A DNA stretch of 24,000 nt from Candidatus Woesearchaeota archaeon (GTDB lineage Archaea; Nanobdellota; Nanobdellia; Woesearchaeales; SKIA01): the NCBI GenBank assembly GCA_007116645.1, contig SKIA01000001.1, forward strand, positions 9,896-33,895. The letters run 5' to 3'. The notes below the pieces were generated by a model. The model saw only the letters and a program-made list of their open reading frames with translations, was not told where the DNA came from and ran no database searches. Position numbers and translations under genes: made by a program. This document shows positions 1 through 24,000 of the stretch, piece by piece (position 1 is the stretch's first letter; the number at the start of each line of letters is the position of its first letter).

Positions 1-63
1 TTTCAAATACCACCTATGAGCAACTCCTCCGCAACCAAGAATGCCTATTCCGAACTCTTTCAT
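1..63 (-). CDS. First 21 codons of a Rossmann-fold (Gfo/Idh/MocA-like) oxidoreductase; the gene continues beyond the left edge
   Basis: The reverse-strand ATG at 63..61 opens MKEFGIGILGCGGVAHRWYLK, a GxGxxG/A dinucleotide-binding N-terminus. A TATA-like acatataatg (revcomp of 86..95) lies about 27 nt upstream. Confidence 0.4.
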   Translation of the reverse strand, partial: MKEFGIGILGCGGVAHRWYLK

Positions 64-140
64 AAAAAAACAAGAATCTAAAAAACATTATATGTGTTAC
101 CATGATTCCACCGAAAACTTTTCGGTTTTGATCTCGGAAA

Positions 141-150
141 TATTATAAAT
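141..150 (+). promoter_or_regulatory. TATA-like box for the 172 ORF
   Basis: tattataaat is centred about 26 nt upstream of ATG 172 with no Shine-Dalgarno sequence between them. This is consistent with a leaderless archaeal mRNA. Confidence 0.45.
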
Positions 151-171
151 CTGGAATTTTAAATACCTTAA

Positions 172-1137
172 ATGAGACTAGAGCAAACCTTGCAGAGCGT
201 GTTGATTAATCTTAAAGAGAACGCCTCGACTTTGCAAGGAGTCCGTGTAGGCGTCTTTGGCTCGGTATCCTATGCGAATGTTCGAGACACTTCCGATATA
301 GATTTGATGGTAGTATTAGATAGTGACCACGATGAAGTTGGCGAAAAAAGCTTTTTTAGAAAACTTTTGGGGAGCCCATTTTATTCGCCTTTTACATCTA
401 TAAACCATGTGAGCAGTGAGGATGCTGGCGAATTCGCCGAGGACAAGATTCAAATACTGCAAGTAGAAAGCTTGATAGATGTGGCACCATGGACAGAAAA
501 TACGCTTCCTACTGTGTTACCTTTCGATTTTTACATAGCCAAAAGAGGTGTATTGGAGCAAATTTGTGCTCTTGAACCGGGCGGCGAGGTAATCCAGAAG
601 TACTCATCTGCACCCCAGCGTAAAGCTATAGCGCCCTACTATTTTATGACCACTGCAGGCAAGAAAATTGTTTATGAACAACAGATAGAGTTGCTACATG
701 AAGATGGTTCTTTCGCTGTTTTAGGGAATGGACAAAATGGAACGGTGAAGGCCTCGGACGCAGGAAGCCTATTCAATAGTTATAGAAAGCACAGTCCTGG
801 ACTCCCACGCGTCCGCAATTCAGATGACCCTTCAGTTGAAGGTAGAATATTTATCGGAACGACCGGAGACAAAGTGTTGTCAATGTCTATGCTCCACGAC
901 CCGGAGGGTGAATTAGCTGAGAGTCTCATTTTTCGTTCGTGGTGTCGCGTGACGGAGGATCTTACTAAGGTACAAGCAACCTTTGATCATCCTGCACAGC
1001 TGCTACAAAGATACTCTTCTGGACGATTTGGAGATTCATATCTCCAGCGAGTGCGAGCAATCGACCAAACTGCGCGGTCAGGGCAATTTGTTAAAGGACT
1101 ATTCACAATGGACCTTGGAAACCATAGTTTACGCTAA
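172..1137 (+). CDS. Pol-beta superfamily nucleotidyltransferase-domain protein with a roughly 200-aa uncharacterised C-terminal region
   Basis: The N-terminus GVFGSVSYANVRDTSDIDLMVVL fits the hG[GS]-x9-13-DhDh minimal-NTase motif. The remaining ~250 residues show no motif I recognise. Confidence 0.7.
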   Translation: MRLEQTLQSVLINLKENASTLQGVRVGVFGSVSYANVRDTSDIDLMVVLDSDHDEVGEKSFFRKLLGSPFYSPFTSINHVSSEDAGEFAEDKIQILQVESLIDVAPWTENTLPTVLPFDFYIAKRGVLEQICALEPGGEVIQKYSSAPQRKAIAPYYFMTTAGKKIVYEQQIELLHEDGSFAVLGNGQNGTVKASDAGSLFNSYRKHSPGLPRVRNSDDPSVEGRIFIGTTGDKVLSMSMLHDPEGELAESLIFRSWCRVTEDLTKVQATFDHPAQLLQRYSSGRFGDSYLQRVRAIDQTARSGQFVKGLFTMDLGNHSLR

Positions 1138-1198
1138 TGGAAAGTAAGAAAGAAATATTTTTATATGTAGGAATAGCAATTATGCTAGGAGCAGATCT

Positions 1199-2029
1199 AT
1201 GGAAATGACATTATTAGGTAGTGGCGGAGTCACCCCGGCCCCTCGTATTGGTTCTAAGACCTCTGTCACTGCATTAGCAAAAAACGGAGGTCCTGATTTC
1301 AGGACAGGCTCTTCTTTTTTCGTACACGACGCACACCTGCTATTCGATACTCCTGAAGAAGTACGATTTCAACTCTTGAGGCAAAGCATTGATCGCATTG
1401 ATGCAGTTATCCTAACTCACTGGCACCCAGACCATACATTAGGTATCCGAGTTTTAGAGCAATATAATTGGGATTTTGTTCATAAGAAACCAGTACGTGA
1501 ACCTATACCAGTATACATCTCAAAACAGCAATTGACCTGGTTCAAAGAGTATTCTTGCGGAGGCTTTCTTGAGTTTTATCAGAAAAAAGGGTTCATCAAA
1601 ATAATATTCTTTGATTCACATGACCGCTTAGTCTTTAATGATGTCACCGTCGAACCTATCCTGATTGAGAAAACTAAAGGGTTCTATTTTGTCATTACCG
1701 ATTCACAGGGAAAGCGAGTAGTCTACGCTCCTTGCGAATACCATGAACTGGTTGTTGACCCCTCAACCCGCGCGGTCGATATTCTTATCTCCCATAACTT
1801 GTTCTGGGAAGATGCCACCATCAGTCCACGTAAGATTCCTCCCACTGATGAAGACAGTTTTGAGCAAATGCTTACGCATGCTACTGAAATGGAAGCAGAG
1901 CGAGTTATCATCACACACATAGAGGAAACTTTCGAACTATCTCATGAACAAATGATTTCAGTGTTTAAGCAAAAATATCCTGATTTCGATGTTGTTCCAG
2001 GATATGATGGAATGAGAATCGAACTCTAA
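1199..2029 (+). CDS. MBL-fold metallo-hydrolase (PhnP / RNase Z-like)
   Basis: It carries the HxHxDH motif ILTHWHPDHTLG and an N-terminal LLGSGG strand. Later His and Asp ligand candidates are present (HNLFWED, ITHIEE). An AGGAG lies 8 nt upstream of ATG 1199. Confidence 0.85.
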   Translation: MEMTLLGSGGVTPAPRIGSKTSVTALAKNGGPDFRTGSSFFVHDAHLLFDTPEEVRFQLLRQSIDRIDAVILTHWHPDHTLGIRVLEQYNWDFVHKKPVREPIPVYISKQQLTWFKEYSCGGFLEFYQKKGFIKIIFFDSHDRLVFNDVTVEPILIEKTKGFYFVITDSQGKRVVYAPCEYHELVVDPSTRAVDILISHNLFWEDATISPRKIPPTDEDSFEQMLTHATEMEAERVIITHIEETFELSHEQMISVFKQKYPDFDVVPGYDGMRIEL

Positions 2030-2070
2030 AAATAACACATAGTTAAGACGTTGTCACTATTTAATGGCAA

Positions 2071-2080
2071 TATATATAAA
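2071..2080 (+). promoter_or_regulatory. TATA-like box for aspS
   Basis: tatatataaa is centred 26 nt upstream of ATG 2102. Confidence 0.45.
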
Positions 2081-2101
2081 TATTGGTTGCTTCACTACAT
2101 T

Positions 2102-3409
2102 ATGAACAAGCGAACAAACATTGGAGATTTGGAGCATCTAATAGGCGAAGAAGTCAATGTAGCAGGTTGGGTGGATACAGTCCGCGACTTGAAACACGTA
2201 CAATTCATAGTCTTAAAAGATAATACCGGCGTAGTGCAGTTAACCAACGAAAAGTCAGGAAAGAACATGGACGATTCCATTTCTAAATTGACTGCTCACT
2301 CTACAATGCGTGCGCGCGGCATTCTACAACAGAATCCAGGAGTTCGACTTAATGGTTATGAGATCATGGTTGAGAATATTGACATCTACAGCACCCCTGT
2401 AGAACAGGTGCCAATCGATGAAAACTCTTCAATTGACCTACGATTGGACTTTCGACACGTAGATCTAAGGAGGCCAGAACAGCGGTTAATTTTTGAAGCA
2501 CAAACTTTGGCAGAGCATGCGATGCGTGAATATTGGACTGAAAACGGATTTTTAGAAATTCACTCTCCCAAACTAATGTCAGGAGCGAGCGAATCAGGAG
2601 CAGAACTATTCACTCTGGACTACTTTGGAGAGCAAGCCAGTTTAGCCCAATCCCCACAATTCTATAAACAAATGGCCATGGCAGGGGGATTAGAAAGAGT
2701 ATTCGAGATCGGACCCGTTTTTCGAGCTAACAATTCCAAAACCAGAAGACATGATACCGAATTCACAAGTGTGGACGTGGAGATGTCTTGGATTGATTCT
2801 CACTACGATGTAATTGATGTTGAGCAAGACTGGCTGCATCACGTTCTTACAACTGTGTACGACCAGATGGGCGATAAACTAGCGGATGCTTTTGGCGCGG
2901 ATCCAACAGTTCCGACTTTGCCTTTTCCTGTTGTTCCCTTAAGTACTGCACACGAAATAGTTCGCAGCATGGGACATATTGTTCCCGAAGAAAAAGGAGG
3001 CGATTTAGATCCGGTTGCGGAGCGATTGCTTTCACGCCACATAAAAAAAACGCTAGGGCATGATTTTGTATTCGTAACAGATTATCCGGCTTCGTTGCGA
3101 CCTTTTTATCATATGAAATCAGAATCAAAACCTGAACTCACCAAGAGTTTCGATTTAATTTGGAACGGAGTTGAGGTCACGACGGGCGCTCAAAGAGAAC
3201 ACAGATATGATATTCTACAGCAACAAGCAATTGACAAAGCGATGAGCCCCGAATCAATAAAAGATTATCTTGGATTTTTTAAACATGGCTGTCCACCTCA
3301 TGGAGGATATGGTTTTGGACTTACACGCATGCTTATGCAAATAACCAATCAACCTAGCGTAAAAGAAGTAACCTACATGCATAGAGGGCCAACAAGACTA
3401 CGGCCTTGA
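2102..3409 (+). CDS. aspS: Aspartyl-tRNA synthetase, archaeal type (class IIb)
   Basis: It shows the QSPQFYKQ signature, motif 2 FRANNSKTRRHDTEFTSVDVEM, the QREHRYDIL block and motif 3 PPHGGYGFGLTRMLM. There is an N-terminal OB domain and the C-terminus ends RLRP. At about 435 aa it is collinear with archaeal AspRS as I remember it. ATG 2102 is preferred over TTG 2051 because of the TATA spacing. Confidence 0.92.
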   Translation: MNKRTNIGDLEHLIGEEVNVAGWVDTVRDLKHVQFIVLKDNTGVVQLTNEKSGKNMDDSISKLTAHSTMRARGILQQNPGVRLNGYEIMVENIDIYSTPVEQVPIDENSSIDLRLDFRHVDLRRPEQRLIFEAQTLAEHAMREYWTENGFLEIHSPKLMSGASESGAELFTLDYFGEQASLAQSPQFYKQMAMAGGLERVFEIGPVFRANNSKTRRHDTEFTSVDVEMSWIDSHYDVIDVEQDWLHHVLTTVYDQMGDKLADAFGADPTVPTLPFPVVPLSTAHEIVRSMGHIVPEEKGGDLDPVAERLLSRHIKKTLGHDFVFVTDYPASLRPFYHMKSESKPELTKSFDLIWNGVEVTTGAQREHRYDILQQQAIDKAMSPESIKDYLGFFKHGCPPHGGYGFGLTRMLMQITNQPSVKEVTYMHRGPTRLRP

Positions 3410-3517
3410 AAACCGAAATTGATCAAGCTTGTTGTGAGCTTAAGGCAATAGCGCCACAGTTGAGTTAGTCACACACGAGGAACATCATAGGTCAAAGCTT
3501 GTTACCCAGAGCGCAAG

Positions 3518-3526
3518 TATTTAAAA
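3518..3526 (+). promoter_or_regulatory. TATA-like box for ABCE1
   Basis: tatttaaaa is centred 27 nt upstream of ATG 3549. Confidence 0.45.
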
Positions 3527-3548
3527 CTCGTCTGCGGTCTAATCATGT

Positions 3549-5288
3549 ATGACGCGAATTGCAGTAGTAGAAGCAGACAAGTGCGACCAATCAAAATGTG
3601 GCGGCCTGTACTGCGCAAAGGTTTGTCCTATCAATAGAGCAGGAGACGAATGCGTCTATGAAGGAGAAGACCGAAAAGCAAAAATCATCGAGTCAATGTG
3701 TGTTGGCTGCGGAATTTGCCCAAAAAAATGTCCCACAAACGCAATCACTATCGTTAACCTCCCAGACGAGTTTAACGAGCAACCCATCCACAAATACGGA
3801 GAGTCAGGATTTCAACTCTACAACCTACCCATCCCAGTCTTTGGAAAAGTCGTAGGACTATTAGGACGAAACGGTATTGGAAAGAGTACTGCAGTAAAGA
3901 TCTTGGCAGGAATGCTTAAACCAAACCTGAAAACAGACCGAGAAGTTGAACTTGACGAGCTCATCCATTATTTCAAAGGAACAGAAGCACAAAGTTATTT
4001 TGAGCGCTTAAAAGAAGGAAAAATTAAGGTTGCCTACAAACCGCAACAAGTAGAAGCAATTCCAAAAACATTCAAAGGAACAGTAAAAGAGCTCTTAACA
4101 AAAGTTGATGAGAAACAACAACTCGAAGAGATCGCAAACACCTTAGAGCTCGAACACATCCTTGACAGAAGTATAGACCACATCAGTGGTGGAGAGCTGC
4201 AACGAGTAGCGATTGCAGCAACAGTTCTTAGAAAAGCAAACGTGTACTTTTTTGACGAACCAACAAGCTATCTTGACATTAAGCAAAGAATCAAAATTAG
4301 CCGATTCATCAAAAACCTAGCAGACGAACACACAGCAGTAGTCGTTATTGAACACGACCTCATCATTCTTGATTACCTCACAGATCTTGTGCACTTAATG
4401 TACGGAAAAGAGAACGCGTACGGAATCGTCTCGCAACCAAAGAGCACAAGAAACGGAATTAACATTTACCTTTCAGGATACCTTCCCGAAGAAAACATGC
4501 GCTTTCGCTCAAACCACATCACGTTTGACATCCGCGGAGTACGAGAAATTGAACGAGACTCATTTCTTGCTGACTGGGAAGAGTTTAGCGTAAAGAAAGG
4601 AGAGTTCTCGCTGAAAGCAGATAAAGGAACCATTCATACTCACGACATCATAGGAATCCTTGGAGAGAACGGAATAGGAAAAACCACGTTTGTAAAACGC
4701 CTAGCAGAAATTGAAGGAGAAACAAAACACGGAGCACTACGCGTCGCGTTCAAACCACAATATCCTCCTGCAGATGATACGCTTGTCATGACGCACCTTA
4801 TGCAAGCAATGAAGTATGATGTGCAACTCATCAAGCCACTTGAACTAGAAGAGCTGTACGAAAGGCAATTAAACCAATTATCAGGAGGACAACTCCAACG
4901 AGTTATTATCGCAAAAACACTTGCAGAAGAAGCCGACTTGTACTTGCTTGACGAACCATCAGCATACCTTGACGTTGAACAACGACTTCGCATGTCAAAA
5001 ATTATTCGCGACATGATGGAGCTTAAAGGAAAAGCATGCCTTGTTGTCGACCACGACTTATTGTTCATAGATTATCTCTCAGAAAAACTGATAGTGTTTG
5101 ACGGAACGCCAGCAGTATCAGGACACGCAAAGGGACCCTACACCATGGAAGGCGGAATGAACCAATTCTTATCAGATCTTGGAATAACATTCAGACGAGA
5201 TGAAGACTCGGGAAGACCAAGAGTCAATAAAATCAATTCTGTAAAAGATAAAGAACAACGAGCAAGCGGAAACTTGTACTACTCGTAA
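3549..5288 (+). CDS. abce1: ABCE1 / RNase L inhibitor-type ribosome recycling ATPase
   Basis: The N-terminus has two 4Fe-4S ferredoxin cysteine clusters (CDQSKCGGLYCAKVCP, CVGCGICPKKCP). Two ABC domains follow, with Walker A (GRNGIGKST, GENGIGKTT), the signature (SGGELQR, SGGQLQR) and Walker B (FFDEP, LLDEP). Confidence 0.95.
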   Translation: MTRIAVVEADKCDQSKCGGLYCAKVCPINRAGDECVYEGEDRKAKIIESMCVGCGICPKKCPTNAITIVNLPDEFNEQPIHKYGESGFQLYNLPIPVFGKVVGLLGRNGIGKSTAVKILAGMLKPNLKTDREVELDELIHYFKGTEAQSYFERLKEGKIKVAYKPQQVEAIPKTFKGTVKELLTKVDEKQQLEEIANTLELEHILDRSIDHISGGELQRVAIAATVLRKANVYFFDEPTSYLDIKQRIKISRFIKNLADEHTAVVVIEHDLIILDYLTDLVHLMYGKENAYGIVSQPKSTRNGINIYLSGYLPEENMRFRSNHITFDIRGVREIERDSFLADWEEFSVKKGEFSLKADKGTIHTHDIIGILGENGIGKTTFVKRLAEIEGETKHGALRVAFKPQYPPADDTLVMTHLMQAMKYDVQLIKPLELEELYERQLNQLSGGQLQRVIIAKTLAEEADLYLLDEPSAYLDVEQRLRMSKIIRDMMELKGKACLVVDHDLLFIDYLSEKLIVFDGTPAVSGHAKGPYTMEGGMNQFLSDLGITFRRDEDSGRPRVNKINSVKDKEQRASGNLYYS

Positions 5289-5290
5289 CT

Positions 5291-6352
5291 TCAATAAATT
5301 ACTGCGCAACTAGATACGTCTTGAGCGTGTTGTTTTGCAACTAACTCAATAACTTGCTGCTCTGCAGAACTCTGGGCAACAGAGCGAGCAATTGTAATTG
5401 AACGATCGTGTGCGGCATTGTAACTGTACATTATGCGCTCTGACAATACATAACCTGCAAGGTAGTAGTCAGTGTGGCGCAAGTATCGTTCAAGAGCTCT
5501 ACCAAACAATGCTTCTTGTCCACCATAGTATGCTTGTGATGGTTTAGTAACAGGGTCAAATCCCATTCTGGGGGGCGCAGTCATGACGCATTCTTCAACA
5601 TCTATGAAGAATCCAGGATCTTCTTCAATCATAACAAGATAACGATCGACCTGCCTAGCAGTTGATGCAAAAGCTATTGCGCCAAATGAGCGTTCTCGCA
5701 AGACAGCTTGTGAATCAAAAATGCACTGAATGCAACGGTCAGGAGGGCTGTTTTGCCAAAAACTAATCAGTGCTGATAATTCCTCCATGTAACCATTGCT
5801 ATACTCAATAAGCACGACAGGGACGTGACTGTCGCTGCCAAGTGGCTGGTTAATGATTTGATTTGCCTGCCAGTAATCAGAAGTAGCTTCTTTGAAGGCG
5901 TAATCAGCAGGAAGCGCTGTTGCAAGAAATATCTGCGGAAGGGCAAAAACTAAAGCAATGACGATTACCACGAAAAAAGTAAGTGCTTCAAGCTCGTGAA
6001 TTCTTTCGTGACGAGAAACAGGTTTTGTGAGTTGAAAAAATACGGTTGCGCCAAGAACCAGTGCAGGAACTACTGCAACAAACGATACTACAACCCATGG
6101 CATGAACGTGTCAGGAAGGAGAAATGAAAAAAAGACAAAAACAATAATCGCTGCAGCAATACTTATCATTCCTGCTTCAGCTGCTAAGCGGGTTTTTTCC
6201 TTGAGATGTTTTCTTGACCACGCCCAAAACGCGAGTGGAATGACAATCCATAATGCATAAACTGATACTCCGAACAAAGCCACCCAAGCGACGAGTGTCG
6301 CAATGATTGCCGTTCCGAGTAGGCCTTTTGAAGAAAAGTGTTTTTGTATCAC
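5291..6352 (-). CDS. Polytopic membrane protein with a roughly 200-aa C-terminal soluble domain, function unknown
   Basis: About five hydrophobic helices fill the first 150 aa. The GTG start at 6352 is preceded by AGGTGA 5 nt upstream. I recognise no domain. Confidence 0.6.
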   Translation of the reverse strand: MIQKHFSSKGLLGTAIIATLVAWVALFGVSVYALWIVIPLAFWAWSRKHLKEKTRLAAEAGMISIAAAIIVFVFFSFLLPDTFMPWVVVSFVAVVPALVLGATVFFQLTKPVSRHERIHELEALTFFVVIVIALVFALPQIFLATALPADYAFKEATSDYWQANQIINQPLGSDSHVPVVLIEYSNGYMEELSALISFWQNSPPDRCIQCIFDSQAVLRERSFGAIAFASTARQVDRYLVMIEEDPGFFIDVEECVMTAPPRMGFDPVTKPSQAYYGGQEALFGRALERYLRHTDYYLAGYVLSERIMYSYNAAHDRSITIARSVAQSSAEQQVIELVAKQHAQDVSSCAVIY

Positions 6353-6424
6353 AAGCTCACCTAATAACCCTTTTTAGCATAAGGGTCTTTTAAATGTATT
6401 GTGCCATAGAGTTAATATAGTTTT

Positions 6425-6970
6425 GTGTATGGATACATGACCGTGCGATATGAAGTAGGTAAAGGAATTGTTATTGCTTGTGCAGTAGTGTGCCTCTCGT
6501 TTTTTTTATTATTCACATTTCACGCGACAACGCCTCAACAAGCACAAGCAAAACAGTATTTGGACGGAATAAGCGAGCAAGCACCATTTTTTGGTGATGA
6601 ACAAGAACACATGGTTGATGTGAAAAATGTTCTTGACGGAGCACGAATTTTTTCAGCAATCATAATAGTGCTAGGACTTGTCGCGTTTGAGCGCAGAACG
6701 CGCTTTTCTTCAGTGTTTGCGGGTACTGTGCTTATCGGACTCCCACTGATCTTAGTTATGCTTCCTTGGGACGTGTTGTTTACACAGTTTCACCACATCT
6801 TTTTCCCACAGGGAAACTGGATATTTGCATACAACTCAGAAATCATTCAGACATACCCACAATCATTGTTCATGTGGTTTGCAGGAATTTGGGCAGGCAT
6901 ATGTTTATTAACAGGGGCTGCGCTCATGAAACTCTGGGGCAATGGTAACAAGAAACAAATTCACAATTGA
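6425..6970 (+). CDS. Integral membrane protein, possibly TIGR01906/DUF1461-like
   Basis: It has four hydrophobic segments. The C-terminal FHHIFFPQGNWIFAYNSEIIQTYPQSLF resembles the DUF1461 signature as I recall it, so the family call is tentative. The start may instead be ATG 6437. Confidence 0.6.
   Translation: MYGYMTVRYEVGKGIVIACAVVCLSFFLLFTFHATTPQQAQAKQYLDGISEQAPFFGDEQEHMVDVKNVLDGARIFSAIIIVLGLVAFERRTRFSSVFAGTVLIGLPLILVMLPWDVLFTQFHHIFFPQGNWIFAYNSEIIQTYPQSLFMWFAGIWAGICLLTGAALMKLWGNGNKKQIHN
6893..6911 (+). promoter_or_regulatory. Copy 1 of the 19-nt element gcaggcatatgtttattaa, ending 30 nt before ATG 6942
   Basis: It is a perfect repeat of 7497..7515. It contains CATATG plus the TATA-like tttattaa, and it lies inside the coding sequence of the 6425..6970 gene. 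Confidence 0.6.
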
Positions 6971-7469
6971 TAAACTGTTCTTGTACACCCCACTGGATAT
7001 TGATAAGGCAACATCATTTTTGAGCCATGTACGATCCCCCTTAGAAATTGACGAGCTTTCTTTGTATGGGGCCACTCAAGTAAATTTACGGTTTAAAACC
7101 ACAGGAAAGATCGCAGAGTTAAAAGTTGCGCGCAACATTGAACCTGCACTATTACATGAAAAAATCAGTGCGCAACTAGGAGGCATTATGCCACAGTCAA
7201 GCATCCGCACTAGTACTCGCGATGCAGCAGCAGTACGAAATATGCGCTCTCTAATCGCATTTTTTTCTGATTACCAACAACCACTGTATATCACAGCACA
7301 AGTTCATAATCGGACGTACGGATTTATTGAGGATGTTTTTGTGCTTGGCACAAACCCTTCTGCAAGTAGCTCACCACAACATACGTTCGACTGTGCAAAT
7401 ATCTGGCGCACAGAACTACCAGAACTCTTTCGATCACAATACGAAACCAAAATCCCTATACGACGCTAA
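6942..7469 (+). CDS. Orphan protein, paralogue 1 (175 aa)
   Basis: The ORF is intact and overlaps the upstream gene by 29 nt. It is weakly collinear with the products of 7546..7896 plus 7893..8039. No known domain. Confidence 0.6.
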   Translation: MVTRNKFTIDKLFLYTPLDIDKATSFLSHVRSPLEIDELSLYGATQVNLRFKTTGKIAELKVARNIEPALLHEKISAQLGGIMPQSSIRTSTRDAAAVRNMRSLIAFFSDYQQPLYITAQVHNRTYGFIEDVFVLGTNPSASSSPQHTFDCANIWRTELPELFRSQYETKIPIRR

Positions 7470-7496
7470 TTAAACATTAAATATATGAGAGTATAT

Positions 7497-7515
7497 GCAG
7501 GCATATGTTTATTAA
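7497..7515 (+). promoter_or_regulatory. Copy 2 of the 19-nt element gcaggcatatgtttattaa, ending 30 nt before ATG 7546
   Basis: It is a perfect repeat of 6893..6911 with identical spacing to the next start codon. Confidence 0.6.
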
Positions 7516-7545
7516 TGTGAATGGCTGTTAAGACAAGAATCAACA

Positions 7546-7896
7546 ATGATAACAAACAGTAACTTCCCTAAGCGACTAGAAATACGCACGACAGCAGATA
7601 TGGACCGCATGAAGCGAGTGATGGAAGCAAGCGACTCTCCATTCATACTTGCAGGCATGAACTTAGGCAATACTGCTCCACGGATTAGTTACGGAATCAC
7701 CAATAGCACAGGACTGTTCACACTGACCGCACCATCATTTGATATTCCAAGACGAGAACCATACCTTAATGCACGCAGTAAAATGGGATTTGGACCTGCA
7801 AGAAGTGTTGTTGAAGGAGTGCTTGCTTCAGCAGTGCACGCACCAGATTTGGGAAGAGCACTTAGCATGTTTAACACCAAATTGGATGGTATATGA
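7546..7896 (+). CDS. Orphan protein, paralogue 2 N-terminal piece (116 aa)
   Basis: It starts MITNSNF, against MVTRNKF in paralogue 1. It has DMDR-x8-DSPFIL where paralogue 1 has DIDK-x8-RSPLEI. Confidence 0.55.
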   Translation: MITNSNFPKRLEIRTTADMDRMKRVMEASDSPFILAGMNLGNTAPRISYGITNSTGLFTLTAPSFDIPRREPYLNARSKMGFGPARSVVEGVLASAVHAPDLGRALSMFNTKLDGI

Positions 7897-8039
7897 TGGC
7901 ACGCGCTGATCATAGAGCAGCTCCTGAATTCATCCTTGGCGAGTCATCACCAGGAAGATTCGTGTACGGAAACCTTGGTACAAGAGTTTTTGAACAGCTT
8001 GGAATTAACCCAGACAACCCGCTCAGAAGAGCGAGCTAA
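7893..8039 (+). CDS. Small ORF (48 aa) overlapping the previous stop as ATGA; it corresponds to the C-terminal piece of paralogue 2
   Basis: This ORF is not in the ORF track. It encodes MMARADHRAAPEFILGESSPGRFVYGNLGTRVFEQLGINPDNPLRRAS. FILG..SSP..PLRR mirrors FVLG..SSP..PIRR at the C-terminus of paralogue 1. Confidence 0.4.
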   Translation: MMARADHRAAPEFILGESSPGRFVYGNLGTRVFEQLGINPDNPLRRAS

Positions 8040-8863
8040 TCAAACGCTTTTTGCATTGCTTCTTCATCCGGTAGCGTCCAAGCAGGTGCAGTTTTCTTCT
8101 CTTGTGGTCGAAGGTCCGCCCAGTTTGGTCCGAGGTAGCGAAAAAAAGACAGAAACGCGGTGAAGGCAACGTTTTTTGACGTGGGCCGCACGGCTTGTTC
8201 TTTGACCATCCAGTGACGCTCAGAAACTTCTACTGTACGCAGATGATACAATCCTTGCTTTACTGCATGATGATGAATGTGCTGTAGTTGAGATGTTGAC
8301 GGAACGTATGTCACGATGTACCCTCCTACTTTGAGGGCTTTTGAGATGTGCGGAAAAACAGTCCATGGTTCTGGCATGTCAAGGATGACTGCGTCAAGGT
8401 CTGTTTCGTGGATTCCTTGAGAGACATCATGAAGATGGAATGTTACGTTATCAAGGTCAAAACTTTCAACGTTTTCTTTAGCAACCGAAAGGTGTTCGTT
8501 GTTGATGTCGTAACTAAAGACTTCTTTGCAGTGTTGTCCGAGCAAGATAGTGAGTGCTCCTGAGCCACTTCCTGCTTCAAGAACGCGGCTTTGCGGCGTA
8601 AGACCCGCAGTGGTCATGATCACGCCAGCGTCTTTGAATGTTATAATTTGTGCTTCTCGACGAATGCGCTTGTAACGGTCAATGAAGTGAGGTGTGAACA
8701 CAACAAGTGTTTCTCCTGCATCTGTCGCAACGATATCTCCGTCTTGTGCTTTTTCAAGCGTTTGGGCAGTGATTCGTCCGTACTGAGTGTGTACGTCAGC
8801 ACTGGAAGACTCTTGAATAAAGGTTCTTCCTGTTCCTGAAATAAGCATTCTGTGAACTCGCAT
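8036..8863 (-). CDS. trmI: tRNA (adenine-N1)-methyltransferase TrmI (Gcd14 family)
   Basis: SAM motif I is VLEAGSGSGALTILLG, followed by DAVILDMPEPW and VGGYIVTYVPSTSQ. The N-terminal beta domain is typical of TrmI. A TATA-like ttttttatt lies about 25 nt upstream of ATG 8863. Confidence 0.88.
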   Translation of the reverse strand: MRVHRMLISGTGRTFIQESSSADVHTQYGRITAQTLEKAQDGDIVATDAGETLVVFTPHFIDRYKRIRREAQIITFKDAGVIMTTAGLTPQSRVLEAGSGSGALTILLGQHCKEVFSYDINNEHLSVAKENVESFDLDNVTFHLHDVSQGIHETDLDAVILDMPEPWTVFPHISKALKVGGYIVTYVPSTSQLQHIHHHAVKQGLYHLRTVEVSERHWMVKEQAVRPTSKNVAFTAFLSFFRYLGPNWADLRPQEKKTAPAWTLPDEEAMQKAFD

Positions 8864-8902
8864 ACGAAATAGGAGCGTGGGCGAATAAAAAAGGGTTTGG
8901 GT

Positions 8903-11026
8903 TTATCGCCGCAGCTTGTTCACTAACGAAGCAAGCAAGTTCCAAGTTGGTTTGAGAACGCCATGATACACATGTACAATAATTGGTCGTACAACAGGCG
9001 CAACAATTATCCAGAGCTTTCGCAGTGGAGGCATCACTTTTGGTGCGAGCCGTTGCGTTATTTCAGCAACACGCACGCGTGCTGACAACAAGAACACGTT
9101 TGAGTCTTTGTTGATGTCATACCACGCACTTGATGTGTATAAGAGTGCTGCTCCAAGCAAAGGAACGATAAGGTACCATACAAGAATTGCGAGCAGGCTC
9201 GTTTCATCAGGAGTAAAGTCTGGGCGCTCTACTTGCGGTGTTTGCGGAGGTCTTCTTTGCGGCGGAGGAACGTTTGGGCGCTCAAACTCTACGACCTCTT
9301 CAACAAGATTAATATCTAATGAGCAGTCATTTACTGTGACAAGTTGATCCATTGGCATCATATCATCATGCTCGACAATAAAGCGATATCTTCCTGTGCG
9401 AGGAGGAGTAAAGGTTGCTTGTCCTTGCGCGTCTGAGGTGAGCGTTTGAATCTGTTGTCGTTGTTGTCCGAGCAATTCATACACTGTAATGCTTGCTCCC
9501 TGATACAGGTCGCAATAGGCTGCTCCTTGAAATGCTCTTCCTTCTAAAAAGCACGAGTAACGAGAAGACGCGTTGTAAACCTGCACTGTCGCTGTTTGGT
9601 TGACACAAAACCTGTCAGGAACCTCTAAGACTACGTACGCTCGTGTTTGTGCTTGGCGGCAGTCTTGCGGGCATGCAGTTGCGTTTTCTTGTGCTTGGCA
9701 TACGTTGTCACCGCAAAATCCGATGTCAAGAATGGCACTTTGCGAAGTAGTATGTTCTCCGTCGCTTGCGTAAAACGTGAAGTTAGTAATGCCGCGGTGA
9801 TCATCAAGAGCAGTGAAGTTTGCTCGTGCACGATACACCCCGGAAGTGTTTGAAGGTATAGACGTTATGCGAAACAAGCGAGGCTCAACCCAGTATGTCA
9901 TGTTTTCGTCAAGGTTTTGGTCAGTTACCGTGATGTCAAAGACGATTCGGTCGCCATAGTATCCTGACTGATCACTTACTGGTTGCATGACTGGCGGAAA
10001 GTTAAAAGAGCTAACAAATGCAGTGAGCGTTGCTTGGTCTGTGTCTTGTCCGTCGCTAACAGTGATGGTGATTGTGGTGTTTGGCACATCAGAGCCTAGT
10101 GGAGTCCACGTTACACGAGCAGAGGTTGAGGACAGAGAAGTTACTGTGCCTCGTGAGGAAGTGAAAGTGAGCGCGTCACCATCAGGATCTGTTGCTGTCA
10201 CAGTGAAGTTCATTGGTTGCCCTTCGGTTGCAAAGACGTTTGAGAGCACTGGCAAGACTGGGGGTTGATTTATCTGCACGATTTGTTGGGCGAGGGTTTC
10301 GTTTGACTGCGTGTTGTTGTTTTGTGCAAACACGTTCACGCTCAGCGTTTGTCCGCCGCGCGAAGCCCATCCGCCTGACGGAGTAGAAATATCGATGTAG
10401 TAGTAGTTTCCATCCAGTGTGAGATTTTGGTACGAGGAATACGCATCAGTTCCTATGCGATAGCGAGCTTGCGTTGCGGTAAGAGGCAAGGTGTCTTGTA
10501 TTGAGAGGTGGTATCGATACGTTCCTGTGGTGTCCGTGTTTAGTGCAGCGTTCTGACTGGAAGCTGTTGCAATGATAGGGCCTTGTTCTGTGTACGTAAG
10601 GGTAAGCGCATCTATTGTAGGAGTTGCTTGATTGTTTGTAGTTGCGAGTTGGAGCCGATACTGGTAGTAGCGCCGCATAGGAGAGGAAAGCAAGCTCCCT
10701 GAAGGGTTTGCGTACGCAGTACTCCATGAACTCCACGTGCCGTCAGGAGTAGGAGTATTTCCGCTTCTTGTGGTGACGATAAGACTTGTTTGAGCAGGAA
10801 TGCTTGCCACCCAACTAATAGTTGCAGTCGGGTTTGATCCAAGGTCTTTAATGCTGCTCAGATACGTTCCTGATAGCGAGTAGTTACCTGCTGTTTGCGC
10901 GAGGAGAAGTTGATTTGAGACGTTTTGTGTATCTTGATGTGTTCCTTGAGCAAAGTCTGTGTTGAGTTGGTCAATGATGCTTGGCGCAAGCAAAATCAAT
11001 GTGAGGAGAATAAGGAGTCGCTTCAT
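8903..11026 (-). CDS. Large secreted, C-terminally membrane-anchored surface protein with Ig/cadherin-like repeats
   Basis: The signal peptide is MKRLLILLTLILLAPS. He_PIG/cadherin-like modules are present (FTVTATDPDGDALTFTS, ITVTDQNLDENMTYW). There is a four-Cys module CGDNVCQAQENATACPQDC and many N-x-S/T sites. A Pro-rich linker is followed by the TM helix LLAILVWYLIVPLLGAALLY. Confidence 0.8.
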   Translation of the reverse strand: MKRLLILLTLILLAPSIIDQLNTDFAQGTHQDTQNVSNQLLLAQTAGNYSLSGTYLSSIKDLGSNPTATISWVASIPAQTSLIVTTRSGNTPTPDGTWSSWSTAYANPSGSLLSSPMRRYYQYRLQLATTNNQATPTIDALTLTYTEQGPIIATASSQNAALNTDTTGTYRYHLSIQDTLPLTATQARYRIGTDAYSSYQNLTLDGNYYYIDISTPSGGWASRGGQTLSVNVFAQNNNTQSNETLAQQIVQINQPPVLPVLSNVFATEGQPMNFTVTATDPDGDALTFTSSRGTVTSLSSTSARVTWTPLGSDVPNTTITITVSDGQDTDQATLTAFVSSFNFPPVMQPVSDQSGYYGDRIVFDITVTDQNLDENMTYWVEPRLFRITSIPSNTSGVYRARANFTALDDHRGITNFTFYASDGEHTTSQSAILDIGFCGDNVCQAQENATACPQDCRQAQTRAYVVLEVPDRFCVNQTATVQVYNASSRYSCFLEGRAFQGAAYCDLYQGASITVYELLGQQRQQIQTLTSDAQGQATFTPPRTGRYRFIVEHDDMMPMDQLVTVNDCSLDINLVEEVVEFERPNVPPPQRRPPQTPQVERPDFTPDETSLLAILVWYLIVPLLGAALLYTSSAWYDINKDSNVFLLSARVRVAEITQRLAPKVMPPLRKLWIIVAPVVRPIIVHVYHGVLKPTWNLLASLVNKLRR

Positions 11027-11298
11027 AGTTTCGTAAGCCCTCCAGTTTTTTCATAGTCTTTAATGGTTTGTTTGAGTGCTTCAGGAGATACTCCCAGCCG
11101 CTCTGCATATCGCGCGAGCTCGTCAATTGCAGTGTTTATTGGCTGCGGATCCACTTGTTTGAGTAGTATTCCTTCTCCAGGAATAATGTATGCGTAAAAT
11201 CCAGTGGTTTCGTCAATACCGAGTTCTTGCCTGACATCTTTGGGGATGACAATCTGTCCACGTTTGTCTGCTTGGAGAAGTTTTGGATATTTTTTCAT
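11023..11298 (-). CDS. AbrB/SpoVT-domain DNA-binding protein
   Basis: KRGQIVIPKDVRQELGIDETTGF is a SpoVT-AbrB swapped-hairpin motif. The stop overlaps the start of the surface-protein gene as ATGA (11026..11023). Confidence 0.8.
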   Translation of the reverse strand: MKKYPKLLQADKRGQIVIPKDVRQELGIDETTGFYAYIIPGEGILLKQVDPQPINTAIDELARYAERLGVSPEALKQTIKDYEKTGGLTKL

Positions 11299-11339
11299 TT
11301 CATCGAGGGTGGGAGCTGGGGGTAAGCCCCCACGTTCTC

Positions 11340-11352
11340 TCTGAAAATCAGA
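11340..11352. promoter_or_regulatory. Inverted-repeat motif TCTGA-AAA-TCAGA, copy 1 (candidate operator)
   Basis: It has 5-bp inverted arms and is identical to 11380..11392. It lies 42 nt upstream of the AbrB-like ATG. Confidence 0.45.
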
Positions 11353-11379
11353 CGAAGTTGCTTTTTTTCAGTCACTATG

Positions 11380-11392
11380 TCTGAAAATCAGA
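11380..11392. promoter_or_regulatory. Inverted-repeat motif TCTGA-AAA-TCAGA, copy 2 (candidate operator)
   Basis: It is an identical 13-mer exactly 40 bp from copy 1. An A/T run (11362..11372) lies between the two copies. Confidence 0.45.
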
Positions 11393-11436
11393 ATAGAAGT
11401 TTATCAATACGTATGGAAAATAATTCTGTTGCTGAC

Positions 11437-11952
11437 TTACGCTGCTTGCAAAGAACGACTTGGACGATACGATACCCGAGTCGAGCGAGTTTCATAGTCA
11501 GGAATGAGAACACCCACACTACACGTACCCGTACGCACAAAACGCACTCCAGGAACGCCTCTTGCACCCGCAAGCGCACGAGAGATCGATTCATCAGCAC
11601 GAGTAGGGGAGCGAAAATCATACTCTACCAAGCTCGCAAAGGGAATGCGCAGGCAATCAGAAGACAGCCAAGGGTGATCAGGCTCAGAGTCAGCATACAT
11701 CGACAAATCATCCATTACAGAGTGCCAATTAGGCATGGCCTGAGATGTGCGCAGCGAATCACGAGCGTATGGAAAAAACACTTCTGCAATGCGTGCAGGG
11801 TCCTGATACGTCGTCTTTGTTTTTTGCGTGCCATCCGGCAACACACCATCTGGAACGACTACTTTAAGCTGTTCTTCAAGCGTAAAACCTGTAGGATGAA
11901 AGGTGATGATGCGCCGCGATCTGCGCACATCAAGAATTGCTTCCACTCCCAT
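11437..11952 (-). CDS. Hypothetical protein (171 aa)
   Basis: Its composition is protein-like, unlike the Arg/Thr/His-rich overlapping + frame. A TATA-like cttaaata (revcomp of 11974..11981) lies 26 nt upstream of ATG 11952. I recognise no domain. Confidence 0.55.
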   Translation of the reverse strand: MGVEAILDVRRSRRIITFHPTGFTLEEQLKVVVPDGVLPDGTQKTKTTYQDPARIAEVFFPYARDSLRTSQAMPNWHSVMDDLSMYADSEPDHPWLSSDCLRIPFASLVEYDFRSPTRADESISRALAGARGVPGVRFVRTGTCSVGVLIPDYETRSTRVSYRPSRSLQAA

Positions 11953-12010
11953 ACAGTGATTGCGAAAGAGCAGTATTTAAGCATTATTAGTGTGGGGAAC
12001 ACACACTATG

Positions 12011-12018
12011 TTTTTATA
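12011..12018 (+). promoter_or_regulatory. TATA-like box for tRNA-Arg
   Basis: tttttata is centred 29 nt upstream of tRNA position 1 (12044). Confidence 0.5.
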
Positions 12019-12043
12019 GCAAAGAACATCCCAAAAGTACATC

Positions 12044-12118
12044 GGTCCCGTAGCTCAGCCTGGATAGAGCGCTGGCCTTCTAAGCCAGATGCCGAGGGTT
12101 CAAATCCCTCCGGGATCA
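12044..12118 (+). tRNA. tRNA-Arg (anticodon TCT)
   Basis: I folded the cloverleaf by hand. Acceptor GGTCCCG/CGGGATC; D arm GCTC..GAGC; anticodon stem CTGGC/GCCAG with loop CTTCTAA; T arm GAGGG-TTCAAAT-CCCTC; discriminator A. No intron and no encoded CCA. Confidence 0.9.
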
Positions 12119-12120
12119 CT

Positions 12121-12519
12121 ATGACCCCTGATCGCGTCGGAGCAGTAATCATCCAAGAAGGAAAAGTACTGCTTGTCACAGGATACGACATGGACTTATA
12201 CTGGACCCCGGGAGGACGTATTGAAGAAGGAGAAGACCACGAAACAACACTTCGTCGAGAACTCCAAGAAGAGCTCGGACTAGAGCTTGAGCGTATGACG
12301 CCCTTTGTCACATACAAAGCCGCTCGAACGACAACAGGAGAGATGCGCACTGTATACATCTATTTTGCAGACGTTACAGGTGAGCCCGTGCCCGCAGAAG
12401 AGATCAAAGCATTTGTATGGTATGGACAAGCAGAGTATGAACAAAAAAATCCTCCTGTAAAAGAACATACGTACAAACGAGTTATCAGACATCTTGCAGA
12501 ACACGGTTTTTTGCACTAG
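12121..12519 (+). CDS. Nudix hydrolase (MutT-like, 132 aa)
   Basis: The Nudix box is GGRIEEGEDHETTLRRELQEELGL. The ATG lies 2 nt after the tRNA-Arg discriminator base. The upstream part of the 380-aa track ORF is non-coding or tRNA. Confidence 0.85.
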   Translation: MTPDRVGAVIIQEGKVLLVTGYDMDLYWTPGGRIEEGEDHETTLRRELQEELGLELERMTPFVTYKAARTTTGEMRTVYIYFADVTGEPVPAEEIKAFVWYGQAEYEQKNPPVKEHTYKRVIRHLAEHGFLH

Positions 12520-12573
12520 CACTGGACATGTGCGCGCGTAACGCACCTAAATACCTAAAACAATTTTACTGGT

Positions 12574-12681
12574 ATGAACGGAAAATGCTCAAACTGTACC
12601 AAAACGATATGCGTCACTTGTGCTGAAGAATATGCTCTTTATGCTGGAGTTCCCTATTGCGTGGGGTGTGTGTCGCTGTAA
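12574..12681 (+). CDS. Small Cys-rich zinc-ribbon-like protein (35 aa)
   Basis: This ORF is not in the ORF track. It encodes MNGKCSNCTKTICVTCAEEYALYAGVPYCVGCVSL with three CxxC pairs. A TATA-like cctaaatacc lies about 24 nt upstream of the ATG. Confidence 0.45.
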   Translation: MNGKCSNCTKTICVTCAEEYALYAGVPYCVGCVSL

Positions 12682-12690
12682 GACAAAACC

Positions 12691-12698
12691 CATATAAA
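12691..12698 (+). promoter_or_regulatory. TATA-like box for tRNA-Cys
   Basis: catataaa is centred 29 nt upstream of tRNA position 1 (12724). Confidence 0.5.
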
Positions 12699-12723
12699 CG
12701 CAGGGCCTGTCCTTTGACTACAA

Positions 12724-12795
12724 GCGTCCGTAGCCAAGCGGTAAGGCAACCGCCTGCAGAGCGGTCATTCCCCGGTTCGAATCCGGGCGGGCGCT
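12724..12795 (+). tRNA. tRNA-Cys (anticodon GCA)
   Basis: Acceptor GCGTCCG/CGGGCGC; anticodon stem ACCGC/GCGGT with loop CTGCAGA; T arm CCCGG-TTCGAAT-CCGGG; discriminator T, the U73 expected for Cys. It is followed by T6. Confidence 0.9.
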
Positions 12796-12799
12796 TTTT
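12783..12799 (+). repeat. Direct repeat copy 1: the last 13 nt of tRNA-Cys plus the oligo-T tract (ccgggcgggcgcttttt)
   Basis: It is a perfect 17-mer also found at 12854..12870. Confidence 0.8.
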
Positions 12800-12853
12800 T
12801 GAGCGACAGCGAAAAAAGCGAATGCAGGGTCAAAGAACTACGTTCTTTGCTAA

Positions 12854-12870
12854 CCGGGCGGGCGCTTTTT
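12854..12870 (+). repeat. Direct repeat copy 2: an orphan copy of the tRNA-Cys 3' end plus oligo-T
   Basis: It is a perfect 17-mer located 71 nt downstream of copy 1. The 54-nt spacer carries two hairpins (cgctttttt/aaaaaagcg and caaagaac/gttctttg). Confidence 0.8.
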
Positions 12871-12956
12871 AGCTATGCCCGTATCCGAAGCGCGGCAAAG
12901 CAAAGGTTCTTGCGAGTTGAGAAAGAATTAAGAATGCTCACACCCGTAAACACTGT

Positions 12957-13337
12957 ATGAACGCTCTGAACATCTTTCTTGCAGCAGGAGCTGCGTACGT
13001 GCTTGGAGGACTCTGGTATTCCCCATTTATGTTTGGAAAGCGCTGGATGCGCCTTTCTAAAAAGAAAGAAAAAGACTTGAAAATGACCCCGGCAATCGTC
13101 GCCTTAGGACTTGTGGGGACGCTCATGACCGCATTTGTCTTTTCTTGGCTTATCACGCAAACAAGCGTGCAAGGAACGCTTGGAGGAATGTTTTTTGGCG
13201 TCATGCTCTGGGCAGGATTCTTGTTGCCATTTGCAGCAAATGCTGTTTTGTATAAAACCACAAGCCCACAACTCTTCTTAATTGACAGCCTCTACCCGCT
13301 CGCAGGACTCATTCTGATGGGAGCAATTCTCACATAA
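12957..13337 (+). CDS. DUF1761-family membrane protein
   Basis: The N-terminus AAGAAYVLGGLWYSPFMFGKRWM matches the DUF1761 signature as I recall it. It has four hydrophobic helices. Confidence 0.65.
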   Translation: MNALNIFLAAGAAYVLGGLWYSPFMFGKRWMRLSKKKEKDLKMTPAIVALGLVGTLMTAFVFSWLITQTSVQGTLGGMFFGVMLWAGFLLPFAANAVLYKTTSPQLFLIDSLYPLAGLILMGAILT

Positions 13338-13368
13338 ACAATATATACTCGCCATATATACCAAAGTA

Positions 13369-13677
13369 ATGGCAAAAGTCATGGAAGAGTTCAGTGAATT
13401 CTTGCACGAGTACAAAGTTATCCCGCTCGCAATAGCGTTTATCATGGGTGTAGCGATTACGACGCTTGTTCAAAGCCTCGTAAACAACATCATCATGCCC
13501 ACAGTAACGCCGTTTGTTCCAGGGGGAGCGTGGGAAACCGCAACCCTCACACTCGGACCAATTGTATGGTCGTGGGGAGCATTTGTGGGAGCCATCATTA
13601 ACTTTGTCATCATAGCACTCGTCGTGTTTATGATTGCAAAACACTTTCTCAAAGAAAAAAAAGTAACCAAGAAGTAA
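13369..13677 (+). CDS. mscL: Large-conductance mechanosensitive channel MscL
   Basis: EFSEFLHEYKVIPLAIAFIMGVAITTLVQSLVNNIIMP is collinear with E. coli MscL [38 protein letters not shown]. A second TM helix and a basic tail follow. Confidence 0.85.
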   Translation: MAKVMEEFSEFLHEYKVIPLAIAFIMGVAITTLVQSLVNNIIMPTVTPFVPGGAWETATLTLGPIVWSWGAFVGAIINFVIIALVVFMIAKHFLKEKKVTKK

Positions 13678-13694
13678 ACACTTCACCCTTTCTT

Positions 13695-14081
13695 TTATTT
13701 TTTATTGCACAACGCAAAGGCGTTGTCAGAGTCATGATTAAAATACACTCTTGACAGCATAAACGAACCGTCATCGCGCATGTCTCCACGCAAAGAAACA
13801 ACGTCTTGACCTAAACGCAAACGATCTTCTAGACTTTGCAATGACGCTGCCGAATCACCATGAAGAATCTTGTCAGGAGAAGCAGAAAAAGAATACTGCA
13901 CATTGCTTGGAACAGTGACTTGAACATACAACGAGTCATCTGATAAGTATAGCTCAGAAATAAAATTTGCGTGAGCATTCACACCCCAGTCAGAAGTTGG
14001 ACACTCCAACTCCGCGGGGCTTTGATGAGAATAACCCATCAGTGCAATAAGGCCTGCTCCTCCAAGCAATAACTTCCTCAT
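13695..14081 (-). CDS. Small secreted protein, unknown function
   Basis: It has the signal-like N-terminus MRKLLLGGAGLIALMG. A TATA-like cataaag lies about 25 nt upstream of ATG 14081. Confidence 0.5.
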   Translation of the reverse strand: MRKLLLGGAGLIALMGYSHQSPAELECPTSDWGVNAHANFISELYLSDDSLYVQVTVPSNVQYSFSASPDKILHGDSAASLQSLEDRLRLGQDVVSLRGDMRDDGSFMLSRVYFNHDSDNAFALCNKK

Positions 14082-14113
14082 AAAAAAAAGAAGTGAAGAA
14101 GACTTTATGAGTC

Positions 14114-14968
14114 TTACGCGAGAGCTATCTTATTTTTCTTTAGAGCAGCAGTTAGAGCAGACAAATATTCAGACACGATATCATCGCGCCGACCAATCTC
14201 TAACAACCAGATACGCACAGAAATTGTCATTCGAGCAGCAGTTACATCAGTCACCAACACTCTAGGAGCAAACCTTGACAAATCACGCTCGCCCTCAAAA
14301 AACTGTTTTGAAGCCTTGATAATGCTTGCAAACGCAGATCGCTCACTGCGAGAAATACTTGGTAAAATACGCTGGTTTTTGCTTGCGACCTCGCGCACCA
14401 CGTCACGAATTGTCTGCAAGTCAGAACCCACGGCCACGTTCAACGATAACGCCGTCTCAATAAATCCGCTTTTAGAGTAGTTGTGCACCATCTGCGTTAG
14501 TAGTTGAGTATTAGGAAGGTAAATGAGACGACCATTTTGGTGTCGTAAGACAGTGTGCATAAGGCGCATGTCCTTAACCCTACAAATCCCTGAAGCACCC
14601 ACTTCAACCCAATCTTCAGGCTGAACAGAGCGATTAACAGAGACAATAACGCCCCCAATCATATTCTGGAGAACTTGTTGAGACGAGAAAGCAATCGCAA
14701 TACTCAAAATACCAAGTGATGCAGCAAGAGCTGAAAAATCAAGATCCAAAATGCGATACACAGCAATTGTTAGTCCAGAGAAGAAAAAAATGTACTGGAA
14801 TAAACGAGAAAGACGCTTTGATATCGCACCTGACACGCGCGGATCAAGAAATCTTCGAAGAAGCAAGTACAAAGTATTGCCGGCGATAAAGGTAATGGCA
14901 ACAACAAGGATGAAAATAAGAAACGTTTCAAGCGTTGTGCGCCCAAACAAGATAGTGTCTGCAACCAT
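14114..14968 (-). CDS. MscS-family small-conductance mechanosensitive channel
   Basis: Three N-terminal TM helices are followed by SSQQVLQNMIGGVIVSVNRSVQPEDWVEV and GICRVKDMRLMHTVL, the pore helix plus beta domain pattern of MscS. Confidence 0.85.
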   Translation of the reverse strand: MVADTILFGRTTLETFLIFILVVAITFIAGNTLYLLLRRFLDPRVSGAISKRLSRLFQYIFFFSGLTIAVYRILDLDFSALAASLGILSIAIAFSSQQVLQNMIGGVIVSVNRSVQPEDWVEVGASGICRVKDMRLMHTVLRHQNGRLIYLPNTQLLTQMVHNYSKSGFIETALSLNVAVGSDLQTIRDVVREVASKNQRILPSISRSERSAFASIIKASKQFFEGERDLSRFAPRVLVTDVTAARMTISVRIWLLEIGRRDDIVSEYLSALTAALKKNKIALA

Positions 14969-14990
14969 ACAAGAAAGAAAGCAAAGACAA

Positions 14991-15000
14991 CTTTAAAAAG
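14991..15000. promoter_or_regulatory. Shared near-palindromic TATA element (ctttaaaaag) between divergent genes
   Basis: Its centre at about 14996 lies 28 nt from the MscS ATG (14968, minus strand) and 25 nt from ATG 15021 (plus strand). Confidence 0.45.
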
Positions 15001-15020
15001 TAATGTTGCCAGAGGAGATT

Positions 15021-15458
15021 ATGTTCGGATTTCTTAAAGGAAAAATCACTGTTCAGCTACAAGGACACGAATACCGTCCTGGAGACACTATCACTGGAAA
15101 CGCACTGCTTAAACTCAAAAAGCCGCGTTCAGGACAACTCCACGTAAAGCTATACGCGCAAGACCACGTACGGTCAAGACGCGGAGGAAATAACAACCGA
15201 GAAGTGCGAACAGCGTACGAATTTTCGCAGCCCATCAGCGAAGAAAAAGAATTTACGGCACAAGAAATCACAGTTCCCATATCAATTACCATCCCCACGG
15301 ATGTTCATTCAGGAAAACTAGATGGTGGACTTGGCGCAGTCGTGCAAACAGCACAGCTGCTCACGCAAACGTCTTCTCAGAGAAAATGGTTTGTTCAGGT
15401 ACGATTCAAAACCAGTGGATTTGACATCACCAAGAAAACACAAATCAACGTAATATAA
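15021..15458 (+). CDS. Hypothetical beta-rich protein (possibly arrestin/Spo0M-like fold)
   Basis: The pattern KGKITVQLQGHEYRPGDTITGNALLKL resembles Spo0M/arrestin-N beta sandwiches, but weakly. The track start 15003 is only 7 nt from the TATA centre, so ATG 15021 is preferred. Confidence 0.5.
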   Translation: MFGFLKGKITVQLQGHEYRPGDTITGNALLKLKKPRSGQLHVKLYAQDHVRSRRGGNNNREVRTAYEFSQPISEEKEFTAQEITVPISITIPTDVHSGKLDGGLGAVVQTAQLLTQTSSQRKWFVQVRFKTSGFDITKKTQINVI

Positions 15459-15467
15459 CGTCCCCGG
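15441..15467 (+). repeat. Left imperfect direct repeat flanking the LAGLIDADG cassette
   Basis: caaatcaacgtaatataacgtccccgg here compares with caaatatgcgtaaaaaacgtccccgcc at 16310..16336. The shared blocks are caaat, cgtaa and aacgtccccg. Confidence 0.55.
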
Positions 15468-15516
15468 TGAGATTTATTTTTCATCAATAACCCACTGGAC
15501 ATCCACGCAAAAAACC

Positions 15517-15524
15517 CTTTTAAG
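15517..15524 (+). promoter_or_regulatory. TATA-like box for the LAGLIDADG gene
   Basis: cttttaag is centred 25 nt upstream of ATG 15546. Confidence 0.4.
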
Positions 15525-15545
15525 TCACAGAAGCGTGGCCCCACT

Positions 15546-16322
15546 ATGACTCTGCATCCAAGAGCGATTAGTGAGATCCAACAAGAGTACAAAAAAACAC
15601 AGTCGATACGTGCAGTTCACAGACAGCTAGGACACTCTCTGAGTACGATTCACAAGTATGTAAGGCAGAAATTTCCAAATACCACCCCTCAACAAAGGAT
15701 TACAGCTGTAAAAACAAAAAGCGAACTACTAACAGGAATCTACGTAGGGCTGTGGATGGGCGATGGAACCCAGTATACAGACAATGGAGCATACACAACC
15801 AAAATTTGTTCAAGTAAGACAAATATCGAACTAAACCAGTTTGTACAAAAACTCATAAAAACTCTTTTTGGGAAAAAAACCCACACAAATGTCCATCCGA
15901 AAAAGAACGACCTATATATACGGATGTATTCAAAATTCATCTACAACTACATTTACGCCTTTGTAGCAGTCCAGGAAAGTAAAACTCACACGGTGCAGCT
16001 AAAACAACACATTAGTAATTACTCAGAAAAATTCCTTCGGGGAGTGCTCCTGGGTCTGACGTTGAGTGACGGCTACGTCAAAAAAACACTCGTATTTAGG
16101 TCAACATCACACCAGCTTGCACTGAATTTTGCCAGTATACTAGAAAAGTACGGTTTCACACCAACCATAAGAAAAAAAGTACGAAAACAACCTAACTGGA
16201 ACGATATCACCACGGTACGACTAGGAATTTACGATACTAAAAACATAATTAGTTTGCTTAACAAAACAATACTAGAAACAGGCATATCAAAAATGAGCGT
16301 ACAGCAGCTCAAATATGCGTAA
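15546..16322 (+). CDS. Free-standing double-motif LAGLIDADG homing endonuclease with an N-terminal HTH
   Basis: There are two LAGLIDADG motifs, each with its acidic residue (LTGIYVGLWMGDGTQ and LRGVLLGLTLSDGYV), about 100 aa apart. The N-terminal SIRAVHRQLGHSLSTIHKYV looks like an HTH. The gene is not inside an intron or an intein. Confidence 0.8.
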   Translation: MTLHPRAISEIQQEYKKTQSIRAVHRQLGHSLSTIHKYVRQKFPNTTPQQRITAVKTKSELLTGIYVGLWMGDGTQYTDNGAYTTKICSSKTNIELNQFVQKLIKTLFGKKTHTNVHPKKNDLYIRMYSKFIYNYIYAFVAVQESKTHTVQLKQHISNYSEKFLRGVLLGLTLSDGYVKKTLVFRSTSHQLALNFASILEKYGFTPTIRKKVRKQPNWNDITTVRLGIYDTKNIISLLNKTILETGISKMSVQQLKYA

Positions 16323-16336
16323 AAAACGTCCCCGCC
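16310..16336 (+). repeat. Right imperfect direct repeat, overlapping the endonuclease stop codon and the 3' end of tRNA-Asn
   Basis: See 15441..15467. The block cgtccccg at 16327..16334 is the complement of the tRNA-Asn 3' acceptor strand plus discriminator. Confidence 0.55.
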
Positions 16337-16399
16337 CGGATTCGAACCGGGGACCTTGCGGTTAACAGCCGCACGCTATAGCCACTAAGCCACGGGGAC
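16327..16399 (-). tRNA. tRNA-Asn (anticodon GTT)
   Basis: On the reverse strand: acceptor GTCCCCG/CGGGGAC; anticodon stem TGCGG/CCGCA with loop CTGTTAA; T arm CCCGG-TTCGAAT-CCGGG; discriminator G. It is followed by T6 on its own strand. Confidence 0.9.
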
Positions 16400-16424
16400 A
16401 ATAGTACGAAGAGTTGCTCGTGCG

Positions 16425-16432
16425 TTTAAATA
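16425..16432 (-). promoter_or_regulatory. TATA-like box for tRNA-Asn
   Basis: tttaaata (tatttaaa on the minus strand) is centred about 29 nt upstream of the tRNA 5' end at 16399. Confidence 0.5.
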
Positions 16433-16501
16433 GGTTTTGTGCGGAAGGAACAGAAATACAAGTTCACTTCATTTATATGCATCAAATTACTTCATTACTG
16501 T

Positions 16502-17536
16502 ATGGGGAAGACTTTTCGCTGGCTTCGAAACGCTGGAATAGGCGCAGTCATAGCGACAGCAGGGCTTGGAGCGAACGCGTGGACCACTCCACCCGAGCAG
16601 AGCGTACGTGCCCAAGTAAAGAACGTCACCCTCGCTCCCGTACATGCGTATTTATCCCATAATTTAGAACAACAGTGGAGTGAGCGAGCAGAAAACCTAC
16701 AAACTGACACCACGACGCGAAACCCTGCACGGATCATTCTTGAAGAACGCGTAAAACCACTCAGAGAGAGCACGCCCGAACGCATCAGTCTTGATACCTA
16801 CACACAAGAAATAGCAGCTGTGCTTGACGAAGTACAAGACAACATTAACTGGGAATATGTTGAGAGAAGATGGTTTAACGATACCACCAGCACATATAAG
16901 ACGCCGCAACGACAAGTATCACTCGCCCAAACACTCATCAATCAAGCAAACGCCAAAGACCTACTCGCGACGGGCTATGCAGAGCACATGCCACGCATCC
17001 CTGATAGGATTTACAAACACATCGGAGGAACGCGGCTCCAAAGCAGTCTCGGATCGGCGCTGTTTGAAGCAAAACTACGTATTGCAGGAAGAGAGTACAC
17101 TGAGCTTGTGCTCTCACGCCACGATAGACTCGTATCCTTTGGGCCGTGGCAGATCACAGAACTAGCAGTAAATGGCAGCAAGGATGCGCTAGGAGGAGCA
17201 AATCTTATGGGACTTGCTCTTCCTGACAGCCTCCGACTGCCCAGCAAGATAGAATATGTTTCAGGAAGTGATCACGCAAAAGCAGCTGCGCTCATGCATC
17301 TATACAACACAGTACGATTGGTACGTTCAACAACCGAGGAAGAATTCCAACAGCTCGAACGATACGCAACCCACCCACAAGTACAACTGGGCATCATGCT
17401 TGGACACCACGCGCCAAGACGCGCTGAAGAGTCCATAAGAGACTTTCTTAAAGAACCCCAGTATGACCTCAGACACCATGCTGACAGCTCGCTTCACAGA
17501 CACATAGACCGATTGGAAGCATACCGCCCACGATAA
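16502..17536 (+). CDS. N-terminally anchored or secreted protein, unknown function (weak lysozyme-like/SLT resemblance)
   Basis: ATG 16502 is preferred over GTG 16439 because the TATA-like tttatat (16472..16478) lies about 27 nt upstream. The anchor is MGKTFRWLRNAGIGAVIATAGLGANAW. The segment TELVLS-x7-SFGPWQI...IMLGHHAPR loosely recalls the ES...GLMQ...AYNAG motifs. Confidence 0.55.
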   Translation: MGKTFRWLRNAGIGAVIATAGLGANAWTTPPEQSVRAQVKNVTLAPVHAYLSHNLEQQWSERAENLQTDTTTRNPARIILEERVKPLRESTPERISLDTYTQEIAAVLDEVQDNINWEYVERRWFNDTTSTYKTPQRQVSLAQTLINQANAKDLLATGYAEHMPRIPDRIYKHIGGTRLQSSLGSALFEAKLRIAGREYTELVLSRHDRLVSFGPWQITELAVNGSKDALGGANLMGLALPDSLRLPSKIEYVSGSDHAKAAALMHLYNTVRLVRSTTEEEFQQLERYATHPQVQLGIMLGHHAPRRAEESIRDFLKEPQYDLRHHADSSLHRHIDRLEAYRPR

Positions 17537-17567
17537 CACACATAAAGCGCGCAGTACTTCTTAGGAC

Positions 17568-18029
17568 ATGAACCAAAAGCTTTCATCCCTCACGCAACTC
17601 CTTGACGAAAAAGATATTTCTTATCGTGTCATAGACCTGGGAGGAGAAGCCGTTCGCACCCGCGACGTGCTCGATCGCGTAGATGTTGATCCAAAAGGAA
17701 TTGTAAAGACCATTATGTTTAAAGGAAAAAAGACAGGAGTGTTTTGTGTGTCTGTGCTCGGAAGTGATCGCGTCAGCTATCCTAAATTGCGAGCATTCCT
17801 TGACGATAAGATTTCAACGCTCAGGCCTGAAGAGATGAGAGAGCTCGGATGGGAACCCGGAGAGTGTTGTCCACTAAGCGTTCCCGGACCACTTTTTGTT
17901 GACGCAAGTGTTCTTTTGCGAGATGTCATCAATACCGGATCAGGTGACTTGCGATACGGCCTTGAGTATTCCGTGAGTGCTTTAAACGAGCTGCGAGATG
18001 ATATTACTGTTCTTGACGTTCGTGAGTAA
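17568..18029 (+). CDS. YbaK/ProX-type aminoacyl-tRNA trans-editing deacylase
   Basis: At 153 aa, KTIMFKGKKTGVFCVSVLGSDRVSYPKL and GECCPLSV follow the YbaK-domain pattern. Confidence 0.7.
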   Translation: MNQKLSSLTQLLDEKDISYRVIDLGGEAVRTRDVLDRVDVDPKGIVKTIMFKGKKTGVFCVSVLGSDRVSYPKLRAFLDDKISTLRPEEMRELGWEPGECCPLSVPGPLFVDASVLLRDVINTGSGDLRYGLEYSVSALNELRDDITVLDVRE

Positions 18030-18179
18030 TACTTACATACCAAAGGAAATGTTTGTTTGATAATGCTTAACGCGAGCTATTATTGGTTTTAGGCCATTCG
18101 ACCTAGATCCACTGCTCGCAATTCATTGTTTTTCTGGCCGTACGTGGTCTAGGTTTTGCTCGCTAGGAGAACAAAAAAC

Positions 18180-18589
18180 ATGGAACACACAATACGGCGC
18201 ATTACGCCACAAGAAGCAAACGATGTCGCACGTCTTATAGAACTTGCAGTACGAGATGAACGAGTACGACAACGAAAAACACTTACAGAGCTGCAACACT
18301 GCAACGAATGACTGCACCCGTGCTCCACGGATACGCAAAAAGCACCGCAGGAGTGTACGTAGCAGAAACCGAAGCGGACAAAGTAGGCATAGGAGTCGTG
18401 CCTGTGCGAAGTGGCAACGGAATCATTTATGTCAAGCCAGAGCTCAGAAGAAGCGGCATCGGCACAGGACTGCTTGACGCAATCAATAATGCTCTTGAAC
18501 TGGCCGAAGAGCCTCTCATCCATCCAGACAGAGTCTTTGGACACGTAGTACCGTACGAGAGCAAGTTAGCATTAAGTGGTGGCTGGTAA
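18180..18589 (+). pseudogene. GNAT N-acetyltransferase split by a frameshift into ORFs 18180..18311 (43 aa) and 18308..18589 (93 aa)
   Basis: The N piece MEHTIRRITPQEANDVARLIELA looks like GNAT beta1-alpha1. The C piece carries motif A, YVKPELRRSGIGTGLLDAI. The pieces join at an ATGA overlap (18308..18311). An A5 run lies at 18275..18279. GGAG lies 10 nt upstream of ATG 18180. Confidence 0.65.
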
Positions 18590-18590
18590 G

Positions 18591-19175
18591 TCAGAAGAGT
18601 TCGTGCTGGATAAGCCGAGTTGGATACGGAATGTTTCGCGAGAAGCTGCTCCAGTAGTCAGCAATCCGGCTCGCAAATCCTTGGGCAGTTCTGACAGTGC
18701 ACATTTCAGAAGGAAGCCCTGCGCGCAGTCTGTTGTTGTGGTTTCGGCGAGAAGACTGAAGCTTGATTGGGTCTTTCTCAAAACGAGTTAGAATATGATT
18801 TTCGAGCTCATACCGACAGATCGCTCTTCGTTGGCGACGAGTGTTTGAGGGATACGGGTTGAGTAAGTCCATCTCTTCACGATTACGCGGTTGTTCTCGC
18901 CAAGGCATGATTCGCCTTCTTCCAAGTGAATGAGCAATATTCATCACGTACTGCATGTCTTCTTGGAGCAAATCATGGTACTTGTGGCGTCTCATATGCA
19001 TGAAGTTTAGTCCATACAATACAGGAAGTAGTTCTTCGTTAATGTTGAGACAGTCCACTAGAGGGCTGACGGGAAAATTTCTTAACCCTTGGTAAATATC
19101 ACGTAAAACCTCTTTTTCCAATGAACTCAATAAGATATGCTCTGGACGTAGTATTGGACGAATTAGTGCAACCAT
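18591..19175 (-). CDS. Arg-rich orphan protein (194 aa)
   Basis: It overlaps the upstream ORF by 13 nt, so it is probably in the same operon. I recognise no domain. Confidence 0.5.
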   Translation of the reverse strand: MVALIRPILRPEHILLSSLEKEVLRDIYQGLRNFPVSPLVDCLNINEELLPVLYGLNFMHMRRHKYHDLLQEDMQYVMNIAHSLGRRRIMPWREQPRNREEMDLLNPYPSNTRRQRRAICRYELENHILTRFEKDPIKLQSSRRNHNNRLRAGLPSEMCTVRTAQGFASRIADYWSSFSRNIPYPTRLIQHELF

Positions 19176-19792
19176 GGGAACGCGGCGATTGGCACGCGAG
19201 GAGTCGTTGGAGCGCTAGACTGCGGCGTACCAATTGACAGTGGTTGCAGTCGCACGGTTTGTGTGGATGGGCAGATTAGAATTATTTGTCCAGTTGATTC
19301 CAGCACCGAACAAGTGTTTGTTTGTTGCGGATTAGGTATTGTGATAGGTGTTACTTGGACAGGCGGTTGATACGGTGGGTAGTACGGAGGCGTATATGTT
19401 GGTGGGCGGTAGTGCGACACAGGTTCGTACCAGACGAGCCGGTGACGATTGTCTGAGCGTCTTGCACCAATGACATACTCTCGTCTTTCAACAAGTGGAA
19501 CATCATCATGCCATTGACCCCAACCGTCTCTGTATCGTGGAAATGTTAACACAACAGTGCTTGATGGATTGCCTCGGATACGGTCGCGAACGCGCAGAGT
19601 TACTTCTACACGCGGATCAGAGCCTCCAAGGCGCTGAATTCTCGTTACTTCTCCACGAAACACGATGTCTGCTCCGTCATAGTAGCCGTGATGATACGGT
19701 TGGTGAGGATGATACGAGCCATAGTGCCACGCCGAAGTCATTGGCAGAGCCAAGAACAAGGCTGCGATGAGGAGTGCTCCGAAGTATTTCAT
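19163..19792 (-). CDS. Secreted His/Tyr/Pro-rich orphan protein (209 aa)
   Basis: ATG 19792 gives the signal peptide MKYFGALLIAALFLALPMTSA. A TATA-like taaatatataaat (revcomp of 19814..19826) lies about 28 nt upstream. The track start at 19885 is a TTG inside the AT-rich promoter. Confidence 0.6.
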   Translation of the reverse strand: MKYFGALLIAALFLALPMTSAWHYGSYHPHQPYHHGYYDGADIVFRGEVTRIQRLGGSDPRVEVTLRVRDRIRGNPSSTVVLTFPRYRDGWGQWHDDVPLVERREYVIGARRSDNRHRLVWYEPVSHYRPPTYTPPYYPPYQPPVQVTPITIPNPQQTNTCSVLESTGQIILICPSTQTVRLQPLSIGTPQSSAPTTPRVPIAAFPWLH

Positions 19793-19918
19793 GCTCTTTG
19801 GAAAGAAGAACGTATTTATATATTTACTGCTCAGTGACAATAGGTTATTTAAATTATTCTTCACTATAAAGTAACTACTAAACAAAACTTATTTAATCTC
19901 AATGCACTTACAGATAGC

Positions 19919-21079
19919 GTGACACGAGACACAAGTACAATGAAAGTAGGTGAAAAACCGGATGAAGCAACAAATATCCAGTTCTACCTACTCAATCAGC
20001 CTGATGCAAACATTGATACTAGGCCAGTCAGACGAATAAGTCATGGAGAAGTGTTTGACAGCATGTATGGAGGGCTTGAGGAAGTCATTAGGCACAATAA
20101 TTTCACCAAGCGCAAATTAGGAACTAGAATCGAAACACCGTACTGGAAAGAAGAGCGAGCAGAAGAAGAAGAATCCCTCATGCGCGAATGGTACGCAGGA
20201 GTACCAGAAATCGCTGCTAAAGTACCTGACAAGAACGGAGGCTCCCAAATAATGCGTGTACGTGTACGAGAAGACCTTGAATTCACTAACCATCCAAACC
20301 CTGAACGTAGAGGCTTAAGAATTCGACAACCCAACATCGTATTTCTCGAAGGCGATGACTCCACACTCATATTTAGAGAAGCAAGAACGTACCCTCCAAA
20401 CACAAGAAAGCAAATCGGAAAAAGCATGGGAAGAACCACTGACATGCACTGGCTTCACTCATTCGATAAGCCAGATGGAGGGGAAATCCGTCGAAACATT
20501 CTTGACCGACAATCAAGAAAACCACGGGCATATATACTCCCTGAACCGTTTCTACATGCAGCTCTTGAAGCAATATACAGCGAGTCAGACCTGCCCAGAA
20601 TAACCCCTCACGTCAGGTATGTGGGTGTAAACGAAGAGAGAAGTAGTCTCTTTTCAATCAGGCCCTTTCTCCATCCAGCAGCAGAAAATCCTGTAACAGA
20701 ACTAACCGTAGCACAATACATAGGAACACTCCAAGGATTAGGCATTCGAGCAAGCGAAGACAGGCAAAGAGCTCACTACTGTTGGCAACCAGCACTATCA
20801 GAAAGAGGGTCGCGAGTTCTGATTGACATAGACCCAGACCAATATTTCGCTCTACATAATAATCCTCAAGAAATGAACAGAGATAAAGAAGATTTCATCA
20901 GGAATATGGGCAACATAGCGCCAATGATCGCAAAGTCAGAAAGCGTTGAAACCGAAATTCAACGCGCTAAACAAAGAGCCACACCATACGCTGCACGACT
21001 TCTACACCACATTCCCTCAGACATCCAAGAAGTAGGTGCACAACTCATACAACAAACGTATCGAGAACAACTACTCTAA
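19919..21079 (+). CDS. Orphan protein (386 aa)
   Basis: It is a long ORF with protein-like composition and no recognisable domain. The TATA-like acttatttaatc (19887..19898) lies about 26 nt upstream of GTG 19919. ATG 19940 is an alternative start. Confidence 0.6.
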   Translation: MTRDTSTMKVGEKPDEATNIQFYLLNQPDANIDTRPVRRISHGEVFDSMYGGLEEVIRHNNFTKRKLGTRIETPYWKEERAEEEESLMREWYAGVPEIAAKVPDKNGGSQIMRVRVREDLEFTNHPNPERRGLRIRQPNIVFLEGDDSTLIFREARTYPPNTRKQIGKSMGRTTDMHWLHSFDKPDGGEIRRNILDRQSRKPRAYILPEPFLHAALEAIYSESDLPRITPHVRYVGVNEERSSLFSIRPFLHPAAENPVTELTVAQYIGTLQGLGIRASEDRQRAHYCWQPALSERGSRVLIDIDPDQYFALHNNPQEMNRDKEDFIRNMGNIAPMIAKSESVETEIQRAKQRATPYAARLLHHIPSDIQEVGAQLIQQTYREQLL

Positions 21080-22176
21080 TCAAGCCAGCTATCTGGATTC
21101 TTGAGCTTTTGCGGCAAGTAATCGCTGATAACAAAATTTAGGCCGTGCTTTGCAAGCGCTTGCTGTTCAGCACGAACACCCATCTTAAGCTGCTTTTTGA
21201 GCGCTTCTTGCCATCGCTTGTGGTGGGCAACGAACGGATCGTTTTTGAGACCGTCTTTTAGGCGCTTAATATCAACATCCTTGAGTGGGTGTGATGGCAA
21301 GTCATATTGTTCAATATCATCAGGTGTGATGCCAAGGTATTTGGCGTTTGGAACACAAAAGAACTCGTTGACGTGAGCAGCATTTCCAGAACCCACAGTA
21401 AGCGTACGATAAATGTTGAGCATTCCGTACGGATCGCCGTCACAAAACACGTAAACGGGCAACTTGTTTTGGTCCGATAAGAGACGAATAAAACGCCGTG
21501 TTGCACGAGAAGGAACACCCTTCATACTAATCAAGATGCAATCCTCTTTGTTGTAGAATTTATGTTTGACCAGACGTTGGAACATACCTGCGGTCTCTAT
21601 TGCAATAACGAATTTTGCTTTGGTCTCGAATTTTAGGTGCTCAACTTGTGACGGAATACTGTACGCGCCTGAACCGAATTTTTCACAGTCAATACGCAAT
21701 TCTTCGCCCGTGTCTGCATCTCTATCAATGATAATGAGTTTTCCTGCAACAGCACCGCCGTCTTCTTCAGGAATAAAACCGAGTTGTTCTCGTTGAAGAC
21801 GAAGCATTGCCTCAATGTCTTCCATGACCGAGTCTGACTCTGGTTGCTCGTCAAATTTTGCATCGCCCCAGTTTTTAGAAACGTAGTACGCTTCTCTTTT
21901 CGTCATGATATCATCAGTTTGAACTACCTTTTTCGCTTCGTTTAACAGCAAAACGGTTTGAGCAAACGTCTTGACAGAGGATGCATTCAGCTTTCGTTGT
22001 TTTTCTGAATCGCCAATCACAAAATGACCTTTTTTAGGGTCGTAATCAACGTTTGAAAGTGAGCGAACAGGCGTTTTGAGTACGGGAGCGCGAGCTTTGT
22101 GAGCAGATTCTTTAATGTGCAAAGCTACGCCTTGAATCTTCTTGATTATATCTTCATTCGTCATCTCTTGGCTCAT
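21076..22176 (-). CDS. top6A: DNA topoisomerase VI subunit A (Spo11 homologue)
   Basis: It has a winged-helix region containing the Tyr ([12 protein letters not shown]), the Toprim glutamate ([13 protein letters not shown]) and the DxD motif ([13 protein letters not shown]). Confidence 0.95.
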
Positions 22177-23818
22177 CGTCGTCCTCCCGTCCTATTTTTG
22201 CAAACTCTTCGTCATATTCAGTATTCTTTGTAGGGTCAAACTCTACGTTATCAAGCTTTCCACGGTGCTTTTCTAATAAGCCAATCAAGTTTCTTTCTAA
22301 GACTTCGTGGTCTGCACCGTCAAGATCAAGGATTTCTGTCACACCAGAGGCAAGGTGCGGAATGTATTTTTCAATGTACGAGCGCTTTTTGAGCTCTTGC
22401 TTGATTTTTTGTTTTTTCTTTGTGTACTTTTGCAGTTCACGACCAGCCTCTTGCACCGCAAGCTTCATCTCTTTGATGATGTCATCATAGTGCGCCATCG
22501 CTTCTTTTGCTTCTGACGTAAACGGAACCCACACAGACGCCATGTGCACCAGCACGACCGCTGGTCCACGAGGAAGATTGTTTCCTGATTGATCAAGACC
22601 GTAGGATTTCCAGTTTGTCTCAGCAACTGCTTTTGTAACCGCACACGCTCCTTGCTGGTAGAGAAGAGGAACTTTATTTGCAAAGCGCATCACATCAACT
22701 GAGCCATCGCCTTTAAGGTCTCCACCGTACGCAATCGCTGCTTCAATAACAAACGGGTTTCCGCGGTACACTGCAGGCTTTCTTGAGATGGCAGTGTAAA
22801 ATTCTGCGTTAATCTCTTTTTTGAGACCCTTAAGTAAAAGTTCTTCGCCCATAGGACTAATACACGTCGTGGGCGGAGCCATGATTTTTGTGTCACGGAT
22901 ACCGCGCATCATGTCTTCTGCTTGCTGGCGAGAAACCGCTTTGGGTTTCACCTTAGGCGATAGACGTGCTTTTTCTAGGATTTCGTTTGCTACACTGTTT
23001 GATACTCTACTAAACTCTTCTCGCAAAAACGCTAGAACAGTTTTTTCTTGGGTGTAGCCAAGCATCTTGATAAGCATACCAAGCTCGATACCGTACGGGT
23101 GCGGTTTGATCTCTTCTGGAGTGGGAGGGGCTACTTGTGATGCGCGAGGAAAAAAGTATTGTTCTCCGCGAGGATTAGCGTAGATAAGTTGTAAGTGCGG
23201 GTTAAGAATCGCGGTTTGTTTGAGGTATTCGTCAACGCTTTGCTTACCCTTTGCATAACTTGCTTCAAGGTCGATCTCAATTCTAGTTCCACGCTCTTTT
23301 GACCACTCTTTTTCTTCTTCTAAAACGATTTCTGCAGCGTTCTTTTTCGTATCAATTTTTAGCTCAAAATAATTAGCTGGCTTATTCGGTGCGGTCTTTG
23401 ACGTGACTTTTGCAGGACGGCCCGTCGTGAGTTGTCCGTACATGACAGACGCTGAGATACCAATACCTTGCTGACCGCGAGACTGTGCCATCTTAAAAAA
23501 CTTTGACCCGTACAAGAGTTTTGCGAAAATCTTAGGAATCTGTGCTTTGACAATACCTGGTCCGTTGTCTTCGACAATGATGCGAAACCGATCATTGCCC
23601 ATGTCGACAATCTCAACTTCAAGTTCAGGAAGGATGCCTGCTTCTTCGCATGCGTCAAGCGAGTTATCAACTGCTTCTTTGACAGTTGTAAGAAGTGCTT
23701 TTCGTTGATTATCAAATCCTAATAGGTGCCTGTTTTTCTCAAAAAACTCGGCAATACTAATTTCTCGTTGCTGTGTTGCGAGTTCCTCTGCTGTTGCCAC
23801 AAATACTTTGGAAGACAC
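22154..23818 (-). CDS. top6B: DNA topoisomerase VI subunit B (GHKL ATPase)
   Basis: It has the [10 protein letters not shown]-terminus, the Bergerat N box EAVDNSLDA, the G1 box DNGPGI and the G2 box GQQGIG. A transducer domain and an acidic tail follow. It overlaps top6A by 23 nt and uses a GTG start. Confidence 0.95.
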
Positions 23819-23832
23819 GTGGTTTTTAAGCG

Positions 23833-23979
23833 TTACGTTACCAGAGGAGGAATCGACTGATACCAGTTATAGACGATCAAGAAAAAAACGATTACTCCAA
23901 GCACAATTAGGATAAAACCTACCTTTGCTTGTAGTGAAATATTTGAGAATCCATCCTTGAGCGTGTCCCACAGTTCCAT
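23833..23979 (-). CDS. Small single-pass membrane protein (48 aa)
   Basis: This ORF is not in the ORF track. It encodes [48 protein letters not shown]. Its stop lies 14 nt upstream of the top6B GTG. Confidence 0.35.
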
Positions 23980-24000
23980 AACGATTAACGAATATTCAAT

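What the first reader, a model, noticed from the sequence alone, without database searches (positions are those of the whole stretch)
6893..8039. Identical 19-nt element exactly 30 nt upstream of two diverged tandem orphan paralogues
The 19-mer gcaggcatatgtttattaa occurs at 6893..6911 and 7497..7515. A repeated 19-mer in 24 kb is expected by chance at roughly 1e-3 under uniform composition. Each copy ends exactly 30 nt before an ATG (6942 and 7546). The two 30-nt spacers are unrelated, yet the ORFs begin alike: MVTRNKF versus MITNSNF, with 15 of 21 nt identical. They stay weakly collinear further in: DIDK-x8-RSPLEI versus DMDR-x8-DSPFIL, RSLIAFF versus RALSMFN, and FVLG..SSP..PIRR-end versus FILG..SSP..PLRR near the end. 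This looks like an old tandem duplication with a 604-nt period in which everything drifted except the 19-mer. That argues the 19-mer is a selected cis element; it contains CATATG plus a TATA-like tttattaa. Copy 1 is embedded in the coding sequence of the upstream membrane protein (codons AGICLL). After copy 2 the same frame reads AGICLLM-stop, as if the unit had been duplicated or inserted into an ancestral gene end. None of the encoded proteins has a domain I recognise.
Basis: partly seen in the sequence, partly recalled or inferred. Interest (0 to 1): 0.7.

Follow-up and report, generated by a model that had tools for sequence, protein, structure and literature searches.

The report
Shared promoter-like 19-mer before two duplicated orphan genes
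Two neighbouring genes of unknown function, found only in one lineage of tiny Woesearchaeota-like archaea, came from an old tandem duplication, and the one stretch still identical is a 19-base element that looks like an archaeal core promoter; this is a tidy but fairly ordinary case of a promoter duplicated with its gene.

Summary
The 19-mer GCAGGCATATGTTTATTAA occurs exactly twice (6893-6911, 7497-7515). It is the longest exact repeat in the window, and each copy ends 30 nt before an ATG.

The genome is Woesearchaeota-like. The upstream gene is a Lit/DUF1461 membrane protein.

In seven related genomes Lit lies convergent to the tRNA methyltransferase TrmI. In the three closest the two genes abut. 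None has the orphan genes, so about 1.1 kb (~6935-8035) is lineage-specific.

The sequence after copy 1 (TGAALMKL) is the native Lit helix end. Copy 2 is therefore a relic of a co-duplicated Lit 3' end, not an ancestral gene end.

Paralogy holds for the 5' part only:
- equal 30-nt spacers;
- 17/23 nt identical around the ATG;
- first 40-60 residues at z = 4-5.

The rest of the proteins cannot be told from chance.

The best reading is a TATA box plus TFB-contact region (17 of the 19 nt), kept by selection in both copies. Copy 1 is overprinted on rare Lit codons. The predicted transcription starts lie about 5-9 nt upstream of each ATG.

No transcript data exist. The BRE part is atypical, and gene conversion or a recombination site is not excluded.

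Interest is modest.

The parts
6437..6970 (+). Lit/DUF1461-family membrane protein gene (177 aa from ATG 6437; the longest ORF starts at GTG 6425). Its last transmembrane helix carries 19-mer copy 1, and its last 29 nt overlap gene A.
   Evidence: PF07314 E = 3e-15 and NCBIfam Lit/TIGR01906 hits. Orthologues lie in seven related loci. C-terminal alignment.
6893..6911 (+). 19-mer copy 1, GCAGGCATATGTTTATTAA. It sits inside Lit codons A-G-I-C-L-L-(T). TATA-like TTTATTAA lies at 6904-6911, preceded by 11 nt that cover the 9-nt BRE position.
   Evidence: The TATA-like score is in the top 0.08% of octamers. The codons used are minor ones: GGC 0.20, ATA 0.20, TTA 0.12 twice. Only 11/19 nt match at the orthologous place in L013, and no TATA-like octamer is there in four relatives.
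6912..6941 (+). Spacer 1 (30 nt). It is native Lit coding sequence (TGAALMKLWG). The predicted transcription start is about 6933-6937.
   Evidence: Orthologous to L013 VGAALIRY. The start is inferred from the 23 +/- 2 nt rule for TATA 3' edge to TSS (PMC2699501).
6942..7469 (+). Gene A, a 175-aa ORFan.
   Evidence: Only a self hit among 5.8e9 proteins. No Pfam, NCBIfam, PHROG or PADLOC hit. Host-like codon usage in frame only. AlphaFold pLDDT 53, with no significant fold match.
7470..7496 (+). AT-rich 27-nt stretch between the stop of A and 19-mer copy 2. The duplication junction lies somewhere here.
   Evidence: There is no significant similarity to the Lit sequence upstream of copy 1 (13/30 in register; tblastx E = 0.01 driven by the 19-mer itself).
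7497..7515 (+). 19-mer copy 2. It is intergenic and non-coding, a relic of the co-duplicated Lit 3' end.
   Evidence: No ORF needs it.
7516..7545 (+). Spacer 2 (30 nt). It is unrelated in sequence to spacer 1 (10/30). The predicted transcription start is about 7537-7541.
7546..7896 (+). Gene B1, a 116-aa ORFan. Its N-terminal ~60 residues are homologous to those of A.
   Evidence: Full HMMER scan of 1.84e9 representatives gave only self plus two repeat-protein artefacts. Anchored N-terminal test z = 4-4.9. Codon usage.
7893..8039 (+). Gene B2, 48 aa (47 aa if it starts at 7896). It overlaps B1 by ATGA in the -1 frame. It probably corresponds to the C-terminal part of A after a net 34-nt loss. 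Its stop overlaps the stop of TrmI.
   Evidence: The split is present in independent assemblies. Similarity to the C-terminus of A is not significant (z about 1.2). Coding-like codon usage.
6935..8035 (+). Lineage-specific DNA of about 1.1 kb between the native Lit end and the TrmI stop. It is absent from all related genomes examined.
   Evidence: In L010, L013 and L014, Lit and TrmI abut or overlap. L015 to L019 carry other, unrelated minus-strand genes in this slot. Junction alignments.
8036..8863 (-). tRNA m1A methyltransferase (TrmI/GCD14 family). It is convergent and marks the right boundary of the novel DNA.
   Evidence: PF08704 E = 5e-21. Its 3' end aligns with L013 directly after the Lit stop there.

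Best explanation
The 19-mer is most likely the core promoter of each of two tandem paralogous orphan genes. TBP would bind the TATA box TTTATTAA. TFB, and possibly a specific regulator, would contact the 9-11 nt just upstream.

Proposed history:
1. A proto-gene was gained in the variable slot between the convergent Lit and TrmI genes of a Woesearchaeota-like archaeon. No intergenic DNA lay upstream of it, so its promoter sat inside the last transmembrane-helix codons of Lit.
2. A unit of about 604 nt was duplicated in tandem. It comprised 49 nt of the Lit 3' end, the gene and a short tail.
3. Spacers, synonymous sites and most of the protein then drifted to saturation. The second copy split into 116-aa and 48-aa ORFs.
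4. The 19 nt stayed identical because each copy is needed to start transcription about 23 nt downstream of the TATA box, giving a leader of about 5-9 nt before each ATG.

Shown here: the repeat, the register, the N-terminal paralogy, the lineage-specific gain, that copy 1 is native Lit sequence, and the TATA-like quality.

Inferred: binding of TBP/TFB, the transcription start sites, and selection as the cause of the identity.
For: - Exact repeat well beyond chance.
- Three further in-register signals of common descent: spacers of exactly 30 nt; 17/23 nt at the ATG (P about 7e-4); first 40-60 residues at z = 4.0-4.9, with strict global z about 3.5.
- Copy 2 is non-coding yet intact next to a spacer at random identity (10/30). 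Neutral survival is therefore implausible.
- Copy 1 uses minor codons.
- Lit in the relatives lacks the TATA-like octamer at that place. The closest relatives have no gene at all between Lit and TrmI.
- TTTATTAA scores in the top 0.08% of octamers. Such octamers are concentrated in the 9% of the window that is intergenic. They end 19-25 nt before ATGs or tRNA 5' ends.
- In M. jannaschii the BRE is the 9 nt upstream of an 8-nt TATA box, 17 nt in all, and the TSS lies 23 +/- 2 nt from the TATA 3' edge (PMC2699501). The 19-mer is this footprint plus 2 nt.
- Promoters inside archaeal coding sequences are documented (PMC2710873).
Against: - There are no transcript data.
- The TATA 3' edge lies 30 nt from the ATG, whereas most genes here have 19-23 nt and look leaderless. 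Two others have 31 and 34 nt.
- The 11 nt upstream (GCAGGCATATG) match the local A-rich BRE pattern at only about 2-3 of the 5 A-dominated positions.
- Promoters are degenerate, so 19/19 identity is more than a basal promoter normally requires.
- No divergent genome carrying these genes exists in the databases searched, so conservation cannot be tested phylogenetically.
Confidence: 0.5

Rival explanations
1. Recent short-patch gene conversion, or another repair event, copied 19 nt from the Lit copy onto the already diverged upstream region of B. On this view the identity is a historical accident without function.
For: The edges of identity are sharp and the flanks are at random identity. Identity of 19/19 exceeds what degenerate promoters usually need. 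The BRE part is atypical. Background knowledge, not tested here: archaeal recombination can use very short homologies.
Against: Conversion needs flanking similarity, and none is detectable. It would be a coincidence that the converted patch is exactly the TATA-like plus BRE-position segment at promoter distance from both ATGs. It also does not explain the minor codons in copy 1 or the lineage-specific appearance of the TATA-like octamer in Lit.
Confidence: 0.15
2. The 19-mer is the core of a site-specific recombination site, or a target-site duplication. The 604-nt unit, or each gene, is then a cassette inserted at the Lit 3' end.
For: Perfect direct repeats bracket a single-gene unit. The Lit/TrmI junction is a variable slot with different contents in different relatives. 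A similar 17-nt duplication of a tRNA-Cys 3' end lies elsewhere in the window.
Against: Native Lit sequence resumes after copy 1, not after copy 2. That contradicts a simple insertion or target-site duplication. The unit has no terminal inverted repeats and no recombinase. The A and B 5' regions are homologous in register, as expected for duplication rather than capture of unrelated cassettes. The only other occurrences of the 19-mer in GTDB genomes and JGI metagenomes are six single chance hits in unrelated DNA, and IMG/VR has none.
Confidence: 0.08
3. Lit, A and B are transcribed as one mRNA. The 19-mer then acts at the RNA level, for example as a binding site for a protein or small RNA that enables internal translation initiation 30 nt downstream, or as a processing site.
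For: A overlaps Lit by 29 nt, and neither ATG has a Shine-Dalgarno motif. The fixed 30-nt distance to the ATG would suit a translation-linked element.
Against: The two copies share no RNA structure: copy 2 folds no better than shuffles (z = +0.87) and the stable fold of copy 1 uses Lit-specific flanks. There is no Rfam match. The element contains a strong TATA-like octamer of the kind otherwise confined to promoters here.
Confidence: 0.1
4. Chance repeat plus chance resemblance of two unrelated ORFs.
For: Standard pairwise protein statistics are null.
Against: None of 200 simulations reaches a 19-nt repeat. The in-register signals are independent of it: P about 7e-4 for the ATG block and at most 4e-4 for the N-termini.
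Confidence: 0.01

Closest known systems
Archaeal BRE/TATA core promoter located inside the coding sequence of the upstream gene (internal promoters; Koide et al. 2009, PMC2710873; promoter geometry from Zhang et al. 2009, PMC2699501)
   Same: An 8-nt TATA-like box lies directly preceded by the 9-nt BRE position. The distance to the gene start is compatible with a TSS 23 +/- 2 nt from the TATA edge. Copy 1 is embedded in the 3' end of a gene that leaves no intergenic space.
   Different: The BRE part is not A-rich like the other promoters in this window. The predicted leader is about 5-9 nt where most local genes look leaderless. Activity is untested.
Tandem gene duplication that carries the promoter along (paralogues sharing a duplicated 5' regulatory region)
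   Same: Two adjacent co-oriented genes have homologous 5' ends and identical geometry between promoter and ATG.
   Different: The divergence is extreme: the proteins are about 24% identical and only the N-terminal third is detectably related. Yet 19 nt are perfectly preserved. The duplicated promoter is a fragment of another gene's coding sequence.
Attachment-site or target-site direct repeats of integrated elements (for example tRNA 3'-end att cores)
   Same: A perfect short direct repeat brackets a gene-sized segment. One copy lies in the 3' end of a host gene.
   Different: The native gene continues after the first copy, not the second. There is no recombinase and there are no terminal inverted repeats. 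The bracketed gene is a paralogue of the gene that follows the second copy.
Integron gene cassettes (attC-bounded, promoterless ORFs)
   Same: Small single-ORF units of unknown function are stacked head to tail at one locus.
   Different: No attC-like imperfect palindrome and no integrase were seen. The repeat here is a promoter-like sequence upstream of each ORF, not a recombination hairpin downstream of it.

Membership tests
Archaeal BRE/TATA core promoter | AT-rich 8-nt TATA box of the type used by other genes of the same genome | tested here: met
   TTTATTAA scores 13.5 on a simple TTTAWATA-type scoring, in the top 0.08% of octamers in the window. Comparable octamers precede about 15 genes and tRNAs.
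Archaeal BRE/TATA core promoter | BRE (TFB recognition element) directly upstream of the TATA box, matching the local consensus | tested here: inconclusive
   Local promoters are A-rich at -8, -6, -5, -4 and -3 relative to the TATA box. GCAGGCATATG has A only at -5 and -3, and T at -4. The sample is small, 16 promoters.
Archaeal BRE/TATA core promoter | Transcription start 23 +/- 2 nt downstream of the TATA 3' edge | not testable with these tools
   No transcript data are available. The geometry predicts TSS at about 6933-6937 and 7537-7541, giving 5-9-nt leaders. Most local genes have the ATG 19-23 nt from the TATA edge; two have 31 and 34 nt.
Archaeal BRE/TATA core promoter | TBP/TFB binding and promoter activity | not testable with these tools
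   This needs EMSA, in vitro transcription or a reporter assay.
Tandem paralogues (one duplicated unit) | Units alignable in one register at the DNA level | tested here: met
   In register are 19/19 nt, equal 30-nt spacers and 17/23 nt at the ATG (in-register P about 7e-4). The rest of the unit is at background: 28% identity against 25 +/- 2% at other offsets.
Tandem paralogues (one duplicated unit) | Significant protein similarity | tested here: inconclusive
   The N-terminal 40-60 residues give z = 4.0-4.9, and the strict global alignment gives z = 3.0-3.5 against 1.4-2.0 for a reversed control. Local or BLASTP statistics are not significant (E = 0.15). Residues 60-112 and the C-terminus versus B2 are at chance.
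Tandem paralogues (one duplicated unit) | Same fold | tested here: inconclusive
   Single-sequence AlphaFold gave pLDDT 53 (A) and 39 (B1). Both models share the order helix, three strands, two helices; the model of A has an extra N-terminal strand. Neither model is reliable.
Integrated element with att core or target-site duplication | Host sequence interrupted at the first repeat resumes after the second repeat | tested here: not met
   The Lit C-terminus conserved in orthologues (xGAAL/GLxL plus a basic tail) follows copy 1. After copy 2 the frame reads M-stop.
Integrated element with att core or target-site duplication | Recombinase or transposase, or terminal inverted repeats, in the bracketed unit | tested here: not met
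   The unit encodes only the 175-aa ORFan, which has no Pfam, NCBIfam, PHROG or PADLOC hit. There are no inverted repeats at its ends.
Integrated element with att core or target-site duplication | The same core is found in other genomes or mobile elements | tested here: not met
   Exact-match scans of GTDB genomes, JGI metagenomes and IMG/VR gave three, three and zero single hits. The hits that could be compared share no other similarity with the window.
Lit / DUF1461 (upstream gene only) | Match to PF07314 above the gathering threshold | tested here: met
   57.2 bits against a cut-off of 24, E = 3e-15. Syntenic orthologues lie in seven relatives.

The most novel reading that the evidence does not exclude
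The 19-mer is the crossover core of a small, so far undescribed cassette-stacking system in DPANN archaea. Units of '19-mer + 30 nt + ORFan' would be added or removed at the 3' end of Lit by a recombinase encoded elsewhere, making the Lit/TrmI slot an integron-like array of fast-evolving genes.
Probability: 0.06. Interest if true: 0.7.

Novelty: new member of a known kind. Interest (0 to 1): 0.3.

Why it matters
If the promoter reading holds, this is a clean natural example of three steps. A newly gained gene in a very compact archaeal genome obtains a promoter by overprinting it on the last codons of the upstream gene. That promoter is then carried along as a gene fragment in a tandem duplication. 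Finally, it outlasts all other sequence similarity.

It would also give a defined 19-bp candidate promoter or operator for Woesearchaeota, a group with no genetic system and almost no mapped promoters.

It does not reveal a new type of element, and the function of the two orphan proteins stays unknown.

Tried and rejected
- Homologues of the orphan proteins. A against 5.8e9 proteins gave only itself. B1 against 1.84e9 representatives by full HMMER gave itself plus two giant repeat proteins. Those two scores come from summing weak repeated matches, and the same proteins 'hit' many unrelated Pfam families with zero passing stretches. Pfam, NCBIfam, PHROGs and PADLOC gave nothing. Phage records and IMG/VR gave nothing.
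- The 19-mer elsewhere. It gave only single chance hits in unrelated DNA.
- An unsupervised motif finder on upstream regions converged on a non-TATA motif and was dropped. A simple consensus scoring replaced it.
- Origin of the 1.1-kb insert. It shows no similarity to the rest of the window, to the relatives' loci, or to the genes that fill the same slot in more distant relatives: His_Phos_1, a 239-aa ORF and a 96-aa ORF.
- Shared RNA structure or a known RNA family: none. Both spacers contain GGCTG, which could pair with the GCAG of the 19-mer, but the position is shifted by 3 nt and the stem has only 4-5 bp. This was judged not significant.
- Programmed frameshift between B1 and B2. There is no slippery heptamer, and the ATGA overlap is the ordinary coupled stop/start arrangement.
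- A possible relic of the TrmI 3' end after the stop of A (TAATTAAAC versus TAATCAAAC after B2). It is only about 5/6 to 6/12 matches when anchored at the stops, which is too weak to use.
Full report
**1. Observation**

The 19-mer GCAGGCATATGTTTATTAA occurs at 6893-6911 and 7497-7515 on the + strand. There is no further match in the window even with three mismatches. It is the longest exact direct repeat in the 24 kb. In 200 first-order Markov simulations the longest repeat was 13-18 nt.

Each copy ends exactly 30 nt before an ATG that opens an ORF. These are 6942-7469 (175 aa, 'A') and 7546-7896 (116 aa, 'B1'). B1 is followed by 7893-8039 (48 aa, 'B2'), which overlaps it by ATGA.

The same sequence, split included, is found in three other assemblies from three samples: L005 at 99.98% over 15 kb, and L004 and L006 at 100%. 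It is therefore not an assembly or sequencing artefact.

**2. Host and neighbours**

The window encodes an archaeal ABCE1/RLI (3549-5288) and a TrmI/GCD14 tRNA methyltransferase (8036-8863, minus strand). G+C is 44.7%. ABCE1 homologues at 60-77% identity are labelled Candidatus Woesearchaeota by NCBI.

The 'membrane protein' upstream of A is a Lit/DUF1461 family protein (PF07314, E = 3e-15).

A, B1 and B2 have host-like codon usage in their own frames only, so they look like real genes. They have no detectable relatives:
- A finds only itself among 5.8e9 proteins.
- B1 finds only itself among 1.84e9 representatives by full HMMER, apart from two repeat-protein artefacts.
- Pfam, NCBIfam, PHROGs, PADLOC, phage records and IMG/VR give nothing.

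**3. Are A and B paralogues?**

Ordinary statistics say no. BLASTP gives E = 0.15 over 41 residues, and local alignment z is about 1. The 19-mer, however, defines a register, and tests anchored in that register are positive:
- The spacers are both 30 nt, although only 10/30 nt are identical.
- The 23 nt around the ATGs share 17 positions. The per-window probability is 1.3e-6, so about 7e-4 for any in-register window. Among 190 pairs of unrelated start contexts, none reached 17.
- The first 40-60 residues score z = 4.0-4.9 against shuffles (0-2 of 5000). They are the best of 1932 segment pairs between the two proteins.
- A strict end-to-end alignment of A with B1+B2 gives z = 3.0-3.5, against 1.4-2.0 for a reversed control.

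Beyond residue ~60 nothing is distinguishable from chance.

Single-sequence AlphaFold models are poor (pLDDT 53 and 39). Both share the order helix, three strands, two helices, and the model of A has an additional N-terminal strand. Foldseek finds nothing.

I conclude that a tandem duplication is well supported for the 5' part of the unit. It is plausible, but unproven, for the whole.

**4. Comparative context, the decisive new evidence**

ABCE1 gave a graded series of relatives. Their loci show the following:

| Locus | ABCE1 identity | Between Lit and TrmI |
|---|---|---|
| L010 | 91% | nothing; the genes abut or overlap |
| L013 | 83% | nothing |
| L014 | 79% | nothing |
| L015 | 78% | a 96-aa ORF on the minus strand |
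| L016, L017, L019 | 76-77% | a His_Phos_1 gene on the minus strand |
| L018 | 76% | a 239-aa ORF on the minus strand |

L010 and L013 show the gene order ABCE1, membrane protein(-), Lit(+), TrmI(-), large surface protein(-), MazE-like(-). The L014 contig ends within TrmI.

None of the slot contents in the more distant relatives is related to A or B. The Lit/TrmI junction is thus a variable slot. About 1.1 kb of the window (~6935-8035, exactly A, the inter-unit region, B1 and B2) is specific to this lineage.

The junction alignments fix the boundaries. On the right, TAATCAAACGC... follows B2 in the window and follows the Lit stop directly in L013. On the left, the Lit orthologues end as follows:
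- window: ...WAGICLLTGAALMKLWGNGNKKQIHN*
- L013: ...WGGICILVGAALIRYNS*
- L010: ...WGALCITSGLVLVLRKK...

The sequence after copy 1 is therefore the native end of the last Lit transmembrane helix. Copy 2 is instead the remnant of a Lit 3' fragment that was duplicated together with the gene.

**5. What keeps 19 nt identical?**

The 30 nt next to copy 2 were once Lit sequence too and are now at random identity. Neutral survival of 19 adjacent non-coding bases is therefore not credible.

Copy 1 is coding, but the amino acids vary among orthologues (GGICIL, GALCIT, GALCFV). It also uses minor codons: GGC 0.20, ATA 0.20 and TTA 0.12 twice. At the orthologous place L013 shares only 11/19 nt. None of four relatives has a TATA-like octamer there, and they have no co-oriented gene downstream.

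TTTATTAA is a strong TATA-like octamer, in the top 0.08% of the window. Such octamers are concentrated in the 9% of the window that is intergenic. They end 19-25 nt before the ATGs of about a dozen genes and the 5' ends of all three tRNAs.

In M. jannaschii the BRE is the nine positions upstream of an 8-nt TATA box, and the TSS lies 23 +/- 2 nt from the TATA 3' edge (PMC2699501). The 19-mer thus equals the 17-nt TFB/TBP recognition segment plus two bases. It predicts starts at about 6933-6937 and 7537-7541, that is, 5-9-nt leaders. Promoters inside archaeal coding sequences are documented where genes leave no intergenic gap (PMC2710873).

**6. Weak points of the promoter reading**

- No transcript data are available.
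- The distance from TATA to ATG is 30 nt, whereas most genes here have 19-23 nt and look leaderless. Two others have 31 and 34 nt.
- GCAGGCATATG fits the local A-rich BRE pattern poorly. The upstream 11 nt may therefore be a specific regulator site rather than a canonical BRE, or the identity may have another cause.
- Perfect identity exceeds what degenerate promoters need.

**7. Rivals**

- Short-patch gene conversion without function (0.15).
- An RNA-level element on a polycistronic Lit-A-B transcript (0.10). There is no shared structure and no Rfam hit.
- A recombination core or cassette system (0.08). The topology argument in section 4 speaks against it, as do the absence of a recombinase or terminal repeats and the absence of the 19-mer elsewhere.
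- Chance (about 0.01).

**8. Verdict**

It is right about the old tandem duplication and probably right about a selected cis element. It is wrong about insertion into an ancestral gene end, and it overstates the full-length collinearity.

The thing is best filed as an archaeal core promoter, possibly with an operator, overprinted on the 3' end of Lit and co-duplicated with a lineage-specific orphan gene. That makes it a new member of known kinds, of modest interest, with a clear experimental test.

Noticed in passing
window 12783-12799 and 12854-12870: This is the second-longest exact direct repeat in the window, 17 nt: CCGGGCGGGCGCTTTTT. The first copy is the 3' end of tRNA-Cys (12723-12796) plus a T-run. 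The second lies 71 nt downstream. It looks like a duplicated tRNA 3' end (integration scar or att remnant) or a duplicated terminator.
   Followed up: partly
Lit/TrmI junction: window 6970-8036; L010 6181-6245; L013 11107-11110; L015 17745-18035; L016 10234-10764; L018 10864-11583; L019 10258-10794: The junction between convergent Lit and TrmI is a variable slot among Woesearchaeota relatives. It is empty, with overlapping stops, in three. It holds a 96-aa ORF in one, a His_Phos_1 phosphatase gene in three and a 239-aa unknown gene in one. All of these are on the minus strand and unrelated to A or B.
   Followed up: yes
window 11377-12519: The 380-aa ORF listed on the + strand runs across tRNA-Arg (12044-12119), so it cannot be one gene. 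In the near-identical assembly L005, gene calling gives a NUDIX protein (12121-12519) and a 171-aa minus-strand ORF (11437-11952) instead.
   Followed up: partly
window 172, 15003, 16439, 19885(-), 23818(-), 6425: For several longest-ORF starts the best TATA-like octamer ends only 3-7 nt upstream. The true starts are therefore probably about 15-20 nt further downstream. For Lit, for example, ATG 6437 is used rather than GTG 6425. Most genes in this genome appear leaderless, with the TATA edge 19-23 nt before the ATG.
   Followed up: partly
window 4112, 4139, 4143 (inside ABCE1): The only three differences between the window and the independent assembly L005 over 15.2 kb are clustered within 32 nt of the ABCE1 gene. 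A second, related Woesearchaeota population (ABCE1 91% identical; L011, L012) co-occurs in the same ENA samples. The cluster could be a small recombination patch between the two populations.
   Followed up: no
L013 2685-6293 and 17607-18173; L018 17050-17743: A relative's family-B DNA polymerase carries an intein with a LAGLIDADG domain. Free-standing LAGLIDADG ORFs lie nearby in two relatives. They are absent from the corresponding part of the window.
   Followed up: no
window 6914-6921 and 7523-7528: Both otherwise unrelated 30-nt spacers contain GGCTG, which is complementary to the GCAG(G)C at the start of the 19-mer. This gives a 4-5-bp inverted repeat bracketing the TATA-like box. The position is shifted by 3 nt between the copies, and the repeat is not statistically convincing.
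   Followed up: partly
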